Shown: positions 1 through 28,329 of the stretch, in pieces
How the letters are laid out: every line of letters starts with the position of its first letter
How positions within the stretch are numbered: position 1 is the first letter of the stretch
IMG/VR virus record: IMGVR_UViG_2778261175_000004
DNA length: 28,329 nt
Origin: a virus
Lineage: Duplodnaviria > Heunggongvirae > Uroviricota > Caudoviricetes
Reading direction: 5' to 3' (one strand)
The notes under the pieces: generated by a model
Told to the model about the DNA's origin: nothing
The model's database searches: none
What the model saw: the letters and a program-made list of their open reading frames with translations, nothing else
Translations under genes and position numbers: made by a program

Positions 1-467
<467 letters not shown>

Positions 468-504
468 CAATGGCAGCATCGAACAGGTTATCGAAATCAG
501 CCAC
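468..504 (-). pseudogene. FII: Head-tail joining gene FII, 5' fragment of 12 codons, truncated by the IS insertion
   Basis: Reverse complement of 468-504 reads GTG GCT GAT TTC GAT AAC CTG TTC GAT GCT GCC ATT (V/M-ADFDNLFDAAI), matching the recalled lambda gpFII N-terminus. It is preceded by a GGGAGG ribosome-binding site and followed directly by IS sequence. Confidence 0.6.
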
Positions 505-515
505 AGTGCCTCCCG

Positions 516-911
516 TTATTGCATTCTGGCCAGGCCACGTTCTGTCATTTCGGCTGCCACACCGGCAGAGACACGAAACGCCGTTCCCGGCAGCACAAAT
601 GCCACAGCCTCATCCCGCGTGGCGTGAAGTGCATCGGTATGCAGCGTCACCAGTGCCACAACCGTGACCAGAGCAGCCGTATCAGTCACGGTATCCGTCT
701 GTGCTGATACCACCTCATTTTCATGTCCGGTCAGCGCATTTTCCGGGCTGACAGACGTGTCCTGACCGGCTGCGTCATCCGTGTCATCAAGCTCTTCTTC
801 CAGCTCTGCCACACGGAGCGCCAGTTCTTCTTTCGTCCCCGTCAGGCTGACATCACGGTTCAGTTGCTCACCCAGCGACCGGAGACGGGCAATCAGTTCA
901 TCTTTCGTCAT
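516..911 (-). CDS. FI: DNA-packaging / head assembly protein FI
   Basis: ORF 516..950 from the internal Met (MTKDELIARLRSLGEQLNRD...ERGLARMQ) is collinear with recalled lambda gpFI over 131 aa; ATG at 911..909. Confidence 0.9.
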   Translation of the reverse strand: MTKDELIARLRSLGEQLNRDVSLTGTKEELALRVAELEEELDDTDDAAGQDTSVSPENALTGHENEVVSAQTDTVTDTAALVTVVALVTLHTDALHATRDEAVAFVLPGTAFRVSAGVAAEMTERGLARMQ

Positions 912-952
912 GGACTCCTCCACAGAGAGAAAATGGCCCCGAAGGGCCATGA

Positions 953-1978
953 TTACGCCAGTTGAACGGACACGAACTCATCAGGATCAGCCAGCAGCAT
1001 CAGCGGTGCTGACTGAATCATGGTGAACTCTCGCGCCGGATCGCCGGATGTCTTCCAGTTTTTCGGATAACGGGGAGACGCATTAATACCCTCACTCAAT
1101 GCATCCGCATCCTGAATACAGCCATAGGTGCGCAGACCGCGTGCATGAGTGTTACCCAGCACCATCGTGTTGTCCGGCAGGAAGTTCTTTTTGACGCCGT
1201 TTTCCACGTACTGTCCGGAATACACGACGATGGCCACATCGCCATACATTCCCTTATAAGACACCGCTTTGCCCAGGTCTTTTACCGCTGTCTCCAGTTC
1301 GGAATGAGAGCCGCGACGGGTATCCAGCTTCTCCCTGACGGCTTTGAAGGAACGGAACAGCGCCCAGCCTTTCGGATCAAACACGATGATATTCACCACG
1401 CCGCTGGCGTTCAGCGCGTAGGCTTCGATATCGTCGGTCGGATCATACGTGGACTTGTCACGCTTGCTCCACTCCGTGCCGCCGGACTGCGTGATGTTGT
1501 TGGCCGCACTGCGGCCCATATCCACCTCAACCGGATCGAAGGCTTCACCGGTCATGGTGTATTTGCCCTTGAGCACGGCAGAAACGGCCTGCATCTCTTC
1601 GACCTGAGCAATGGCCAGCTCTTCGTCACGCATGTTCTGCATGATGATGCGACGGCGGCGGTAAGCCGGGTCCGCCAGATTCTGCGGATCTTCATCCGGC
1701 AGGCGACGCAGGGTCATCTGCGGATTCACCTCATGCTTCGGCTTGACATATCCCGGCGTAAATTCAGAGGTGGAGCCGCCACGGGAGCGGATAACCTCAC
1801 CGGAAACAATCGGCGAAACGTACAGCGCCATGTTTACCAGTCCCGGAATTTGTGAGAGATAGACTTTCTCCGTAGTGAAGGGATAGCTCTCACGGAAAAA
1901 GAGACGCAGAAACAGCGGATCAAACTTAAATTTCTGCTCATTTGCCGCCAGCAGCTGGGCGGTTGTGTACATCGACAT
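953..1978 (-). CDS. E: Major capsid protein E
   Basis: 341 aa, MSMYTTAQLLAANEQKFKFDPLFLRLFF...DEFVSVQLA; collinear with recalled lambda gpE at near identity. Confidence 0.97.
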   Translation of the reverse strand: MSMYTTAQLLAANEQKFKFDPLFLRLFFRESYPFTTEKVYLSQIPGLVNMALYVSPIVSGEVIRSRGGSTSEFTPGYVKPKHEVNPQMTLRRLPDEDPQNLADPAYRRRRIIMQNMRDEELAIAQVEEMQAVSAVLKGKYTMTGEAFDPVEVDMGRSAANNITQSGGTEWSKRDKSTYDPTDDIEAYALNASGVVNIIVFDPKGWALFRSFKAVREKLDTRRGSHSELETAVKDLGKAVSYKGMYGDVAIVVYSGQYVENGVKKNFLPDNTMVLGNTHARGLRTYGCIQDADALSEGINASPRYPKNWKTSGDPAREFTMIQSAPLMLLADPDEFVSVQLA

Positions 1979-2032
1979 AAAAAAATCCCGTAAAAAAGCC
2001 GCACAGGCGGCCTTTAGTGATGAAGGGTAAAG

Positions 2033-2365
2033 TTAAACGATGCTGATTGCCGTTCCGGCAAACGCGGTCCGTTTTTTCGTCTCGTCGCTGGCAGCCTCCG
2101 GCCAGAGCACATCCTCATAACGGAACGTGCCGGACTTGTAGAACGTCAGTGTGGTGCTGGTCTGGTCAGCAGCAACCGCAAGAATGCCAACGGCAGCACC
2201 GTCGGTGGTGCCATCCCACGCAACCAGCTTACGGGTGGAGGTGTCCAGCATCAGCGGGGTCATTGCAGGCGCTTTCGCACTCAATCCGCCGGGCGCGGTT
2301 GCGGTATGAGCCGGGTCACTGTTGCCCAGCGGCTGGTAATGGGTAAAGGTTTCTTTGCTCGTCAT
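2033..2365 (-). CDS. D: Head decoration protein D
   Basis: From the Met at 2365: [27 protein letters not shown]...GTAISIV, 110 aa, matches recalled lambda gpD. The track ORF starts 2 codons upstream (MFM...). Confidence 0.95.
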
Positions 2366-2374
2366 AAACATCCC

Positions 2375-2770
2375 TTACACTGGTGTGTTCAGCAAATCGT
2401 TAACGGCATCAGATGCCGGGTTACCTGCAGCCAGCGGTGCCGGTGCCCCCTGCATCAGACGATCCAGCGCAGTGTCACTGCGCGCCTGTGCACTCTGTGG
2501 TGCTGCGGCCAGAATGCGGCGGGCCGTTTCCACGGTCATACCGGGGGTTTCTGCCAGCACGCGGGCCTGTTCTTCGCGTCCGTGAGCCTCCTCACAGTTG
2601 AGGATCCCCATAATGCGGCTGTTTTCTGCCGCAACCGCAGAGGTGATCTGCGCGTTCACGTCCGGCTGCGCCGCGCTGGCGTTTTCGCCCTCCGTCGCTG
2701 GCACCACGTCAGTAACGTCAGCCTGCGAAGCAGTGGCTGAAACAGTTGTTGATTGAGTCTCTTTGGTCAT
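2375..2770 (-). CDS. Nu3: Scaffolding protein Nu3, in-frame internal start within C
   Basis: Internal ATG at 2770..2768 preceded by AGGAGGGCGA; encodes MTKETQSTTVSATASQ...NDLLNTPV (131 aa), the C-terminal third of C, as known for lambda. An alternative in-frame Met at 2980 has no good ribosome-binding site. Confidence 0.6.
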   Translation of the reverse strand: MTKETQSTTVSATASQADVTDVVPATEGENASAAQPDVNAQITSAVAAENSRIMGILNCEEAHGREEQARVLAETPGMTVETARRILAAAPQSAQARSDTALDRLMQGAPAPLAAGNPASDAVNDLLNTPV

Positions 2771-3674
2771 TCGCCCTCCTGAGAGACGGGATTTACGTGC
2801 ATCCAGTGCATCACGCATAACGGTGATCGCATCGGTGCTGTTGACAAGTTCATCAGCCAGTCCGGCATCAATGGCCTCCTGACCGCTGTACACTGCAGCC
2901 TCGGTATCCAGCACAGCCTGCACGGACAGGCCGGTATATGCCGACACCTTCTGCGCAAACATCCGGCGGGTTGCATCCATCCGGGACTGCAGTGTCTCCC
3001 GGACGTCATCCGGAAGATGGCTGTAGGGGTTGCCATCCACCTTATGGCTGCCGCTGTAAATCAGCGTGATTTCCACGCCCTGTTTCTCCAGCGCAGCACC
3101 GTAATTACTGTGAGCCATCATGACGCCGATGGAGCCTGTCCGGGCGGTCTGCGTGACCAGACGCCGGGAGGCGGCGCTGGCAAGCAGCTGACCTGCACTG
3201 CAGTTTATGTCGTTGGCCAGCGCCCATACCGGTTTTATGTCTCGCACACGGGCGATGATGTCAGCACAGTCAAATGCTCCCGCCACCATCCCGCCTGGCG
3301 TATCCATATCGAGCAGAATGCCGTCCACCATCGGATCGCTGGCAGCCTGTTGCAGACGGGCGATAATGCCGTTGTAACCGGTCATTCCCGAATACGGCTG
3401 CAGCGCCCGTGTCCGGCTGACCAGCGTACCGGACACCGGCAGCACGGCGATGCCGTTCATGACCTGATAACTGCGGGCCTGTCGTGGTCCGTCATCATCA
3501 CCGGATAACGCCAGCGCCGCGGGTGCCTCTCCGGCAGTCAGGCTGTCGCCGGACACCGCATCCGTCAGGCGACTGATCCCAAGCTGGCCTGCAAGCGCAC
3601 AAAAGAAAACCCGCGCATAGGCGGGTTCAAGCATCAGCGGCTCATTAAAAGCCATGCTGGCAATATGCGGGAGA

Positions 3675-3694
<20 letters not shown>
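2375..3694 (-). CDS. C: Prohead protease / head assembly protein C, GTG start
   Basis: 439 aa from GTG at 3694..3692 (VTAELRNLPHIASMAFNEPLMLEPAYARVFF...) matches recalled lambda gpC. A GGAGGAG ribosome-binding site lies immediately upstream, and the 1320-nt length and 20-nt overlap with B match the lambda layout. The longer 484-aa track ORF from 3829 would sit deep inside B. Confidence 0.88.
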
Positions 3695-7375
<3,681 letters not shown>

Positions 7376-7401
<26 letters not shown>

Positions 7402-7921
7402 TCAGCAACCCCGGTATCAGTTCATCCAGCGCGGCTGCTTTGTTCATGGCTTTGATGATATCCCGTTTCAGGAAATCAACATGTCGGTTTTCCAGTTCCG
7501 GAAAACGCCGCTGCACCGACAGGGGGATCCCGTCGAGAATACTGGCAATTTCACCTGCGATCCGCGACAGCACGAAAGTACAGAATGCGGTTTCCACCAC
7601 TTCAGCGGAGTCTCTGGCATTTTTCAGCTCCTGTGCATCAGCCTGCGCACGCGTAAGTCGATGGCGTTCGTACTCAATAGTCCCTGGCTGGAGATCTGTC
7701 TCGCTGGCCTGCCGCAGTTCTTCAACCTCCCGGCGCAGCTTTTCGTTCTCAATTTCAGCATCCCTTTCGGCATACCATTTTATGACGGCGGCAGAGTCAT
7801 AAAGCACCTCATTACCCTTGCCACCGCCTCGCAGAACGGGCATTCCCTGTTCCTGCCAGTTCTGAATGGTACGGATACTCGCACCGAAAATGTCAGCCAG
7901 CTGCTTTTTGTTGACTTCCAT
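7376..7921 (-). CDS. Nu1: Terminase small subunit Nu1
   Basis: 181 aa, MEVNKKQLADIFGASIRTIQNWQEQGMPVLRGGGKGNEVLYDS...; matches recalled lambda gpNu1. Confidence 0.95.
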
Positions 7922-8130
7922 TGTTCATTCCACGGACAAAAACAGAGAAAGGAAACGACAGAGGCCAAAAAGCTCGCTTTCAGCACCTGTCGTTCCTTTC
8001 TTTTCAGGGGGTATTTTAAATAAAAACATTAAGTTACGACGAAGAAGAACGGAAACGCCTTAAACCGGAAAATTTTCATAAATAGCGAAAACTCGCGAGG
8101 TCGCCGCCCCGTAACCTGCCGGATCGCCGG
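7922..8130 (-). other. cos: cos site: cosB between Nu1 and cosN, the 12-nt cohesive-end sequence (about 8098-8109), and cosQ-side flank
   Basis: Reverse complement of 8098-8109 is GGGCGGCGACCT, the lambda cohesive end. The surrounding reverse-complement sequence (ACGGGTCCTTTCCGG.GATCCG.CAGGTTACG | GGGCGGCGACCTCGCG.GTTTTCGCTATTTATGAAAATTTTCCGGTTTAAGGCG) matches the recalled lambda right-end/left-end junction with a few substitutions. Confidence 0.85.
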
Positions 8131-8194
8131 AAAGGACCCGTTGGCCGTTCTGGTCTACTTCGTAATGGGATTTAATAGCTGAACGACAAAAGTC

Positions 8195-8419
8195 TTGCGA
8201 CCACAGTCACACAGACCTGAATACACGTCCTGTTTCTTCCACCCCCGCACAGGACTGGCGAGCATGAGGGACACCCCCGCGAACCATAAACGCGGTAAAA
8301 ACCCGGTGTGCATCGTTTTTGATTATTCCCGCACACTCACGCAGAAGGAATTCCCCGTCGGGCTACGGTCATGGTTAATGCGGGAATACGGCGACGATAC
8401 AGCGCTGCTAAAAGGGTAA
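8195..8419 (+). CDS. Hypothetical small protein between cos and bor; could start at the internal Met (51 aa)
   Basis: Open frame only; no recognisable motif. K-12 DLP12 carries small ybcV/ybcW genes at this position but I cannot confirm similarity. Confidence 0.2.
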   Translation: MRPQSHRPEYTSCFFHPRTGLASMRDTPANHKRGKNPVCIVFDYSRTLTQKEFPVGLRSWLMREYGDDTALLKG

Positions 8420-8463
8420 TGAACAGATAGAGCGGTTTATTTCATTACACAGGATTCTGAGTG

Positions 8464-8473
8464 CCCCCCCCCC
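8464..8473. repeat. Homopolymeric C10 tract followed by TCCTCC, about 115 bp upstream of the bor start
   Basis: Direct reading: GTG CCCCCCCCCC TCCTCC at 8461-8479. Confidence 0.9.
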
Positions 8474-8589
8474 TCCTCCAATAGGCTGAGCATCCACCTA
8501 TATAGTTTTAATTTTCATCAATCCATTTAACTATCGTTTAATTGTTGTCACATAGGATTCTGCCGTTTTTAACAATGCAGGATAATAAG

Positions 8590-8883
8590 ATGAAAAAAAT
8601 GTTGTTTTCTGCCGCTCTGGCAATGCTTATTACAGGATGTGCTCAACAGACGTTTACTGTTGGAAACAAACCGACAGCAGTAACACCAAAGGAAACCATC
8701 ACCCATCATTTCTTCGTTTCGGGAATTGGACAGGAGAAAACTGTTGATGCAGCCAAAATTTGTGGCGGCGCAGAAAATGTTGTTAAAACAGAAACCCAGC
8801 AAACATTCGTAAATGGATTTCTCGGTTTTATTACTTTAGGCATTTATACTCCGCTGGAAGCGCGTGTGTATTGCTCACAATAA
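8590..8883 (+). CDS. bor: Bor lipoprotein (serum-resistance outer-membrane lipoprotein)
   Basis: From the Met at 8590: MKKMLFSAALAMLITGCAQQTFTV...LEARVYCSQ, 97 aa with lipobox LITGC; matches recalled lambda Bor / DLP12 BorD. Oriented opposite to the late genes, as in lambda. Confidence 0.9.
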   Translation: MKKMLFSAALAMLITGCAQQTFTVGNKPTAVTPKETITHHFFVSGIGQEKTVDAAKICGGAENVVKTETQQTFVNGFLGFITLGIYTPLEARVYCSQ

Positions 8884-8914
8884 TTGCATGAGTTGCCCAT
8901 CGATATGGGCAGCT

Positions 8915-9376
8915 CTATCTGCACTGCTCATTAATATACTTCTGGGTTCCTTCCAGTTGTTTTTGCATAGTGATCAGCCTCTCTCTGAGGGTGAAATAAT
9001 CCCGTTCAGCGGTGTCTGCCAGTCGGGGGGAGGCTGCATTATCCACGCCGGAGGCGGTGGTGGCTTCACGCACTGACTGACAGACTGCTTTGATGTGCAA
9101 CCGACGACGACCAGCGGCAACATCATCACGCAGAGCATCATTTTCAGCTTTCGCATCAGCTAACTCCTTCGTGTATTTTGCATCGAGCGCAGCAACATCA
9201 CGCTGACGCATCTGCATGTCAGTAATTGCCGCGTTCGCCAGCTTCAGTTCTCTGGCATTTTTGTCGCGCTGGGCTTTGTAGGTAATGGCGTTATCACGGT
9301 AATGATTAACAGCCCATGACAGGCAGACGATGATGCAGATAACCAGAGCGGAGATAATCGCGGTTACTCTGTTCAT
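8915..9376 (-). CDS. Rz: Spanin inner-membrane subunit Rz (i-spanin)
   Basis: From the Met at 9376: [44 protein letters not shown]..., 153 aa; matches recalled lambda Rz / DLP12 RzpD. Confidence 0.9.
8974..9156 (-). CDS. Rz1: Spanin outer-membrane lipoprotein Rz1 (o-spanin), embedded in the +1 frame of Rz
   Basis: 60 aa, [60 protein letters not shown]; lipobox plus proline-rich tail; wholly inside Rz, as known for lambda. Confidence 0.85.
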
Positions 9377-9870
9377 TGCTGACCCCACAAACAGATTTCA
9401 CGCTCAATCTCACGACGAGTCATGAGACCTTTCCATTGCTTACCGCCAGCATATGTCCAGCGACGTAGCTGATCACATGCGCCTTTGATATCGCCCTGGT
9501 TTATTTTGCGAAGAAGCGTCGATGTTCTGAAATTGCCAGCACCCACGTTGTAAACGAATGAGTAAAGAGCGCCGCGCGTTGTTTCCGGTATATCGACTTT
9601 GATGTACGGGTTAATTTGTCTGGCGACAGTGGCAAGGTCTTTATTCAAGAGTGCTTTGCATTCTGCTTTGGTATACGTTTTACCGAGCATGATGTCTTTT
9701 CCTGTATGCCCGTGACATACAGTCCATACACCAACAATATCTTTGTATGGTATGTAGCTGACACCCTCCAGACCATCGTTACCACTTGAGCCAGTGATTA
9801 ACACTGATGCTATAGCAATTGCTCCGCCACCAATAGCAGCAGCAACGGCTTTTCGTAATGATGGAGGCAT
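9373..9870 (-). CDS. R: SAR (signal-anchor-release) endolysin, phage 21 R / DLP12 RrrD type lysozyme
   Basis: 165 aa, [57 protein letters not shown]...; N-terminal Gly/Ala-rich SAR domain; matches recalled RrrD. Confidence 0.9.
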
Positions 9871-10085
9871 TATTCACCTCTCGCAGCCTTGCGCTTATCT
9901 TCTTTAATCTTGAAATAAAGGTTTGTCAGGTACGTCAGCAAGCCAAATACCAAGCTACCCAGCACACCTATTGCTGCCCACTGTGAGGGCGTGACTTTAT
10001 CGAGCAGCTGTAAAAACCAGTAGCCAGCACTGCCTGCGGAGGTGCCGTAGGCAATGCCCGTTGTTAACTTATCCATGGATTTCAT
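9870..10085 (-). CDS. S: Pinholin, S21 / EssD type, with dual-start motif
   Basis: 71 aa, [31 protein letters not shown]...[13 protein letters not shown]; Met1 and Met4 give the holin/antiholin dual start; matches recalled S21/EssD. Confidence 0.9.
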
Positions 10086-10180
10086 AGCCTCACCTCCGCA
10101 AATAACGGATGGTGTACACGGTTCGGAACGAAGAGGAAAGGTATAGAAGTTACATTAGCGTAAGGCTTGAACATCTATTC

Positions 10181-10211
10181 AAAAAGAAAAACGCCAGCGA
10201 TTATTCTGGCG
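10181..10211 (-). terminator. Putative rho-independent terminator downstream of the AraC-family gene, upstream of the holin
   Basis: On the minus strand: CGCCAG-AATAATCG-CTGGCG followed by TTTTTCTTTTT (forward 10192-10211 stem-loop, A-run 10181-10191). Confidence 0.45.
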
Positions 10212-10273
10212 TAGCTGAAAGCATCATACAATTATCAAATACGAAAATTACAAAATCATTAAAACGCATCACG

Positions 10274-11005
10274 TTACATCATGTCTTTTTCTAAAAAAAG
10301 TCTTGATGAATATTGATGGGGAGGAACACCAAAATATCTTCTGAAAACACTCACAAAATATGACGTGTTTTCATAACCGCATATCTCAGCAACTTTTCCA
10401 ACAGAATATAAATTGTAGCTTAATAACCTTTCCGCCATCACCATTCGCTCTTCAAGAATTAACTTACTAAATGATAAGCCTTCGTGCTTTAATTTTCTTT
10501 TTAACAGACTTTCACTCAGATACAGTCTTGAAGATATATCACAAAGTCTCCATGCTGCAGATATATCCGTGTGAATAATAGCCTTAACTTTACTTCCTAA
10601 ACTATTAAGACATCCAAATAAAAAACTTTGCACTATTTTCTCTGAAGATAAGATAGCAAGACATGCAAGTGATATTTGATTTCTAACAAAATCCACAGTT
10701 CTGCCATCACAATTCAAGCATGCAATCAAGTTCTTTAACAATGAAAAATCTTCACATTCCACCATCAAGTATGCCGGATAAAACCTTCTTACAGAAAAAG
10801 GTGAGAGTGTGTTGCTTTTAAAGAAATCATTAACTGTTTTCTCTTCAACATCTACGATCATTACATGATCTATATTTGATGAAAAAAAATCTTTTAAATT
10901 GTAATCAATGAGAACAGCACTTCCTTTTTTAAACAAAATATCTTCTTTACCAATTCGGACATCAAACGAGTTCAACACCAAAATGATAGAACATATGTAT
11001 GGCAT
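10274..11005 (-). CDS. AraC-family transcriptional regulator (AppY-like), AT-rich cargo gene
   Basis: C-terminal AraC helix-turn-helix region (...KVAEICGYENTSYFVSVFRRYFGVPPHQY). N-terminus MPYICSIILVLNSFDV resembles recalled AppY MDYVCSVVFICQSFDL. ATG at 11005 has an AGGTGG ribosome-binding site; the track ORF begins 3 codons upstream at a GTG. Low GC relative to flanking phage genes. Confidence 0.8.
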   Translation of the reverse strand: MPYICSIILVLNSFDVRIGKEDILFKKGSAVLIDYNLKDFFSSNIDHVMIVDVEEKTVNDFFKSNTLSPFSVRRFYPAYLMVECEDFSLLKNLIACLNCDGRTVDFVRNQISLACLAILSSEKIVQSFLFGCLNSLGSKVKAIIHTDISAAWRLCDISSRLYLSESLLKRKLKHEGLSFSKLILEERMVMAERLLSYNLYSVGKVAEICGYENTSYFVSVFRRYFGVPPHQYSSRLFLEKDMM

Positions 11006-11356
11006 ATTATCCACCTGATATCATTGGGGTTACACCAGGTAAGTATAGGTGGAAAATCAATATTCGCCAGTTCAACAATAAGGAAAATCTCATTGCATCA
11101 CAAGTATAAAATTATGTATTTAACTCACAAAGACAAATTATTAAACCAATCTGTTATATTATATATAGCTGCGTGGAATCATAATATTATATATTTTGAC
11201 TGGCATGTTTACCAACTTTAAGTTGCATCTCAATGGTTTCTTCAGCGTAAACAGAGTTTTTATACAAACTGACACTCTGGGTATCATAGTGTAGTTTTTA
11301 CGATTGTAAATATCCTGCATGCAGGAACTCATCCTTTTGGATGATATCGCATACAA

Positions 11357-12316
11357 TTAATTTACCATCAGTCTTAGAGCCAGTTCGTCCGGATAGGGAT
11401 CGAAGTAATTCTGTGTAAGCAAGTAATCATTAGGATACTCACCCAGATAATGCTTCAGCAGAGTCAACGGCGCAAGAAGAGGTAATGTGCCAGAACGATA
11501 GTTAAGTATAACCTCGCTCAACTCTTTACGCTGGCGTGTACTTAAGTAGTTACTAAAATACCCCTGTATATGCATCAGCACATTCGTGTGATTTTTACGT
11601 GATGCAGGTTTTCTGAGAATCGCCATCAGCTTATCACGATACACCTCAAAGTATGATTCAAGGTCCGCCCACTCGTGTATTGCAGCCACAAATGGTCCCA
11701 TATCTTTATAGCCTGCCTGACTATGCGCCAACAACTGAAGCTTATAACGACTATGAAAAGCTAATAACTCTCTTCTTGATAATTTCTCCTTGTAAAGGTG
11801 ATTGAGCTCATGCAAAGCAAAAACTCTTTCAACAAAATTCTCACGAAGCACTGGATCATGTAATCGCCCATCCTCTTCAACCGGTAGCCAGGAAAACTTT
11901 TCCATCAAAGTGCTCGTAAATAGTCCCACTCCATCTTTACGACCTCGATTACCATTTTCATCATAGACACGCACGCGCTCCATGCCACAGCTGGGAGATT
12001 TAGCACAAACCACAAACCCCGATACATCCTTTAATTTGTCCATATAAGAACGACTAAACTCTGTCATTCTCTCTGTCACATCCTCATTCTGGTCGTGGCT
12101 GAAACACATCCGTATATTTCCTTGCGTCGAGCGCACAAGACGTAGAGCAGGACGCGGAACTGGCAGCCCTATAGCCATTTCCGGACATACTGGTCTGAAT
12201 GTTACCCATTCCACTAATTTGTCCATTAAAAAGTCAGCTCTTTTGTGACCACCATCAAAACGAACAGCAGAGCCGGCCAAACAACCGCTGATTCCAATCA
12301 CAGGTTTTTTTATCAT
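11357..12316 (-). CDS. TudS/RudS-like thio-nucleobase desulfidase: DUF523 [4Fe-4S] domain fused to DUF1722
   Basis: 319 aa. N-terminus MIKKPVIGISGCLAGSAVRFDGGHKR with further Cys in PVCPEM and AKSPSCGM fits the recalled DUF523 (TudS) cluster-binding pattern. The C-terminal half (about 170-319) fits the DUF1722 size and position seen in RudS-type fusions. Strong GGGGGAGA ribosome-binding site. Domain assignment is from memory, not a profile search. Confidence 0.65.
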   Translation of the reverse strand: MIKKPVIGISGCLAGSAVRFDGGHKRADFLMDKLVEWVTFRPVCPEMAIGLPVPRPALRLVRSTQGNIRMCFSHDQNEDVTERMTEFSRSYMDKLKDVSGFVVCAKSPSCGMERVRVYDENGNRGRKDGVGLFTSTLMEKFSWLPVEEDGRLHDPVLRENFVERVFALHELNHLYKEKLSRRELLAFHSRYKLQLLAHSQAGYKDMGPFVAAIHEWADLESYFEVYRDKLMAILRKPASRKNHTNVLMHIQGYFSNYLSTRQRKELSEVILNYRSGTLPLLAPLTLLKHYLGEYPNDYLLTQNYFDPYPDELALRLMVN

Positions 12317-12508
12317 ATTCTCCCCCTTGACTAATTCATTAACACATAAACTGTGTAGTGCACGGAATAAATTGCCTTTCTGGCGTCATCACTGACAATT
12401 TTTCTGTTATAGACTATTCCTAATATAGTATGAAAGTTCTTTAAGTGATCGGTCGTAATCATCTATCTTTCATACTTACTCTCAACTATCAAAAGTACAG
12501 GATTTATT

Positions 12509-13033
12509 ATGAAGTTATGGCCTGTGTTGACTGGCATTGCACTCTCTTTCACTCTTATAGCATGTAAGGCCCCGACACCACCTAAAGGTGTGCAGCCGAT
12601 TACAAATTTTGACGCCAACCGCTACCTCGGAAAATGGTATGAAATAGCTCGCCTCGAGAACCGGTTCGAACGTGGTCTGGAACAGGTCAGCGCTACCTAT
12701 GGAAAACGGAACGACGGAGGGATTCGTGTACTTAACCGTGGATACGATCCAACGAAAAATAAATGGAGCGAGAGCGAAGGTAAAGCATACTTTACTGGAG
12801 ATACTAAAACTGCAGCGTTGAAGGTTTCGTTTTTTGGCCCCTTCTATGGTGGCTATAATGTAATCAAACTGGATGATGAGTATAAGTATGCTCTTGTCAG
12901 TGGTCCGAACAGAGAATACCTATGGATTCTGGCAAGGACCCCAACTATTCCAGATAAAGTAAAAGCAGACTATGTGCGAACCGCTCAAAAGTTGGGATTC
13001 AATGTCAATGAATTATTATGGGTTAAACAATAA
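12509..13033 (+). CDS. Bacterial lipocalin Blc-type outer-membrane lipoprotein (divergent homolog)
   Basis: 174 aa with lipobox FTLIAC. Blocks NFDANRYLGKWYEIARLENRFERGLE, SEGKAYFTG, AALKVSFFGPFYGGYNVI and YLWILARTPTI closely parallel recalled E. coli Blc, but with many substitutions (roughly 60-65 percent identity by eye). Confidence 0.85.
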   Translation: MKLWPVLTGIALSFTLIACKAPTPPKGVQPITNFDANRYLGKWYEIARLENRFERGLEQVSATYGKRNDGGIRVLNRGYDPTKNKWSESEGKAYFTGDTKTAALKVSFFGPFYGGYNVIKLDDEYKYALVSGPNREYLWILARTPTIPDKVKADYVRTAQKLGFNVNELLWVKQ

Positions 13034-13061
13034 AATCCCTACCCGAAATAATACTTATTAG

Positions 13062-13088
13062 AAAAAAACCAGCCTTTGGGGAGGCTGG
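13062..13088 (-). terminator. Putative late-leader terminator (tR'-like), also placed to terminate the convergent blc-like transcript
   Basis: Stem CCAGCCT / AGGCTGG (13069-13075 / 13082-13088) with loop TTGGGG; on the minus strand it is followed by a T7 run (forward A7 at 13062-13068). Lies about 100-125 nt downstream of the Q stop, as expected for the lambda-type 6S leader transcript. Confidence 0.5.
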
Positions 13089-13188
13089 CTAAATCAGGAA
13101 ACAAGCTGTTATATGATAATAACTACGTTGCGATTCCAACATTTAAAATGTTAGACTAATGAGAATCAGACAGCAACTTTTCCTTTAA

Positions 13189-13566
13189 TTATTTCGAACA
13201 ATCAGCATCCATCTCCAATCGGAGATCCAACACCATCAGCATACCCTCCACTACGCCCTCAGCTTTCTGGAGCATCCTGCCAACCCAACAATCAGATCGC
13301 CCATGCTTACGTGCAAGCGCCATAAAAGTCATGCCGCCGACATAATAGTCCACCAATAAATCATGCAAATCGCTGTTGTTCTTTTTCAGACGGGCCATGC
13401 ACCCGCAAATGATCATCGCGTCATCGTCACAACATTGCGGGCGAGATTTTACTTTTGAAGGAATTAATCCCTTAAAACCGGCGGCAATGGACGACCAGGT
13501 CACATCTTCATGATTATTAGCCGCCCACGCTCCCCAACGCTCAAGAACCATCTGAATATCACGCAT
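13189..13566 (-). CDS. Q: Late-gene antiterminator Q (QuuD-like)
   Basis: From the Met at 13566: [60 protein letters not shown]...; Cys-rich Zn motif; matches recalled DLP12 QuuD over most of its length. Confidence 0.8.
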
Positions 13567-13648
13567 CAACTTACTCCACAAAACTCAGACCAGAACGCCA
13601 ATTACAAGCAAAAATCAACAAAACAGTATTAGTTGATTGTTATCTCTG

Positions 13649-13789
13649 ACTTCATACTCCTGCTCCTGTCAGTGTTTTGGCGTAATTCTTCAGTATTCGG
13701 TAATCGGTCAAAACAGAGCCGGGGAAACGATATAAGCGCAGACGCCCCCAGCGGTGGCGAAGAAGTTCTGCCATATTAAACTCAAACAT
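13649..13789 (-). CDS. ylcG: Small nin-region protein YlcG-like (46 aa)
   Basis: Manual translation of the minus strand: MFEFNMAELLRHRWGRLRLYRFPGSVLTDYRILKNYAKTLTGAGV; ATG overlaps the rusA stop (TGATG). Below the ORF-track size cut-off. Confidence 0.5.
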
Positions 13790-14152
13790 CATTCATTCCC
13801 CATTTCGGTGATGGTCAGTTCCAGCCTCCCACCTTTGGTAACAGGCATCTTCACAACGCGGTAATCAACGACCTGAGCATCATCCAGCCAGAAACCTGCT
13901 TTAGTGAGTGCGTCAAAAGCGGCTTTTTGCAGATTATCCAGGTCACGGCTACGGCGATCCGGCATGTGGCACTCAATGCGGATTTTCACAGGCATAGCCA
14001 GGCCGATATCCAGCATTGCGTTTTTAATGATTCGGGCGACGTTATCGCGGTATGCCTGCCCCCTCTGCACTGACGTGCGTGCGCCCGCGATTATGGCGGT
14101 AATAGCGATTATTGCTCGGAGGCCAGGGTAATGTGATACTGTAGGTATTCAC
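13789..14152 (-). pseudogene. rusA: Holliday-junction resolvase rusA, disrupted by a +1 frameshift in a G5 run (C5 on the forward strand, 14059-14063)
   Basis: Minus-strand GTG at 14152 gives [31 protein letters not shown], the recalled RusA N-terminus, then hits a stop after the G5 run. The remaining RusA sequence ([19 protein letters not shown]...TITEMGNE) continues in the +1 frame as track ORF 13789..14070. Confidence 0.75.
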
Positions 14153-14439
14153 GCCTTAATAACCCCCTCTTTCAGCCAGATAACCTGTGTTCTCGCCATA
14201 CCTTCCAGCGCGCATTCTTTTGCATATGCAGCATCGACAAAATGTGTGCGGCGGTCGATTTCGTCGTGGCAGGCAGAACATGCAATGGTGGCAATCAGGT
14301 CTGGCGGTTTGATACCGGTACCGCACAATCCAGCCAGCCGGATATGTGCCAGTACAGACGTTTCAGAATTGCCATTACATACGCCAGGGATTCTTACCTG
14401 GCATTCCCGACCACGCGCTGCTTTTCTCAAATCAGCCAT
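14149..14439 (-). CDS. ybcO: YbcO-like nin-region protein (putative nuclease, DUF1364)
   Basis: From the internal Met: [42 protein letters not shown]...EGVIKA, 96 aa; matches recalled DLP12 YbcO. Four Cys suggest a metal site. Confidence 0.8.
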
Positions 14440-14602
14440 GATTCCTCCTTGCTGCCAGTCGCAACCATTTTTTATCAACCAGGCTAGCGGTATATCCGAG
14501 CAGTGTTGGTATTTCGGATGGCTTCAGCTCAGGCTTACGCTTACGACGATTTGATACTCTGTAGATGTGTCCGTTCATGACACGAATAAGCGGTGTAGCC
14601 AT
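14432..14602 (-). CDS. ninE: NinE-like protein (56 aa)
   Basis: Manual translation: [56 protein letters not shown]; start overlaps the ybcN stop (TAATG), end overlaps the ybcO start. Below the track size cut-off. Confidence 0.65.
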   Translation of the reverse strand: MATPLIRVMNGHIYRVSNRRKRKPELKPSEIPTLLGYTASLVDKKWLRLAARRNHG

Positions 14603-15057
14603 TACGCCTCCTGCTTGTCGCGGAGCAGCTGGAACTCGCAGCTCTGCGGAATAGTCAGGTGGCAGCCAATATTCACCGCCCAGGCTTCAACCTTACACAG
14701 GAAGACATACATCTCTCCGGTATCAAGATCGGAGGTATGGCGTAACGACTGGATAGTGGTGATATCACCGGTTACGACATCAACCAGGTCTTTGGTTTCA
14801 TAACCGAGATATGTGTGTTTGAGAGCATCTTTTACCCAAGCTGGAGTGGCGAACGTTTTACCCCTGCTGATGAGGTATTCACTGATTTCGCTGTACCACA
14901 TGTGGCTGAGTGCATTCTGGGAAAGACTGCGTTTCTCACGCCACGGTTTAAGCACCATGCGAAAGCATTTGCCCTCCTCCAGATAAGGCTGGATCTGCCG
15001 ACCGATAGCGGTGAAGTTGCCGCGATGTAATTTGATGCCGTCTTGTGAGAGGTTCAC
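14602..15057 (-). CDS. ybcN: YbcN-like nin-region protein (DNA base-flipping protein family)
   Basis: 151 aa, [55 protein letters not shown]...; matches recalled DLP12 YbcN; start codon is GTG. Confidence 0.8.
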
Positions 15058-15155
15058 GCTTCACCTCCGCAGAGGTCAAACGCTAGATGCAAAGAATTGC
15101 AGGTGCATTTCTGCATCTGTGAAGGGAGAAGAGAGTTTGGATTGTATGTGCGCAT
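15054..15155 (-). CDS. ylcH: Small protein YlcH-like (33 aa)
   Basis: Manual translation: [33 protein letters not shown]; stop overlaps the ybcN GTG (GTGA). Identity to K-12 YlcH is assumed from position and length only. Confidence 0.3.
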
Positions 15156-15271
15156 AAACGTCCCCGTTTAGCGCAGAAGTCACCGGAGTTGTTCAGGCTC
15201 CGGTGACATAATTATGCCGTGTTGATTTCCCAAAATCAAAATCGATAGAATTGCTCCTTCTTAAAACACTT

Positions 15272-16069
15272 TTACTCTCTGGAAGCTTTTCTTATCTCTC
15301 TTGGTGTTATATTAAAACGATTATGAAATCTTTCAGTAAAACGAGAAGGACACTTATAACCATTTTCTCTGGCAATCTCGCTTATAGGTTTTACCGTCGT
15401 TTGTATAGCAGACAACGCATTATTTAACCTCACATCGTCCAGTATACTTTGGAAACTTACCCCCTCGCTTGCTAGACGGCGATGTAATGTAGAAACAGAA
15501 ATGTAGAGATATCGAGCAACCTTGTTTGCTGTCCATTTTGTGCCGGGTTCGGATAGCAGCAGGTTATAACAACGACTTATCAATGATTGTTTACTATATG
15601 ATAAAAGTAAATGATTAACATGATTCACTCCTAACGAAAGTAGAACGCCCATTGCTAAGTGCTCCTGAATTTTAGTTGAGAAGCCTCGGGAAACAGATGT
15701 TTTTAGTTGCTCCCAACAATATATTAACTCAGGATTCTGAGGTAAAAAGAAACTTGTTTTGTTACGTATTTGATCAGTTACCGTATAAAGTTTTTGGAAA
15801 CTCTCAATTAAATCAATGGGTAAGTAAAGCATTTCTGCAAGATAAAGCCCTGCTTCAGGATAATTCTCAATATAAAATTCATAACCACAAGGAAATAATA
15901 TTATTTGATTATTATCAACAGTTAAAGTATGCGTCTCCCAATTGATAACTTTCTTTCCCTGACGGATACGACACAAAGCTGGCATAAGAGGCTTAACCCT
16001 ATGAATCTCATGATGTTTATGCATCCGTATTTCTTCGATCTTTAAGTTAGTCTTACCTCTTGCCAGCAT
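15272..16069 (-). CDS. ybcM: AraC-family transcriptional regulator YbcM-like
   Basis: 265 aa; C-terminal AraC helix-turn-helix (...[42 protein letters not shown]...). Matches DLP12 YbcM in position and length. Confidence 0.8.
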
Positions 16070-16078
16070 ACTCTCACC

Positions 16079-16630
16079 CTACTTTATCTCATAAACTGGT
16101 GTTATCTCAGCGGTTGCGATTTTATTAGCATTAAGCATATAACCAACTAACGCTCCGCTGGAGTTAGAATCTACAGGAATCTTTTCAGTTTTTAGAGCCC
16201 ATACTTTAAACTGGTAATGATGTGGTTTATCTCCTTTAGGAGGACACGCGCCACCAAACCCAGCATAGCCAAAATCATTTCGGCCTTGAACAGCACCAGT
16301 CGGCAGTTTTGTTCCATCACGTCTCCCTGCATCAACGGGCAAATATGTTATTGTTGCTGGAATATTAACAACAGTCCAATGCCACCAACCACTGCCTGTA
16401 GGTGCATCTGGATCATATACAGTTACGGCAAAGCTTTTGGTACCTTCAGGAACACCAGACCAGGTTAATGAGGGCGATGTATTACCACCTTCACACCCAA
16501 ATCCAGAAAAGACATGAGACGTTGTAAGTTGCTCTCCTGTTTTTATTTCATTACTAGTGACCTGAAATGCTGCAGCCTGCGCAGAAAATGTTATGAATGC
16601 CAATACAGTTGAAACGATAAGTGTTTTCAT
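16079..16630 (-). CDS. ybcL: Periplasmic phosphatidylethanolamine-binding protein (PEBP / Raf kinase inhibitor-like) YbcL-like
   Basis: 183 aa with signal peptide MKTLIVSTVLAFITFSAQA; PEBP motifs (...YDPDAPTGSGWWHW...HHYQFKVWAL...). Confidence 0.85.
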   Translation of the reverse strand: MKTLIVSTVLAFITFSAQAAAFQVTSNEIKTGEQLTTSHVFSGFGCEGGNTSPSLTWSGVPEGTKSFAVTVYDPDAPTGSGWWHWTVVNIPATITYLPVDAGRRDGTKLPTGAVQGRNDFGYAGFGGACPPKGDKPHHYQFKVWALKTEKIPVDSNSSGALVGYMLNANKIATAEITPVYEIK

Positions 16631-16846
16631 AAAAACCTCTTTGTTATGACCTATCGTTATTTTATTTGATATTCCTTTATCTCATTATGCATAAAGGCGC
16701 AATTTTTATGCAAAAGCAATCACAATTGTACCCCCAACCCAATTATTTGCCACAATATACACAAAGCACATTGATACTATCTAAAAACTCTGCTTTATTA
16801 TTAGTAATACCTACGAAAGTCGGTGTTATTTTTTAACCTATCATTC

Positions 16847-16896
16847 AAAATACGTGACATACACCATTTTGCTCATAATAATTTGTCACGTATTTT
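16847..16896. repeat. Perfect 13-bp inverted repeat AAAATACGTGACA / TGTCACGTATTTT with a 24-bp spacer, in the ybcK-ybcL intergenic region
   Basis: Direct reading: 16847-16859 and 16884-16896 are exact reverse complements. Confidence 0.9.
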
Positions 16897-17094
16897 CAGT
16901 ATTTGAATCTGCGACCAAGAGTTCTCACCTGACAAATGATTAAGATTGTATAGCTCATTTACTACCCCAATACAGCCGTACAAAACTCGCTTGTGGGAGC
17001 AAACAAAGTAATTACCCATTAAGTTTCGTCAAAGATAATTAATTCTGTCTTGCACTTTATCACCATAGCATAACTTAAAATCCGAGATCATTAT

Positions 17095-18621
17095 TTAGAA
17101 ATAAATCTCACCATCAACCATATATTTGAGAGCACTTATCGCCTGCTGGGCGGATATTACTTTCATTAAAGGATAGTGTTTAAAAACAATGCCATTCATA
17201 AAATAAATATCACAGGTTTTATTATCCGTATTAATTATGATTTTTTCGAATGTTTTATAGGCAAGTGTACGGCATAACTCTCGTCCATTTTTACTGGTTA
17301 AGTCAATAGCATAAAAATCACTGAATGAATTTACACCTTTACTCTTCAAAGTTTTCAATGATACCGAAGCCCTTCGTAATTCCTTATCTAATAGTCTTAT
17401 TTTCTCTGCTATAGCGGTAACTTCAGGCGCGACAGACAATGCAACGATTAAATTATTAATTTTCATCTGAAGCTCAATAATTTTTAACTCTAAAGTTTCA
17501 TTAGCATCTTTCTTGTTTTCAACTGGTTGAATTTTGCTACAATTAAAAAGCAATTCATTAATGATATTATAATCAACCAAATCTCTTTTTATTGATGGCC
17601 TGTCACATCGATGTAATCTTCTCATCGGACAAACATAATAGCCATGCAAACTTCCAGATACCGCATGAACAATCATGGTATTACCACAAGCCTCACACTT
17701 CATAACTGTTCGAAGTAGATTTATTAGCATAGGATTCTTGCTACTATTGCTAATACCAAAAGGTGCCAACCGAATTTCCTGTACAGCGTAAAACAAATCA
17801 TCTGATATGACTCTGGGATAATAGCCAGCGATTTCACTTATCCCTTTCCCTCTTGCACGATATGAAGGTACGCATATACCTATCAGAGCTTTATTCGCTA
17901 ATAATTTTTCAATTACAGAAGGTCCCCATGCACTTTCTTTTCCTGAGAAATTCTTTACAGCATGATCATTTAAATACTTGGCTATTGCATTCAATGAGCG
18001 CCTTTCCATCCTGAGTTTAAAAATTAGCTCAATAGTTTTCACCCTGTCGGGGTCTGGAACAAAAGCCGTTCTTTTGTCATCTAAGGAGAGCCATCTCGGA
18101 CAAGACGCCGTCATAATCGTACCTGATTCCAGTGCATCCTGCCGTTTTTTCTTCCATGATAATTTAACCCGACTTGACTTTATCTCGCTTTCTTCATTTG
18201 CCCTTTGTGCTATAAGTATGGCTTTTATTAATGAATATGGCTCATTCAAAGAGTCAATATTATAGACTGTATTGTCGCAAAGAGTTATAACATCAATACC
18301 GTGATTCAAAATCAATTTCAGACGTTCAATCGCTTCACCGACTTTTTCTCTTGAAAGTCTGTCCAGACTTTCAACTAACAATGTAGTTCCTGGCAATATA
18401 TAACCATGCTCTATAGCATCTAAAAATTCCGAAAAAGCTCCTGATTGTGCATGCTTTCCTTTGAATGCACTTAATCCTAAATCTTCATATGTTATGGTAT
18501 CAAGATAATAATCACTATTTACCTTTAACCATTCAGCAATAAGTCTTCTCTGTCGGTTTAATGAGTCACCAGACATCTGACCTGGTGATGAAAATCGCAT
18601 ATATGCTATGGCTTTTTTCAT
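17095..18621 (-). CDS. ybcK: Large serine recombinase (resolvase/invertase-type N-terminal catalytic domain plus large C-terminal domain), YbcK-like
   Basis: 508 aa. N-terminus MKKAIAYMRFSSPGQMSGDSLNRQRR... has the serine-recombinase catalytic motif (Y-x-R-x-S-S). C-terminal Cys cluster (CEACGNTMIVH...YYVCPMRRLHRC) is typical of large serine recombinases. Confidence 0.85.
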   Translation of the reverse strand: MKKAIAYMRFSSPGQMSGDSLNRQRRLIAEWLKVNSDYYLDTITYEDLGLSAFKGKHAQSGAFSEFLDAIEHGYILPGTTLLVESLDRLSREKVGEAIERLKLILNHGIDVITLCDNTVYNIDSLNEPYSLIKAILIAQRANEESEIKSSRVKLSWKKKRQDALESGTIMTASCPRWLSLDDKRTAFVPDPDRVKTIELIFKLRMERRSLNAIAKYLNDHAVKNFSGKESAWGPSVIEKLLANKALIGICVPSYRARGKGISEIAGYYPRVISDDLFYAVQEIRLAPFGISNSSKNPMLINLLRTVMKCEACGNTMIVHAVSGSLHGYYVCPMRRLHRCDRPSIKRDLVDYNIINELLFNCSKIQPVENKKDANETLELKIIELQMKINNLIVALSVAPEVTAIAEKIRLLDKELRRASVSLKTLKSKGVNSFSDFYAIDLTSKNGRELCRTLAYKTFEKIIINTDNKTCDIYFMNGIVFKHYPLMKVISAQQAISALKYMVDGEIYF

Positions 18622-18800
18622 GGTGACACCTGCTAACGTATGCTTTTATAAACCTTAGTGGTGGGATATAATTTTTGTTTAATTTTTATTTAAAAAGACA
18701 ATTAAGGTCACATTATCTTGAATATACAACAATAATCGTATTGCAATTTTCTTACGCCATAATCTTGAAAGCACAAAAGAATACATAAAAAATAAAGACA

Positions 18801-18845
18801 TTAACAAAAAGCATAAAACGAGGCTCATATAAATATAAGAGCCTC
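18801..18845 (-). terminator. Putative terminator downstream of emrE
   Basis: Stem GAGGCTC / GAGCCTC (18820-18826 / 18839-18845) with a 12-nt AT loop, followed on the minus strand by GTTTTATGCTTTTTG. The long loop makes this only moderately convincing. Confidence 0.35.
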
Positions 18846-18875
18846 CATATTTTAGTCGTTTAGAAACAAATTATT

Positions 18876-19211
18876 TTAATGTGGTGTGCTTCGTGACAAT
18901 AAATTAATAACCAACACACCGGCACAAATCAACATCATGCCTATAATAGCTGGCAGGTCCAGCCGTTGGTCGAAAAGTCCCCATGACAGTAAGCTAATCA
19001 GGACAATACCGACTCCTGACCAGATAGCATAAGCAATCCCTGTAGGAATATAAGCCAGCGTCTGAGCTAATAACCAGAATGATGCACAATAACAAATAAT
19101 TGTACCAACAGATGGCCATAACCGTGTAAAACCTTCTGAAAACTTCATTAAGGTTGTACCAATGACCTCTGCAAGTATTGCACCACCAAGATAAATATAA
19201 GGGTTCATAGC
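18876..19211 (-). CDS. emrE: Small multidrug resistance efflux transporter EmrE
   Basis: From the internal Met: MNPYIYLGGAILAEVIGTTLMKFSEGFTRLWPSVGTIICYCASFWLLAQTLAYIPTGIAYAIWSGVGIVLISLLSWG..., 110 aa; matches recalled E. coli EmrE. Confidence 0.95.
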   Translation of the reverse strand, partial: AMNPYIYLGGAILAEVIGTTLMKFSEGFTRLWPSVGTIICYCASFWLLAQTLAYIPTGIAYAIWSGVGIVLISLLSWGLFDQRLDLPAIIGMMLICAGVLVINLLSRSTPH

Positions 19212-19275
19212 ATATTCTTTCCTGTTCAAACTGGAGAGAATTGTACTACAGTTTGAACTCAACTCACCTGTTTCA

Positions 19276-19578
19276 TCATTGTGTACCCATTGATGTTCTT
19301 TTATATACCCTCAATACCCGTTTCATCGCGGCACTCTGGCGACACTCCTTAAAAATCAGATTCGTGCTCACCTTTCCTTCCCGTTCTTCTCTGGTAGCGA
19401 ACCGGTAATACACCGTTCGCCAGACCTTACCATCAACGACCAGGATTCCTGCCCGCGCCATTTTAGCCGCAGCCTGATTTATGCTGGTTACGGTTGCGCC
19501 TGTTACCGCGGCAACGTCCTGTGCACAGAAGCTCTTATGCGTCCCCAGGTAATGAATAATTGCCTCTTTGCCCGTCAT
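19276..19578 (-). CDS. ren: Ren protein (Rex exclusion escape), lambda-like
   Basis: 100 aa, MTGKEAIIHYLGTHKSFCAQDVAAVTGATVTSINQAAAKMARAGILVVDGKVWRTVYYRFATREEREGK...; matches recalled lambda Ren. Confidence 0.85.
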   Translation of the reverse strand: MTGKEAIIHYLGTHKSFCAQDVAAVTGATVTSINQAAAKMARAGILVVDGKVWRTVYYRFATREEREGKVSTNLIFKECRQSAAMKRVLRVYKRTSMGTQ

Positions 19579-20276
19579 ACACTTGCTCCTTTCAGTCCGA
19601 ACTTAGCTTTAATTTCTGCGATCTTCGCCAGAGCCTGTGCACGATTTAGAGGTCTACCGCCCATAACAGGAAGTTGTTTTACTGGTTCAGGTATCGTCTC
19701 ACCACGGTTAATTCGCGCTGTCATACAGGTCAGTTCATCGGCAGCCTTGCGCCGTAATTCCGCGTCAGTCAGCGCATTGGCCCGCATGTTCTGGTACAAG
19801 TTGGTAACCAACCAGTAATGCGCGTTCGATTTCCACGGATAAGACTCTGCATCCGGATACAGGCCACGCTTCCGGCAATACTCGTAAACCATATCAACCA
19901 GCTCGCTGACGTTTGGCAGCCCGGCGTTAACAGATGCTTCTTCCCGGCACCAGGCGACAAACTGCCCGGGTGATGGCAGGAATGGTCGATTCTGCCGACG
20001 GGCTACGCGCATTCCAGCGTTAACCTGTTCCATTGTGGTGATCCCGTTTTCCCGGAAAGCCAGAACCCACTGGCGGCGGATTTCGTTCAGTTCATTCTGG
20101 TCACGGTTAGCCAGGCTCGCCGGGAAAGTTGCCAGTAACTGGCTGAACACACCGTTGATGATCTGCGCTACCTGCTGTACCTGTGGCTTTTCGTCGTACT
20201 GTTCCGGCATGTTGTTGGCGATCCGGCGCATCTGCTCACAGTCAAAGTTAACCATCTGTGCGGCGATGTTTTTCAT
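19575..20276 (-). CDS. P: Replication protein P (DnaB helicase loader)
   Basis: 233 aa, MKNIAAQMVNFDCEQMRRIANNMPEQYDEKPQVQQVAQIINGVFSQLLATF...KFGLKGASV; near-identical to recalled lambda gpP. Confidence 0.95.
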   Translation of the reverse strand: MKNIAAQMVNFDCEQMRRIANNMPEQYDEKPQVQQVAQIINGVFSQLLATFPASLANRDQNELNEIRRQWVLAFRENGITTMEQVNAGMRVARRQNRPFLPSPGQFVAWCREEASVNAGLPNVSELVDMVYEYCRKRGLYPDAESYPWKSNAHYWLVTNLYQNMRANALTDAELRRKAADELTCMTARINRGETIPEPVKQLPVMGGRPLNRAQALAKIAEIKAKFGLKGASV

Positions 20277-21202
20277 AGCTCCACCCCGTAAATCCAGTCA
20301 GTGTTCGTCAGGTCGAGTTTTGGTTTGCCGGCTGTCACGCCAGCCTGTTGCTTGTTTCGGTTGATTTCGAGCTGGGTCCACTTGTCGCGGAGTTTGGCCG
20401 GACTTAGCACGTTACCGGACCAGAAGTTGTCCTGGCATGCCCAGCGGAACAGCACGCACATGTCGCGGTGGTTACGTCCGTCACGTTCACGCATCAGGCG
20501 GATATCGTTAGCCCACCCTGCAAAATTCGGTTTTCTGGCTGATGGCGCGATGGTCTTCACCATGTCAAACATCCACTCTGCGGCGGTCAGGTCTTCTGCT
20601 GTCCCCCACTTGCTGCCGCTCTGAATTGCAGCATCCGGTTTCACCACAGGAAGATCGTTTTCTGGTTGGTCAGAGGATTCGCCAGAATTCTCGGACGAAA
20701 AAGGTTTTATATTGTCTTTTGTTAGTTTGTCTTTTGTGTTTACCTGATTCGGGTAAACGCCTTTACCTGATTTGGGTAAACTTTTTTTACCTGATTCAGG
20801 TAAATTTACCTCTTTCAGGTAAACTTTATTTTTCTTACCTGATTCGGGTAATGTTGACCATTCACTGACCACATTATTAATGCCGGTATTCCGCCCGCTC
20901 TGAATAAAAATCCCACGCTTTACCAGAACACTTTTTGCAGCAGAACACTTGTGCGGCAATATCCCGGTTAATTCGGAAAGTTGCTCGTTGCTAACCCAAT
21001 CCAGTTTTTTATTAAAGCCATATGTTTTGCGCATGACAGCCAGAAAGACCAGAAGCTGGTGCTGTGTTAATCCGGCCAGCATCACAGCTTCCAGCAACTC
21101 ATTTGCAATGCGCGTATAACCATCATCGAGATCTGCCACGCGCGGCTCCTTTTGTGCCGCATCCGGCACTGGAAAATTGAATATCTCAGCAGTGTTTGCC
21201 AT
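20273..21202 (-). CDS. O: Replication initiator O: divergent N-terminal iteron-binding domain, lambda-like C-terminal P-interaction domain
   Basis: From the Met at 21202 (GGGAGG ribosome-binding site): MANTAEIFNFPVPDAAQKEPRVADLDDGYTRIANELLEA...; the C-terminal 110 aa (...GWANDIRLMRERDGRNHRDMCVLFRWACQDNFWSGNVLSPAKLRDKWTQLEINRNK...DWIYGVEL) matches recalled lambda O. An upstream ATG at 21292 overlapping the ydaT-like stop could add 30 aa. Confidence 0.85.
   Translation of the reverse strand: MANTAEIFNFPVPDAAQKEPRVADLDDGYTRIANELLEAVMLAGLTQHQLLVFLAVMRKTYGFNKKLDWVSNEQLSELTGILPHKCSAAKSVLVKRGIFIQSGRNTGINNVVSEWSTLPESGKKNKVYLKEVNLPESGKKSLPKSGKGVYPNQVNTKDKLTKDNIKPFSSENSGESSDQPENDLPVVKPDAAIQSGSKWGTAEDLTAAEWMFDMVKTIAPSARKPNFAGWANDIRLMRERDGRNHRDMCVLFRWACQDNFWSGNVLSPAKLRDKWTQLEINRNKQQAGVTAGKPKLDLTNTDWIYGVEL
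20740..20853. repeat. ori: Replication origin iterons: five direct repeats of about 19 bp (TTACCTGATTCGGGTAAAC consensus) inside the O gene, next to an AT-rich segment (about 20690-20739)
   Basis: Repeats at 20740-20758, 20763-20781, 20787-20805, 20806-20824 and 20835-20853, each with internal dyad TTACC...GGTAA. Position and AT-rich neighbour parallel the lambda ori embedded in O. Confidence 0.8.
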
Positions 21203-21288
21203 AATTCCTCCCGCAATGAGTGTGTTACGATTTGCACCTGAAAGTCGGTTCTGTTCCCGCAGACCGACTTTCGCCATTTTTGAACCTG

Positions 21289-21828
21289 TCATATTGCCCC
21301 CAGCATGGTGGTGACCATCGCCATCAATGGACCAGCCAGATCCGGGTCCACTCGAAACATCGACACAATGCCTTCACTCATCTCCTTCAGTTTCTGGTGG
21401 CGTGGTGCGTTGAGAATGACCGCCTGCTTTGCCTCACTGAGTTCCTTTTCCATTTCAGCCAGCCGAGCCATGAAGCTATCCTGCTCAACCAGGTGGCCGC
21501 GATATTCCAGCGGTAGTACCGCCAGAATTGCCGGGGTCAGTTCACGCACGTTATTTCGGTATTTTTCAGAATCGAATTTGTTATCGAGGAAGCGGAACAG
21601 CTTCTGGCGTGCACGACTGACATCATCAGGAAAATCGATGGTGCCGCCGCCCTGTGCTCGATACTCATTCACAATGAGTGCGGCAACTACATCCTGATTA
21701 TCTTCAGCAGACCAAGCGCGGACGGCATCACGGATTTTTTCGTGGCCTGGCACCTGTTTTGTTTGAGAACGATTTATCACCGCAGTCGGGCTAAATCCGC
21801 TAGTCTGTTGGTATGTAAGTGGTTGCAT
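21289..21828 (-). CDS. YdaT-family protein at the cII position (CII functional-equivalent family of Rac / CP-933P type prophages)
   Basis: 179 aa; segments ...EYRAQGGG... and ...TPAILAVLPLEYRGHL... resemble my recollection of YdaT. Sits between the cro-like gene and O. AGGAG ribosome-binding site. Family assignment is from memory and moderately uncertain. Confidence 0.55.
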   Translation of the reverse strand: MQPLTYQQTSGFSPTAVINRSQTKQVPGHEKIRDAVRAWSAEDNQDVVAALIVNEYRAQGGGTIDFPDDVSRARQKLFRFLDNKFDSEKYRNNVRELTPAILAVLPLEYRGHLVEQDSFMARLAEMEKELSEAKQAVILNAPRHQKLKEMSEGIVSMFRVDPDLAGPLMAMVTTMLGAI

Positions 21829-21897
21829 AATTGACTCCTTTAGTTTGAATTGACTGTTAAGTTGATTGCTTATTGTTAAAGAGCGTGAAATGGAAAT

Positions 21898-22128
21898 TTA
21901 AGCTGCGTTCTTTTCGGTGTGTGGAAACAACTTCGGAAGATCCGGGCGAATCTGGTATGCCTTCACTACTCCACCAGTAGCCGTAACAATGCTGCCGACA
22001 TGTTCAGGGGATACCTTTGCTTTGTTGTGAAGCCACTTATAGACGGCCTGCTGTGAAACTTCGCAAGCAGCGCCCAGTTTCTTTTGTGAACCAACGATAT
22101 TGATCGCTGTTTTGATAGCTGGGTTCAT
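21898..22128 (-). CDS. cro: Cro-like helix-turn-helix repressor (YdaS / Cro family), first gene of the rightward early operon
   Basis: 76 aa, MNPAIKTAINIVGSQKKLGAACEVSQQAVYKWLHNKAKVSPEHV...; helix-turn-helix motif; divergent from cI across an operator-rich intergenic region; GGAGG ribosome-binding site. Confidence 0.7.
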   Translation of the reverse strand: MNPAIKTAINIVGSQKKLGAACEVSQQAVYKWLHNKAKVSPEHVGSIVTATGGVVKAYQIRPDLPKLFPHTEKNAA

Positions 22129-22232
22129 AACAACCTCCGTGGTTAATTTGAATCAAGATTAAAACCATGGTTGTTTTTAGTCAACAACCATTTTCGTTTG
22201 ATGGAATAAAACCTTGGTTGTACATTTGGACT
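22129..22232. promoter_or_regulatory. Right operator/promoter region (OR with PR and PRM): three operator-like sites spaced about 23 bp apart
   Basis: 17-mers AAAACCATGGTTGTTTT (22161-22177) and AAAACCTTGGTTGTACA (22208-22224) plus an intermediate CAACAACCATTTTCGTTTG-type site. Minus-strand TTGACT (-35) at 22184..22179 reads toward cro. Plus-strand TACATT sits just upstream of the cI ATG, consistent with a leaderless PRM transcript. Confidence 0.5.
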
Positions 22233-22922
22233 ATGAAAACAACACTCTCAGAAAGACTTAAAGAAGCCAGATTAGCGCGAGGCCTTACACAAAAGGCGCT
22301 TGGGGATTTGGTCGGGGTTAGCCAAGCTGCTATTCAGAAAATCGAAACAGGGAAAGCTAATCAAACAACTAAAATCGTGGAGATCGCGAACGCTTTGGGT
22401 GTGCGCGCAGAATGGTTATCTTCTGGCGTTGGAAATATGTCAGACAGTACAGTGCAACCAATACAATCAACTGTCAGCCATTCCAAATACTTCAAGATTG
22501 ACGTTCTTGATATAGAAGTCAGTGCTGGGCCGGGAGTCATCAACCGTGAGTTTGTAGAAGTTCTACGCTCGGTTGAGTACTCGTTTGACGATGCTCGTCA
22601 TATGTTCGATGGTAGGAAGGCGGAAAATATCCGCATCATTAACGTGCGTGGTGACAGCATGTCAGGAACGATCGAACCAGGTGATCTGCTGTTCGTTGAT
22701 ATCACAGTTAAATCTTTCGACGGTGATGGTATCTATGCGTTTCTGTACGACGACACAGCCCATGTAAAGCGCCTGCAAATGATGAAGGATAAGCTGCTGG
22801 TCATCTCTGATAACAAAAGCTACTCACCGTGGGACCCGATCGAGAAAGACGAGATGAACCGGGTGTTCATCTTCGGTAAGGTTATTGGGAGCATGCCGCA
22901 GACATATAGGAAGCATGGGTAG
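22233..22922 (+). CDS. cI: CI-type prophage repressor (N-terminal helix-turn-helix, C-terminal LexA/S24 self-cleaving peptidase domain)
   Basis: From the Met at 22233: MKTTLSERLKEARLARGLTQKALGDLVGVSQAAIQKIETGK... (helix-turn-helix), then ...RGDSMSGTIEPGDLLFVD...VKRL... (S24 Ser/Lys dyad context), 229 aa. The track ORF begins 22 codons upstream inside the operators. Confidence 0.85.
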   Translation: MKTTLSERLKEARLARGLTQKALGDLVGVSQAAIQKIETGKANQTTKIVEIANALGVRAEWLSSGVGNMSDSTVQPIQSTVSHSKYFKIDVLDIEVSAGPGVINREFVEVLRSVEYSFDDARHMFDGRKAENIRIINVRGDSMSGTIEPGDLLFVDITVKSFDGDGIYAFLYDDTAHVKRLQMMKDKLLVISDNKSYSPWDPIEKDEMNRVFIFGKVIGSMPQTYRKHG

Positions 22923-23043
22923 TACCAATTAAAAATTATCAACTGGGCATTGTGCTCATTCAGTAAAGAACTAATTCCTATCTTTGCTCTAGGTAGTAAT
23001 ATTAAGCCACCGCAATAATATCTTTACCTAACGGCGTAAGAAT

Positions 23044-23070
23044 CCCGGTCACCGTGCCGGGTTTTCTTTT
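23044..23070 (+). terminator. Rho-independent terminator downstream of cI
   Basis: CCCGG-TCACCGTG-CCGGG followed by TTTTCTTTT (23044-23070). Confidence 0.55.
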
Positions 23071-23195
23071 GCCCTCCCCTCATCACACACACCGTTAAAA
23101 AAACCACCATAACCTCGCTTCAGTTATCGCTATGCGATTCAAGTCACAAAATAAATCCATCCTAAATACAACCAGTTATATCTAAAACAACCAAT

Positions 23196-23241
23196 AAAAC
23201 AACTTTTGTTGTTGACGGTAAAACAACTATAGTTTTAAATA
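23196..23241 (+). promoter_or_regulatory. Left operator/promoter region (OL with PL): two 17-bp operator-like dyads overlapping a -35/-10 pair
   Basis: AAAACAACTTTTGTTGT (23196-23212) and AAAACAACTATAGTTTT (23220-23236) share the AAAAC...GTTTT ends with the OR sites. TTGACG at 23212-23217 and TTAAAT at 23235-23240 are separated by 17 bp and point toward gam/bet/exo. Confidence 0.45.
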
Positions 23242-23433
23242 AGTTCATCGCAACAACACAACGATACGGCAACCACCTGATTCACCGTTGCGATGACCGC
23301 TTAGATCCGCAGTTTGAATTTCAGCAGGCTTCGGGGAGTGCGAGGGGTGAAACGGACGCGTGAACGTCGGTGTGACCAGCTGAAATCAACTCAACATTTC
23401 ATACCTTAGTCGCTTCAACGAGGCGACTTAGTT

Positions 23434-23724
23434 ATGACAACCGGCGGCCATCCACCGCCTGAATACGCGCAGAAGTCTCTATATGTTCAGCAGCCCAGCT
23501 TACGGGCAGGAGTTTTTATGGTTCATCAACATTACGGAACGCAGACCGTTAATCGAGGTGCGGTCATGCCAGGAATGCTGGTCAAACACAAAGATGGTAC
23601 CTGGACTGCATCAGCTAATTTACGCGGACGGCTTTATCTGCATCGCGGCATCGAGCGCACTTATACCCGTGATTTGCTCGTGGAAGTTTTTCTCGACGGA
23701 CGCGGTAACGGCCTGAATCGCTAA
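23434..23724 (+). CDS. Hypothetical early protein, first gene after PL (N/kil/cIII position); more likely 68 aa from the internal ATG at 23518
   Basis: Open frame. Internal Met ([29 protein letters not shown]...) is preceded by AGGAG at 5-nt spacing. The upstream ATG at 23434 has its only Shine-Dalgarno-like GAGG inside a hairpin. No recognisable family. Confidence 0.4.
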
Positions 23725-23799
23725 TCCCCTTTCCTGTTTTCCTAATCAGCCTGGCATTTCGCGGGCGATATTTTCACAGCCATTTTCAGGAGTTCAGCC

Positions 23800-24096
23800 A
23801 TGAACGCTTATTACATTCAGGATCGTCTTGAGGCTCAGAGCTGGGCGCGTCACTACCAGCAGATCGCCCGTGAAGAGAAAGAGGCAGAACTGGCAGACGA
23901 CATGGAAAAAGGCCTGCCCCAGCACCTGTTTGAATCGCTATGCATCGATCATTTGCAACGCCACGGGGCCAGCAAAAAAGCCATTACCCGTGCGTTTGAT
24001 GACGATGTTGGGTTTCAGGAGCGCATGGCAGAACACATCCGGTACATGGTTGAAACCATTGCTCACCACCAGGTTGATATTGATTCAGAGGTATAA
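23800..24096 (+). CDS. gam: Gam, RecBCD inhibitor (short 98-aa form)
   Basis: [60 protein letters not shown]...VDIDSEV; near-identical to recalled lambda Gam; AGGAG ribosome-binding site. Confidence 0.95.
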
Positions 24097-24101
24097 AACG
24101 G

Positions 24102-24887
24102 ATGAGTACAGCACTCGCAACGCTGGCAGGGAAGCTGGCTGAACGTGTCGGCATGGATTCTGTCGACCCACAGGAACTGATCACCACTCTTCGCCAGACG
24201 GCATTTAAAGGTGATGCCAGCGATGCGCAGTTCATCGCATTGCTGATCGTCGCCAACCAGTACGGCCTTAATCCGTGGACGAAAGAAATTTACGCCTTCC
24301 CTGATAAGCAGAACGGCATTGTTCCGGTGGTGGGCGTTGATGGCTGGTCCCGCATCATCAATGAAAACCAGCAGTTTGATGGCATGGACTTTGAGCAGGA
24401 CAATGAATCCTGTACATGCCGGATTTACCGCAAAGACCGTAATCATCCGATCTGCGTTACCGAATGGATGGATGAATGCCGCCGCGAACCATTCAAAACT
24501 CGCGAAGGCAGAGAAATCACGGGGCCGTGGCAGTCGCATCCCAAACGGATGTTACGGCATAAAGCCATGATTCAGTGTGCCCGTCTGGCCTTCGGATTTG
24601 CTGGTATCTATGACAAGGATGAAGCCGAGCGCATTGTCGAAAATACTGCATACACTGCAGAACGTCAGCCAGAACGCGACATCACTCCGGTTAACGATGA
24701 AACCATGCAGGAGATTAACACTCTGCTGATCGCCCTGGATAAAACATGGGATGACGACTTATTGCCGCTCTGTTCCCAGATATTTCGCCGCGACATTCGC
24801 GCATCGTCAGAACTGACACAGGCCGAAGCAGTGAAAGCTCTTGGATTCCTGAAACAGAAAGCCACTGAGCAGAAGGTGGCAGCATGA
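24102..24887 (+). CDS. bet: Bet (Red beta) single-strand annealing recombinase
   Basis: 261 aa, [66 protein letters not shown]...; near-identical to recalled lambda Bet. Confidence 0.97.
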
Positions 24888-25564
24888 CACCGGACATTAT
24901 CCTGCAGCGTACCGGGATCGACGTGAGAGCTGTCGAACAGGGGGATGATGCATGGCACAAATTACGGCTCGGCGTCATCACCGCTTCAGAAGTTCACAAC
25001 GTGATAGCAAAGCCCCGCTCAGGAAAGAAGTGGCCTGACATGAAAATGTCCTACTTCCACACCCTGCTAGCTGAGGTTTGCACCGGTGTGGCTCCGGAAG
25101 TTAACGCTAAAGCGCTGGCCTGGGGAAAACAGTACGAGAACGACGCCAGAACCCTGTTTGAGTTCACTTCCGGCGTAAATGTTATTGAATCCCCGATCAT
25201 CTATCGCGACGAAAGTATGCGCACCGCCTGCTCTCCCGATGGTTTATGCAGTGACGGCAATGGCCTTGAGCTGAAATGCCCGTTTACCTCCCGGGATTTC
25301 ATGAAATTCCGGCTCGGTGGTTTCGAGGCCATAAAGTCGGCTTACATGGCCCAGGTGCAGTACAGCATGTGGGTGACGCGAAAAGATGCCTGGTACTTTG
25401 CCAACTATGACCCGCGTATGAAGCGTGAAGGCCTGCATTATGTCGTGATTGAGCGGAATGAAAAGTATATAGCGAGTTTTGACGAGATGGTGCCGGAGTT
25501 CATCGAAAAAATGGACGAGGCACTGGCTGAAATTGGTTTTGTATTTGGGGAGCAATGGCGATGA
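24884..25564 (+). CDS. exo: Exo (Red alpha) 5'-3' exonuclease
   Basis: 226 aa, [65 protein letters not shown]...; near-identical to recalled lambda Exo. Confidence 0.97.
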
Positions 25565-25743
25565 AACATCCTCACGATAATATCCGCGTAGGCACGATCA
25601 CTTTCGTCTACTCCGTTACGAAGCGAGGCTGGGTATTTCCCGGCCTTTCTGTTATCCGAAATCCCCTGAAAGCACAGCGGCTGGCTGAGGAGATAAATAA
25701 TAAACGGGGAGCTGTATGCACAAAGCATCTCCCGTTGAGTTAA
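25555..25743 (+). CDS. Lambda orf60a-like small protein
   Basis: 62 aa, [52 protein letters not shown]...; resembles recalled lambda orf60a; overlaps the exo stop. Confidence 0.6.
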
Positions 25744-25907
25744 GAACGAGTATCGAGATGGCACATAGCCTCGCTCAAATTGGAGTCAGGTTTGTGCCAA
25801 TACCAGTAGAAACAGACGAAGAATTTCATACGTTAGCCGCATCCCTTTCACAAAAGCTGGAAATGATGGTGGCGAAAGCAGAAGCAGATGAGAGAGACCA
25901 GGTATGA
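25716..25907 (+). CDS. Lambda orf63-like small protein
   Basis: 63 aa, [63 protein letters not shown]; positional and sequence resemblance to lambda orf63 (recalled). Confidence 0.55.
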   Translation: MHKASPVELRTSIEMAHSLAQIGVRFVPIPVETDEEFHTLAASLSQKLEMMVAKAEADERDQV

Positions 25908-25983
25908 CAACCACGGAATGCATTTTTCTGGCAGCGGGCTTCATATTCTGTGTGCTTATGCTTGCCGACATGGGACTTGTTCA

Positions 25984-26199
25984 ATGACACCTCAGCAGGA
26001 AAACGCCCTTCGCAGCATTGCCCGTCAGGCTAATTCTGAAATCAAAAAAGCCAGACAGCAGTTTCCGGATAAAAACGTCGATGACATTTGCCGTAGCGTA
26101 CTGAAGAAGCACCGCGAAACGGTAACGCTGATGGGATTCACACCGACTCATTTAAGCCTGGCAATCGGCATGTTAAACGGCGTCTTTAAGGAACGATGA
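25984..26199 (+). CDS. Lambda orf61-like small protein (start uncertain; track ORF begins at 25888)
   Basis: MTPQQENALRSIARQANSEIKKARQQFPDKNVDD... from the internal ATG; the upstream part of the track ORF overlaps orf63. Confidence 0.4.
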   Translation: MTPQQENALRSIARQANSEIKKARQQFPDKNVDDICRSVLKKHRETVTLMGFTPTHLSLAIGMLNGVFKER

Positions 26200-26220
26200 A
26201 CATGAAAAGCAAAATCATCA

Positions 26221-26242
26221 GGGAGCTACAGGCTCCTTTTTT
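26221..26242 (+). terminator. Rho-independent terminator after the orf61-like gene
   Basis: GGAGC-TACAG-GCTCC followed by TTTTTT (26222-26242). Confidence 0.5.
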
Positions 26243-26297
26243 ATTATTCGCATTCACCCTCAAGCGTATTAACCAACAATTCAGGGATTAATGAAAG

Positions 26298-26516
26298 ATG
26301 GCAGACATCATTGATTCAGCATCAGAAATTGAAGAATTACAGCGCAACACAGCAATAAAAATGCGCCGCCTGAACCACCAGGCTATATCTGCCACTCATT
26401 GTTGTGAGTGTGGCGATCCGATAGATGAACGAAGACGCCTGGCCGTTCAGGGTTGTCGGACTTGTGCAAGTTGCCAGGAGGAGATCGAACTTAAGAACAA
26501 ACAATGGGGACTGTGA
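26298..26516 (+). CDS. DksA/TraR-family C4-type zinc-finger protein (lambda Orf73-like)
   Basis: 72 aa with CCECGDPIDERRRLAVQGCRTCASC, a four-Cys zinc finger, and the DksA/TraR-like N-terminal helix (DIIDSASEIEELQRN...). Confidence 0.75.
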   Translation: MADIIDSASEIEELQRNTAIKMRRLNHQAISATHCCECGDPIDERRRLAVQGCRTCASCQEEIELKNKQWGL

Positions 26517-26563
26517 TGGCCTCAAAGCAGCAAATTTCAACATCGTCCAACTGAGGTGTAAAA

Positions 26564-26842
26564 ATGTTCAGAATCATTTTTCCTAACACCTGGTACGTCG
26601 ACCACCACGGCGCTCCCTGCAAAATCCTGCGTTCTACCCACAACAAAGTTCACTACATCCGAAAAGGCAGAACATGTATCGCCAGCATGTTCCGCTTTAA
26701 TCATGACTTTGAACCTGTGAATAAAGCTGATGCAGATCGGATAGCAGAAGAGATCGAAACGGCAGAACACATTAAGAAGTTACGTGACATGCGTTCAAAA
26801 AGCAGAGGTAACCATGGAATCATACAGCCTCACACTCGATGA
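26564..26842 (+). CDS. Hypothetical protein in the ea (early accessory) region
   Basis: 92-aa open frame MFRIIFPNTWYVDHHGAPCKILRSTHNKVHYIRKGRTCIASMFRF...; no recognisable family. Confidence 0.35.
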   Translation: MFRIIFPNTWYVDHHGAPCKILRSTHNKVHYIRKGRTCIASMFRFNHDFEPVNKADADRIAEEIETAEHIKKLRDMRSKSRGNHGIIQPHTR

Positions 26843-26932
26843 GGCCTGACAGTTTCTCAAGATCGCCAGATCTACCGCAACCGACAATAACCGCCACTGA
26901 ACGGTTTATTTCTTTATGGAGAAACCATACAA

Positions 26933-27163
26933 ATGACAATCAATATTCAGCCGATTCTAATAAACCGCGAGCGTGTTCAGGAGATGCTTGGTGGTATCTC
27001 CAGAACTACTTTTTACCGGAAGCGTAAACAGTGGGAGCAATCAGGGACACCATTCCCTCGGGAAGTGGAAGAAATCCACCCACCGAAAGGCGGCGCCCTC
27101 TTTCGCTACAAGGAAGTTATTCAGTTTTGCAAAGATAAAGGATTGATTTCCGAACACTCTTGA
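26933..27163 (+). CDS. xis: Excisionase / AlpA-family helix-turn-helix protein
   Basis: 76 aa; ...INRERVQEMLGGISRTTFYRKRKQWEQSGTPFP... is the AlpA/Xis-type winged helix-turn-helix signature; adjacent to the integrase; GGAGA ribosome-binding site. Confidence 0.6.
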   Translation: MTINIQPILINRERVQEMLGGISRTTFYRKRKQWEQSGTPFPREVEEIHPPKGGALFRYKEVIQFCKDKGLISEHS

Positions 27164-28329
27164 ATTTTCTTAGCCCATAATTCTGCTGCGTCCTGCTGCT
27201 CGGGGATGTAGTCATACTGGTCATAAACAGCCAGCATCCCCGTGAGCTTATGCCCGAGAATTTTCTCCGAAACATGAGGTGCTACTCCAAGTTCAGCCAT
27301 TTTTGTTTTGCACGTTCTGCGCAGATCGTGCAATGACCAGTGCTCGCCCCCCATAACATCTTCTACCTGTTCTGCAATAGAAATTAGGGTGCTGGCAGAC
27401 ATTGGGCGATTTTCCTGTAACTTAGCCGGAGGAAATACGATTGACAGATCAGGGTATAGATCAAATACCTGCTGCAAATAATCTGCTGCGAGTTTTGAAA
27501 TACCGCGAACAAATCGCTTACGCGTTTTTGAGTTCTCTTTCGGTATAGTCCATTCTCTAGACTTCAGATCAAAATCAGTCTTCTTAGCCAACCGCAATTC
27601 AACACCACGACAACCAGTTAACGCAACAATTCGAATAAACATTTTGTTTTGCCACGACATTTTCGTTTTGTCGATGGCATTCCAGAATGCGCCTATCTCA
27701 ACATCGTTAAGAAAACGTTCGCCATTATTAGGTCTACTGCCGATATCATTAATCTCAAGAAGCATCAGTGCATTTGATGTTATGCGTTTTCTGCGTAACG
27801 CATAGCGGATCACTTGCTTCATCTTCACCAGTACATTTCCCGCCTGTACGGGTGACCCACCTTTTGTTATGCGAATGAATATTTGCTCCCACTCTACAGG
27901 ACTCATTTCATCTGCAATCAGCTTACCGTAATTGTCGGTGATGTGAAGTTTCAGCATCCGCTTCCAGTATTCGTACTTCACCATCTCTTTTACTGAAGGA
28001 GTATCAAACCACTCGTCAACTAGGGTACTGATGCTTGGGGAACTTGATGCAATATCTTTGGCTTTCTTCCTTTGCATGGCTGGGTCTTTACCCTTCTCCA
28101 ACCACCCTTTACACTCTTCCAATGCATCGCGAGCTTCCTTAAGCGACATCTTCCCGTACGTTCCGAGCTTTAACCTGGCGGGTTTTCCATTGAAACGATA
28201 GCGGTATTGAAAGGTGATAAGTCCCTTCGGGCTGATCCTGACAGAAAGTCCGCCTCCGTCAGCTATCTCCTCAGGTCCCTCATATGCTTTTCCGGATATA
28301 CGTCGCAGCTTTGTATCGTTGAGTGCCAT
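27121..28329 (-). CDS. int: Tyrosine integrase (P4-like family with N-terminal arm-binding DUF4102-type domain)
   Basis: 402 aa. MALNDTKLRRISGKAYEGPEEIADGGGLSVRISPKGLITFQYRYRFNGKPARLKLGTY is the classic P4-type integrase N-terminus. C-terminal catalytic region carries ...HDLRRT... and ...LGH...Y. The start codon is the last three bases of the window. Confidence 0.9.
   Translation of the reverse strand: MALNDTKLRRISGKAYEGPEEIADGGGLSVRISPKGLITFQYRYRFNGKPARLKLGTYGKMSLKEARDALEECKGWLEKGKDPAMQRKKAKDIASSSPSISTLVDEWFDTPSVKEMVKYEYWKRMLKLHITDNYGKLIADEMSPVEWEQIFIRITKGGSPVQAGNVLVKMKQVIRYALRRKRITSNALMLLEINDIGSRPNNGERFLNDVEIGAFWNAIDKTKMSWQNKMFIRIVALTGCRGVELRLAKKTDFDLKSREWTIPKENSKTRKRFVRGISKLAADYLQQVFDLYPDLSIVFPPAKLQENRPMSASTLISIAEQVEDVMGGEHWSLHDLRRTCKTKMAELGVAPHVSEKILGHKLTGMLAVYDQYDYIPEQQDAAELWAKKIQECSEINPLSLQN

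Follow-up and report, generated by a model that had tools for sequence, protein, structure and literature searches.

Results

Three genes occupy the Q-to-holin slot

What does a common lambdoid prophage of E. coli carry between its late antiterminator gene Q and its holin gene, how did it get there, and when would it be expressed? These questions are raised by a window of 28,329 nucleotides (the whole stretch of phage DNA that was analysed), in which Q (13189-13566) and an S21-type holin gene (9870-10085), both on the minus strand, flank positions 10086-13188. The original prediction had placed three cargo genes in this slot, and Pfam and ORF positions agree on the identity and strand of each: a Blc-type lipoprotein on the plus strand, and a TudS/RudS-like desulfidase and an AraC-family regulator on the minus strand. 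From Q to the holin, the features are:

13189-13566, minus: late antiterminator Q, 125 aa (Pfam Phage_antitermQ, 2.5e-51), the cargo-linked allele
13148-13217, minus: region expected to hold pR', with two candidate promoters
13060-13111, minus: 3' part of the late leader, from a terminator scan: TAACAG (13111-13106), tR'-like hairpin AGCCAGCCTCCCCAAAGGCTGG (13090-13067) and T-run
12509-13033, plus: Blc-type outer-membrane lipocalin lipoprotein, 174 aa (Pfam Lipocalin_2, 7e-44)
12317-12508, unstranded: intergenic region between the divergent blc and rudS genes, 33% G+C; candidate rudS promoter TTGAGA-16-GATGAT (12485-12458, minus)
11357-12316, minus: RudS, a TudS (DUF523) and DUF1722 fusion by Pfam, 319 aa, predicted tRNA 4-thiouridine desulfidase
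11006-11356, minus: AT-rich, indel-prone spacer with candidate regulator promoter (-35 CTGGCG, 11070-11065; 17 nt; -10 TATACT, 11047-11042) and ribosome-binding site GGTGG
10274-11005, minus: PatE/YdeO-like AraC-family regulator, 243 aa, 32% G+C, ATG after the GGTGG ribosome-binding site
10181-10212, minus: second intrinsic terminator, between regulator gene and holin (hairpin 10212-10191, -12.1 kcal/mol)
9870-10085, minus: S21-type (pin)holin, first lysis gene (Pfam P21 holin S, 2e-35; K-12 essD homology from 10100)

Homology to K-12 DLP12 ends at 13207, within the 3' end of Q, and restarts at 10100, 15 nt ahead of the holin ATG; the late leader thus belongs to the replaced block, which extends over about 10101-13206. 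The same junction holds different cargo in DLP12, ev099 and PhiR40_1. The slot had been likened to the one that holds nmpC in DLP12 and, in Stx phages, stx; both comparisons are supported. The nmpC/ompD porin gene (DLP12, phage ev099) is an alternative cargo of the same slot in the same prophage family, with flanks close to those described here (Q about 89%, holin 95% identical); it is however a single antisense gene, and its leader differs apart from a common TATAACAG motif.

The AraC gene, predicted to be AT-rich, has 32% G+C, whereas rudS and blc reach 43-44% and the window as a whole 48%. This deviant composition (32-44%), the terminators and a regulator with its own conserved putative promoter are moron features and, judged by them, the region is a lambdoid moron island of an ordinary but common kind. 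Between alleles 5-13% apart in DNA, dN/dS is 0.27, 0.10 and 0.06 for the three cargo genes; such purifying selection indicates that they are genuine genes and not chance ORFs. Pfam matches neither of the small ORFs 11159-11356 and 10109-10294, which are treated, like 12331-12462, as non-coding. An Rfam search of the whole window returned nothing at gathering thresholds, the module giving sub-threshold chance matches only, and ARAGORN found no tRNA genes, in contrast with the same slot in some Stx phages. None of the three cargo proteins was matched by PADLOC, leaving a known defence system without support.

The late leader carries a terminator like that of Stx phages

At the DNA level the Q gene shares 88.8% identity with K-12 quuD as far as 13207, and about 77% with Q of H-19B; Q21 is a distant relative in the PDB (E 1.9e-8). 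Two candidate sites for pR', both weak matches to the consensus, were found: TGGAGA-18-AATAAT (13217-13188) emerged from a consensus scan, overlaps the stop codon of Q and recurs in the 2E9 allele, and TTGCTG-17-TAACAT (13176-13148) was read directly from the sequence. When the post-Q region was aligned with those of K-12 DLP12, ev099, PhiR40_1 and H-19B, the only common elements were the TAACAG motif and a terminator hairpin. The hairpin at 13090-13067 is essentially the tR'-like terminator that had been predicted at 13062-13088. It folds with -14.9 kcal/mol (z = -3.6), precedes a T-run and is kept in the 89% allele. Together with TAACAG, it aligns with the post-Q leader of H-19B, which ends in GCAGCCTCCCCCAGTGGCTGGCTTTTTT. 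In Stx phages the corresponding region gives rise to StxS (PMC7547250), and the short pR'-tR' leader might likewise act as a StxS-like regulatory RNA.

As predicted, rudS and the regulator gene share the orientation of the late transcript, and both lie beyond the tR'-like terminator and ahead of the lysis genes. The first reading had missed the second terminator (10181-10212), which is kept in the 2E9 allele; an analogous terminator follows a lone AraC gene in the Q-holin slot of locus L009, where both terminators flank the regulator. On sequence grounds, then, two conserved terminators bracket the cargo, the upstream one resembling tR' of Stx phages. The likeness to Stx phages (H-19B, 933W and the Stx2k phage) includes the slot itself, a related Q, the homologous tR'-type hairpin, the holin downstream and a cargo co-oriented with late transcription. 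It ends with the nature of the cargo, which is here not a toxin, with one gene in three being antisense, and with the terminator between cargo and holin. Moreover, Q-dependent expression has been demonstrated for stx, whereas for the present cargo it is predicted from the architecture.

The lipocalin, the desulfidase and the regulator

The lipocalin scores above the subfamily cutoff of the NCBIfam Blc model NF007786 (316 bits, cutoff 267) and is 64% identical to the solved E. coli Blc. Its N-terminus, MKLWPVLTGIALSFTLIAC followed by K, contains by eye a lipobox LIAC ending in Cys19. The ligands of E. coli Blc, an outer-membrane protein, are fatty acids or lysophospholipids. As small outer-membrane (lipo)proteins of lambdoid phages, bor/iss and lom of lambda are comparable to Blc, from which they differ in fold (lipocalin); both are expressed in lysogens. 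A copy of iss/bor is also present in this prophage, at 8590-8883. In strain 266917_2, DNA 100% identical to the blc gene is annotated as WP_000780581, a protein that was detected by proteomics in one lysogen and increased 2-3x with meropenem (PMC13459554). Prophage induction, instead of an envelope-stress promoter, could explain this increase; against induction as its cause, late transcription runs antisense to blc, which lies on the plus strand. Of 19 gut lambda phages, more than half have been described as carrying blc as a moron (PMC6969025). Since proteomic and genomic studies label the phage lipocalin plainly as 'Blc', it is conflated with the chromosomal gene.

RudS combines 2-thiour_desulf (PF04463, residues 7-149, 3e-40) with DUF1722 (PF08349, residues 192-309, 2e-40), matches phrog_3275 over its full length and carries Cys12, Cys44 and Cys110, the [4Fe-4S] cluster cysteines. 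Table 1 of PMC11417400 gives the same three positions for RudS_vir and RudS_ST. The RudS described here shares 93.4% identity with RudS_vir (H3V29_gp66 of Escherichia phage 1H12), whose overexpression in E. coli lowered tRNA 4-thiouridine (s4U) in vivo, with an activity on tRNA seemingly below that of RudS_ST at comparable soluble protein (PMC11417400). Given the activity of these close orthologues, RudS is likely an enzyme that converts 4-thiouridine to uridine in tRNA. The gene is preceded by a strong ribosome-binding site, AAGGGGGAG, and its candidate promoter recurs in the 2E9 allele. Phage 1H12 carries the same triad between the Q-like gp64 and the holin gp68, with the TudS-DUF1722 fusion and the three cysteines, but as a different allele and on a Jouyvirus rather than a DLP12-type backbone; the consulted part of PMC11417400 mentions neither the neighbours of the RudS_vir gene nor its place in the late operon.

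The regulator matches Pfam HTH_18 (1e-14) and HTH_AraC, as well as phrog_1450. Against the NCBIfam YdeO equivalog NF007407 it gave a full-length match (1-234 of 253) and scored 126.8 bits, below the cutoff of 348: it is YdeO-like, not YdeO. It is 54% identical to ECs_0287, an AraC regulator of Sakai prophage Sp1, and 31-34% identical to GadW, YdeO and AppY; its predicted fold is like those of CsvR, Rns and ToxT (TM about 0.6). Being prophage-borne and AT-rich, with a C-terminal HTH pair and a GadW/YdeO-like N-domain, it shares the defining traits of PatE, PsrA/PsrB and AppY, which are AraC proteins of about 245 aa. It forms a distinct clade from these and lies in the Q-holin slot, whereas the PatE group has tail-fibre genes as neighbours. 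ECs_0287, which is probably PatE (z0321) judging from island position and length only, shares promoter and ribosome-binding site with the present regulator. The element TGG..A-17/18-TATACTT and the ribosome-binding site are invariant before seven PatE-like genes (proteins 52-100% identical) at two phage positions. The spacer 11006-11356 is the stretch that varies most between alleles. PatE, PsrB and AppY act on gadE/hdeA and raise acid resistance. By analogy, the regulator may plug into the same host acid-resistance regulon (gadE/hdeA), an extrapolation because it is just 54% identical to the presumed PatE.

The triad is widespread and of composite origin

The triad is common: 992 of 5426 complete E. 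coli genomes (about 18%), 12 sequenced phages and 74 of 80 IMG/VR loci carry it intact, these loci all with the gene order Q, blc, rudS, araC, holin. In 1156 genomes one or more parts of the module are present, and Q alleles at least 95% identical to the present one occur in 1085. The block often carries IS insertions or is truncated; BL21(DE3) and hits H1-H3 and H54 are examples. In every E. coli context read or scored, the triad lay between Q and holin of lambdoid prophages or phages; the contiguous chromosomal segment free of phage genes that the original prediction had named as evidence against itself was thus not encountered there. Carriage on plasmids was considered and rejected, the four records concerned (0.28-4.9 Mb) looking like mis-assigned chromosomal DNA. 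The view that the gene combination was an unrecognised one is not supported: besides its frequency and its presence in named phages, blc (PMC6969025) and RudS_vir (PMC11417400) had been published. The parts were thus mostly catalogued before, and what is new is the composite origin, the lone PatE-like regulators and the bracketing terminators.

Four lines of evidence, namely the G+C contrast, chromosomal blc-rudS pairs, lone PatE-like regulators and mosaic alleles, argue from sequence comparison that the island is the product of two separate acquisitions, a divergent blc-rudS pair and an AT-rich regulator. The three-gene block is thus real and widespread, but it is a juxtaposition of two elements rather than one module. 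Enterobacter, Leclercia, Citrobacter sedlakii and relatives have a chromosomal Blc paralogue divergent from RudS, with no AraC, Q or holin gene nearby (Blc mostly 77-82%, RudS 66-77% identical to the phage proteins). These loci have either a MerR/MlrA-type regulator, found between blc and rudS in the one Enterobacter hormaechei locus read, or none, as in C. sedlakii, where the two genes are directly adjacent as in the phage. The phage intergenic region (12317-12508) can hardly be aligned to its Citrobacter counterpart. A divergent lipocalin/RudS arrangement is also described for Salmonella orf242-orf319 (RudS_ST) in PMC11417400. That the AraC gene was carried over as a cognate regulator was rejected because the regulator seen at the chromosomal locus is of the MerR/MlrA type. 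PatE-like homologues stand alone in the Q-holin slot next to Q genes of two further families, with one example for each; L009 holds an 84% PatE-like copy. A 39% homologue is found upstream of stx2k, with Q on one side and the tRNA-stx2k genes on the other. In mosaic alleles, blc/rudS are 99% identical and the regulator region 74-90%.

Discussion

We favour, with some reserve, the view that this locus is a composite moron island in the DLP12-type Q-to-holin slot, a lysogenic-conversion cargo with promoters of its own and a regulator acting on the acid-resistance regulon, which is read through on induction. The divergent blc-rudS pair would have been captured from an enterobacterial chromosome, and the AT-rich PatE/YdeO-kind regulator would have been acquired separately, together with its conserved promoter. 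In the lysogen, tR' would halt the constitutive late leader and the downstream terminator would stop transcription from the cargo promoters short of the lysis genes, the cargo thus being expressed from its own promoters as lysogenic-conversion functions. On induction, Q-modified polymerase would pass both terminators on its way to the holin, producing sense transcripts of rudS and the regulator and an antisense transcript of blc. Such read-through is plausible from the architecture; the conservation of promoters and terminators speaks at least as strongly for a cargo expressed autonomously in the lysogen.

Alternatively, the cargo may serve mainly as a late lytic function like stx: RudS, and perhaps the regulator as well, would be produced in quantity only under Q, and RudS would strip s4U from host tRNA and thereby protect late translation against the s4U8-C13 crosslinks formed under near-UV or the stringent response that follows from them, or it might evade some tRNA-directed host response. 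Rather unlikely in our judgement, this proposal draws on the orientation of rudS and the regulator downstream of the tR'-like terminator, on the strong ribosome-binding site of rudS, on the tight tie of the block to one Q allele and leader, on its intact state in phages isolated as virions and on the facts, summarised in PMC11417400, that s4U senses near-UV and that UV is a classical prophage inducer. However, the late transcript runs antisense to blc, the regulator comes with a conserved putative promoter and terminator of its own, at least Blc is present as protein without deliberate induction (PMC13459554) and the chromosomal rudS homologues are ordinary cellular genes. In the literature searched, moreover, s4U was not linked to prophage induction and RudS_vir had no reported phage phenotype.

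The three genes could also form one regulatory unit, in which the AraC protein controls the divergent blc/rudS promoters in place of the MerR/MlrA-type regulator and might sense a lipid ligand related to that of Blc. The near-constant integrity of the triad and the absence of the MerR/MlrA regulator from the phage version agree with this, as do a predicted fold matching the fatty-acid-binding regulators Rns, CsvR and ToxT and, in the regulator family, an invariant K20 and a nearly invariant R74. Yet we consider it very unlikely: close relatives of the regulator occur without blc/rudS both in the same slot and beside tail-fibre genes, the regulator segment recombines independently of blc-rudS, C. 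sedlakii has the pair with no intervening regulator, and a shared operator motif was not found. Finally, that the block is a neutral hitch-hiker persisting by linkage to a successful Q-leader allele would fit the tight linkage and the frequent insertions and truncations, but it is highly improbable given dN/dS of 0.06-0.27 between alleles 5-13% apart, the intact triad in 992 of 1156 carriers, the conserved promoter and terminators and the retention of the block by phages of limited genome size.

The locus may have consequences for tRNA biology. RudS lies on prophages in about 18-21% of complete E. coli genomes, so that about one genome in five would harbour a prophage-borne predicted eraser of tRNA 4-thiouridine, against the statement in PMC11417400, which defined RudS, that E. 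coli lacks the enzyme. At this frequency, differences between strains in s4U, in the UVA response or in s4U-based RNA labelling could stem from a prophage. It is doubtful, and we regard it as quite unlikely, that RudS is a late-operon auxiliary gene that floods the induced cell with s4U eraser by Q read-through. If true, the near-UV-sensitive base would be gone, s4U8-C13 crosslinks and a stringent-type arrest would be prevented and late translation would continue; this would be the first phage to reprogram host tRNA by de-modification within its lytic programme. The locus provides a natural system to learn how a tRNA de-modifying enzyme may benefit a phage, and plaque-forming carriers (1H12, 2E9 and IdasGreatGrand) exist. 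The PatE-like regulators of the Q-holin slot and the homologue upstream of stx2k also extend the theme of prophage AraC proteins rewiring the acid-resistance network, and their Q-holin position suggests that expression of a PatE-like regulator may be coupled to prophage induction.

The cargo slot of a DLP12-type prophage

Going by its ORF list and by how a genome with 100% identical DNA across the studied region is annotated, the window holds a DLP12-type lambdoid prophage that is essentially complete, with the gene order integrase, ren, emrE, ybcL, ybcM, ybcN, ninE, ybcO, rusA, ylcG, Q, lysis genes, iss/bor, and head and tail genes. ORFs and Pfam matches confirm the coordinates proposed in the original prediction for a cargo between Q and the holin, and the label "pinholin" is reasonable because the holin is of the S21 type and the lysozyme encoded by the next gene has a hydrophobic, SAR-like N-terminus. 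The features are as follows, the minus strand being the late strand:

27121-28329, integrase, at one end of the prophage
13189-13566, minus, Q
13090-13067, minus, terminator-like hairpin 100 nt after Q (-14.9 kcal/mol)
12509-13033, plus, lipocalin gene (blc)
11357-12316, minus, DUF523 + DUF1722 gene (rudS)
10274-11005, minus, AraC-family regulator gene
10212-10191, minus, second terminator-like hairpin, between the AraC gene and the holin (-12.1 kcal/mol), absent from the original prediction
9870-10085, minus, S21-type holin

Homology to K-12 DLP12 is lost at 13207, in the last codons of Q, and regained at 10100, 15 nt before the holin ATG; the replaced block thus comprises the late leader and the three genes. 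Slot and logic are as for stx in Stx phages and for nmpC/ompD in DLP12. Elsewhere in the prophage, rusA (13789-14152, minus) is apparently frameshifted, its longest ORF being 93 aa from a GTG versus about 120 aa expected, and the annotation of the genome with 100% identity over the block calls it a frameshifted pseudogene. A second cargo island occupies the nin region between ren and ybcN (15272-19262, minus) and carries emrE (multidrug efflux), ybcK (recombinase), ybcL (PEBP-like) and ybcM, an AraC regulator unrelated to that of the block (only 22% identity). A bor/iss serum-resistance lipoprotein gene also lies just past Rz/Rz1 (8590-8883, plus), so that, with the Blc paralogue, Iss makes two outer-membrane lipoprotein morons in this prophage.

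Two adjoining morons

The "three-gene module" is, on comparative grounds, two morons adjoining one another: (i), blc-rudS pairs occur on chromosomes. In a scan of one genome per species, RudS was found at 66-77% identity on the chromosomes of Citrobacter, Enterobacter, Leclercia, Kluyvera, Klebsiella oxytoca, Pectobacterium and others, and a Blc paralogue, mostly at 77-82% identity, lies divergently upstream of it in most Enterobacter/Leclercia loci and in C. sedlakii, where blc and rudS are immediate neighbours as in the phage. In Enterobacter hormaechei (locus L027, 3660-4898) a MerR/MlrA-type regulator gene and a transthyretin/HIUase-like gene stand between the two, and this MerR regulator adjoining RudS echoes the Salmonella orf242-orf319 arrangement to which the RudS paper (PMC11417400) refers. 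None of these chromosomal blc-rudS loci contains the AraC gene, Q or a holin. (ii), homologues of the regulator gene are found apart from the blc-rudS pair: one with 64% identity lies alone directly behind a PF03589 antiterminator on a contig that ends after the regulator gene (L008), another with 56% identity lies alone between a PF06323 Q and a holin (L009), and PatE-type copies lie beside tail-fibre genes. (iii), the alleles are mosaic, in that 99% identity in blc and rudS can go with 74-90% in the regulator region; they vary most in the rudS-araC spacer (11068-11310), which has indels and stretches where aligned identity is as low as 22-45%. (iv), the G+C content steps down to 32% in the regulator gene. 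In phiSTEC1575-Stx2k (L015, 3501-4214), a YdeO/PatE-like homologue with 39% identity, again lacking blc-rudS as neighbours, lies in late orientation between the antiterminator and the tRNA-stx2k genes, and from this position should be co-transcribed with Shiga toxin 2k on induction. PatE-like regulators are recurrent in the Q-holin slot.

Distribution and linkage to Q

Of 5426 complete E. coli genomes, 1156 have a match to the 3.1-kb block, and in 992 of these the match covers at least 80% of it; the matches form three identity groups, at ≥99%, about 94% and about 89%. The block occurs in 12 sequenced phages as well, including IdasGreatGrand (99.2% identity) and the Jouyvirus isolates 1H12, 2E9 and others (89.4%). 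The original prediction would have failed had the three genes matched a single stretch of the host species' chromosome with no phage association; this is not the case, and all inspected contexts are Q-to-holin, flanked by a Q of the same family and a holin on differing backbones, namely DLP12-like, Qin-like with essQ/rrrQ/cspI, and lambda-like. Among 80 IMG/VR loci retrieved using the regulator, the same gene order is found partly or wholly in 74 and completely (Q+, blc-, rudS+, araC+, holin+) in 67; the remaining six are interrupted by a contig end or rearranged. Q alleles of at least 95% identity occur in 1085 genomes, the quuD allele (80-90% identity) in 2280. Since the first count nearly equals that of block carriers, Q, leader and cargo appear to travel as a single mosaic unit. 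The plasmid hits were not accepted as evidence of plasmid carriage, their records being very large and apparently mis-assigned.

Several genomes have IS3, IS911 or IS1 inserted inside the block (hits H1-H3, H54, H65 and H69). The Qin-like prophage of E. coli BL21(DE3) (L082, NC_012971.2, 1588189-1589585) retains a remnant with Q and an intact lipocalin gene; rudS is interrupted by an IS3 element after its initial 147 nt, and the regulator and lysis genes are missing. The E. coli phage block also turns up, at 94-100% protein identity and with Q, blc, rudS, regulator, holin and lysozyme, on two short contigs (L069 and L074) assigned to a 'Candidatus Nanosynbacter' bin (MAG D148_maxbin.008), almost certainly through binning contamination.

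Transcription of the block

The hairpin after Q, with a TAACAG about 20 nt upstream (13060-13111, minus), aligns with the end of the H-19B post-Q leader. In Stx phages this leader is a tR'-terminated transcript processed into StxS, an RpoS-activating small RNA (PMC7547250). The alignment supports 13060-13090 as the putative tR', and by analogy the short leader of the window might be an StxS-like RNA; no Rfam family matches the late leader. The two pR' candidates are both weak, one overlapping the Q stop codon and the other at 13176-13148. Upstream of the regulator gene, a promoter-like element, (T/C)TGG(C/T)(A/G)-17/18-TATACTT, and a GGTGG ribosome-binding site are invariant before seven PatE-like genes in two different phage positions. 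The 89% allele retains the terminator behind the regulator gene, and L009 has a corresponding one.

Most economically, the cargo would be expressed in a lysogen from its own promoters, the late leader being halted at tR' while the second terminator would shield the lysis genes from cargo transcription. After induction, Q-modified polymerase would pass both terminators and produce sense rudS and regulator mRNA together with antisense blc RNA. The late transcript very probably crosses the block, because phages isolated as virions retain the arrangement and the stretch before the holin that is homologous to other phages has no room for a promoter in common with them.

The cargo proteins

Purifying selection acts on each of the three genes, with dN/dS values of 0.06 (blc), 0.10 (rudS) and 0.27 (regulator gene). 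Each product belongs to an existing PHROG family of unknown function, and PADLOC returned no match for any of them.

The regulator matches the YdeO model over its full length, far under the model cutoff, and shows 31-34% identity to GadW, YdeO and AppY and 54% to ECs_0287 of the Sakai prophage Sp1, which from its position and length is probably PatE (z0321, OI-8). PatE, PsrA/PsrB and AppY, all AraC regulators encoded by prophages, increase acid resistance and act as activators of gadE and hdeA. The fold predicted by AlphaFold (pLDDT 80) matches CsvR, Rns and ToxT along its entire length (TM about 0.6).

The lipocalin passes the NCBIfam Blc cutoff, carries the lipobox LIAC and shares 64% identity with chromosomal E. 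coli Blc; blc had already been listed as a moron of over half of the 19 gut lambda phages studied by Mathieu et al. 2020 (PMC6969025). In strain 266917_2, whose DNA matches the window at 100% throughout the block, the annotated protein is WP_000780581. In a clinical carbapenem-resistant E. coli strain, WP_000780581.1, named simply "Blc", was quantified by proteomics and rose 2-3-fold with meropenem (PMC13459554); this accession is the prophage lipocalin of the block, not chromosomal Blc. Partial prophage induction is a possible confounder, because a prophage AntA/AntB antirepressor rose as well (PMC13459554).

The middle gene encodes RudS, a TudS + DUF1722 fusion by Pfam with Cys12, Cys44 and Cys110 kept. 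It shares 93.4% identity with H3V29_gp66 of phage 1H12, which Jamontas et al. 2024 (PMC11417400) name "RudS_vir"; when they expressed that protein in E. coli, tRNA 4-thiouridine fell, and of the RudS proteins that they compared it had the shortest lag on 4-thiouracil. One cargo gene has an experimentally tested, near-identical orthologue.

The searchable literature yielded no account of the triad as a unit, of its late-operon position or of its chromosomal origin. The block is a very common late-region moron cargo of lambdoid phages, each gene being from a described family. That RudS may be expressed late, as an enzyme removing a tRNA modification, is an idea open to test, and RudS is prophage-borne in about one fifth of complete E. 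coli genomes, although E. coli has been described as lacking it.

Follow-up and report, generated by a model that had tools for sequence, protein, structure and literature searches.

Several prophage-encoded regulators of the AraC family (AppY, PatE and PsrA/PsrB) are known to rewire acid resistance, RpoS stability and type III secretion in E. coli. PsrA and PsrB are the prophage-encoded secretion regulators of EHEC and are about 90% identical to each other. Lambdoid phages, for their part, carry morons in the slot between the late antiterminator gene Q and the lysis genes; such late-region morons have their own promoter and terminator and can be transcribed both alone and by the Q-modified polymerase. 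The Stx phages carry stx in this slot, between Q and S. PatE and PsrB activate gadE and hdeA, the known regulon of PatE includes gadE, hdeAB and the LEE, and the Psr genes go together with T3SS effector loci and with Pch regulators (PMC10877973). AppY directly activates gadE and the AR2 genes, and has further effects on RpoS and on biofilm (PMC10057817). The protein discussed here, WP_001146309.1, belongs to the well-known PatE/Psr/AppY/GadW kind of regulator, to which it adds a new member that is widespread but uncharacterised; a search of the literature found no paper on it.

The window, by which we mean the whole stretch of 28,329 nucleotides that was analysed, comes from a lambdoid prophage of E. 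coli that resembles DLP12, and covers its late and early region. An identical stretch, with the same annotation by PGAP, is found in strain 266917_2. The AraC-family gene occupies the cargo slot between Q and lysis, after a blc-like and a ybgA-like gene and directly upstream of the holin gene. In the order of late transcription, the region begins with the antiterminator gene Q (13189-13581 or, on a shorter reading, 13189-13566; PF06530, 2.5e-51; named "antiterminator Q family protein" by PGAP) and a tR'-like terminator about 100 nt downstream of it (13067-13090), for which the terminator scan gives a 9-bp stem followed by TTTTTTT. Then come the blc-like gene for an outer-membrane lipocalin (12509-13033; PF08212; 316 bits with the NCBIfam model Blc, above its cut-off) and the ybgA-like gene (11357-12316; DUF523/2-thiouracil desulfurase plus DUF1722 according to Pfam; phrog_3275). 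An AT-rich spacer of about 350 nt, the AraC gene, a hairpin, and a holin gene of the P21 type complete the series, this last being the first lysis gene (9870-10085, with its ATG at 10085; PF04971, 2.2e-35; annotated essD). The lysozyme gene, Rz/Rz1 and then bor/iss follow on the 3' side of the holin gene. Q, the tR'-like terminator, the ybgA-like gene, the AraC gene with its candidate promoters and hairpin, and the holin gene are all on the minus strand, so that the ybgA-like gene forms an upstream cargo co-oriented with the AraC gene; the blc-like gene is on the plus strand and opposes late transcription. A by-eye search for the pR' promoter and the Q-binding site of this type of Q gave no confident assignment, and Rfam returned nothing at the gathering threshold in the window, with chance-level matches alone at E <= 1 in 9800-13400.

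The AraC/XylS-family gene lies at 10274-11005 on the minus strand and encodes 243 amino acids. The list of open reading frames gives it as 10274-11014 with a GTG start (stop codon TAA at 10276-10274); translation almost certainly begins at the ATG of 11005, since AGGTGGA stands 5 nt upstream of this ATG and the GTG falls inside that Shine-Dalgarno sequence. PGAP makes the same 243-aa call (WP_001146309.1, "helix-turn-helix domain-containing protein"), and Pfam identifies the family. With a GC content of 0.320 and a GC3 of 0.266 the coding sequence has the lowest GC among the 19 genes scored, whereas the window as a whole has 0.478; the spacer upstream (11006-11356) has 0.325 and the structural genes 0.53-0.61. 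These GC and GC3 values agree with the sequence-only reading, an earlier description made from the letters of the window, which had called the gene AT-rich and unlike the flanking phage DNA but had given no strand for it. Such a distinct composition (GC 0.32 and GC3 0.27 against 0.48) is one of the marks of a moron.

The encoded protein carries the double helix-turn-helix of the AraC/XylS family, with Pfam domains at residues 161-237 (HTH_18, PF12833, 1.1e-14, 54.9 bits with a cut-off of 33.6; HTH_AraC, PF00165, 2.1e-11, 44.1 bits with a cut-off of 26.6). Compared over its full length, it is 53.6% identical to PatE (ECs_0287 of strain Sakai), 40% to WP_000301797.1 of EDL933 OI-57, which from its position is presumed to be PsrB, 34% to GadW, and 31% to AppY (over 237 aa, E 3e-42). 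The identity of about 40% to GadX refers to the DNA-binding domain only, and that of about 30% to EnvY to residues 43-232 (17% in the N-terminal and 41% in the C-terminal part of a multiple alignment). These comparisons uphold the proposal that this is a prophage AraC regulator of the acid-resistance and virulence subgroup, albeit with a correction to the list of prophage AraC regulators that accompanied it: GrvA, which was included there, is of the ToxR/OmpR type. The N-terminus had been described as AppY-like, which is true in so far as the two proteins align from residue 1 (MPYICSIILV against MDYVCSVVFI), but every member of the GadW/AppY/PatE subgroup has such an N-terminus, and PatE is a much nearer relative than AppY. 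The label is correct but generic, and "PatE paralogue" is the most apt description of the protein. Its sequence places it as a two-domain regulator of the GadW/AppY/YdeO/PatE subgroup, with whose members it can be aligned over the full length and shares a size of about 240-250 aa and the N-terminal motif MxxxCS[VI]. The best NCBIfam model is YdeO, with 127 bits against an equivalog cut-off of 348 bits (protein 1-234, profile 1-232), and in PHROGs there is a full-length match to phrog_1450, of unknown function. The full-length subgroup is small, as an exhaustive search of 1.84 billion representative proteins gave only 10 clusters at E <= 1e-30.

By domain, the protein is 72% identical to PatE in the DNA-binding domain (residues 131-235) and 38% in the N-terminal domain, and the first of the two recognition-helix segments matches PatE at 11 of 12 positions. 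It is not a PatE orthologue, for which near-identity and a tail-fibre/att locus would be expected in place of 53.6% identity and a slot between Q and the holin gene; nor does it belong to the Psr proteins, given the 40% identity to the presumed PsrB and the lack of any annotated effector or PerC/Pch gene in the identical prophage. In the AF2 model (pLDDT 78), a helical linker joins a beta-rich N-domain to a double helix-turn-helix. Over its full length the model comes nearest to CsvR, Rns and ToxT, with a TM of about 0.5 and 18-20% identity. These three are virulence regulators that sense fatty acids in a ligand pocket between the N- and C-domains, with conserved residues for binding the carboxylate (ligand residues H20/R75 in Rns and K31/K230 in ToxT); the likeness of the model to them is one of overall fold. 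The structure of the GadX DNA-binding domain (3mkl) is matched at E 2.6e-20 and the modelled domain superposes on it at 1.8 Å rmsd.

The 1.27-kb cassette was matched in 1086 of the 5426 complete E. coli genomes, and in 873 the match extends over 80% or more of the cassette. The coding sequence itself is covered to at least 80% in 996 of the 5426, and full-length copies are present in about 18% of the genomes; by DNA identity they fall into allele groups of at least 99%, about 89%, about 87% and about 85%. In the O157 genomes it is patE alone that gives a match, with a DNA identity of about 70% and over part of the length. Among phage records the gene is carried by IdasGreatGrand (99%) and by Lambda_2G7a, Lambda_ev and the 1H12 series (82%, at the protein level). 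The family appears to be essentially confined to Escherichia; the sole match among the GTDB species representatives is on a 3.2-kb contig that was apparently mis-binned into a Nanosynbacter MAG. A scan of IMG/VR returned 80 loci, nearly all of them identical or of the 86% allele, and so added little diversity. The presence or absence of the cassette is that of a moron: in K-12, the corresponding slot of DLP12 holds nmpC, and homology with the window resumes only about 11 nt before essD.

Q, blc, ybgA, araC and holin follow one another in this order in the four allele groups and on DLP12-like, Qin-like and lambda-like backbones, and the gene in this clade is always immediately upstream of the holin gene. 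Together with a copy of the Q-downstream region in the AraC leader (described below), this would suit a regulator that acts locally, on the ybgA-like and blc-like genes or on the expression of the lysis genes, and not on host regulons. However, two more distant alleles, of 64% (L014) and 56% (L015) identity, stand alone between a Q of another family (PF03589, PF06323) and a P21-type holin, without blc and ybgA altogether; the lysis cassette of K-12 DLP12 does without any such gene; and relatives of the PatE and AppY type, which are found at the tail-fibre/att end of prophages, lie far from lysis genes and yet act on host genes (PMC10057817). We therefore regard local action as unlikely. The presumed PsrB gene and a 92%-identical gene of an Stx2k phage are again located downstream of Q, ahead of tRNA, stx and the lysis region; this slot is a usual one for the family.

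Two sigma-70-like promoters are predicted on the minus strand of the spacer, in keeping with the earlier suggestion that the AT-rich stretch 11015-11356 might serve as the promoter region of the regulator. The proximal candidate, P1 (11042-11070, CTGGCG-17-TATACT), is situated about 36 nt upstream of the ATG in a conserved block, TGGC...TATACTT, that is kept in six of six aligned family members, patE included. Its -35 hexamer CTGGCG is weak in the allele of the window (3/6); for the homologues of P1 in the 56% allele and in patE of Sakai the scan calls TTGGCA-18-TATACT (10/12). The distal candidate, P2 (11283-11310, TTTACA-16-TATGAT, 10/12 in the scan), is almost invariant in four alleles, in a spacer that averages 73% column identity. 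As the region holds no more such motifs than shuffled sequences do, the predicted promoters and the predicted terminator rest on their conservation among related sequences; read in this way, the cassette would have a promoter and a terminator of its own, as expected of a moron. Read-through from ybgA is also possible, because no terminator is predicted between the ybgA-like and the AraC genes.

The leader has two further features. About 120 nt of it (about 11250-11130, minus strand) form a diverged copy of the late-promoter region downstream of Q (13188-13091), from which the tR'-like hairpin is missing. The copy was detected as a repeat and by alignments, the local alignment of 11174-11135 with 13128-13091 having a score of 31 that was reached by none of 500 shuffles. 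It is largely deleted in the 85-87% alleles (2G7a, PS1), so that the cassette can do without it; it may be the remnant of an ancestral junction between Q and araC, of which the 64% and 56% alleles still show examples, or else a second element that resembles a late promoter. The other is a leader hairpin in the window allele (z = -2.2), in which CCACCU would pair with AGGUGG and sequester the Shine-Dalgarno sequence. We set it aside, as it is not conserved in the 64%, 56% and PatE clades. Its anti-Shine-Dalgarno part lies within the spacer of P1 and would thus be absent from P1 transcripts, so that there is at best a weak case for its relevance to read-through transcripts.

On the other side of the gene, scan and fold predict an intrinsic terminator of the cassette at 10181-10212 (minus strand), 62 nt past the AraC stop codon and 95 nt ahead of the holin ATG. 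It consists of a 7-bp stem (ACGCCAG/CTGGCGT, 10212-10191), an 8-nt loop, and the tail TTTTCTTTTT (in RNA form UUUUCUUUUU), which runs to 10181. This is the hairpin plus T-run that had been reported about 100 nt before the holin start. The centroid energy is -11.3 kcal/mol, the local-fold z-score -0.5, and the T-run is interrupted; moreover, three terminator-like sites were observed in the region where 2.8 are expected from shuffles. Since the motif alone is at chance level, it is conservation that makes the hairpin credible as a terminator. Column identity in the flanks of the hairpin averages 83% among four alleles; stem and T-run do not vary between these alleles, and the loop shows a single change. 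The 56% allele has an equivalent hairpin and T-run in the same place, and no clear terminator was seen in the 64% allele. To judge from the few nucleotides upstream of essD that are shared with K-12 DLP12, the hairpin is part of the cargo, and the leader of the holin gene starts beyond it.

An element of this kind might instead be a 3' stabiliser or a processing site and no effective terminator, in which case the AraC and holin genes would be co-transcribed without Q. Its short stem of 7 bp (about -11 kcal/mol), the interrupted T-run and the z-score would fit such a role, as would the lack of an obvious equivalent in the 64% allele, but an invariant stem in varying flanks that is followed by a U-tract is the canonical form of an intrinsic terminator, and unregulated transcription of a lambdoid holin from a lysogenic promoter would be lethal. 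We hold this explanation to be quite improbable. For a terminating hairpin, the consequence drawn in the sequence-only reading would follow: the order of genes is as assumed there, and with the cassette placed between Q (PF06530) and the holin gene, Q-modified late transcription would have to cross the predicted terminator.

The dN/dS ratio of the AraC gene is 0.22-0.27 across three allele groups, compared with 0.04-0.21 for Q, blc, ybgA and the holin gene, which indicates that it is under purifying selection, weaker than that on its neighbours. Its dN is several-fold above most comparisons of neighbouring genes. Gene and leader form the most divergent part of the module and are mosaic, one allele being like the window in the 5' half and another in the 3' half, and in one allele group the substitutions concentrate in the N-terminal domain (75% against 91% identity). 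Truncated or disrupted copies occur in some genomes (clusters of 195 aa and 133 aa, and one match with 56% coverage). That the gene might be a silent, H-NS-repressed and decaying passenger that contributes nothing to the lysogen, as its divergence, these truncated versions and a very low GC typical of xenogeneically silenced DNA could suggest, is very unlikely in view of the purifying selection, of a reading frame that hundreds of genomes, as well as isolated phages, have kept intact, and of promoter and terminator blocks that are kept within variable flanks.

On balance, we think it probable, if by no means certain, that the locus is a moron cassette with a PatE-like AraC regulator, which is expressed in the lysogen, brings about a conversion of the acid resistance of the host, and is read through under Q upon induction. 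The gene, its family and composition, the anatomy of the cassette, its conservation and distribution, and the purifying selection are shown by the analysis. As to promoter and terminator activity, expression in the lysogen, read-through by Q, target genes and the effect on host genes, we infer the following course from the sequence. Transcription in the lysogen would start at the gene's own sigma-70 promoters (P1, P2 or both), perhaps joined by some read-through from ybgA, and the transcripts would end at the hairpin (10212-10181), leaving the holin gene silent. The protein would bind AT-rich host promoters by means of its PatE-like double helix-turn-helix; our best guess is that it would activate the glutamate-dependent acid-resistance network (gadE, hdeAB), which would amount to lysogenic conversion. 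After induction, the Q-modified polymerase, initiated downstream of Q, would ignore the tR'-like hairpin as well as the cassette terminator, and would transcribe the ybgA-like and AraC genes en route to the lysis genes. The faster-evolving N-terminal domain might set the signal or the partner specificity of each allele. We favour lysogenic conversion of acid or stress resistance with moderate confidence, because every characterised relative acts on the glutamate-dependent acid-resistance network; an identity of 54% to PatE need not mean that the targets are shared, and of the 13 positions in the second recognition-helix segment only 9 match.

It is also conceivable, though in our estimation improbable, that the regulator is wired into the late operon, so that induction or leaky late transcription would yield a pulse of an activator of the GadE/RpoS network. 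This idea is based on the leader copy of the Q-downstream region without its hairpin, and on the relatives that come first after Q, with three families of Q involved. If true, such wiring would couple the lytic decision of the phage to the stress physiology of the host, and the rapidly diversifying N-terminal domains would give each allele its own input signal. As for the preferred reading, in which the regulator acts on host acid resistance in the lysogen, the full-length gene is present in about one in six complete E. coli genomes, many of them from human isolates, and is carried by isolated phages; consequently, it could be a common factor, transferable between strains, that modifies survival in gastric acid outside EHEC. 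With so small and well delimited a cassette, this prediction is cheap to check.

Among the known systems, PatE (Z0321/ECs_0287, on prophage CP-933H/Sp1 of E. coli O157:H7) is the closest characterised relative and aligns over the full length. The two genes have in common the M-x-x-x-C-S N-terminus, the AT-richness, the carriage on a prophage, and an upstream element of the TTGGCA-17/18-TATACT type. Their loci differ: patE is at the tail-fibre/att end of a degraded prophage, beside IS remnants, while the gene of the window is between Q and the holin gene. A "PatE (CIW80_12240)" that was overexpressed in E. coli Nissle (bioRxiv 10.1101/2025.08.01.668021) was considered as a candidate for the window protein and set aside, a tentative mapping of locus tags being against it. 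In Nissle, the RefSeq tag RS12240 is bcsZ and RS12150 is gadW, and near dinF the GenBank tags run about 155 ahead of those of RefSeq; from this offset, the Nissle "PatE homolog" most likely lies in the acid fitness island and not in a prophage.

The presumed psrB (EDL933 OI-57) resembles the gene of the window in its place in the late region, downstream of a Q-like antiterminator, although its product is more distant from the window protein (40%) than PatE is. For PsrA (Z1789), annotation and tblastn gave no AraC-like open reading frame in Sakai Sp6, in the first 50 kb of Sp10 or in CP-933N of EDL933. AppY, from DLP12 of E. coli K-12, belongs to the same subgroup and to the same prophage lineage but is distant in sequence (31%); appY is at the far right end of DLP12, past the tail-fibre genes, and the slot from Q to the holin gene is taken by nmpC in K-12. 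GadW, GadX and YdeO are AraC regulators of acid resistance with the similarities given above, but are chromosomal, in the acid fitness island, and are not phage cargo. In its architecture, the cassette is closest to the late-region morons of lambdoid phages, such as stx in the Stx phages, nmpC in DLP12 and bor/lom in lambda, which are likewise cassettes of foreign composition. It differs from them in its cargo, which is a transcription factor where the other late-region morons carry a toxin or a surface protein.

The AraC-family regulator gene at 10274-11005 (-) exists as mosaic alleles when the window is compared with the three loci carrying the EC0885, 2G7a and PS1 versions (L008, L009 and L010). 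The EC0885 allele is 92-100% identical to the window in its 5' half and 78-87% in its 3' half, while the 2G7a and PS1 alleles present the reverse pattern, their 3' half being closer than their 5' half. The sequence comparison points to recombination within the gene. In the leader of the gene, the segment 11130-11250 (-) is a diverged copy of the late-promoter region downstream of Q (13091-13188, -), in which the core TAT(C/A)ATATAACAG(C/A)TTG is kept and from which the tR'-like terminator hairpin is absent. This copy is found in the window and the EC0885 alleles; the 2G7a and PS1 alleles have lost most of it.

Closer to the start codon, a hairpin is predicted at 10990-11110 (-), with UUUCCACCUAUAC paired with AUCAGGUGGAU (z = -2.2); as modelled, it would sequester the Shine-Dalgarno (SD) sequence and AUG of the AraC gene. 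Because its anti-SD arm lies upstream of the transcription start of the candidate promoter P1 (11070-11042), the hairpin would act only on longer transcripts, i.e., those from the candidate promoter P2 (11310-11283), from ybgA, or from the late operon. It is not conserved in the more distant AraC clades.

The ybgA-like gene (11357-12316, -) is phage-borne late-region cargo whose product has DUF523 (2-thiouracil desulfurase family) fused to DUF1722 (YbgA); the gene matches phrog_3275 over its full length and is conserved (dN/dS about 0.1-0.2). A Blc-type outer-membrane lipocalin gene (12509-13033, +; NCBIfam 316 bits, above cut-off) is antisense to late transcription, and Q-driven transcription would collide with it. 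Just beyond Rz, the bor/iss serum-survival lipoprotein gene (8590-8883, +) is a second lysogenic-conversion gene of the prophage. The early region holds a second AT-rich island (15272-18621, -; GC 0.35-0.42), comprising ybcM, a further AraC-family regulator gene, together with ybcL and the recombinase gene ybcK.

The window's AraC gene, an E. coli phage gene, also occurs at 98% identity on a 3.2-kb contig (JARKOR010000151.1) that has been assigned to a 'Candidatus Nanosynbacter' MAG, almost certainly through erroneous binning. In phage phiSTEC1575-Stx2k (L012, 4001-6835), a PsrB-like AraC gene that shares 92% identity with the presumed psrB of EDL933 OI-57 is situated between Q and the tRNA-stx2k cluster, and an iraM-like anti-adaptor gene directly follows stx. 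In K-12, AppY reportedly acts via iraM.

Follow-up and report, generated by a model that had tools for sequence, protein, structure and literature searches.

A RudS-type tRNA 4-thiouridine desulfidase predicted as cargo of a DLP12/lambda-like Escherichia coli prophage

In the stretch of viral DNA analysed here (28,329 nucleotides, hereafter called the window), a gene situated between the antiterminator gene Q and the holin gene is very probably best explained as coding for a RudS-type desulfidase of tRNA 4-thiouridine (s4U8) that travels as cargo with a DLP12/lambda-like E. coli prophage. The identification itself is already known, as work published in 2024 covers the enzyme family with its chemistry as well as a phage ortholog, 93% identical, that comes from the same cassette. 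In the open-access literature, no paper was found on the prophage context of rudS, its prevalence in E. coli or its link to Blc. Three modest points are apparently not in the literature. First, matches to the prophage rudS gene were present in 1136 of 5426 complete E. coli genomes (~21%), which matters for UVA/s4U physiology across strains. Second, rudS was accompanied throughout by a gene for a Blc lipocalin in the Q-to-holin slot, and it is under strong purifying selection. Third, the names given to the family in PHROGs and RefSeq could be improved.

Domains and conserved residues of the protein

The original prediction, made from the letters of the DNA, had described a 319-aa open reading frame with a DUF523-like N-terminal half, three cysteines in defined contexts and a DUF1722-sized C-terminal half, and had likened this architecture to that of RudS. 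The reading frame was recovered at exactly 11357-12316. Its strand, left unstated in the prediction, is the minus one; the frame starts with the ATG at 12316 and ends, stop codon included, at 11357. The gene and its two domains are as follows:

11357-12316, minus strand: rudS, TudS-DUF1722 fusion, predicted tRNA 4-thiouridine desulfidase (open reading frame, Pfam, 93% identity to the assayed RudS_vir, dN/dS 0.10)
11870-12298, minus strand: TudS/DUF523 catalytic domain, aa 7-149 (Pfam, residue invariance, HMMER and Foldseek comparison with TudS)
11390-11743, minus strand: DUF1722 domain, aa 192-309, proposed tRNA anticodon-arm binding module (Pfam, identity to YbgA)

Profile search placed both halves as foreseen (E about 1e-40 each). 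Residues 7-149 matched PF04463 (2-thiour_desulf, formerly DUF523; E = 3.1e-40, 137.9 bits for a cutoff of 34.7), and residues 192-309 matched PF08349 (DUF1722; E = 1.9e-40, 138.2 bits for a cutoff of 22.5) over the entire profile (positions 1-117 of 117). Both scores are far beyond chance. The three cysteines were found in their predicted contexts, GISGC at aa 8-12 (C12), PVCPEM at aa 42-47 (C44) and SPSCGM at aa 107-112 (C110). When 30 homologues of 70-99% identity were aligned, C12, C44 and C110 proved invariant, as were E46, R55, S107 and S109.

The comparison with TudS structures gave the same picture. By HMMER, the N-terminal 60 residues of the prophage protein could be aligned to TudS 6Z92, a segment covering C12, C44, E46 and R55 (C...CPE...PRP). 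The AlphaFold2 model of the whole protein was of moderate confidence only (pLDDT 71, pTM 0.73), the loop formed by aa 13-29 falling below pLDDT 50. In a Foldseek search with this model, TudS structures were the sole significant matches in the PDB; the best-described one, 6Z96, was retrieved with a probability of 1.00, a target-normalised TM-score of 0.64 and 27% identity over 150 columns.

TudS (PDB 6Z92, 6Z96) and the prophage protein therefore have in common the fold and the [4Fe-4S] ligand and catalytic motifs (C...CPE...PRP...SPSC). However, TudS is only ~27% identical, lacks DUF1722, has free thiouracil and 4-thio-UMP as its substrates and rescues uracil auxotrophs well. The prophage protein is not a stand-alone TudS, as it is a two-domain fusion of 319 aa and not a single domain of ~150-170 aa. 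Nor is it a YbgA equivalog. Only aa 160-315 matched the NCBIfam equivalog PRK10167, which describes the 169-aa stand-alone protein, and the score of 190.8 bits was below the cutoff of 237. The C-terminal half is 49% identical over 152 aa to YbgA of E. coli K-12 (b0707), a stand-alone DUF1722 protein; YbgA differs in having no TudS domain, and cells expressing it grew on thiouracils as did the empty-vector control (PMC11417400). The RefSeq label 'YbgA family protein' thus understates the protein.

All the sequence-level features that define the RudS family were present, and by these the protein belongs to it. The predicted identity of the enzyme draws in addition on the assay of a 93%-identical ortholog, gp66 of Escherichia phage 1H12 (H3V29_gp66), with which 298 of 319 residues are shared in a gapless alignment. 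None of the 21 differences concerns C12, C44, E46, R55, S107, S109 or C110. Domains, residues and this identity together uphold the RudS assignment of the original prediction.

A mechanism can be proposed from TudS crystallography and from the mutagenesis of RudS_KT, the Pseudomonas putida enzyme (PP_0741), which has the same TudS-DUF1722 architecture and serves as the mechanistic reference. RudS_KT desulfidates tRNA s4U in vitro, and mutation of its residues C17, C49, E51, R60, S111, S113 or C114 abolishes activity. When mapped by motif offset, C17/C49/C114/E51/R60/S111/S113 correspond to C12/C44/C110/E46/R55/S107/S109 of the prophage protein. In DUF1722, S243 and R244 of RudS_KT correspond, also by motif offset and not by alignment, to S239 and R240, which are invariant in the 30 homologues. 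The RudS_KT loop R24-Y25-N26-G27 reads R19-F20-D21-G22 here. C12, C44 and C110 are thus the predicted ligands of a [4Fe-4S] cluster with one free iron; E46, S107 and S109 are predicted to be catalytic and R55 orienting, these roles being carried over from RudS_KT. By analogy, the three cysteines would hold the cluster while the fourth iron would bind the s4U sulfur. With R55, S107 and S109 keeping it in position, E46 would then activate a water molecule and the sulfur would be displaced, leaving uridine. DUF1722, as modelled, may dock on the anticodon arm, so that tRNA would be preferred over free thiouracil.

The cassette between Q and holin and its proposed expression

The window comes from a DLP12/lambda-like E. 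coli prophage and runs from the head and tail genes through the integrase gene. The same prophage carries cargo of the DLP12 type in its nin region (ybcK, ybcL, ybcM and emrE). No Rfam hit at the gathering threshold and no tRNA gene was found in the whole window. Around rudS, the order is Q, a tR'-like hairpin, blc on the opposite strand, rudS, a gene for an AraC-like regulator, a terminator, holin, lysozyme and Rz/Rz1:

13189-13566, minus strand: Q antiterminator (Pfam Phage_antitermQ, E = 2.5e-51; annotation)
13057-13090, minus strand: tR'-like intrinsic terminator, 9-bp GC-rich stem followed by T7, ~100 nt downstream of Q (terminator scan)
12509-13033, plus strand: blc-like outer-membrane lipocalin lipoprotein (Pfam Lipocalin_2, E = 7e-44; NCBIfam Blc subfamily, 316 bits for a cutoff of 267)
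12317-12508, no strand: divergent blc-rudS intergenic region, 192 bp (alignment to 1H12, promoter scan)
12319-12326, minus strand: Shine-Dalgarno sequence of rudS, GGGGGAGA, ending 2 nt before the ATG (read from the sequence)
10274-11005, minus strand: AraC-family regulator, YdeO/GadX-like, ~30% GC (Pfam HTH_18 and HTH_AraC; annotated start)
10181-10212, minus strand: intrinsic terminator between the AraC-like gene and holin, close to the latter (terminator scan)
9870-10085, minus strand: holin of the EssD/P21 S type, the first lysis gene past the cassette (Pfam Phage_holin_2_1, E = 2e-35)
9373-9870, minus strand: lysozyme (Pfam/annotation)
8915-9388, minus strand: Rz (Pfam/annotation)

Since rudS has the same orientation as Q, holin, lysozyme and Rz (all minus), it is situated on the path of late transcription, whereas blc is on the opposite strand. 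The late-operon placement given in the original prediction is therefore geometrically right, and the strong Shine-Dalgarno sequence that it had noted upstream of rudS was found at 12319-12326 on the minus strand. The latter is not kept in the 1H12 allele, which has GGGGTAGG.

The cassette has the look of cargo, as it is AT-rich and lies between terminators that are exactly conserved across diverged alleles, in the slot occupied by nmpC in K-12. The AraC-like gene has a GC content of ~30%, rudS and blc one of ~43% (30-45% over the cassette), for a backbone of ~50%. The hairpin at 13057-13090 has a folding energy of -14.9 kcal/mol (z = -3.6) and recurs exactly in 1H12 and in two further prophage backbones; the terminator at 10181-10212 has a folding energy of -12.1 kcal/mol (z = -2.35) and exact copies in 1H12 and L007. 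In K-12 DLP12, nmpC fills the interval between Q and holin (essD). Such lambdoid cargo genes ('morons') resemble the present cassette in the Q/tR'-to-holin position, the atypical GC content and the flanking terminators; the cargo of DLP12 is a porin gene, nmpC, whereas here it consists of three genes, blc, rudS and the AraC-like gene. Two traits of morons were observed, a foreign base composition and a slot of variable content that lies between conserved phage genes. As to a third, a promoter together with a terminator of the cassette's own, a terminator is present and exactly conserved, and the promoter-like matches are weak and no more frequent than in shuffled sequence.

An anti-phage defence role was rejected, as PADLOC gave no defence hits for rudS, blc, the AraC-like gene, ybcK, ybcL or ybcM. 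For the AraC-like gene, the best NCBIfam match was YdeO, below its cutoff. Orthology of this gene to PatE, PsrA or PsrB of EHEC was not supported, only membership of the same broad YdeO/GadX-like group: proteins from O157-derived phage records, on which the comparison was made, matched it at just 30-41%, the 41% match being partial in length.

The blc-rudS spacer was compared with that of 1H12, to which it is 89.6% identical (20 mismatches). The ~140 nt nearest to blc are better conserved than the ~55 nt nearest to rudS, which include the ribosome-binding site and are poorly conserved. Because blc is oriented so that it cannot be expressed from pR', it needs a promoter of its own, located in the 192-bp spacer that it has in common with rudS. 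The same spacer probably holds a rudS promoter as well. No convincing one was found upstream of rudS, the best match being 9/12 and promoter-like hits being as frequent as expected from shuffled sequence; a weak promoter-like match, TTGAGA-16-GATGAT, lies at 12485-12458. The search for operators shared between the intergenic regions gave nothing more than short matches in two copies, as are usual in AT-rich DNA.

We infer from this layout that blc, rudS and the AraC-like regulator would form a self-contained stress-tolerance cassette, expressed in the lysogen from promoters of its own. After induction, Q-antiterminated read-through from pR' would transcribe it too: the Q-modified polymerase would pass the tR'-like hairpin, run antisense over blc, then through rudS and the AraC-like gene and finally into the lysis genes. 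The likely benefit would be a lower content of the photosensitiser s4U in tRNA before UVA exposure, which would shorten the near-UV growth delay in a host whose K-12-type chromosome keeps only YbgA. A near-UV role had been proposed for RudS before the original prediction; the published test was done with RudS_KT of P. putida, not with the phage enzyme.

Conversely, the original prediction had suggested a phage-timed function, and this is speculation. On such an account, rudS expression would depend almost wholly on pR' with Q antitermination, to the benefit of the phage; for example, s4U would be erased so that late translation escapes UVA-induced tRNA crosslinking or the stringent response when induction is triggered by sunlight. 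In line with this, rudS lies between Q and holin, shares their strand and comes after a tR'-like terminator through which a polymerase modified by Q would pass; no strong rudS promoter was found in the search, and rudS occurs in genomes deposited as phages, 1H12 and IdasGreatGrand among them. Nevertheless, we consider an exclusively late function rather unlikely. An enzyme made after irradiation would presumably protect little: RudS removes the sulfur of s4U and can thereby keep UVA crosslinks from forming in tRNA, and we found no report of the reversal of an existing s4U8-C13 crosslink, which favours the cargo reading. Furthermore, the opposite-strand blc gene needs its own promoter, and a conserved terminator separates the cassette from holin. 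This terminator would be needed only if the cassette is transcribed while the lysis genes must stay off, a layout that fits expression in the lysogen. Against cargo expressed in the lysogen stand the lack of a convincing rudS promoter and the poor conservation of the rudS-proximal 55 nt; the timing of rudS expression is something that we infer only. No evidence was found for the thio-nucleotide-dependent host response that the original prediction had also put forward.

Under the cargo reading, one may tentatively go further and regard blc-rudS(-AraC) as a lysogenic-conversion module for sunlight or near-UV tolerance. If this were true, the module would restore an s4U 'eraser' to about one in five E. 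coli strains, the K-12-type chromosome having none (YbgA only), and strains would come to differ in how long UVA delays their growth, in their stringent response and in the kinetics of solar disinfection. In addition, pR' read-through after induction might strip s4U from host tRNA and so sustain late translation.

RudS_vir and the possible substrates of the phage lineage

The 1H12 protein is listed as 'RudS_vir', with Cys12/44/110, in Table 1 of Jamontas et al. 2024 (NAR; PMC11417400). It resembles the prophage protein in length (319 aa, 93% identity), in Cys12/44/110 and in its Q-blc-rudS-AraC-like-holin cassette. It differs by 21 mostly conservative substitutions, by its ribosome-binding site and by its backbone, which is that of 1H12 whereas the one here is DLP12-like; the allele that was assayed is RudS_vir. 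When its gene was synthesised and expressed in E. coli, tRNA 4-thiouridine was lowered, as it was with every RudS variant tested (PMC11417400). For RudS_ST of Salmonella (ORF319/STM1389), whose cysteines are likewise given as Cys12/44/110, the drop in s4U was 18-fold (PMC11417400). A UVA phenotype is known only for RudS_KT of P. putida under overexpression: when the enzyme was overexpressed before irradiation, the growth delay fell from ~105 to ~60 min. The gene of RudS_KT is part of an operon on the chromosome that responds to light and includes phrB and a gene for a MerR/LitR regulator, while the prophage gene stands beside an AraC-type regulator.

In the same study, the activity of RudS_vir on tRNA was comparatively low despite good levels of soluble protein, and among the RudS variants it gave the shortest lag on 4-thiouracil in the rescue of a uracil auxotroph (PMC11417400). 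From these two results, tRNA may not be the sole substrate of RudS_vir. One could then suppose that the phage-lineage enzyme acts mainly in salvage and detoxification, in the manner of TudS, on 4-thiouracil or 4-thio-UMP set free as tRNA is turned over; the recycling of 4-thio-UMP by TudS enzymes has been reported (PMC10611767). The phage clade also has 11 substitutions at positions that are invariant or nearly so in 28 non-phage enterobacterial homologues, including T14A beside the ligand C12. This reading is nonetheless improbable. No RudS variant, RudS_vir included, supported growth as TudS did (PMC11417400), and RudS_vir did lower tRNA s4U. Moreover, DUF1722, a domain that would not be needed for salvage alone, is kept at full length under purifying selection with S239 and R240 invariant, which argues against salvage as the only role. 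As an extension of the tRNA desulfidase reading, the substitutions of the phage clade and the better use of 4-thiouracil by RudS_vir could mark a broadened substrate range.

Distribution, selection and relatives

The cassette was found in twelve deposited phage genomes, and the lambdoid backbones that carry it are of at least three kinds (DLP12-like, Qin-like and 1H12/lambda-like). At least 80 IMG/VR loci, from E. coli lambdoid phages, have copies 98-100% identical to the present rudS. Among the matches listed, blc adjoined rudS in all 80 viral contigs, and the full order Q-blc-rudS-AraC-holin-lysozyme was present in 68 of them; most of the others end at a contig edge, and five were without an AraC-like gene. 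The blc-rudS gap measured by tblastn was constant (193) in 71 of 71 IMG/VR contigs among the matches listed.

In the complete E. coli genomes, nearly all copies of rudS were chromosomal. Their identities fell into three bands: at least 99%, 95-99% (~98% in the rows sampled) and 90-95% (~92% in the rows sampled). A wider search with the 3.1-kb cassette gave similar figures. The RudS paper states that E. coli has no TudS or RudS homologues (PMC11417400). This fits K-12, where only a DUF1722 remnant, YbgA, was found, upstream of phr; it does not fit about a fifth of the sequenced strains.

Selection was estimated from the divergence between the present alleles and those of 1H12. For rudS, dS was 0.30 and dN/dS 0.10, the latter ratio being 0.08 for holin, 0.08 for endolysin and 0.27 for the AraC-like gene. 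Thus, rudS is under purifying selection, as are holin and endolysin, and the AraC-like gene evolves faster, as its ratio indicates. It is hardly credible, then, that rudS is inert and just rides along with the Q-holin module without doing anything at present, in spite of its AT-rich, foreign-looking sequence, of the IS insertions or truncated copies seen in some genomes and of the 'unknown function' attached to its family: the dN/dS of 0.10 was obtained at a dS of 0.30, in 1064 of the 1136 matching E. coli genomes at least 80% of the gene is kept, the catalytic residues are all intact and activity in vivo is known for the allele of 93% identity. In PHROGs, the family is phrog_3275 (PHROG 3275), and both its 'unknown function' label and the RefSeq 'YbgA family protein' label could be upgraded in prophage annotation.

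Outside phages, the nearest relatives are found on the chromosomes of Citrobacter, Kluyvera, Enterobacter, Serratia and Pectobacterium, with 70-77% identity. The chromosomal enterobacterial RudS proteins compared (Citrobacter, Enterobacter, Serratia and the Salmonella homologue P0030) all have 319 aa and are 70-77% identical to the prophage RudS. The phage clade falls outside the group formed by the enterobacterial proteins sampled: it is 70-75% identical to them, and they are 80-86% identical among themselves.

In Citrobacter braakii, rudS is the last gene of a SnoaL/SDR/amine-oxidase/DUF1365/CFA-synthase/DUF2878/DUF3833 cluster, and none of these neighbours is present in the prophage. Derivation of the prophage Blc from the chromosomal rudS cluster was not supported, as the 175-aa neighbour in Citrobacter has no similarity to Blc. 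No donor locus for the cassette was found in the Citrobacter cluster or the enterobacterial relatives compared. The phage-type allele was absent from 64 species-representative loci, with the exception of two contigs of a 'Candidatus Nanosynbacter' metagenome-assembled genome, which are contamination.

Variation of the Q-to-holin slot in other E. coli

In the DLP12 prophage of K-12 (NC_000913.3 574529-576825), the same Q-to-essD slot is occupied by the porin gene nmpC, which is disrupted by IS5. Downstream of quuD, the K-12 and window sequences are unrelated. In some E. coli genomes, IS3 or IS911 insertions were found inside the 3.1-kb region of the blc-rudS-AraC cassette (e.g. NZ_CP042878.1 2974595-2979031). 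Furthermore, the AraC-like gene was not recognisable in 5 of the 80 IMG/VR contigs among the matches listed, the holin gene being present.

Within the cassette, conservation is lowest in the spacer between rudS and this AraC-like gene (window 11006-11356): when aligned with that of Escherichia phage 1H12, which carries the same cassette, the spacer showed 76% identity and 47 gap columns. Its length also differs between viral contigs, the tblastn gaps ranging from 353 to 473 among the matches listed. Two of the better promoter-like matches, scoring 10/12, lie in this spacer, upstream of the AraC-like gene.

A 20-nt direct repeat, identical at 17 of 20 positions, was observed at window 11144-11163 and 13099-13118; read on the minus strand, the copies are TATAATATAACAGATTGGTT and TATCATATAACAGCTTGTTT. 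One copy is located upstream of the AraC-like gene and the other between the putative late promoter pR' and the tR'-like hairpin, an intrinsic terminator. Such a repeat could arise by chance in AT-rich DNA.

rudS and its relatives outside this prophage

RudS of the chromosomal type (about 73% identical) is found together with DUF3833 on many plasmids of Klebsiella, Enterobacter and Escherichia. On the IncR plasmid NZ_CP114981.1, chromosomal-type rudS adjoins lacIZY and a porin gene, and the region is flanked by IS5 copies. Plasmid carriage is a second mobile route for rudS.

In K-12, the H-repeat transposase gene ybfD is immediately followed downstream by the stand-alone DUF1722 gene ybgA (NC_000913.3 738092-739510). 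This adjacency is consistent with a loss of the TudS half through rearrangement, which is a speculation.

Among E. coli protein records, one of 403 aa has a GGDEF domain (PF00990) fused to RudS, the RudS portion being 99% identical over 92% of the query; a frameshift, a rearrangement or an artefact of assembly is the probable cause. Two short contigs (JARKOR010000151.1 and JARKOR010000135.1) from a MAG assigned to 'Candidatus Nanosynbacter' also encode the RudS of the E. coli prophage, at 94-100% identity; this is almost certainly binning contamination.

Other genes of the window

Further features were as follows.

8590-8883, plus strand: gene for a Bor/Iss-type serum-resistance lipoprotein (Pfam Lambda_Bor, E=4e-30; 'iss' in the annotation of the matching genome)
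13789-14152, minus strand: rusA, frameshifted
15272-19208, minus strand: DLP12-type cargo of the nin region (ybcM, ybcL, ybcK, emrE)

The Bor/Iss-type gene, a second cargo gene, lies just past Rz/Rz1 on the downstream side and runs in the opposite orientation. In the nin region, ybcM encodes a second AraC-family regulator of the window (its ExsA_N match is weak), ybcL a PEBP-family protein, ybcK a large serine recombinase of 508 aa and emrE an SMR efflux pump; no PADLOC defence model matched this nin-region cargo. In rusA, the frame changes after about 30 codons, and the annotation of NZ_CP026723 flags the gene as 'frameshifted'.

Follow-up and report, generated by a model that had tools for sequence, protein, structure and literature searches.

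The lipocalin gene within its prophage

The window analysed here, a stretch of 28,329 nucleotides taken at its full length, is a DLP12/lambda-like Escherichia coli prophage in which a Blc-type lipocalin gene runs against the late genes (Table 1). Rightward of the lipocalin lie the genes for Q, YlcG, RusA, YbcO, NinE and YbcN, then YbcM and YbcL; a serine recombinase and EmrE follow further right, with P, O, a cI-like repressor, RecT/YqaJ and the integrase. Leftward stand RudS, an AraC/YdeO-like regulator, the holin essD, the lysozyme rrrD and the spanin rzpD, beyond which come Bor/Iss (+ strand), terminase and head genes. The lipocalin, RudS and the AraC-like regulator form a three-gene accessory cassette that occupies the Q-to-holin slot, and these 3.1 kb lie in the path of late transcripts to essD. 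The cassette has a GC content of 38.5% against 47.8% for the window, and the lipocalin alone one of 44%, a departure in base composition of the kind that marks a moron.

Table 1. Features in and around the Q-to-holin slot (positions are those of the window)
Feature	Positions	Strand	Details
Holin essD	9870-10085	-	First lysis gene; placed by a coordinate offset of 1684
AraC-family regulator, YdeO/GadX-like	10274-11005	-	32% GC; completes the three-gene cassette
RudS (TudS desulfidase + DUF1722)	11357-12316	-	Full fusion; annotated as 'YbgA family'
Divergent intergenic region	12317-12508		192 bp, 33% GC
Alternative candidate -10, TATAGT	12424-12429	+	Lies in the best-conserved intergenic block (AATATAGTATGAA); chromosomal relatives have TATACT
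Candidate -10, CATACT (TCATACTTA)	12471-12476	+	32 nt before the ATG; aligns with CTACACTTA of Enterobacter and Leclercia
Lipocalin CDS	12509-13033	+	Blc subfamily, placed as a clade A paralog; ATG start, 174 aa, stop included
Predicted lipoprotein signal peptide	12509-12565	+	Ends in lipobox L16-I17-A18-C19; Cys codon 12563-12565
Intrinsic terminator, late strand	13060-13090	-	Hairpin 13067-13090; 9-bp stem (5 G-C), 6-nt loop, T7
Candidate pR'-like late promoter	13148-13176	-	TTGCTG-17-TAACAT, between Q and the hairpin; consensus-level match
Antiterminator Q (QuuD-like)	13189-13581	-	Pfam Phage_antitermQ, 2.5e-51; downstream of the lipocalin, convergent; also delimited as 13189-13566
Second candidate late promoter	13217-13188	-	

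The lipocalin reading frame is real and intact. An AGGA Shine-Dalgarno sequence (12499-12502) stands 6 nt 5' of its ATG, and the product matches Pfam Lipocalin_2 (PF08212, E=7e-44) as well as the NCBIfam Blc subfamily model NF007786, the latter over its full length (residues 1-174) with 316 bits where the curated cutoff is 267, which makes it a member of that subfamily. The family phrog_2809, listed in PHROG as of function unknown, also matches it full length (E=6e-99), and the protein is identical to RefSeq WP_000780581.1, a 'lipocalin family protein' annotated in strain CE10. Crystal structures of E. coli Blc in the PDB match across the whole mature domain (E ~1e-69), and the lipocalin fold and conserved calyx residues can be recognised from these alignments. 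The N-terminus reads MKLWPVLTGIALSFTLIA-C19-K, and the lipobox L-I-A-C19, which the preliminary description had reported and on whose absence it would have fallen, has a counterpart in 119 of the 120 nearest homologues, most often LVAC with K after it. The +2 residue rule of Lol sorting is well established. With Lys rather than Asp at +2, a residue compatible with the outer membrane next to the lipobox Cys, the outer membrane is the predicted Lol destination of the protein.

As was originally described, the lipocalin runs opposite to late transcription and converges on a terminator next to Q, its reading frame lying on the + strand and Q on the - strand. This arrangement is ordinary for the Q-to-holin slot, because in the DLP12 prophage of K-12 the porin gene nmpC likewise lies between quuD and essD, antisense to the late operon and converging on quuD. 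At least 80% of the queried stretch (9870-13600) occurs in 980 genomes, while many of the sampled records without it, K-12 included, hold a porin gene (nmpC/ompC-like) between quuD and essD. The lipocalin thus sits in a dispensable, replaceable insert between phage modules, as a moron does, with a porin gene in equivalent Q/essD flanks. The stx genes of Stx phages occupy this slot too. With nmpC, and with lambda bor, the lipocalin shares the character of an envelope-protein moron antisense to late transcription, and with nmpC also its place in the slot and its convergence on the 3' end of Q; it differs in that nmpC is a porin and a single gene, whereas the lipocalin belongs to a three-gene cassette.

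Several neighbouring genes deserve mention in their own right. The best NCBIfam matches of the AraC-family regulator are YdeO and GadX, both below cutoff, and it has diverged from its counterpart in phage 1H12 much more than its neighbours have (82% amino acid identity, against 97% for the lipocalin); we take it to resemble the prophage-encoded acid-resistance regulators PatE, PsrA and PsrB. The prophage has a second moron for an envelope lipoprotein: flanked by spanin and terminase genes and opposite in direction to the late genes, it encodes a Bor/Iss serum-resistance lipoprotein (8590-8883, + strand). The early-right region carries a further accessory block (15272-19262, - strand) of YbcM (AraC-like), YbcL (Raf-kinase-inhibitor-like), a serine recombinase and an EmrE-type SMR efflux pump, the recombinase being intact here at 508 aa and truncated by an IS3 element in strain CE10.

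The preliminary description had regarded a lipocalin as unusual cargo at such a site, a view that does not survive comparison with existing records: about 21% of complete E. coli genomes carry it, as do 12 deposited phage genomes, PHROG has a family for it (2809), and blc was described as a moron in more than 50% of 19 lambda-like infant-gut coliphages (Mathieu et al. 2020, PMC6969025). It is, in short, a known accessory gene of lambda-like coliphages that has already been annotated and published. Eleven of the 12 phage genomes annotate 'Lipocalin Blc'; these are 1H12 and the Lambda_ev/Lambda_2E9 series, at 93% DNA identity, while the copy of IdasGreatGrand is 99% identical. The gene is carried by isolated phages (IdasGreatGrand and 1H12/Lambda_ev), and its carriage is compatible with lytic growth. 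The 'Lipocalin Blc' of 1H12/Lambda_ev (H3V29_gp65; phrog_2809) is the same gene, 97% identical in amino acids and set in the same order of Q, lipocalin, RudS, AraC-like regulator and holin, the differences being a DNA divergence of about 7% and the 82% identity of the AraC-like neighbour. The RudS of the window is 93% identical to RudS_vir of 1H12 (H3V29_gp66), which has been cloned and lowers tRNA 4-thiouridine in vivo (PMC11417400). E. coli itself is without RudS (PMC11417400), so that an activity absent from the host is supplied by this prophage.

Two further records bear on distribution. The temperate Morganella phage IME1369_01 also has a Blc-like lipoprotein gene adjoining its lysis genes (L088, 3965-4480), but the protein is only 54% identical, the phage is unrelated and the acquisition independent, and the gene runs in the direction of the late genes, in the interval that separates the lysis genes from the small terminase subunit. 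A contig of 2113 bp (JARKOR010000135.1) binned as 'Candidatus Nanosynbacter sp.' holds Q, the lipocalin and a RudS fragment at 99-100% identity to this prophage, and is almost certainly mis-binned or a contaminant in that MAG.

A second Blc clade and the probable origin of the phage gene

Relative to K-12 Blc (b4149), the prophage lipocalin aligns without gaps over 174 aa, with 60% of the residues identical and 79% scored as positives. Of 5426 complete E. coli genomes, 5425 have core blc, while the lipocalin with its flanks occurs at prophage sites in 1146 (~21%), its copies almost all chromosomal and numbering one to four per genome. Given these counts and the level of identity, the gene is an additional, horizontally acquired paralog beside core blc, as first proposed. 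Its location between Q and the holin of a prophage, and its position in the tree described below, both set it outside core blc. That it might be an artefact, a duplicate of host chromosomal blc created by recombination or assembly, is practically inconceivable, and we rejected it: near-identity to the host protein is excluded by the pairwise alignment at just 60%, and isolated phages share the identical arrangement with 1146 complete genomes. The likeness to E. coli Blc (PDB 1QWD, 2ACO, 3MBT) nonetheless extends to subfamily HMM, length, lipobox and the GxWYEI motif. It extends also to the ligand pocket, where 16 of the 17 residues readable from a published list of Blc heme/vaccenate pocket residues (PMC8177097) are identical, the exception being K77R. 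The differences lie in sequence, the two proteins falling in different well-supported clades, and in place, the core gene standing at the frd-ampC-blc-sugE locus and the other in a prophage; the latter is carried by about 21% of strains instead of all.

The closest relatives in a database search formed a prophage cluster at 97% identity or more, followed by unnamed metagenomic proteins at 82% and by proteins of Cedecea, Scandinavium, Pantoea, Klebsiella and others at 75-80%. A scan of one genome per species returned two levels of similarity: 78-81% in Enterobacter spp., Leclercia, Huaxiibacter, Buttiauxella and Kosakonia, and ~57-62% for proteins encoded at frd-(ampC)-blc-gdx in Salmonella, Citrobacter, Buttiauxella and others. 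Both types are present in Buttiauxella izardii. The tree built by neighbour joining places them in separate groups, with split support (bootstrap values from a custom split count) of 98.5% for the core-blc clade and 94.5% for the other, termed here clade A, which includes the phage proteins as a clade of their own (100%) and whose remaining members are 71-82% identical to the phage lipocalin. The Enterobacterales thus hold two Blc clades, the phage copy falling in the one coupled on chromosomes to RudS and a MerR-type regulator.

On clade A chromosomes the lipocalin gene is divergent from an MlrA-like MerR regulator, which is followed by a gene for a periplasmic transthyretin-like (hydroxyisourate-hydrolase-like) protein and by RudS. 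The RudS proteins encoded there are 70-73% identical to that of the phage. No RudS/MerR/CFA-synthase cluster was found around the more distant lipocalins (loci L035-L086), and the linkage with RudS is, as far as these loci indicate, confined to clade A of the Enterobacterales. Chromosomal clade A lipocalins of Enterobacter, Leclercia, Buttiauxella, Raoultella and Cedecea resemble the phage gene in identity (74-82%), in a homologous 5' region and in their divergence from a unit containing RudS; they differ in having the MlrA-like regulator, and usually the transthyretin-like gene, between lipocalin and RudS, where the phage lacks both.

The 192-bp intergenic region of the phage offers a record of how this difference may have arisen. 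On the left it matches sequence 5' of chromosomal RudS genes, and over the rightmost ~100 bp sequence 5' of chromosomal clade A lipocalin genes, so that the region resembles a scar left when the MerR-like and transthyretin-like genes were deleted. Because both flanks of the missing segment are represented in it, RudS and the lipocalin were apparently captured together, and ~1.3 kb with the regulator and the transthyretin-like gene was apparently deleted afterwards. The proposed source is a chromosomal locus of the form RudS-(transthyretin-like)-MerR/MlrA-like and, divergently, lipocalin, in an Enterobacter/Leclercia-like bacterium; the phage would have lost the regulator along the way.

The phylogeny of Blc homologues, suggested at the outset as a route to the donor lineage, answers in part. 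The clade A, Enterobacter/Leclercia-like placement stands, but the donor itself appears to lie outside the genomes sampled: the nearest relative among them is 82% identical, and the GC content of chromosomal clade A relatives is 51-60% against 44% for the phage lipocalin.

In Cedecea lapagei (L006, 97-4926) the lipocalin and MlrA-like regulator adjoin a cluster of SnoaL, SDR, amine-oxidase, DUF1365, CFA-synthase-like and DUF2878 genes. The cluster may belong to a type that, in other bacteria, has been connected with furan fatty-acid synthesis and with responses to light or singlet oxygen.

Transcription signals on the two strands

The hairpin beyond the 3' end of the lipocalin had been placed at 13062-13088 and proposed to end both of the transcripts that converge on it. 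We found it at 13067-13090, and the proposal fails for the + strand. The T7 tract follows the stem solely on the - strand; on the + strand an A7 tract precedes the stem and CTAAATC comes after it, the hairpin there running into CUAAAUCAGG with no U-tract. The pairing of an A-tract 5' with a U-tract 3' on both strands, which characterises a bidirectional intrinsic terminator, is accordingly not seen. Folding gave -19.1 kcal/mol for the - strand (z = -2.4), whereas the + strand folded no better than its shuffles (z = -1.1). The hairpin and its T-run are conserved in 1H12 and IdasGreatGrand, and the element is consistent with a late terminator of the tR' type. These features give no support to efficient termination of lipocalin transcription at this hairpin, and no clear + strand terminator for the lipocalin emerged from the hairpin search or from folding against shuffles. 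Of the two candidate late promoters, the pR'-like one would give a leader of about 79 nt that ends at the terminator. An Rfam scan of the whole window at gathering thresholds returned no match, so no known RNA element explains either the leader or the hairpin.

A consensus scan found no canonical sigma-70 promoter on the + strand of the intergenic region, and a relaxed scan yielded weak candidates only. The CATACT candidate is degenerate at -13/-12 in the phage copy. Its counterpart CTACACTTA lies ~30 nt before the ATG of chromosomal clade A genes, and the motif stands 27 nt upstream of K-12 blc, so that the core gene has a -10 motif of this type and the prophage lipocalin a degenerate version of it. 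K-12 blc is sigma-S dependent. The TATAGT alternative may instead be a relic of the promoter or operator of the lost MerR gene. In lysogens the lipocalin would be expressed from a promoter of its own, opposite to late transcription. Upon induction, Q-modified polymerase would read past the tR'-like terminator and proceed antisense across the lipocalin into RudS, the regulator and the lysis genes.

Selection and the proposed role of the lipocalin in lysogens

Between the window and 1H12 the lipocalin gene shows 21 synonymous and 5 non-synonymous differences (dN/dS = 0.06), and RudS has a dN/dS of 0.10; these ratios were restricted to the comparison with 1H12, as synonymous sites are saturated relative to the chromosomal relatives. 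Disrupted copies are also common: a truncated variant of 158 aa has 668 member sequences, a 206-aa fusion occurs too (P0005, P0003), and IS3 and IS1 elements are inserted inside the cassette in several genomes (H33, H38-H40, H42). The cargo of the cassette is thus often inactivated. Where intact, the lipocalin is under purifying selection, yet it is dispensable, given how common disrupted copies are. These observations pull in opposite directions on whether the gene is a functionless passenger, dragged in with RudS and decaying since the loss of its regulator and promoter. Decay of this sort would account for promoter-like elements that are degenerate relative to those of chromosomal relatives, for the truncated and IS-disrupted copies and for a GC content that has drifted down to 44%. 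We consider it improbable in view of the strength of purifying selection, the intact reading frame with its conserved lipobox and pocket, and retention of the gene across lineages that have diverged by ~7% in DNA.

A role in the phage's own cycle, whether in lysis timing (as initially suggested), in spanin action or outer-membrane disruption, or in superinfection exclusion through a change in the outer membrane, strikes us as more improbable still. The lipocalin does adjoin the lysis cassette, the unrelated Morganella phage IME1369_01 has a Blc lipocalin between lysis genes and terminase, and many lambda morons encode membrane proteins (PMC6969025). However, a gene antisense to late transcription should be expressed less, not more, during lytic growth, and it is this orientation, together with the interchangeability of the slot with a porin gene and the frequency of disrupted copies, that makes such a role unlikely; the protein, moreover, has no holin, spanin or exclusion motif.

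We consider it probable that the lipocalin is instead an outer-membrane-anchored, periplasm-facing, Blc-like ligand binder serving the lysogen. As a lysogenic-conversion or 'moron' gene of the three-gene cassette in the Q-to-holin slot, it would be exported by Sec and lipidated at Cys19, and its Blc-like calyx would bind hydrophobic molecules of the envelope, the ligands of E. coli Blc being lysophospholipids, fatty acids and porphyrins. The benefit would fall to the lysogen under envelope stress and not to the lytic cycle of the phage.

A more specific role is raised by the chromosomal neighbourhood of clade A. RudS and the lipocalin may constitute a module against near-UV or photo-oxidative stress, in which RudS removes the UVA-sensitive 4-thiouridine of tRNA while photosensitising porphyrins, or fatty acids that have been oxidised or modified, would be sequestered in the envelope by the lipocalin; the phage would in this way shield lysogens from light encountered outside the gut. 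RudS, a gene found in light-responsive operons, is reported to ease substantially the temporary arrest of growth that UVA causes in E. coli (PMC11417400), and on clade A chromosomes the lipocalin is linked both to RudS and to an MlrA/CarH-like MerR regulator. E. coli Blc binds hematoporphyrin with a sub-nM Kd (PMC8177097), and the ligand pocket is conserved in the prophage protein. The Cedecea lipocalin lies beside SDR, amine-oxidase, DUF1365 and CFA-synthase-like genes, a cluster that may be a candidate equivalent of UfaM, the furan-fatty-acid synthase among light-inducible genes of Pseudomonas (PMC9758184). Set against this, the phage lacks the regulator through which light would exert control, the more distant lipocalin loci are without such synteny, and the link may be plain hitch-hiking of adjacent genes. 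On balance we hold the photo-oxidative module to be possible but rather unlikely. Its evolutionary corollary, that the two genes are a phage-mobilised remnant of a light or photo-oxidative locus under MerR-family (MlrA/LitR-like) control and jointly shield lysogens from near-UV, is offered as tentatively; candidate ligands of the lipocalin would then be photosensitising tetrapyrroles and oxidised or furan-type fatty acids of the envelope.

The presence of a common, published gene in a standard position adds little in itself. The one new point, of modest value, concerns its origin: the lipocalin and the adjacent RudS gene seem to have been acquired together from a stress locus in bacteria resembling Enterobacter. 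The combination of RudS, lipocalin and YdeO/GadX-like regulator suggests a stress-tolerance cassette, joining UVA/tRNA protection to an envelope lipocalin, which could affect the survival outside the host of about one fifth of E. coli strains and which provides a genetic handle on what Blc-type lipocalins do. Should the photo-oxidative interpretation prove true, the function of these lipocalins would gain a concrete and testable physiological context.

Follow-up and report, generated by a model that had tools for sequence, protein, structure and literature searches.

An inherited one-base frameshift in the rusA gene of a lambda-like prophage located beside espL1 in Escherichia coli

The closest described counterpart of the locus reported here is rusA of the E. 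coli K-12 prophage DLP12 (WP_001099712.1; structures PDB 1Q8R and 2H8C/2H8E), which is the same gene, lies in the same gene order (ybcN-ninE-ybcO-rusA-ylcG-Q) and has the same start and stop overlaps with its neighbours. The K-12 gene is intact and transcriptionally quiescent; insertions of IS2 or IS10 activate it, and ruv mutations are thereby suppressed (PMC1636454). Mutagenesis and structural studies of the protein have implicated R69 in DNA binding and D70, D72, K76 and D90/D91 in catalysis, and in the crystal complex a flexible loop formed by residues 15-28 contacts the DNA (PMC1636454). Isolated lambdoid coliphages (among them PhiR34_1, ev017, 2G7b and mEp332) carry rusA in the same position upstream of ylcG and Q, with 98.4-99.2% nucleotide identity to the copy described below. 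Lambda carries a non-essential junction-cutting nuclease, Rap (NinG), in its nin region between the replication genes and Q. Rap is analogous in role and map position; it belongs to an unrelated protein family, and the comparison extends only to how the two proteins work.

We have analysed a stretch of viral DNA of 28,329 nt (IMG/VR record IMGVR_UViG_2778261175_000004), referred to throughout as the window, and observed that it consists of a near-complete lambda-like prophage. Its genes run in the order int; exo/bet/gam; kil-like, cI-like (S24) and cro-like; O, P and ren; emrE, ylcJ, ybcK, ybcL and ybcM; ybcN, ninE, ybcO, the frameshifted rusA, ylcG and Q; lipocalin, ybgA and an HTH gene; essD, rrrD and rzpD; iss; and, in the last part, nohD, terminase, portal, protease and the D and E head genes. 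The window differs from K-12 DLP12 in that its rusA copy is frameshifted, the prophage is near complete, the integrase is a different one and the insertion site lies beside espL1/yniD, not argU. In the 38-kb region of a near-identical strain, GPEC403-625, no gene other than rusA carries a pseudogene flag. The features of the window around rusA are as follows.

14149-14439, minus strand: ybcO (DUF1364); its stop overlaps the rusA start (GTGA)
13789-14152, minus strand: rusA pseudogene of the RusA-family Holliday-junction resolvase, 364 nt with a +1 insertion, as against 363 nt in intact alleles
14059-14063, minus strand: frameshift site, five G on the coding strand (five C on the plus strand), four G in intact alleles
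14042-14152, minus strand: remnant translated from the GTG start, 31 RusA codons followed by five out-of-frame codons (AGIPR) and TAA
13789-14070, minus strand: out-of-frame C-terminal part of rusA, 89 RusA codons within a 93-aa open reading frame that starts MQRG
13652-13792, minus strand: ylcG; its ATG overlaps the normal rusA stop (ATGA)
13189-13566, minus strand: Q-family late antiterminator, the next gene downstream

Since the next gene downstream encodes a Q-family antiterminator, rusA occupies the canonical lambdoid nin/Q position. The GTGA overlap between ybcO and rusA is typical of translational coupling in a nin-region operon. The premature stop described below, some 250 nt upstream of ylcG, should abolish any coupling of ylcG to rusA translation. 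The ybcO coordinates given are those of the 96-aa RefSeq protein, which overlaps ninE; the mechanically called reading frame at this place extends from 14149 to 14478, with a TTG start and 109 aa.

Other segments of the prophage carry accessory genes, as listed next.

15272-19208: accessory block between ren and the nin genes (emrE, ylcJ, ybcK, ybcL, ybcM)
about 18876-19208: emrE, an SMR efflux pump
17095-18621: ybcK, serine-recombinase family
10274-13033: cargo ('moron') block between Q and the lysis cassette
12509-13033, plus strand: lipocalin-family gene of the cargo block, on the strand opposite to its neighbours
11357-12316, minus strand: YbgA-family gene of the cargo block
10274-11014, minus strand: HTH-domain gene of the cargo block
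about 8589-8882, plus strand: iss (increased serum survival, a bor-like lipoprotein), on the opposite strand between the lysis genes and the terminase small-subunit gene

The block from emrE to ybcM is the same as in K-12 DLP12, but the prophage around it is here otherwise complete and differs in integrase and attachment site; GPEC403-625 has an insertion of an IS3-family element at emrE. The cargo block lies where other lambdoid phages carry stx or porin genes.

An earlier note on this DNA, made from the letters of the window, had claimed that rusA is split by a one-base frameshift in a homopolymer, with five C at 14059-14063 where the intact reading needs four. Both points are borne out by the sequence. 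The plus strand reads gcctgCCCCCtctgc, with CCCCC at exactly these positions, and the list of open reading frames and their translations showed two minus-strand frames, from 14152 to 14042 and from 14070 to 13789, that differ in phase. Removal of one G fuses the two into a single reading frame of 363 nt with a product of 120 aa. In intact alleles the run has four G and is read as GAG GGG CAG (E30, G31, Q32), whereas in the window the frame translated from the start codon ends at a TAA at 14042-14044, after 36 codons. The C-terminal frame reads MQRG and then QAYRDNV...TITEMGNE. The earlier note had divided the gene into 30 N-terminal and 93 C-terminal codons in different frames; the difference in frame stands, but the genuine RusA codons number 31 and 89.

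The identity of the gene is clear from several comparisons. The repaired 120-aa product matches the crystallised E. coli RusA (PDB 1Q8R) at 119 of 120 residues and, the inserted G aside, the window gene differs from rusA of MG1655 by 3 nucleotides and one residue (R68S); by the MG1655 DNA and the 1Q8R protein, the N-terminus that the earlier note had used for RusA was the correct one. The repaired product scored 80.1 bits against the Pfam RusA model (PF05866; cut-off 22.8), and the 93-aa C-terminal frame 63.3 bits, with model positions 1-24 missing; the 36-aa N-terminal peptide gave no Pfam match. Both pieces are 100% identical to RusA, so that the match is not one of chance. We observed that R69, D70, D72, K76 and D90/D91 are all encoded downstream of the shift, outside the frame that is translated from the start codon, and that the 36-residue peptide comprises the first N-terminal strand and the flexible 15-28 loop, with none of the DNA-binding or catalytic residues. 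The gene thus matches the family profile and encodes the critical residues, but the stop after 36 codons interrupts the frame of about 120 codons that a functional member would have; since no complete frame is left, we have filed it as a RusA-family pseudogene. From the truncation we infer that the copy has lost its activity.

To follow the allele through sequenced genomes we used as a probe an 81-bp segment centred on the G run, which matches 2457 complete E. coli records. The five-G form was found at 100% identity in 58 of these records, among which several near-duplicate isolates (such as Z142-2/-4/-7 and WR3-3/WR14-2) bring the independent observations below 58; all other matches sampled spanned 80 bp, that is, they have four G. 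The carriers had been isolated on several continents, from human, dog and chicken hosts as well as from rivers, lakes and sewage, and were sequenced in different laboratories and on different platforms (for example, PacBio for 28Eco12 and an ONT and Illumina hybrid for EcPF15). A JGI metagenome contig that is 99.83% identical to window positions 10895-15692 (4.8 kb) also has five G, as do three IMG/VR contigs; the latter we have not taken as evidence from virions, since their names look like those of prophage predictions in isolate genomes. An exact-pattern scan of the GTDB species-representative genomes did not find the five-G allele. In every carrier examined, PGAP/RefSeq marks rusA as a pseudogene, 'frameshifted', and in this sense the pseudogene is ordinary in kind and already known. 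The junction of int with espL1 was found in 73 genomes; the best 60 of these 73 junction matches include at least 51 of the 58 carriers. Also, rusA of this type was present as a single copy in 39 of the first 40 carriers, so that redundancy of the gene is not general.

All 58 carriers have the five-G run on one haplotype, that with R68S. Comparison with rusA in related prophages, which the earlier note had suggested as a check, yielded intact alleles on this same haplotype: those of AR_0013 and 23CRST032 are nucleotide-identical to the window allele over all 363 positions except for one fewer G. Their frame is open, and they encode WP_001099715.1, in which R68S is already present. The AR_0013 allele lies at the DLP12/argU locus, beside tRNA-Arg/fimZ, and the 23CRST032 allele at the espL1 site; in the loci that encode this protein the lipocalin and YbgA cargo is found downstream of Q, as in the window. 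A synthetic five-G probe built on the K-12 haplotype had no exact match among about 2400 E. coli records, and a corresponding three-G probe matched one genome, ET474 (NZ_CP100954.1, 3045421-3045499), on the K-12 haplotype; on these two results we dropped the idea of a mutational hotspot or switch. The ET474 allele itself could be a -1 frameshift that arose independently, or else an error in assembling the homopolymer. Judged from the alleles compared, then, the five-G form is a derived +1 insertion of single origin, for which replication slippage in the run of four G is the most plausible mechanism.

One group of related genomes has probably lost the frameshift again. In strain A1_136 the espL1 site is occupied by this prophage too (99.7% identity over 22.9 kb), and yet its rusA is intact and divergent (WP_001099655.1; 21 nucleotides and 8 amino acids different). 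We made a three-way comparison in which FFFEB2 (5.205-5.230 Mb) was the reference for a second lambdoid prophage, and observed that from the window-equivalent position 14486 to 10863 A1_136 agrees with the second prophage at 53 consecutive informative sites. Upstream of this tract (14522 and above) A1_136 agrees with the window at 25 of 25 informative sites, and downstream of it (10352 and below) at all but one of about 50. This pattern indicates that A1_136 carries a recombination tract of 3.6-4.2 kb from the second prophage. With the tract the frameshift in rusA is gone, and a 1-bp deletion has come in that puts the HTH gene (equivalent to window 10274-11014) out of frame. By coordinates, the same tract allele is located at the espL1 site in WP5-S18-ESBL-07, WP3-W18-ESBL-08, 15.TR.026_OXA, KTa008, Nord1 and E30, and the tract was found in at least 7 related genomes; FFFEB2 and OU701452 each carry both the five-G gene and an intact gene of the donor type. 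The five-G allele occurs on at least 4 flank haplotypes and the tract on only one. Because of these counts, and because the window haplotype matches that of AR_0013 and 23CRST032, we favour the direction in which five G is ancestral and the tract derived. On this view the related genomes, some of them ST38, illustrate how a pseudogene in one prophage can be overwritten in nature when a second resident prophage recombines with it.

Taken jointly, these observations are very probably explained by a single insertion of G into the G4 run, giving a loss-of-function rusA, that took place in one event on the R68S haplotype and was inherited with the prophage at the espL1 site. In the history we propose, one extra G would have entered the run spanning rusA codons 30-32, most plausibly by replication slippage, in a lambda-like temperate phage. 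Translation from the normal GTG would then leave the frame after Gly31 and stop five codons later. The mutation would have occurred once, on the haplotype whose intact protein is WP_001099715.1, and would afterwards have been passed on together with the espL1-adjacent prophage in ST38, ST394 and further E. coli backgrounds, the prophage most likely spreading by lysogeny after the mutation.

Other explanations of the split frame have been weighed against this history. We consider it very improbable that the ribosome reads through the shift by leaky or programmed +1 frameshifting, in which the Gly-tRNA on GGG would re-pair one base downstream (GGG-G), CAG would be read next and wild-type RusA would be made at a low level. 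The five-G run does allow perfect re-pairing of a tRNA that reads GGG, and a +1 slip anywhere in the 6 codons ahead of the TAA would bring back a native or near-native protein. Moreover, the run forms a Shine-Dalgarno-like motif, AGGGGG, that is reminiscent of the prfB cassette. However, this motif overlaps the shift site instead of lying about 3 nt upstream of it, and in the zero frame the A-site is occupied by GCA, a codon that is not rare and not a stop, so that the combination of slippery codon, stop or hungry A-site and spaced stimulator that marks a site of the prfB type is lacking, even though GGG-G permits re-pairing. An Rfam scan of the whole window gave no RNA family at the gathering threshold, and hence no annotated frameshift-stimulating element. 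Nor is a recoding site conserved across homologues: the gene is in frame in 2399 of the 2457 E. coli records (those without five G, as sampled) and in all 47 phage records with rusA, all 58 shifted records fall on one haplotype, and in related genomes the allele has been replaced by an in-frame copy. A basal slip on GGG-G that gave native RusA would be inefficient. A weaker form of the idea, that spontaneous +1 slippage yields a trickle of authentic RusA and that the phage which spread through several E. coli lineages carries a strongly down-tuned rather than a null resolvase, has in our judgement a similarly slight chance of being right; if true, a down-tuned RusA could be favoured should full expression be costly to the lysogen.

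There is equally little to recommend the proposal that translation starts internally, at the GTG at 14070, to give a truncated RusA (residues 32-120 after MQRG) with some activity. The 93-aa frame holds all the catalytic residues, and its Pfam score has been given above. Yet it entered the list of open reading frames because of an incidental GTG: the codon at 14070 arises from a synonymous AGC to AGT change, K-12 has no GTG at the same position, and we could recognise no Shine-Dalgarno motif upstream of it. Also, the fragment would lack the first strand and the flexible loop of residues 15-28, in agreement with the missing positions 1-24 of the Pfam model.

A still poorer case can be made for the run of four or five G as a reversible contingency switch that phase-varies the resolvase of the prophage. 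In its favour are the location of a homopolymer inside a coding sequence and the one independent three-G allele. Against it, high rates of slippage need a longer run than 4-5 bases, and contingency loci are marked by long tracts whose lengths are intermixed among close relatives, which is not the pattern seen here: five G on the major haplotype was found in none of about 2400 records, one haplotype is common to all 58 carriers, and at the espL1 site the frameshift was lost through a multi-kilobase tract (at least 3.6 kb), not by a 1-bp reversion.

As little credence can be given to the suggestion, raised as one of two possibilities in the earlier note, that the fifth G is a homopolymer sequencing or assembly error and that the true sequence has four G and an intact rusA: such indels are a common artefact of long-read assemblies, and the singleton three-G allele of ET474 could be one, but the same five G recurs in 58 complete genomes from different laboratories and platforms, in one metagenome contig and in three IMG/VR contigs, its confinement to one haplotype and one prophage is a pattern of inheritance and not of random error, and the four G of about 2400 assemblies with the same local context exclude an artefact driven by that context. 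The five-G rusA is an ordinary inherited pseudogene rather than a sequencing mistake, and of the two possibilities it is the genuine pseudogenisation that the genomes support, with slippage of strands as its probable cause.

We then considered how the mutant prophage came to be present in its various hosts. Sequence types were taken from the literature for 6 of the 58 carriers: 28Eco12, 266917_2, NMBU_W05E18, Z0117EC0051 and Z0117EC0056 are ST38 by published typing, and EcPF15 is ST394. Over 11.5 kb the prophage of strain 2452 shows 2 mismatches, and in A1_136 the 13.8 kb of prophage that lie upstream of the recombination tract show 3 differences. Yet the chromosomal flank, in a comparison that begins about 240 bp outside the prophage end, differs from that of GPEC403-625 by 1% in A1_136 and by 2.7% in strain 2452. 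On account of this disparity we revised the view that the five-G allele is a simple clonal marker of ST38. Near-identical prophages within flanks that are 1-2.7% apart point to probable horizontal spread after the mutation, the simplest reading being that a phage already carrying the frameshift entered several lineages by lysogeny at one and the same attB. Homologous recombination that replaced the chromosomal flanks could, however, mimic horizontal spread, and the spread of an infectious mutant phage finds no counterpart in the phage collection, where rusA is a 363-bp in-frame gene in 47 of 47 records, unlike the window copy, and five G was found in none. Spread by lysogeny after the mutation would imply that RusA is dispensable for the phage life cycle; the nin region of lambda is known to be dispensable.

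For biology at large, a 1-bp insertion in a non-essential accessory gene of a temperate phage carries little weight, and both the spread of a mutant prophage and the overwriting of one prophage by another are expected behaviour of lambdoid prophages. The five-G rusA does provide a clean marker for one particular lambdoid prophage at the espL1 site that circulates in ST38, a lineage of global distribution, and in relatives of ST38. In carriers, the classical back-up by which ruv defects are suppressed, through activation of prophage rusA, would be unavailable from the five-G copy.

Two carriers show further changes in or around the prophage. In strain 2452 (NZ_CP031833.1, 2144575-2160055) the prophage is heavily decayed but has kept an identical five-G rusA. 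A deletion has taken out its early region from beyond int as far as ren, its lysozyme gene has been cut short, and tail-fibre fragments occupy the place of the head genes; the adjoining espL1 carries a frameshift of its own. In KKa019 (NZ_CP091664.1) the five-G rusA is located at 3.466 Mb and the int-espL1 junction at 2.320 Mb, about 1.15 Mb apart. Such a distance points to a major rearrangement of the chromosome, perhaps by inversion between two lambdoid prophages resident there.

Follow-up and report, generated by a model that had tools for sequence, protein, structure and literature searches.

Four AT-rich genes, one of them encoding a large serine recombinase, interrupt the early region of an otherwise lambda-like phage, and the question raised by this locus is whether they are what is left of one integrative element or cargo gathered from several sources. 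The window, by which is meant the whole stretch of 28,329 nucleotides that was analysed (IMG/VR virus record IMGVR_UViG_2778261175_000004), had previously been described in a sequence-only reading, in which the genes were proposed to be the remnant of a separate integrative element or a moron with its own history of mobilisation.

Gene content and composition of the block

The block (15272-19208) consists of emrE, ybcK, ybcL, and ybcM, all on the minus strand, and occupies the gap that separates ren from the ylcH-ybcN nin module (Table 1), with P and ren as its upstream neighbours and ylcH, ybcN, ninE, ybcO, rusA, and Q downstream. Across 15250-19250 the GC fraction was 0.31-0.43, compared with 0.48-0.56 in the flanks; together with the Pfam identities and the gene positions, this bears out the earlier description of an AT-rich emrE-ybcK-ybcL-ybcM block between ren and nin, and the tyrosine integrase that had been attributed to the same phage is indeed encoded in the window. 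No known RNA family was matched within the block in Rfam at E<=1, and none of six proteins matched a PADLOC defence model at E<=0.01. All four block genes are under purifying selection as measured by dN/dS, the ratios against the copy of the block at the fliE locus (see below) being 0.03 for emrE and 0.10 for ybcL, and the ratio for ybcM being 0.13.

Table 1. Coordinates and assignments of features in and around the cargo block
Feature	Position	Strand	Assignment and remarks
ybcN (NinB/Orf-like)	14602..15057	(-)	PHROG 72 NinB/Orf, E=6e-52; left flank, first gene of nin module
ylcH	15054-15155		adjoins ybcN, left of the variable slot
Promoter-like site (TTGATT-17-CATAAT), then 10-bp-stem hairpin	15179..15239	(-)	left slot edge, upstream of ylcH and ybcN
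Variable slot	15241-17085		here ybcLM and the 300-bp spacer
ybcM	15272..16069	(-)	Pfam PF12833 AraC-type HTH_18, E=9.5e-17; AraC-family regulator; variable-slot cargo
ybcL	16079..16630	(-)	Pfam PF01161 PBP/PEBP, E=7e-42; periplasmic PEBP/RKIP-like protein; variable-slot cargo
YbcM operator, ybcLM promoter region	16698..16731	(-)	K-12 ChIP-exo footprint mapped here, 2 mismatches
300-bp spacer	16786..17085		only in ybcK + ybcLM arrangement
Palindrome	16847..16896		50 bp; perfect 13-bp arms 16847-16859 and 16884-16896; 24-bp spacer
Module 2	17086-18868		ylcJ-ybcK
ybcK	17095..18621	(-)	508 aa; Pfam PF00239 Resolvase, PF07508 Recombinase, PF13408 Zn_ribbon_recom; PHROG 95 integrase, E=4e-120
ylcJ small ORF	18679..18828	(-)	inside ybcK untranslated leader; ylcJ annotation in RefSeq records
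Module 1	about 18869-19285		emrE
emrE	18876..19208	(-)	Pfam PF00893 Multi_Drug_Res, E=2.6e-35; PHROG 1395, category moron; small multidrug-resistance efflux pump
ren	19276..19578	(-)	PHROG 142 Ren-like exclusion protein, E=6e-42; final replication-module gene, right flank
Tyrosine integrase gene	27121-28329		same phage

Comparison with K-12 DLP12 and distribution

An alignment of 4278 bp showed the block to be collinear with prophage DLP12 of K-12 MG1655, at 17 mismatches and 0 gaps (99.6% identity), and the K-12 region (renD-emrE-ylcJ-ybcK-ybcL-ybcM-ylcH-ybcN) has the same gene set, order, and spacing as well as an identical 50-bp palindrome. DLP12 had been named in the sequence-only reading as holding this arrangement in degraded form, which is right as to the arrangement but not as to the degradation: the K-12 cargo block itself is intact, and the decay consists of the IS3 insertion that breaks renD together with large deletions elsewhere in the prophage. 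In the present phage, the prophage around the block looks intact, with an uninterrupted ren and with genes for head, tail, and integrase. The two also differ between Q and the lysis genes, where a slot is filled by lipocalin, YbgA, and HTH genes here and by an nmpC-type porin in K-12 DLP12.

Among isolated phages of the DLP12 type, the same four genes are found as an identical block in PhiR34_1 and PhiR70_1. In both of these, and in Bievrevirus 4A7, Perceval, 1W, and Turner, ren-emrE-ylcJ-ybcK is placed as it is here, with an esterase in place of ybcLM in 4A7, Perceval, and 1W, and P22AR-type and other small genes in the slot of Turner. The annotation of Perceval already reads 'Large serine recombinase' and 'Multidrug transporter EmrE'. 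The region is the ordinary and already known block of accessory genes in lambda-like phages of the DLP12 type, and as a feature of the window it is of little importance, being a textbook DLP12 cargo region in an intact-looking phage. The full four-gene block was found in 669 of 5426 complete E. coli genomes; the genome counts for its parts were 1427 for ybcK, ~670 for ybcLM with ybcK, and ~2600 for emrE-ybcLM without ybcK.

Three-part structure and edges of the block

The block is a composite rather than a single unit and is made up of three separately exchanged parts, namely emrE, ylcJ-ybcK, and the variable slot (Table 1); this patchwork corrects the earlier one-element reading. In the copy at the fliE locus, homology is restricted to 15055-16785 and 18869-19285, beginning on the ybcN side and ending on the ren side, and the 2083-bp ylcJ-ybcK-spacer segment between them (16786-18868) is exactly missing, with the junction 7 bp past the emrE stop codon. 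Sister prophages match only 14401-15240 and 17054/17086-19700, and the slot in sister phages holds an esterase, P22AR-type genes, or ~280 bp of nothing.

Because the block is a patchwork, emrE-ybcLM also persists without ybcK, next to fliE, as the remnant of an old prophage that is carried by roughly one in two E. coli genomes and retains a porin, the last ~100 bp of quuD, ylcH, and 10 bp of ren. That emrE-ybcLM came from the fliE locus as its original place in the chromosome was considered and rejected, the locus itself being a DLP12-like remnant. To tell insertion of the 2083-bp segment from its loss, a closer ybcK-less junction was sought and not found, the best match (91%) being a gene-conversion mosaic.

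Flanking direct repeats, which the earlier description had proposed to look for, did not rise above chance: at six candidate pairs of edges, the longest common words were 7-8 bp, a length that 152-401 of 500 shuffles attained or surpassed. On the right, the block ends at the ren 3' junction, and in a sample taken from 157 matching lambdoid phage records, homology ended at 19303 in those of lambda, phage 21, and Stx phages. The left edge of the slot is formed by the promoter-like site, called by a promoter scan, and the hairpin, whose coordinates were calculated from the sequence; both were kept in 7 of 7 aligned cargo variants, and divergence begins immediately upstream. The block is thus bounded by ordinary lambdoid junctions (the ren 3' end and the ylcH promoter) that lack a repeat signature, the pattern that the sequence-only reading had itself set against its proposal. 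Unrelated cargo found in the same interval of sister phages included PD-lambda-1, a HEPN pair, and ead/Ea22-like genes, the PD-lambda-1 defence gene lying between ren and nin in PhiR26_1. No clean empty site for the whole block was found, and the block-less relatives examined hold other cargo there.

In its position between conserved modules with sharp, common junctions, in a base composition distinct from that of the backbone, and probably, in the case of ybcLM, in regulation of its own, the block resembles lambdoid morons and the ren-nin hypervariable region. Of the features of a discrete integrative element, neither end repeats or half-sites were found nor, among the relatives examined, one in which the unit as a whole is missing and leaves a clean empty site. 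The block departs from the typical lambdoid moron in being a cluster of at least three units, one of which, a recombinase, is atypical as host-benefit cargo. The proposal of a moron with its own history survives in spirit, but for several morons or modules and not for a single one.

The YbcK recombinase

Judged by its sequence and its AlphaFold model, YbcK belongs to the large serine recombinases of the integrase type and is intact. The PF00239 catalytic domain was matched at E=5.5e-19, and residues R9, S11, Q15, D87, R88, and R91, as well as C309, C312, C331, and C339 of the zinc ribbon, are invariant across 25 relatives. In the model, helices 373-397 and 401-427 follow the ribbon as a coiled-coil hairpin, and a Foldseek search with it matched the full-length SPbeta, phiC31, and Bxb1 integrases (E=1e-13 to 1e-18). 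A profile of the YbcK family matched the SPbeta, A118, and TP901-1 integrases and was required for this purpose, a single-sequence search of the PDB having given 0 matches. In its fold and in the order of its domains, YbcK agrees with the large serine integrases (SPbeta SprA, A118/LI, phiC31, Bxb1, and TP901-1), but its identity to solved full-length integrases is only 15-18%, and it differs from them in an extra C-terminal alpha/beta domain (residues 444-507, with PHROG 2371 as sole match) and in sitting inside a prophage that integrates by a tyrosine integrase.

The dN/dS of ybcK was 0.06-0.08 between diverged alleles and 0.05-0.13 over all pairs; the gene, intact and with a value of ~0.07 inside prophages that integrate by other means, is under strong purifying selection and is not decaying, which implies a function. 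No cognate att pair was identified for YbcK, the sole candidate being the 50-bp palindrome, and no published assay of its recombination activity was found in the literature; the one phenotype described is that its overexpression confers tolerance of terpenes (PMC7181518). In K-12, a Rho-dependent terminator, tybcK, is reported to lie in the untranslated region upstream of ybcK (PMC4150792).

Closer relatives of YbcK are located in accessory regions of prophages. Relatives were found in the nin region of lambdoid prophages L017 and L018, the first of which has its own tyrosine integrase, and others, including those of Atlantibacter, Erwinia, Yersinia, and Citrobacter, at prophage ends after the tail-fibre genes; relatives of ~39% identity lie right at the border of a chromosomal island inserted in hofB, the place taken by an integrase. 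Those beside tail-fibre genes were considered as tail-fibre invertases, a role that was rejected as there is no room for an alternative invertible segment. The ybcK-type gene is transferred bare, from ~68 bp upstream to the stop codon, and no att-like symmetry was found at the ends of the transferred recombinase gene in L012 and L018. In strain c1-17, a breakpoint that lies ~59 bp ahead of ybcK was attributed to an IS1-mediated deletion and not to a site-specific event.

Spacer, palindrome, and regulation of ybcLM

The 300-bp spacer is without counterpart in the fliE-locus copy and in other ybcK-bearing variants; it was single-copy in each of 675 genomes and, among the sampled matches, always belonged to the ybcK + ybcLM arrangement. 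The inverted repeat within it, noticed in the earlier reading, is real; when the region was simulated 200 times with a first-order Markov model, arms as long as its perfect ones arose once. As RNA, the repeat is predicted to form a long hairpin with a 3' arm ending in UUUU (z=-2.15), and one arm could pair instead with 16927-16945. The palindrome was split in 0 of the 675 genomes and had no second copy in the window, where its half-site was not enriched, and it was found neither in other ybcK variants nor 3' of the gene in three relatives belonging to other genera. Its probable role is that of a hairpin that terminates transcription or insulates ybcLM from ybcK, and a terminator is likelier than a recombinase site. 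A role as the YbcM operator was rejected, as the K-12 footprint maps 115 bp away.

That footprint is the strongest YbcM site in K-12 ChIP-exo data, with RNA polymerase bound there too (PMC8464067), and on the basis of this site, mapped onto the window, ybcM autoregulates the ybcLM operon. A peroxide-sensitivity phenotype was also reported for YbcM (PMC8464067). Promoter and terminator calls in the window, including the emrE and ybcK promoters, are consensus matches, except for those carried over from K-12 experiments, to which the Rho terminator of ybcK belongs.

Origin of the block

The block very probably represents the accessory (moron) genes of a lambda-like temperate phage of the DLP12 type, pieced together in the hypervariable interval between O-P-ren and nin. 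Ordinary recombination of lambdoid genomes with one another at module junctions, and not a discrete self-integrating element, would have brought its parts together and reshuffled them; YbcK would not have mobilised the block. The genes are co-oriented with the early rightward transcript, so that read-through to Q would be left unblocked. In the lysogen, emrE and ybcLM would serve as host-benefit genes, the latter with the promoter and operator of their own that are experimentally supported in K-12, and ybcK would be kept low by the Rho-dependent termination likewise established by experiment in K-12. The recombinase gene itself would most likely be a captured integrase gene, retained to recombine a DNA substrate that is not recognisable in the window.

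It is unlikely that YbcK-type recombinases form a distinct accessory class that carries out an undescribed reaction, with the palindrome as substrate in this variant. Such a class would be one that is under strong selection in enterobacterial prophages, in their two classical regions of cargo, the nin region and the tail-fibre end, with at least one resolved case beside a tyrosine integrase, and its reactions could include integration at a back-up site, exchange of cargo beside its own gene, or recombination of incoming DNA.

Quite improbable is the reading of 16786-18868 alone as a small self-mobile element between emrE and ybcL, with the palindrome as its recombination site. The exact absence of the segment from the fliE-locus copy and the movement of the ybcK-type gene between unrelated contexts would fit such an element, as would the palindrome, since the attP sites of serine integrases are typically similar to it in size and outer-arm symmetry. 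However, repeats at the ends of the segment are not above chance, other ybcK phages share 17054/17086-18868 only and are without the palindrome, and the palindrome is single and intact in 675 of 675 genomes and missing from the examined 3' flanks of relatives. Its central dinucleotide, read from the sequence as GC, is symmetric and would be unable to set polarity, and the transferred recombinase segment ends without half-site symmetry. Near the junction, identity to the fliE remnant is only ~72%, so that the event is old and the junction not clean.

The proposal that emrE-ybcK-ybcL-ybcM as a whole is the remnant of one integrative element, inserted into the phage by YbcK, is very improbable and largely refuted. 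It would accommodate an intact integrase-type recombinase, a block that is AT-rich relative to the phage backbone, and distant YbcK relatives that sit as integrases at island edges, as inside hofB. Against it stand the three separable parts with their differing genomic distributions, the absence of flanking repeats or half-sites, and edges that are generic junctions used by many phages and for unrelated cargo.

Scarcely credible is an integron-like capture of cassettes, in which YbcK would insert cargo behind its own gene: variable cargo of at least four contents does start ~9-75 bp past the ybcK stop codon, but no repeats resembling recombination sites surround any cargo or the slot edges, the interval is equally variable in phages without ybcK, and the far edge, a promoter and hairpin, is of the module-junction type.

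Gene content and layout

The window holds a lambda-like prophage read on the minus strand, and an identical prophage with full sets of head and tail genes was found in E. coli WP2-W18-ESBL-10 and several other strains. A block of emrE, ylcJ, ybcK, ybcL and ybcM, all running in the direction of O, P, ren and Q, separates ren from the ylcH-ybcN nin module, and its GC content falls to 0.31-0.43 as against about 0.50-0.55 in both flanks. Because the genes and the GC dip lie where the sequence-only reading had placed them, its observation of an AT-rich emrE/ybcK/ybcL/ybcM block between ren and the nin genes was correct; the tyrosine integrase that it had ascribed to the phage was also located. A second, different cargo slot (10274-13033), with GC dipping to 0.31 at 10250-11250, lies between Q and the lysis genes, where DLP12, the cryptic lambda-like prophage of E. 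coli K-12, and phage 4A7 have an nmpC/ompC-type porin instead of the lipocalin, YbgA-family and HTH genes.

Features of the prophage in window coordinates
Feature	Coordinates	Strand	Remark
tyrosine integrase	27121-28329		gene carried by the identical prophage
ren	19276-19578		right flank of block
emrE	18876-19208	-	block
ylcJ	18679-18828	-	block
ybcK	17095-18621	-	block
ybcL	16079-16630	-	block
ybcM	15272-16069	-	block
ylcH	15054-15155		left flank of block
ybcN	14602-15057		left flank of block
rusA	13789-14152	-	frameshifted by annotation in the identical RefSeq prophage
lipocalin	12509-13033	+	second cargo slot
YbgA-family protein	11357-12316	-	second cargo slot
HTH protein	10274-11005	-	second cargo slot
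iss	8590-8883	+	bor-like serum-survival lipoprotein; between lysis and packaging genes

Block boundaries and distribution

On the right, homology of the sampled lambdoid records to the window (lambda, imm21, imm434, phage 21 and many Stx phages; 157 matching records in all) ends at 19303, 27 bp before the ren stop codon. On the left, all seven aligned cargo variants converge on a near-consensus promoter-like site (TTGATT-17-CATAAT, 15211-15239). All cargo variants, and even the ybcK-less remnant at fliE, keep it ahead of ylcH, and a perfect hairpin with a 10-bp stem (GTCACCGGAG...CTCCGGTGAC) directly follows it, just upstream of ylcH. This pair (15179-15239, minus strand) looks like the regulatory start of the nin module. 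The search for short direct repeats across six candidate edge pairs returned none above chance, the longest measuring 7-8 bp, a length that 152-401 of 500 shuffles equalled or beat. Both edges are thus ordinary module junctions that lack a repeat signature, and since this outcome had been named beforehand as refuting a single integrative element, the proposal that the block is a remnant of one is not supported.

Alignment of the block with DLP12 of K-12 MG1655 extends across 4278 bp, gap-free and with 17 mismatches. The arrangement previously described as degraded in DLP12 is the same, but the block itself is intact in K-12, and the degraded parts are renD (IS3 insertion) and the remaining prophage. 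Of 5426 complete E. coli genomes, 669 have the entire arrangement. The isolated phages PhiR34_1 and PhiR70_1 carry the full block, while phages 4A7 (Bievrevirus), Perceval, 1W and Turner have ren-emrE-ylcJ-ybcK plus different cargo; the Perceval annotation already reads 'Large serine recombinase' and 'Multidrug transporter EmrE'. The block is an already known, well-documented ordinary accessory region.

Composite structure and alternative cargo

The block is a composite, pieced together at a hot spot for cargo exchange, with sharp internal boundaries set by comparison with the fliE-locus copy, with sister prophages and phages, and with phages devoid of emrE and ybcK. In about 2600 genomes, the interval from yedK to fliE carries emrE-ybcL-ybcM without ybcK. 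That copy shows homology to the window solely at 15055-16785 and 18869-19285 (89-92% identity), lacks the 2083 bp (16786-18868) that comprise a 300-bp spacer, ybcK and ylcJ, and has its junction 7 bp past the emrE stop codon. The fliE locus was rejected as the native source of emrE-ybcLM because it is itself an old DLP12-like remnant. In the remnant (comparison loci L001, 6305-10154; L002; L103) ylcH is fused directly to an nmpC-type porin and the final ~100 bp of quuD, and at the other end the remnant takes in 10 bp of ren. In strain HH45, prophage-type sequence has overwritten the ybcLM (100% identity) and emrE (99% identity) segments of the remnant, while its junction is still of the remnant type. 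This mosaic indicates gene conversion between prophage and remnant; the two loci therefore still recombine.

Sister prophages and phages have in common with the window only 14401-15240 and 17054/17086-19700. The interval 15241-17085 is a variable slot. In the window it is occupied by ybcLM with the spacer; AVS0710, 4A7 and Perceval have an esterase there, encoded on the opposite strand, some others have P22AR-type genes, and O157 strains have ~280 bp of nothing. Some members of the same phage group lack both emrE and ybcK, and in such phages the interval from P/ren to ylcH contains a HEPN pair, ead/Ea22-like genes or a PD-lambda-1 defence gene. The isolated phage PhiR26_1 (PV340555.1, match H182) has a PD-lambda-1 defence gene and a Rha protein between ren and ybcN, and this slot therefore also takes anti-phage cargo. 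At a locus of HUSEC2011 (O104:H4; L021, 3432-4404), a deletion has fused a truncated emrE with the part of ybcK that encodes its C-terminal half, so the pair is dispensable in that lineage.

Cargo functions

EmrE is a classic small multidrug-resistance pump. Purifying selection was found on all four genes (dN/dS 0.03-0.13 against the fliE-locus copies), with ybcK at 0.06-0.08 between diverged alleles and 0.05-0.13 over all allele pairs. The ybcLM genes are a self-contained operon; by ChIP-exo in K-12, the strongest YbcM site is just upstream of ybcL, with RNA polymerase there too, and ybcM deletion increased peroxide sensitivity 8-fold (PMC8464067). The K-12 YbcM footprint falls at window 16698-16731. 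A Rho-dependent terminator in the untranslated leader before ybcK in K-12 (PMC4150792) fits silencing of AT-rich foreign DNA.

The 50-bp palindrome

The palindrome at 16847-16896 (AAAATACGTGACA-N24-TGTCACGTATTTT) is improbable by chance (13 bp attained in 1 of 200 simulations). Its RNA in the ybcK sense folds into a long hairpin with a 3' arm ending in UUUU. One arm (16873-16891) has a second partner 35 nt away at 16927-16945 (19 nt, 84% complementary), and these alternative pairings could form two mutually exclusive hairpins, terminator/antiterminator-like. Given these two properties and its restricted distribution, a terminator or insulator separating ybcK from ybcLM is the likelier role of the palindrome, ahead of an att-like recombinase site. 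Its size and outer-arm symmetry resemble attP sites of serine integrases, but it is restricted to the ybcK plus ybcLM arrangement, is single and intact in 675 of 675 genomes having it, and is absent from other ybcK-bearing variants and from the 3' flanks of three YbcK relatives in other genera; as an att site it would have GC, a symmetric dinucleotide, at its centre. A role as YbcM operator was rejected because the K-12 footprint maps elsewhere.

YbcK and its relatives

YbcK is predicted to be a complete large serine recombinase with resolvase, recombinase and zinc-ribbon domains. Residues R9, S11, Q15, D87, R88 and R91 and four cysteines are invariant in 25 relatives (Yersinia, Atlantibacter, Erwinia, Pantoea, Kluyvera, Citrobacter and beyond), the family profile retrieves the integrases of SPbeta, A118 and TP901-1, and the AlphaFold model (mean pLDDT 79), in which the coiled-coil hairpin is present, matches full-length integrase structures of SPbeta, phiC31 and Bxb1. 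Zero matches to YbcK were obtained with the PADLOC defence-system models. No published experiment was found in which YbcK recombines DNA, and the sole reported phenotype is improved terpene tolerance upon overexpression. YbcK is intact and kept by selection, a putative serine integrase carried in prophages whose own integration proceeds in other ways.

Relatives were found in four kinds of location: the nin region of lambdoid prophages (L017, Pantoea, which shows a tyrosine integrase of its own; L018, metagenome); prophage ends right after tail-fibre and chaperone genes, adjoining host DNA (Yersinia, Atlantibacter, Erwinia), with a tRNA- or tmRNA-type attachment site next to two of them; in Citrobacter koseri, an ICE- or plasmid-like region; and, in a clade of 39% identity, the outermost edge of an AbiTii island inside hofB, which is a true integrase position. 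This last was resolved in Serratia fonticola (L038, 9481-14458), where the relative (39% identity) begins 17-20 bp from a truncated hofB that retains no more of the T2SSE domain than its C-terminal third, and heads an island with two AbiTii genes and a small resolvase inside; a serine integrase put this island into hofB. For L037, L039 and L041, the aggregate Pfam counts point to a similar arrangement.

Loci L012 and L018 carry 77%-identical genes in unrelated contexts. Their shared sequence is limited to the gene, as far as its stop codon, plus the 68 bp that precede the start codon, and the ends of this segment lack half-site symmetry; the gene therefore travels bare, via general recombination. 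The L018 nin-region cassette (YbcK relative, KGG, DinI) lies between direct repeats of ~200 bp with 86% identity (9652-9851 and 12633-12831), formed by a duplicated 5' end of a DUF1367 gene whose upstream copy is truncated past codon 59. In the Citrobacter koseri locus (L016, ~9700-9805), at least 14 tandem CTTGTTT heptamers, which may be phase-variable, lie ~200 bp upstream of the YbcK relative, with TraD, MobA and a shufflon-like gene as neighbours.

Follow-up and report, generated by a model that had tools for sequence, protein, structure and literature searches.

The window, the whole 28,329-nt stretch of viral DNA analyzed here, is a DLP12-type lambdoid prophage of Escherichia coli whose minus strand carries, in order, ren, emrE, ylcJ, ybcK, ybcL, ybcM, and ybcN. 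The original prediction drew attention to a perfect 13-bp inverted repeat with a 24-bp spacer (here, the dyad) between a serine recombinase gene and a PEBP gene, the latter followed by a gene for an AraC family regulator. All three neighbors are what they were taken to be, and a repeat search recovered the dyad to the base, with 13 of 13 arm positions complementary:

17095-18621, minus strand: ybcK, a large serine recombinase of 508 amino acids (Pfam PF00239, PF07508, and PF13408)
16079-16630, minus strand: ybcL, PEBP (open reading frame [ORF])
15272-16069, minus strand: ybcM, AraC family (ORF)
16847..16859, no strand: left arm of the dyad, AAAATACGTGACA (repeat search and sequence)
16860..16883, no strand: spacer of the dyad, TACACCATTTTGCTCATAATAATT, 24 bp and asymmetric (sequence)
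16884..16896, no strand: right arm of the dyad, TGTCACGTATTTT (repeat search)

The dyad spans 50 bp in total, is centered at 16871/16872, and is flanked by TCATTC and CAGTAT. Its stem core is bracketed by AAAA and UUUU, and the spacer itself is not symmetric (a count by eye gives matches at 3 of 12 positions). The surrounding ybcK-ybcL intergenic region measures 464 bp (16631-17094) rather than the 465 bp first reported and matches that of several E. coli isolates, strain 2452 among them, at 100% identity and that of K-12 at 98.9%. In K-12 coordinates (U00096.2), ybcK maps to 568,125-569,651 and the dyad to 569,850-569,899, and U00096.3 positions are 777 higher; the mapping was checked by the ylcJ coordinates in PMC6001520 and by a PhoB motif.

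For statistical comparison, we considered perfect inverted repeats of at least 13 nt with a spacer of at most 60 nt, of which the dyad is the sole example in the window. A comparable repeat arose in 6 of 5,000 dinucleotide shuffles of the 464-nt ybcK-ybcL region and in 7 cases when the whole window was shuffled 300 times, and extrapolation from the latter gives approximately four such dyads per 5-Mb E. coli genome by chance. The claim that the dyad is unlikely to be a chance product thus stands locally but not genome-wide, and the statistics alone are no proof of function. Extra copies of the arms were not found in the window beyond the chance level (11 matches at up to three mismatches versus 9.2 expected). 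One second long perfect inverted repeat, of 11 nt with a 2-nt spacer, lies inside ybcK at 18351-18374; there are no others in the window.

The genes around the dyad also occur in a different arrangement. In 2,628 of 5,426 complete E. coli genomes, emrE, ybcL, and ybcM form a chromosomal island with a 168-bp emrE-ybcL spacer; the island adjoins fliE and is without ybcK (examples are loci L002, L056, and L057). Comparing this island with the window by blastn yielded two collinear blocks (16400-16785 and 18869/18874-19227), which indicates that 16786-18865 is a clean insertion that replaced only 4 to 11 bp. The insertion and its parts are as follows:

16786..18865, minus strand: insertion of 2,080 bp comprising ylcJ, ybcK, and segment X (blastn against the chromosomal island)
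16786..~17019, minus strand: segment X, an orphan of ~234 bp that holds the dyad (absent from the chromosomal island and from phages 4A7 and Turner)
16873..17019, minus strand: ORF of 48 codons that fills X and has its stop in the dyad spacer

Counted from the ybcL-proximal end, the dyad begins 61 bp into the insertion. We found no target duplication, terminal repeats, or second insertion context for the 2,080-bp segment, which therefore shows no sign of current mobility. When the three junctions of the locus and the dyad were compared for shared terminal repeats, inverted or direct, just short AT-rich matches at the chance level emerged; the 10-mer ACAAATTATT, common to the emrE-side junction and the dyad, is one such chance-level match. 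At the emrE-proximal end, directly after emrE, a separate stem-loop (GAGGCTC-[12 nt]-GAGCCTC, followed by a U-rich run) occupies 18820-18845 on the minus strand, where it overlaps the beginning of ylcJ, a small ORF. This is likely the emrE terminator, missed by our terminator scan because of its 12-nt loop.

Segment X forms the tail of the insertion, bounded by position 16786 and by a breakpoint at ~17020. Distant blastn searches of E. coli genomes, plasmids, and phages returned no diverged relatives of X. The 48-codon ORF is probably not a gene: it has no homologues among 5.8 billion proteins and, by eye, no Shine-Dalgarno sequence before it. Phages 4A7 and Turner encode YbcK proteins that are 97.6% and 99.8% identical, respectively, to that of the window; both depart from the window ~75 nt after the ybcK stop codon and continue into other cargo without the dyad. 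At least two unrelated tails therefore follow ybcK, namely, X plus ybcLM in 675 genomes and, in ~750 genomes, a tail common to the two phages (L013, 4012-4400; L055, 4512-4960), beyond which the cargo again differs (an alpha/beta hydrolase or unknown ORFs). The breakpoint at ~17020 is thus a sharp mosaic joint that closely follows the recombinase gene. In one IMG/VR prophage contig (L033, ~10745 onward), what appears by eye to be an inserted IS1 element cuts X ~33 nt to the right of the dyad, at the equivalent of window position ~16929.

Across the complete genomes, ybcK was present in 1,425, and X with the dyad was present in 675, always as a single copy and in the same context; the dyad, X, and ybcK are all absent from the 2,628-genome chromosomal ybcLM island. 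Close relatives that carry the same gene and lack the dyad thus exist for both neighboring genes, and neither gene needs it. The copies that we compared, from the 675 E. coli genomes, 40 IMG/VR contigs matching the dyad pattern, and 7 metagenome contigs, contain essentially the same 50 bp (one more flank-matched IMG/VR locus ends before the dyad). The dyad is identical in 672 of the 675 genomes. Among 42 gap-free aligned sequences (10 haplotypes), the 414 flanking bases have 12 segregating sites and the dyad has none, against 1.45 expected (P[0] = 0.23). The conservation of the dyad is therefore uninformative, with no excess over its flanks, and the near identity of all copies leaves no covariation among them. 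Three genomes differ at one position; in the one of these that we examined, strain LR-28 (L179), a C>T change at 16887 breaks the right arm with no compensating change, so that the DNA is no longer symmetric and the sense RNA hairpin loses a G-C pair.

These distributions bear directly on the protein partners proposed for the dyad. The attP sites of serine integrases such as those of Bxb1, phiC31, and A118 are ~50 bp long, with symmetry that is strongest at the outer flanks. The dyad is similar to the attP sites of these large serine recombinases (Bxb1, phiC31, and the A118/LI integrase) in its length, in its outer symmetry, and in its location beside a recombinase gene, and YbcK has the three large-serine-recombinase domains and a YMRFSSPGQ catalytic motif that is intact by eye. 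On such a model, the dyad would be an attP-like 50-bp YbcK site, with the zinc-ribbon domains of a dimer binding the outer 13-bp arms, but the inner 12 + 12 bp, the supposed contact of the recombinase domains, are symmetric at only 3 of 12 positions. Nor does the dyad travel with ybcK (675 versus 1,425 genomes): 4A7 and Turner keep a nearly identical YbcK without it, and recombinase homologues with 41 to 61% identity (Pantoea, Duffyella, and Atlantibacter; L003 to L006 and L009) lack a comparable dyad. The mosaic junctions at ~16786, ~17020, and ~18865 do not coincide with the dyad center, the window has no second site or attB-like partner, each genome has one copy, and an intact attP is not expected inside an integrated element. 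The suggestion that the dyad is a recombination site for YbcK is thus disfavored by the genome counts, the two phages, the asymmetric inner 24 bp, and the missing partner, and we consider it quite improbable. As guides to comparable dyads or to the ends of the element, neither the homologue loci nor a possible second copy in a Pantoea plasmid was informative. A more ambitious version would make the dyad the cognate site of a YbcK that serves as a cargo-exchange platform in lambdoid phages, a serine-recombinase analogue of an integron. We regard this as the most far-fetched of the ideas considered here; if true, ybcLM, the alpha/beta hydrolase, or the Turner ORFs would be alternative cargo downstream of ybcK, and X with the dyad would represent one docking-site allele.

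The second candidate partner is the AraC family regulator YbcM. RhaS/RhaR operators consist of inverted half-sites in a 17 + 16 + 17 arrangement with a 50-bp span. The dyad matches this half-site geometry in its overall span and, like the RhaS/RhaR and araO2 sites, lies upstream of an operon that encodes an AraC family autoregulator, since YbcM autoregulates the ybcLM operon (PMC8464067). The dyad could on these grounds be an operator for YbcM (as a distal looping site or as RhaS-type sites) or for another host or phage transcription factor. Published in vivo data, however, place YbcM elsewhere: ChIP-exo detected one very strong site at 570,015-570,048 in U00096.2, with a signal-to-noise ratio of 357 (PMC8464067). 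The mapped sites around the dyad are as follows:

16698-16731, minus strand: YbcM footprint by ChIP-exo, spanning -46 to -79 relative to the start of ybcL transcription (PMC8464067, mapped coordinates)
16652-16664, minus strand: ybcL transcription start at 16652 with the -10 box TAAAAT at 16664..16659 (available part of the Cappable-seq data, and sequence)
17601-17618, no strand: PhoB ChIP-seq motif TGTCACATCGATGTAATC, inside ybcK (PMC10294691)

The YbcM footprint belongs to the ybcL promoter and is 116 bp away from the dyad. The window haplotype differs from K-12 by two single-nucleotide polymorphisms (16704 and 16707) inside this footprint. The ybcL start itself was mapped to U00096.2 position 570,094 by Cappable-seq (available part of PMC4782308), its promoter has a weak -35 element, and the dyad lies at -195 to -244 of this start. 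In the same part of that data set, no sense-strand start was recorded between 568,538 and 570,094. An RpoD SELEX signal is present in the ybcK-ybcL spacer, with a second promoter assigned to GTGGCA-17-TACAAT, which corresponds to window positions 16753-16725, and the region is bound by H-NS (PMC3946193).

A role as a YbcM site is therefore contradicted both by the ChIP-exo peak, which is found only at 16698-16731, and by the ybcLM loci of 2,628 genomes, which do without the dyad. For other factors the outlook is similar, as 0 of the 34 factors of PMC8464067 have a site at 5698xx-5699xx, and the spacing of the CRP-like half-sites, 28 bp, is wrong. We judge an operator function to be very improbable. 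PhoB was considered and rejected as a further candidate: its peak at 569,907 (U00096.3; PMC10294691) falls inside ybcK and not on the dyad, and it belongs to the intragenic PhoB sites described as "transcriptionally inert" (PMC10294691).

Two further origins are a relic of another element, whether the paired ends of a decayed miniature transposon or a scar left by recombination, and the core of a promoter reading antisense. That X is foreign to both flanks is compatible with a relic, and the RpoD holoenzyme SELEX signal in the spacer is compatible with a promoter, for which one sequence match lies within the dyad:

16854..16882, plus strand: sigma-70-like GTGACA-17-AATAAT in the dyad, antisense to ybcK (consensus match only)

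This match scores 10 of 12, but matches of this kind occur at chance frequency in the AT-rich region (4 versus 3.5 expected and 17 versus 16 expected), and the SELEX promoter was assigned to 16753-16725 instead. As for a relic, the dyad has one copy per genome, with no hits in plasmids or other phages, which makes a repeat element unlikely; it shows no target duplication or further terminal repeats, and the mosaic junctions are ~61 and ~125 bp away, outside the dyad, which also speaks against the remnant of a recombination site that was once suggested. Either origin seems improbable to us. Even when all protein-site and relic readings are pooled, they remain unlikely, and a protein-partner role is poorly supported.

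Of the roles first suggested, only that of a transcript-end hairpin for ybcK survives: it is plausible by position and fold, although the hairpin is non-canonical as a terminator. The minus-strand RNA, the sense strand for both ybcK and ybcL, has a folding energy of -18.7 kcal/mol (z = -2.7) and forms the 13-bp stem plus a weak, G-U-rich inner helix of 6 bp, with an internal loop and a 7-nt apical loop. The plus-strand RNA folds at -14.9 kcal/mol (z = -3.05), so that the sense strand is the better folder, and the value for single-stranded DNA is -9.9 kcal/mol (z = -4.8). Locally, the hairpin dominates the fold, and the 13-bp stem is kept in the centroid fold of the whole 355-nt ybcK 3′ region. 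The stem is AU-rich, with G-C pairs at 4 of 13 positions. Its last four positions are UUUU, followed by GAAUGAU on the minus strand and by CAGUAUUUG on the plus strand.

The position of the dyad, 199 nt after the ybcK stop codon and ~195 nt before the ybcL start, is where a boundary between transcription units would be expected. In other versions of the recombinase gene, the first strong stem-loop occurs 65 to 350 nt downstream; phage 4A7 has AGCCCGCA/TGCGGGCT there, and Atlantibacter has, by eye, CCCTCCC/GGGAGGG. These stem-loops are conventional terminator hairpins in the equivalent position. The dyad shares with intrinsic and bidirectional terminators, including those of lambdoid "moron" cassettes, a stem-loop at the end of a transcription unit, a stem core preceded by an A-run and followed by a U-run, and a location between independently promoted prophage cargo genes. 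It differs from intrinsic terminators in its AU-rich stem, in its 24-nt loop (3 to 8 nt is usual), and in having its U's inside the stem with no U-tract next to it. The terminator scan, a consensus scan, did not call the dyad hairpin and found no canonical minus-strand terminator either in the ybcK-ybcL spacer or from the emrE stop codon to within ybcM. Rfam matches at E values of up to 10 were noise only.

Stable stem-loops without U-runs are known to define and protect the 3′ ends of Rho-terminated E. coli transcripts (Dar and Sorek 2018; PMC6061677). Rho acts on the ybcK unit, at the start of ybcK (PMC4150792), and a bicyclomycin-sensitive 3′ end lies at 568,940 in this unit (available part of PMC7815308). 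Like the stem-loops of PMC6061677, the dyad hairpin lacks a U-tract and is located downstream of a Rho-sensitive gene. Unlike them, it is found in a sense transcript that is G-rich rather than C-rich (the plus strand of the ybcK-ybcL spacer has 97 C's and 54 G's), which leaves no rut-like region after the hairpin. No Term-seq 3′ end at 5706xx (U00096.3) is present in the available tables of Adams et al. 2021 (PMC7815308); this is weak negative evidence, because ybcK is almost silent, with only ~30 reads. The locus also goes unmentioned in SMRT-Cappable-seq.

Since the distributions and the ChIP-exo data contradict the protein partners, we tentatively prefer, at somewhat less than even confidence, the view that the dyad is a stem-loop that ends transcripts running in the ybcK direction, as a weak terminator or as a block to exonucleases. 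On this view, a single 2.08-kb insertion placed X, along with ylcJ-ybcK, between the emrE and ybcL genes of a DLP12-type prophage, and the dyad is a lineage-specific, hairpin-forming palindrome in X that is the cognate site of neither neighboring protein. Its activity would be passive and exerted at the RNA level. Transcripts coming from emrE or ybcK toward ybcL are predicted to fold into the A4/U4-bracketed 13-bp stem, with the weak inner helix added, and this stem may act as a weak, non-canonical factor-independent terminator, as a block to 3′-5′ exonucleases, or as both. The hairpin would thereby separate the poorly expressed ybcK unit from ybcLM, which has its own YbcM-activated promoter ~200 bp further along. 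We infer that read-through transcription crosses the region and that the hairpin ends or stabilizes the resulting RNA. Several observations fit this proposal less well: an RNA hairpin does not need perfect DNA symmetry, the sole variant seen, in LR-28, is uncompensated, and the dyad is missing from half of the ybcK carriers and from every chromosomal ybcLM locus.

Alternatively, the dyad may have no function, which we consider nearly as likely. It would then be a chance palindrome or a mutational by-product (template switching or quasi-palindrome correction) in AT-rich, H-NS-bound, horizontally acquired filler at a mosaic joint, and its apparent conservation would reflect the clonality of the whole segment. 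Consistent with this view are the approximately four chance dyads expected per genome, the orphan status of X, the dispensability of the dyad for both neighboring gene families, the lack of excess conservation (P = 0.23), the uncompensated arm mutation that LR-28 carries in nature, and the H-NS binding of the region (PMC3946193). In addition, no binding site, start, or 3′ end is reported at the dyad in the available parts of the data sets examined. Symmetry that is perfect, beyond mere pairing, suits a recent copying event, and the products of quasi-palindrome template switching likewise have perfect arms within otherwise unconstrained DNA of a single lineage; in the case of the dyad, however, no outgroup X displays the premutation state. 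The absence of function is harder to reconcile with a dyad that is locally improbable (6 of 5,000 spacer shuffles) and that stands at a plausible transcription-unit boundary, where a 13-bp stem affects any RNA that crosses it, whether selected or not.

The likeliest identity of the dyad is therefore an ordinary hairpin at a transcript end or a palindrome without function, and not a site for a regulator or a recombinase. By itself it is of little importance, yet its analysis removes two tempting but wrong annotations, a YbcM operator and a YbcK att site, from a well-studied K-12 locus. The analysis also mapped the 2.08-kb ybcK insertion and the alternative tails of ybcK and located the real YbcM site and the ybcL promoter relative to the dyad, and these results are the more useful ones. 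If the hairpin does end transcripts, it would add another non-canonical, long-loop insulator between prophage cargo genes.

The wider pattern scan of IMG/VR and metagenome contigs gave, among the matches listed, the same allele plus unrelated palindromes that have the 9-nt core in common with it, and a metagenome search in which the spacer between the arm motifs could vary gave, again among the matches listed, unrelated palindrome families only. Some of these are distinctive in their own right, and all are unrelated to the E. coli dyad (L103, 126-263; L099, 2263-2621; L161; L166; and L072). In one family, GGGCGC-TACGTGACA and TGTCACGTA-GCGCCC are separated by 16 to 25 nt, and a recurrent triple-motif region reads GTTAAC TACGTGACA AAA TGTCACGTA GTGGCAAAAATA TGTCACGTA. 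Environmental metagenome contigs also contain a tandem 19-nt palindrome, TGTCACGTA-A/T-TACGTGACA, whose copies are separated by variable spacers of 26 to 29 nt, giving the array a CRISPR-like look.

Follow-up and report, generated by a model that had tools for sequence, protein, structure and literature searches.

The window analysed here, the whole 28,329-nt stretch of a caudoviricete genome (IMG/VR record IMGVR_UViG_2778261175_000004), carries a small regulatory gene pair of the YdaS and YdaT families where a lambdoid phage has cro and cII. This raises three questions: what kind of early control region the pair belongs to, where its CII-type protein would act, and where the adjoining replication gene O begins. 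The features needed for the first question are as follows.

23800–25564, plus strand: gam, bet and exo
22233–22922, plus strand: cI-like repressor with helix–turn–helix and S24 autopeptidase domains (Pfam HTH_3, Peptidase_S24)
22198–22226, plus strand: putative PRM (TTGATG, 17 nt, TACATT), found by sequence inspection
22156–22184, minus strand: putative PR (TTGACT, 17 nt, TAATCT), proposed from sequence
21898–22128, minus strand: cro-like gene, 76 aa, YdaS/P22-Cro family
21873–21885, minus strand: boxA consensus CGCTCTTTAACAA in the cro–cII spacer
21289–21828, minus strand: CII-type regulator, 179 aa, phi80 CII type, YdaT family

Identity and setting of the early control region

The region as a whole is, with good probability, the rightward early control (lysis–lysogeny) module of a very common Escherichia coli lambdoid prophage, and we are about equally confident that this prophage combines a DLP12-type nin region with lambda-type O/P and Red genes and lacks an N gene. 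The module was present in 2223 of 5426 complete E. coli genomes (41 %) and gave 392 matches in IMG/VR. It is 96–98 % identical in PhiR34_1, 4A7, 1W, 3W, Perceval and others, and more than ten sequenced phages carry the same DNA, annotated as Cro/cII/O/P. The original prediction had singled out the YdaS/YdaT pair joined to lambda-type O–P as a notable combination. The ORF map and family assignments confirm that the pair lies directly upstream of lambda-like O–P, but phi80 has the same order (cII, M3 RNA, an O-like and a P-like gene), and the frequency among E. coli genomes argues against anything unusual. A phi80-type (YdaT-family) CII beside lambda-type replication genes is an ordinary arrangement, already known, and its presence here changes little because mosaics of known lambdoid modules are routine. 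From the observed gene order, the putative PR would drive a single transcript comprising cro, the CII gene, O, P and ren. Rfam gave no match at gathering level across the whole window; with the limit relaxed to E 1, neither the immunity region nor the nin leader gave a credible match.

The 76-aa protein matched Pfam YdaS_toxin (E 4e-17; 62 bits against a cut-off of 30) and PHROG 35, a transcriptional repressor, with a sub-threshold match to P22_Cro (E 8e-5; 22.8 against 30.2). It is 67 % identical to Cro of Stx-phage PA28, 62 % to that of HK639 and 46–68 % to those of Salmonella P22-like phages. Both the profile match and the cro position by the operator region assign it to the YdaS/P22-Cro family. 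The gene for the 179-aa protein occupies the slot typical of the YdaT family, after the cro-like gene, opposite the repressor gene and before the replication genes. Its product matched Pfam YdaT_toxin (PF06254; E 8e-30, 103.5 bits, cut-off 21) over residues 67–154, confirming by profile search the proposed family, and PHROG 163, ‘CII-like transcriptional activator’, over residues 17–179 (E 3e-67). YdaT_toxin was the only family returned by the Pfam scan of this protein, with no match to the lambda CII family. It is 66 % identical to phi80 CII over 179 aa, 68 % to mEp237 CII and 73 % to that of CobraSix, and its recognition-helix segment SRARQKLFRFLDN is identical in the phi80 and CobraSix proteins. 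Similarity over the full length, the recognition helix and the C-terminal segment mark it as a phi80-type CII. The original description of the pair as of Rac/CP-933P rather than lambda type holds at the level of the YdaS and YdaT families, but not for the closest characterized relative, which is phi80 CII; Rac YdaT is only 35 % identical and CP-933P YdaT is distant (PDB 8bt1, E 1e-3).

YdaT proteins have a POU-like helix–turn–helix domain at the N terminus and, after it, a long helix through which they tetramerize as a four-helix bundle. The solved YdaT structures 8bt1 and 3c4r match residues 28–126 (E 1e-3 to 4e-3), and a single-sequence AlphaFold model of the 179-aa protein was all-helical at low confidence (pLDDT 48). 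YdaT of CP-933P and Rac binds TTGATT/ATGATT-N6-AATCAA, and the CP-933P protein activates a leftward promoter (PMC9986795, PMC11879457, PMC8630535). By analogy with these two proteins, the CII-type protein would be a tetrameric helix–turn–helix regulator that binds inverted repeats of the type TTGAT-N8-ATCAA. Family names offer another reading, in which the pair is a toxin–antitoxin system: Pfam calls the two families YdaS_toxin and YdaT_toxin, RefSeq uses ‘toxin YdaT domain-containing protein’, and overexpressed Rac YdaT is toxic (PMC11879457). We find this hardly credible, given that experiments on CP-933P and Rac identify Cro- and CII-like transcription factors, not a toxin–antitoxin pair (PMC8630535, PMC5917428, PMC11879457), that the genes stand where cro and cII are expected, with a cleavable repressor on one side and O/P on the other, and that the 179-aa protein is 66 % identical to the annotated phi80 CII.

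The cI-like gene likely starts at the ATG at 22233 rather than at 22167: the alignment with the PHROG repressor profile begins only at residue 23 of the long ORF, and RefSeq has a 229-aa product that starts at 22233. The putative PRM matches consensus at 8 of 12 positions, under the promoter-scan threshold, and transcription from it would be predicted to start on the A of the cI ATG, giving a leaderless mRNA as described for CP-933P paaR2 (PMC8630535) and also for lambda cI. The putative PR was likewise not called by the consensus promoter scan; it is surrounded by repeated operator-like AAAACC-W-GGTTGT sequences, which include an inverted repeat at 22167–22191.

On the transcribed strand of the cro–cII spacer, CGCTCTTTAACAA at 21885–21873 is the only exact copy in the window of the boxA consensus of rrn and lambdoid nut sites. 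The corresponding PA28 spacer aligns at boxA and then continues into a boxB-like hairpin, whereas no boxB hairpin follows boxA here. No N gene was found in the window, and there is no ORF of at least 40 aa between PL and kil. The nutR site is thus incomplete in this phage, with a boxA but neither the boxB hairpin nor the leftward-operon N gene that should accompany it, and the boxA is probably the remnant of a nutR site travelling with this cro module. A put-type antiterminator downstream of PL was also considered and rejected, as the leader aligned unconvincingly with the putL-like element of HK639.

Candidate sites of CII action

Three positions bear on where CII would act near its own gene.

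21829–21867, plus strand: two copies of AATTGACT and one TTGATT, the repeats of the original prediction
21801–21806, plus strand: predicted −10 hexamer TAGTCT, with a predicted start near 21813
21763–21780, plus strand: degenerate YdaT-type box TTGAGAACGATTTATCAC in CII codons 17–22, the predicted CII operator

The repeats in the cro–cII spacer had been proposed as binding sites or as part of a PRE-like promoter. The sequence check located TTGACT at 21831–21836 and 21850–21855, TTGATT at 21862–21867 and TTGTTA at 21873–21878, and showed that the direct repeat is really 8 nt long (AATTGACT at 21829–21836 and 21848–21855). An exact 8-nt direct repeat in a 69-nt AT-rich spacer arose in 6 % (mononucleotide shuffles) to 21 % (first-order Markov) of randomizations, and TTGAYT, a pattern picked after the data had been seen, occurs three times in the spacer against 0.11 expected from its window-wide density. 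The repeats are real and only weakly beyond chance.

Built into a full model, the original prediction would make these repeats the CII sites of a PRE in the spacer and join to them a 339-aa O, coupled to CII through an ATGA overlap. We consider this model very unlikely. In its favour, the repeats are there, the spacer is enriched in TTGAYT, the published half-site of YdaT is TTGATT, and at higher concentration CP-933P YdaT also protects flanking incomplete repeats (PMC9986795). However, two upstream modules meet the same CII allele (at least 98 % identity) at its ATG, and only one of them contains the repeats; at 45 of 80 loci the spacer is of the other type and has no TTGAYT. No YdaT-type inverted repeat is present in the spacer, its best match to TTGATT-N6-AATCAA in a search allowing up to three mismatches having three, and the 8-mer repeat is not significant (P 0.06–0.21). 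The consensus scan found no sigma-70-like promoter on the plus strand of the spacer, and by hand no acceptable −10 could be paired with TTGACT or TTGATT as a −35. TTGTTA is part of the boxA consensus on the transcribed strand, and the repeats themselves lie downstream of the predicted PRE-like start, overlapping the ribosome-binding site of the CII gene. The proposal that the repeats are CII sites or a PRE is thus probably wrong, a better-supported promoter being found inside the CII gene; the TTGAYT half-sites may serve weakly in auxiliary binding by CII.

Conservation across homologues suggests that the CII-dependent promoter most likely lies within the CII gene and not in the repeats. Within the first 100 nt of the gene, all 59 homologues have their best box match at +48, and TAnnnT follows it after exactly 20 nt in every one (50/50 when non-redundant), the only offset with this property; the homologues are mutually related, so that these counts are not independent events. 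A rival reading attributes the box and hexamer to constraints on the protein or its translation (peptide, codon or mRNA structure), with no promoter there and the real CII-dependent promoter, if any, elsewhere or phage-specific. Since the box codes for a conserved peptide, [MVL]INRxQ, part of its DNA conservation may indeed be protein-level. The evidence is all comparative, drawn from related sequences, and the box and −10 of the window are weak matches: the former agrees with TTGATT-N6-AATCAA at 8 of 12 positions, although at 7 of 8 in the TGAT/ATCA core, and TAGTCT is the weakest −10 variant seen. The published CP-933P promoter is also placed differently, the operator being described as ‘downstream from’ the proposed promoter, that is, on the other side from the geometry here (PMC9986795).

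Synonymous choices nevertheless follow what the DNA motifs need. Codon 17 is always NTG though the residue varies between M, V and L. The isoleucine codon of the box is the rare ATA in 41 of 50 sequences and ATT in the other nine, never ATC, which keeps TGAT[A/T]. Codon 9 always ends in T (AAT 25, AGT 16, GAT 4, GGT 3, ATT 1, ACT 1) across N, S, D, G, T and I, and at codons 9–10 the hexamer is conserved where the residues are not. The same geometry is also seen at other sites. TATGAT lies 20 nt beyond the footprinted Rac box and TACAAT 21 nt beyond that of CP-933P, and 11 other prophages have, upstream of xis, a box followed after 20 nt by TATACT; there the DNA is non-coding and the spacers are unrelated in sequence. 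When the whole phi80 and mEp237 genomes were searched, the box–20 nt–TAnnnT arrangement occurred once, at the 5′ end of CII. On these grounds we judge that coding constraints are an unlikely explanation of the pattern as a whole, and prefer the promoter within the CII gene.

Under this preferred reading, the operator for establishing repression would be the degenerate box within CII's own codons 17–22. Its centre lies about 41.5 bp upstream of the predicted start near 21813 on the plus strand, with a weak −10 (TAGTCT) and no −35. The conserved sequence thus has the layout of a class II activator-dependent promoter, at which CII would bind and activate. The resulting PRE-like transcript would cross the spacer, antisense to cro, and run into cI, as from lambda PRE. 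As the box, the −10 and the start are all inside the gene, CII would carry its own promoter through exchanges of the immunity module, and the recombination junction, which falls exactly at the CII ATG, fits a gene and promoter that move together. In the phi80/YdaT group, the CII-dependent establishment promoter is thereby given a precise, testable position, with a geometry that fits the footprinted Rac and CP-933P sites.

Further searches for such sites gave little. A second box–20 nt–TAGTCT match in the window, at 16010–16053, lies within an AraC-like gene, has a poor right half-site and was set aside as chance. No YdaT box was found upstream of the prophage's int in an identical genome, only arm-type repeats TTGTGTACCAA, and comparison of the phi80 int promoter region with the phi80 cro–cII region gave no meaningful shared motif. 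The literature search, which did not extend to the original 1980s phi80 papers, found no report of a phi80 PRE or CII site, nor any mapping of promoter position for Rac or CP-933P.

One further candidate site lies far downstream.

15180–15239, minus strand: nin-region promoter (TTGATT, 17 nt, CATAAT)

A search for TTGATT-N6-AATCAA returned 15222–15239 as the sole perfect site, and this box (TTGATTttgggaAATCAA, 15239–15222) occupies the −35 and spacer of the nin promoter, which is annotated in the phage 82 record X92588.1. The nin box element is confined to phages that also carry a phi80/YdaT-type CII. The predicted 5′ end of the nin transcript folds into a hairpin (15206–15180) with a conserved loop, CCTGAACAA. 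The box, which covers the −35 and spacer of a promoter upstream of Q, is at a repressor-type position, so that CII might, hypothetically, act as a brake on the late genes as well.

It is conceivable, though we would put it at somewhat less than an even chance, that phi80/YdaT-type CII governs a small regulon through a single 18-bp palindrome, TTGAT-N8-ATCAA, that works in two geometries, activating and repressing, together with an RNA element in the nin leader. In the activating geometry, a box at −41.5 with TAnnnT may form the PRE-like promoter in the first 22 CII codons and, in some lineages, the xis promoter. In the repressing geometry, a box over the −35 and spacer may repress the nin promoter driving ninB...rusA...Q. 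The conserved 5′ hairpin of the nin transcript (loop CCUGAACAA, with a covarying stem) would be a further, uncharacterized RNA element. The perfect box at the nin promoter suggests how N-less phages might tie their late genes to the lysogeny decision; if so, the nin box would in such phages take over the part that paQ antisense control of the late genes plays in lambda.

The cII–O junction and the start of O

Downstream of CII, the window carries the following features.

21212–21283, plus strand: predicted oop/M3-like RNA of about 70 nt, with a terminator hairpin at 21240–21272 followed by CGCCATTTTT
21177–21205, plus strand: Po-like promoter (TTGAAT, 17 nt, CATAAT, TG-extended), found by promoter scan
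20273–21202, minus strand: replication initiator O, 309 aa, with its ATG at 21202 preceded by GGGAGGA
20739–20851, no strand assigned: ori, five iterons of the type TTACCTGATTCGGGTAA, inside O and beside an AT-rich stretch
19575–20276, minus strand: helicase loader P

O matched Pfam Phage_rep_O (E 1e-33) and is 67 % identical to lambda O; P matched Phage_lambda_P (E 8e-62). The iterons have the same position within O as those of lambda ori, and the O N-terminal domain, the iterons in O and the P loader together identify lambda-type replication genes.

The original prediction noted that the stop of the 179-aa gene (TGA, 21291–21289) overlaps an ATG (21292–21290) in frame with O, which would add 30 codons and hint at translational coupling. 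The overlap is present as described; 78 of 80 close relatives keep the long frame open, and public records (RefSeq and GenBank) annotate this form. The extension is nevertheless not supported. The alignments with lambda O and with the PHROG O profile both begin only at residue 31 of the long ORF. Among relatives, the ATG is missing from HK639 and CobraSix, a stop interrupts the extension in phi80 and HK225, and mEp237 has it out of frame; in one close relative, too, it is absent, interrupted or out of frame. Within the clade its changes have no third-position bias, in contrast to a coding-type substitution pattern. The coupling proposed between CII and O is also disfavoured, as the ATG at 21202 has its own strong ribosome-binding site. 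Comparison with relatives thus supports a model in which O would start at 21202, uncoupled from the CII stop, and translated O probably does not include the 30 codons that begin at 21292. RefSeq and GenBank thus appear to give the O gene of this very common prophage 30 codons too many.

What the 86-nt cII–O gap does appear to hold is an antisense RNA. The gap is homologous to the phi80 spacer annotated as ‘M3 RNA, homolog of lambda oop’, and also to the ‘M3-like RNA’ of HK639. The −10 of the Po-like promoter overlaps the true O start codon on the opposite strand, and equivalent promoters are TTGATT-17-CATACT in phi80 and TTGAGT-17-CATAAT in lambda. Compensatory changes were found in 10 of 22 predicted consensus pairs, eight of them within the 15-pair terminator hairpin, and the fold z-score of the antisense hairpin region was −3.0; no Rfam family matched the predicted RNA. 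The terminator is weaker than that of phi80, with its T-run apart from the stem, and many relatives have TTTCC or TTTCT. At the sequence level, the locus thus has the marks of oop/M3: a short antisense RNA between cII and O, a promoter over the O start and a terminator hairpin. It would not reach the 3′ coding end of cII: the predicted end of the RNA is near 21283, and the cII stop codon is at 21289–21291; phi80 M3 likewise ends 16 nt from cII. Homology and structure point to an RNA of about 70 nt that, if expressed, would pair with the cII–O junction of the PR transcript and could act there.

Comparison with known systems

Among the closest known systems, phi80 has an early-right order, gene 30 (cro), cII, M3 RNA, gene 15 (O-like) and gene 14 (P-like), that is the same as here. 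The two also share an 85–86 nt gap between cII and the initiator gene with an oop-like M3 RNA, the same pairing of box and −10-like hexamer within the beginning of cII, and a homologous nin-region promoter with a palindromic box. They differ in that phi80 has another cI/cro immunity module, with a GC hairpin and no TTGACT repeats in its cro–cII spacer, and has an N gene and nut sites, which the window lacks. Compared with phi80, the N-terminal/ori part of O and P are lambda-type in the window.

CP-933P has the same Pfam families in the same slots, between the repressor gene and the o gene. Its YdaT binds TTGATT-N6-AATCAA and activates a leftward promoter, and TACAAT follows the box after 21 nt. 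The CP-933P box is a perfect palindrome over the ydaT start, whereas the window has a degenerate box, placed 48 nt inside a longer gene. PaaR2 of CP-933P has no cleavage domain and is followed by a toxin–antitoxin pair, in contrast to the repressor of the window with its S24 domain. Rac of K-12 likewise has the same families (RacR/YdaS/YdaT); its box, ATGATT-N6-AATCAA, overlaps the ydaT start, with TATGAT exactly 20 nt further on the leftward strand. Neither the conserved C-terminal segment nor the N-terminal extension of 22 residues is present in Rac YdaT, and the Rac replication genes, ydaU and ydaV, are different.

With lambda, which has cro–nutR–tR1–cII–oop–O–P with PRE, PI and paQ, the region shares its logic and gene order. 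In both, the CII operator, predicted in the case of the window, lies inside the 5′ end of cII, and the antisense-RNA promoter overlaps the O start. The C-terminal half of O is nearly identical to that of lambda and P is 97 % identical, whereas lambda Cro and CII are unrelated in sequence to the pair in the window. Lambda CII reads direct TTGC repeats, whereas YdaT proteins read an inverted repeat (PMC9986795). Lambda oop overlaps the 3′ end of cII, whereas the antisense RNA here would end before the CII stop, and the window lacks the N gene, complete nutR and cIII of lambda. Finally, where lambda has an antisense promoter inside Q, the window has a possible direct CII box at the promoter upstream of Q.

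Gene layout and the start of O

The minus strand of the window corresponds to the lambda 'rightward' direction and carries, in order, a cro-like gene, a spacer, the CII gene, O, P, ren and the nin region. The plus strand carries the repressor, a kil-like gene and gam, bet and exo, and the integrase gene at the window's end lies on the minus strand, pointing inward.

Genes of the early region
23518-23724, plus strand: kil-like gene, after an ORF-free stretch of the PL region
From 22233, plus strand: repressor with S24 cleavage domain
22128..21898, minus strand: cro-like gene, 76 aa, YdaS/P22-Cro type
69 nt between the cro-like gene and the CII gene: spacer
21828..21289, minus strand: CII gene, 179 aa; Pfam YdaT_toxin, PHROG 'CII-like transcriptional activator'
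13581..13189, minus strand: Q, closing a DLP12-type nin region

Re-reading of the sequence and a repeat search found every sequence observation of the original prediction correct at its coordinates. By profile and sequence similarity, the family assignments of the 76 aa and 179 aa proteins are clear, the latter scoring 103 bits for Pfam YdaT_toxin where the cut-off is 21. O shares 67 % identity with lambda O, from which it hardly differs in the C-terminal half, and contains five iterons; P shares 97 % identity with its lambda counterpart. A putative PRM (TTGATG-17-TACATT) was seen at 22198-22235 with its predicted start at 22233, the first base (A) of the cI start codon ATG, which would give a leaderless repressor mRNA like those of lambda and CP-933P; the long cI ORF, which opens at 22167, probably goes unused. 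Neither an N-like gene nor cIII was found between PL and the Red genes (22922-23800). The PL region displayed repeated AAAACAAC operator-like sequences near 23185-23240, followed by approximately 270 nt without an ORF, and its leader bore no resemblance to the putL-like RNA of HK639.

The stop of the CII gene does overlap an in-frame ATG (ATGA), and a long O of 339 aa is annotated in RefSeq (NZ_CP026723.1) and in the GenBank record of PhiR34_1 (PV340559.1). The claim that O is thereby lengthened by 30 aa was not upheld. Alignment with lambda O begins at residue 31 of the long ORF, as do the PHROG O profiles, and the ATG at 21202 has GGGAGGA just upstream. In phi80 and HK225 the upstream frame matching the extension runs for 25 codons before a stop, that of mEp237 is not in register with O, HK639 and CobraSix have no ATG there, and one close relative (L047) has a 1 nt deletion within the frame. 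Among 78 close relatives, variable sites by codon position numbered 17/6/44 in the CII gene and 3/6/5 in the 30 extension codons, the latter with 9 non-synonymous versus 5 synonymous alternatives. Sequence comparison favours an O of 309 aa from the internal ATG 21202 (locus 20273-21292), not 339 aa. Nor is there support for coupling the translation of O to that of the CII gene, because O carries its own initiation signals and the spacer before it is predicted to serve a function of its own.

This 86 nt gap between the CII gene and O is homologous to the phi80 spacer, whose RNA is annotated 'M3 RNA, homolog of lambda oop', and also to the 'M3-like RNA' of HK639.

Features of the CII gene-O gap
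21177-21205, plus strand: Po-like promoter site from the promoter scan, TTGAAT-17-CATAAT, its -10 overlapping the O start codon
21240-21272, plus strand: terminator hairpin, followed by a T-run

The same overlap of promoter and O start can be read in the phi80 and lambda sequences. An alignment of seven sequences (the window, three within-clade variants, mEp237, phi80 and HK639) displayed compensatory changes in 10/22 pairs of the predicted consensus structure, eight of them in the 15-pair terminator hairpin, and the fold z-score was -3.0. Promoter site, hairpin and fold score are compatible with a predicted plus-strand antisense RNA, and this oop/M3-like RNA gene has been left unannotated because public records give O as 339 aa.

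The cro-CII spacer and a predicted promoter inside the CII gene

The TTGACT repeats of the spacer had been proposed as binding sites or part of a PRE-like promoter. In the 80 closest IMG/VR loci, one CII allele (at least 98 % identity) occurs behind two unrelated upstream modules, the junction falling precisely on the ATG of the gene; these modules are the window's type with TTGACT repeats (35/80) and an alternative with a GC-rich hairpin and zero TTGAYT (45/80). Were the repeats the CII operator, the latter 45 loci would be without one. The exact 8-mer repeat was not significant by shuffling (P 0.06-0.21); the density of TTGAYT in the spacer is high, but the pattern was picked post hoc. The promoter scan returned no plus-strand promoter in the spacer, and both proposed roles are probably wrong.

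Features of the spacer and the CII gene
21873-21885, minus strand: orphan boxA consensus CGCTCTTTAACAA, just after cro, without a boxB hairpin
21763-21780, plus strand: predicted CII box, 7/8 core positions
21801-21806, plus strand: predicted -10 (TAGTCT)
Near 21813, plus strand: predicted start

The TTGTTA element, also proposed for binding or promoter function, is instead the complement of part of CGCTCTTTAACAA, which matches the boxA consensus of rrn and lambdoid nut sites. In PA28, which encodes a Cro of 67 % identity and an N-like gene, this boxA stands at the equivalent position and a boxB-like hairpin comes next. In the window no boxB hairpin follows the boxA and no N gene is present, and so the boxA looks like a remnant carried with the cro module.

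A CII-dependent promoter is more likely to lie inside the CII gene. Phage homologues were compared together with 53 further loci, drawn from the genomes of various enterobacterial species, giving 59 sequences, 50 non-redundant, that are kin to one another. In 59/59 the best match to the published YdaT box (an inverted repeat of the type TTGATT-N6-AATCAA) within the first 100 nt was at +48 to +65 (codons 17-22), with the peptide [MVL]-I-N-R-x-Q over the DNA pattern xTGATAAAyCGnnnTCAr; one genome carries the perfect box TTGATAAATCGCTATCAA. The Ile codon was ATA in 41/50 non-redundant sequences, ATT in 9/50 and ATC in 0/50, and codon 17 was always NTG despite encoding M, L or V. Such codon usage suggests that the DNA itself is under constraint here. 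Exactly 20 nt beyond the box, on the leftward strand, TAnnnT was present in 59/59 sequences (TATTGT, TATTTT or TACTCT; TAGTCT in the window), and in the non-redundant set in 50/50 at this offset versus 28/50 at the next best. The amino acids under it vary (NT, NS, ST, SN, GN, DT, TS and others), and the third base of codon 9 is T throughout (AAT 25 with AAC never, AGT 16, GAT 4, GGT 3, ATT 1, ACT 1). With the box centred 41.5 bp upstream of the predicted start, a -10 and no -35, this arrangement corresponds to the classical design of class II activator-dependent promoters.

Three independent comparisons displayed matching geometry. Rac (K-12 sequence) has its footprinted box, 20 nt and then TATGAT; the CP-933P operator oligonucleotide O_MR has a box, 21 nt and then TACAAT; and 11 genome loci have a TTGATA-N6-TATCA[A/T] box 6.4-6.9 kb left of the CII gene, followed by exactly 20 nt of unrelated sequence, TATACT and an excisionase gene (10/11 core-perfect, one with a CTGATA left half). 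The CP-933P authors, however, place the main operator downstream of their proposed promoter, at odds with this reading. Searches of the complete phi80 and mEp237 genomes each gave a single instance of the box-20 nt-TAnnnT geometry, at the CII gene. The window's own box and -10 are weak versions among the homologues, and a transcript from approximately 21813 would run antisense through cro to cI. A second box-20 nt-TAGTCT match at 16010-16053 (plus strand), inside the AraC-like gene (5' part, opposite strand), is probably due to chance, as its right half-site is poor (CATCC).

In loci L106, L114-L116, L118, L128, L130, L132, L135 and L152, the -10 hexamer upstream of the excisionase gene sits in the loop of an inverted repeat; the arms vary from locus to locus with complementarity kept. 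Just past the window's end, upstream of int (3606-3760 of locus L153), direct repeats TTGTGTACCAA precede the integrase gene and resemble arm-type repeats near the phi80 attP; no YdaT box was present in this stretch.

A YdaT-type box in the nin region

The sole perfect TTGATT-N6-AATCAA in the window, TTGATTttgggaAATCAA (15222-15239; approximately 0.06 expected by chance), lies within a promoter element.

Feature of the nin region
15180-15239, minus strand: nin promoter TTGATT-17-CATAAT with box and 5' hairpin, the box overlapping the -35 and spacer

The promoter reads toward ninB-like, ninE, rusA and Q, and the depositors of phage 82 record X92588.1 had already marked it. Across seven diverged phages the half-sites and -10 were invariant, with variable inter-half-site spacer and upstream flank, a pattern that fits a predicted protein-binding palindrome. 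The predicted transcript opens with a hairpin of covarying stem and conserved loop (CCUGAACAA / CCTGAACAA), which matched no Rfam family. Of the records in the phage collection, only those with a phi80/YdaT-type CII contained the element, a short phage 82 fragment excepted, and in 33/53 genome loci it lay at most 7.5 kb from the CII gene; the obvious alternative explanation for this co-occurrence is shared ancestry of the whole early-right block. As the box sits at a repressor-type position, we hypothesize that CII might hold back Q expression through it.

Distribution and comparison with known systems

The 3.5 kb around the CII region displayed 96-98 % identity to sequenced phages annotated with cI, Cro, cII, O and P (PhiR34_1, PhiR47_2, IdasGreatGrand, 4A7, 1W, 3W and Perceval), and 964 bases of it were present in 2223/5426 complete E. 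coli genomes. The 179 aa protein has 392 relatives in IMG/VR and is 66 % identical to phi80 CII, 68 % to mEp237 CII, 73 % to the CobraSix homologue and 35 % to Rac YdaT, with distant similarity to CP-933P YdaT (PDB 8bt1; E 1e-3). Lambdoid immunity modules of this kind are known and very common. The points of interest are the revised start of O, the homologue of oop/M3 and a model, open to testing, of the site and action of phi80/YdaT-type CII. The original prediction was partly right on family and context; the O extension, coupling and role of the repeats were wrong or unsupported.

A YdaT-type CII beside O and P is a known arrangement, since phi80 shares the order cro-like gene, cII, M3 RNA, O-like gene and P-like gene, an o gene also lies downstream of ydaT in CP-933P (PMC8630535), and YdaS and YdaT are already treated in the literature as Cro and CII analogues. 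That published view contradicts a toxin-antitoxin reading of YdaS/YdaT. Between ren and the nin genes, a cargo block (15272-19262) encodes an SMR (EmrE-like) transporter, a YbcK-like recombinase, YbcL and the AraC-family YbcM; because this arrangement matches that of the K-12 prophage DLP12, the window appears to be a DLP12 relative that is still intact.

Follow-up and report, generated by a model that had tools for sequence, protein, structure and literature searches.

The early-left operon of this E. coli prophage is best read, with a probability that we put at roughly 55%, as a Rac-type, N-independent operon with a conserved cis-regulatory RNA retained in its leader. The RNA in question consists of two adjacent hairpins, HP3 and HP4, in the untranslated leader of kil-gam-bet-exo, and on comparative sequence evidence the pair is a conserved RNA module. 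It has no Rfam family and carries only the labels 'tL1' or 'terminator' in GenBank. The Rac-type, N-less operon is the ordinary part of the locus, and the less ordinary part is an uncatalogued RNA module that occupies the tL1 position in many lambdoid phages. Below, the window denotes the whole stretch of DNA that was analysed (28,329 nt).

The prophage and the limits of its early-left leader

The window is a lambdoid E. coli prophage in an orientation reversed relative to the lambda map, and its kil-gam-bet-exo operon and leader belong to a Rac-immunity-type lambdoid prophage that is very common in E. coli. The + strand carries cI, kil, gam, bet and exo in that order, followed by homologues of orf60a, orf63 and orf61, while the - strand encodes O with iterons, P, ren and the nin region in addition to the cro, cII-like and Q genes listed here:

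13189-13581, - strand: Q
21289-21828, - strand: YdaT-family cII-like gene (Pfam/PHROGs)
21898-22128, - strand: YdaS-family cro (Pfam/PHROGs)
22233-22922, + strand: cI-type repressor gene (HTH and S24 peptidase; Pfam and PHROGs matches; start codon as given by RefSeq for an identical locus)
23044-23070, + strand: intrinsic terminator of the cI (immunity and cargo) transcript, CCCGGTCACCGTGCCGGG then TTTTCTTTTG
23171-23240, + strand: OL operators and PL (-35 TTGACG at 23212-17, 17-nt spacing, -10 TTAAAT at 23235-40; hexamers read from the sequence)
23247-23517, + strand: untranslated 5' leader of kil-gam-bet-exo, about 271 nt, from the predicted +1 to the kil start at 23518
23509-23512, + strand: Shine-Dalgarno GGAG of kil, 5 nt before ATG 23518
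23518-23724, + strand: kil, 68 aa, an FtsZ inhibitor of the KilR/phi80-Kil family (phrog_294, E = 1.6e-38; RefSeq/PGAP start)

Several other features of the prophage were recorded in passing. A 508-aa serine recombinase (17095-18621) and an SMR/QacE-like gene (18876-19262), both in the nin region (- strand, 17095-19262), form an unusual cargo between ren and ninB. The integrase (27121-28329, - strand) is convergent with PL, and a terminator-like hairpin with a T-run (26220-26238, + strand) lies 3' of the orf61-like gene, inside the PL operon.

In the interval from 22923 to 23433 the immunity transcript ends, OL/PL follow, and a longer leader begins, of which the interval covers the first ~190 nt. 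In the terminator scan, the cI terminator appears as a hairpin at 23044-23061 followed by a T-run, and it is shared by relatives with cargo genes downstream of cI. Between this terminator and cI the window has an empty slot (22923-23043), which in relatives holds the GevT/GevA toxin-antitoxin genes (PhiR47_2), a SIR2-family gene (O157:H7) or two unknown genes (Perceval), and a literature search on GevT/GevA returned nothing relevant. The repeated 16-mers of OL, TAAAACAACTTTTGTT and TAAAACAACTATAGTT, match the operators between cI and cro, and the predicted PL start falls near A23247, within a CATCG motif common to the annotated promoters of HK225 and phi80; a consensus promoter scan did not flag PL. 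The PL -10/operator sequence of Salmonella phage UPF_BP1 (L266), ACAACCATAGTTTTAAAT, resembles that of the window, but putL comes directly after it.

The earlier note had placed the start of the first gene at ATG 23434, which gave a leader of about 190 nt. Both RefSeq, where the product is named 'phage encoded cell division inhibitor protein', and homology across genera move the kil start to 23518: orthologues in other genera are 79-87% identical, and in Citrobacter, Kluyvera, Enterobacter and Silvania the homology begins exactly at ATG 23518, with unrelated sequences upstream. In relatives, indels of +1, +5, -1 and -2 nt between 23340 and 23490 break the frame. Because kil starts at 23518 rather than 23434, the leader extends from the predicted +1 near 23247 to 23517, or ~271 nt. 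As a separate observation, another long hairpin, GUGAGCUUCGCGGUGGUG...CACCACCAGCGAAGUUCAC, is found at 100-190 nt before kil in the leaders of Citrobacter and Kluyvera (L009, L012-L015), which also share the element GUUCCGCCAGCCUGGCGACAAGGGCAAAG.

The leader was found in 2231 of 5426 complete E. coli genomes, in 2164 of them at an identity of at least 95%, and in 18 phage records (blastn). It sits behind differing immunity regions, and the O157:H7 copy is homologous only from 23281 on. Across 87 distinct IMG/VR and GenBank haplotypes, drawn from loci that were retrieved through a perfect match to a leader 21-mer and are for that reason less diverse near it, leader nucleotide diversity is 0.017-0.035; third-codon-position diversity is 0.076 in kil, 0.054 in gam and 0.088 in bet, and the kil-gam spacer stands at 0.065. 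The least variable stretch is the 40 nt at 23480-23519 (diversity 0.002), which include the kil Shine-Dalgarno. Judged by these sequence comparisons, the leader, including the HP3/HP4 module, is under purifying selection in the window's lineage, and its low diversity could partly stem from recent spread of one mosaic module.

HP3 and HP4 as a conserved RNA module

The leader had been described as highly structured on the strength of several dyads, and these are present to within 1 nt: a long-range dyad pairing ATTTCAGCAGG (23318-23328) with CCAGCTGAAAT (23376-23386) through 8 bp, an A.A mismatch and 2 bp; GACG (23355-58) with CGTC (23365-68); and AGTCGC (23408-13) with GCGACT (23423-28). Fold energies do not bear out the general description, as 17 of 200 shuffles were as stable as 23242-23440 (z = -1.51), and the full leader (23247-23535) has a z of -0.46 against its shuffle control. 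The only exceptional hairpin in the leader is that at 23399-23437 (z = -6.3), whose stability was reached by none of 200 shuffles. This hairpin is HP3, and it is followed closely by HP4:

23400-23436, + strand: HP3 (AGUCGCUUC/GAGGCGACU), core 23408-23416 with 23420-23428, outer pairs CAUA/UAUG
23443-23459, + strand: HP4, GGCGG-CCAUCCA-CCGCC, with no U-tract here and nearly invariant in all module copies

Together they form a 60-nt module (23400-23459) that reads CAUACC, HP3, UUAGUUAUGA, a spacer and the GGCGG-CCAUCCA-CCGCC of HP4. The first lead to homologues was a weak match in a prophage of E. coli strain AW1.7, and the module is also found in phi80, HK225, HK639, Salmonella phage S9-5 and Klebsiella KO-TP1, with many further variants added by two more IMG/VR scans. 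The window carries both hallmarks of the module, namely an HP3 with the invariant CAUA/UAUG base, a UUC...GAG top and a covarying middle, and an HP4 of the form GGCGG-CYAUCCA-CCGCC placed 6-15 nt after HP3. A covariance model of the module (R2), which has the window among its training sequences, identifies one copy in the window, at 88.4 bits on the + strand and 26 bits on the - strand, and has no match in Rac, in the searched HK022 segment or in the kil leaders of other genera.

The pattern of substitutions in HP3 is that of a helix maintained as RNA. Seven pairs change on both sides (52 cells; 34 distinct sequences), and the middle six pairs take up to five pair types. The HP3 cells are paired in 95.3% of cases, compared with 86.1% in shuffles (none of 500 as high as observed) and 30-51% with the partners slid; RNAalifold independently predicts the same two helices, HP3 and HP4. 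Read on the - strand, pairing falls from the 95.3% of the + (PL-sense) strand to 84.8%, the helix being strand-specific because of its G.U pairs. The AGTCGC/GCGACT dyad thus held up when checked for conservation, with HP3 pairing kept both within the lineage, where all seven polymorphic paired sites still pair and one break occurs in 67 haplotypes, and across distant phages. Since HP4 is nearly invariant, covariation neither supports nor contradicts it.

The same observations, that HP3 keeps its pairing through seven polymorphic paired sites with a single break in 67 haplotypes and covaries across distant phages, together with a leader diversity 2-4 times below that of neighbouring synonymous sites, make it very unlikely that the leader has no function beyond its promoter and ribosome-binding site, with HP3/HP4 an inert relic of tL1 and the conservation a product of recent spread, even though most leader copies are at least 95% identical and HP4 is without covariation.

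An earlier proposal that this dyad is a translational-control hairpin survives in part. The hairpin is real, strand-specific and covarying; however, the AUG that it buries at 23434-36, along with GAGG at 23420-23, is not the kil start, HP3 lying 80 nt upstream of the true start codon, and its frame is not conserved. The spacer between AUG and HP4 measures 3, 4, 5, 6 or 9 nt, which places HP4 in all three frames, and in one module variant AUU replaces AUG. A conserved upstream-ORF peptide, MTTGGHPPP, considered as a possible polyproline stall, was ruled out on the ground that HP4 falls in all three frames.

Frame also bears on whether the leader is, or recently was, coding, either as an N-terminally extended Kil of 96-139 aa, such as is annotated in Perceval and PhiR47_2, or as an Arg-rich micro-ORF left over from N. 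The micro-ORF, MKRTRERRCDQLKSTQHFIP (23347-23409, + strand; 20 codons from GTG 23347), has an Arg-rich start whose KRTRERR we take to resemble the arginine-rich motifs of N. The frame runs on into kil in 46 of 67 haplotypes (CAG in place of TAG 23407), GTG 23347 is ATG in six haplotypes, and GGGGAG lies 8 nt upstream. Against a coding leader, the window and many haplotypes do have the stop codon, the +1, +5, -1 and -2 nt indels occur in relatives, and the 12, 8 and 9 polymorphic sites at codon positions 1, 2 and 3 show no third-position excess, with 20 nonsynonymous and 9 synonymous changes. Moreover, no Pfam or PHROG match was found, tblastn of the first 31 residues finds nothing outside the lineage, and the module, which here lies within the kil-continuous frame, occurs in all three frames elsewhere. 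We therefore consider coding, present or recent, highly improbable.

Search for antitermination and termination signals in the leader

Upstream of the module, the first ~150 nt of the leader are lineage-specific and hold two candidate structures, listed here with a boxA on the opposite early transcript:

23247-23294, + strand: HP1, 5'-terminal stem AUCGCAAC/GUUGCGAU, lineage-variable (z = -1.4, weak evidence)
23318-23386, + strand: HP2, the long-range dyad, enclosing GACG-CGUGAA-CGUC (z = -1.7)
21873-21885, - strand: consensus rrn-type boxA CGCUCUUUAACAA, 12 nt downstream of the cro stop codon on the PR transcript

The 3' arm of HP1 also pairs with other 5' modules (O157, L095, L353). The HP2 region has a z of -1.72 against its shuffle control, and its core stem tolerates two wobble changes. 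When its conservation was checked, the long-range dyad did not hold as HP3 did: two predicted sub-helices of HP2 are broken in 38-45 of 67 haplotypes with no compensatory changes seen, and the diverged copy L353 breaks one stem pair, again uncompensated, in a lineage where covariation is limited by at least 95% identity and L353 is the sole diverged copy. As a structure, HP2 is unsupported. Searches of phage records by blastn and tblastn found no relatives of HP1-HP2 outside the window's own lineage.

The earlier note was right that N and the rex and sieB genes are missing. No ORF from the cI stop (22922) to 23434 exceeds 36 aa, the length of the one at 23162-23272 (- strand); the next, with a TTG start, has 31 aa (23314-23409, + strand). 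Neither of the two has a family match in Pfam or PHROG, and none of the ORFs tested matched N, rex or sieB families. Family scans across the rest of the PL operon found no N-like ORF. Between 23243 and 23520 there is no boxA within 3 mismatches, and reading the sequence revealed no boxB-type hairpin. The post-cro boxA, the sole exact match to CGCUCUUUAACAA in the window, is present in 47 related loci and occurs in 36 of the 81 window-type loci with enough upstream DNA; the 57 nt before the next gene contain no boxB-like hairpin. It may recruit NusB/NusE, a host-type protection against Rho in an N-less phage.

In a terminator scan, the + strand was free of terminator-like sites from 23062, just past the cI hairpin, to 23666, inside kil, and hence between PL and kil. 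HP3 and HP4 are followed by UAGUUAUGA and UGAAUACG, respectively, and neither combines a GC-rich hairpin with a U-tract. Rfam yielded no match at gathering score in the whole window and only chance-level hits (E >= 1.4) at E <= 10 in 22900-23850.

The suggestion of an RNA of the HK022 put type is not supported. We used a put covariance model (R1) of seven RNAs (HK022 putL and putR, and the putL of HK639, S9-5, CobraSix, phiEt88 and UPF_BP1), which recovers its own members at 47-95 bits and finds nothing at E <= 10 in the leader or after cro. Its best score in the window is at most 10 bits and lies elsewhere, with no hit in 23243-23520, so that by this comparison the leader has no match in sequence or structure to known put RNAs. 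The hallmark of put, a second copy in the PR operon, is missing as well, since neither a repeat search of 19000-22160 nor model R2 detected another leader or module there. The put model, Rfam and the missing PR-operon copy together rule out membership in the put family.

A new cis-acting antiterminator RNA unrelated to put could still be imagined in HP1-HP2 (23247 to ~23395), modifying RNA polymerase after PL and replacing N/nut or put. The segment is strongly conserved in a lineage that has neither N nor put, it occupies the same slot as a put of about equal length in two IMG/VR loci (L270, L349), a terminator-like site lies downstream at 26220-26238, and HP4 is a terminator in sibling phages. 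We nonetheless regard such an element as unlikely, given a fold energy that is unexceptional (z = -1.4 to -1.7), sub-helices that are broken in most haplotypes without compensation, the stem pair broken in L353, the lack of similarity to put and of a PR-operon copy, and the absence of any terminator between HP1-HP2 and kil.

The leader might instead be a Rho-dependent attenuator that silences leaky PL transcription into the toxic kil gene in lysogens. Silencing of Rac kilR by Rho/NusG has been published (PMC5793797), and the window offers 271 nt of untranslated RNA with a G-free 26-nt tract (23383-23408) and C-rich ends (C/G 1.5-1.9). Its overall C/G is only 1.06, however, and falls to 0.57 in the G-rich middle 80 nt; G-free runs of at least 20 nt number 64 in the window and are thus common, which leaves the likeness to a rut site weak; and the leader is not homologous to the Rac kilR leader or to KilS. 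While improbable in our judgement, Rho-dependent attenuation is compatible with an N-independent operon that keeps a conserved RNA in its leader, and would add a mechanism to it.

Proposed role of the leader and comparison with known systems

The position of the module in other phages gives a view of what the window's lineage lacks. In phi80, the module comes directly after the N gene and an intrinsic terminator, and starts the region labelled tL1 in GenBank M11919, where the feature reads 't-L1 regulatory signal terminator'; a literature search did not find a full-text account of phi80 tL1. The module stands directly upstream of kil in HK225, and Salmonella phage S9-5 carries it together with putL and putR. 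In HK639, HP4 is annotated 'terminator' and followed by a U-run, as it also is in some IMG/VR variants, and a putL-like RNA lies upstream. The window resembles phi80 and HK639 in having the module in the PL operon ahead of the kil/recombination block. It differs from phi80, HK225, HK639, S9-5 and KO-TP1 in lacking both the strong intrinsic terminator directly 5' of the module and the N, phi80-type leader or put further upstream.

The comparison covered 167 loci that bear the module and have 1.5 kb or more of DNA upstream. With a window-type leader, 98 of 98 loci were without a T-run terminator before the module, put or a phi80-type leader. A second sample was anchored on HP4 only, and hence unselected for the terminator; here the module is immediately preceded by a T-run in 58 of 63 loci, and put and/or a phi80-type leader lies upstream in 54 of 63. 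Terminator absence tracks the absence of N and put. The exceptions are L270 and L349, in which put adjoins the module with no terminator or gene between, occupying ~150 nt between the CAUCG start and the module, the slot of HP1-HP2 in the window; the terminator can thus be missing from phages that do have an antiterminator.

Two side observations belong to these comparisons. A PL leader of ~280 nt is conserved in phi80 (L139, 650-940), HK225 (L140, 1240-1460) and KO-TP1 (L142), with a different next gene in each phage; it is labelled 'nutL' in M11919, contains the boxA-like UGCUUUUUAACAA and could be a separate RNA element. The prophage sRNAs svsR and HnrS, which surfaced as literature matches, concern other loci.

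We favour the N-independent, Rac-type operon with a conserved RNA in its leader as the reading of the window. The Rac-type alternative had already been raised by the earlier note, and YdaS/YdaT immunity, a KilR-family kil, the missing N and the lack of a terminator between PL and kil all agree with it. Transcription from the predicted PL start near 23247 meets no intrinsic terminator before kil, and would reach kil and the Red genes without a dedicated antiterminator, for which an operon with no terminator before kil should have no need. The terminator-like site at 26220-26238, further along the PL operon, counts against this. The leader is a composite of ~150 lineage-specific nt (HP1, HP2) and the 60-nt conserved module (HP3, HP4). 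In phi80- and put-type phages the module comes right after the tL1 terminator, where the immediate-early genes give way to the kil/recombination block, and in the window's lineage it has been retained although the N/nut or put segment and the terminator are absent. HP3/HP4 would act in cis on the RNA and set expression of the toxic kil block, probably by means other than termination or antitermination. Candidate routes are mRNA processing or stability, or occlusion of the GAGG/AUG buried in HP3. The phi80 tL1 label and the HK639 annotation of HP4 as 'terminator' point to a possible role of the module in pausing or termination.

A stronger version of this proposal, that HP3/HP4 is an undescribed cis-regulatory RNA family gating the kil block and works alongside a lineage-specific 150-nt RNA that replaces nut/N or put, is tentative and on balance doubtful. 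If true, many lambdoid PL operons would have HP3/HP4 as the marker of their transition from immediate-early to delayed-early genes, and in the window's lineage control of early-left expression would rest with RNA and host factors alone.

Early control in lambdoid phages is exemplified by the textbook N/nut system, with HK022 put as the known exception. A prophage type present in ~40% of complete E. coli genomes uses neither, and the comparison above shows how an N-less state can arise, with the terminator gone and the adjacent RNA hairpin module kept. The module may well control access to a toxic FtsZ inhibitor and to the Red recombination genes, and its function bears on the timing of early expression and on the silence of kil in lysogens of N-less prophages.

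Like HK022 and HK639 with their put RNAs, the window is a lambdoid phage that lacks N and has an RNA element shortly after PL. The action of put, which confers terminator read-through, needs the zinc-binding domain of the RNA polymerase beta-prime subunit. Unlike put, the element of the window is a single copy, with none after cro.

The likeness to Rac lies in the YdaS/YdaT-type cro and cII, the KilR-family kil, the lack of N (none is annotated between racR and kilR in Rac) and the presence of a long leader ahead of the kil gene. Published work shows Rho/NusG silencing of Rac kilR (PMC5793797) and an sRNA, KilS, that derives from the kilR 5' UTR (PMC8175672), so that control at the leader of a toxic kil gene has precedent. 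In E. coli K-12 Rac (L263), KilS is annotated at 3406-3503 on the - strand, in the kilR 5' UTR, a position analogous to that of the window's leader. The window departs from Rac in its recombination genes, which are lambda Red (gam-bet-exo) rather than recET, and in a leader that has no homology to the Rac kilR leader or KilS and no terminator that could release a KilS-like sRNA.

In lambda, the PL leader contains nutL and an RNase III-sensitive hairpin that controls translation of N. The leader of the window is similar in exceeding 200 nt and in placing a stable hairpin upstream of the first gene. It differs in having no boxA or boxB, in leading to kil instead of N, and in a hairpin that stands 80 nt before the start codon.
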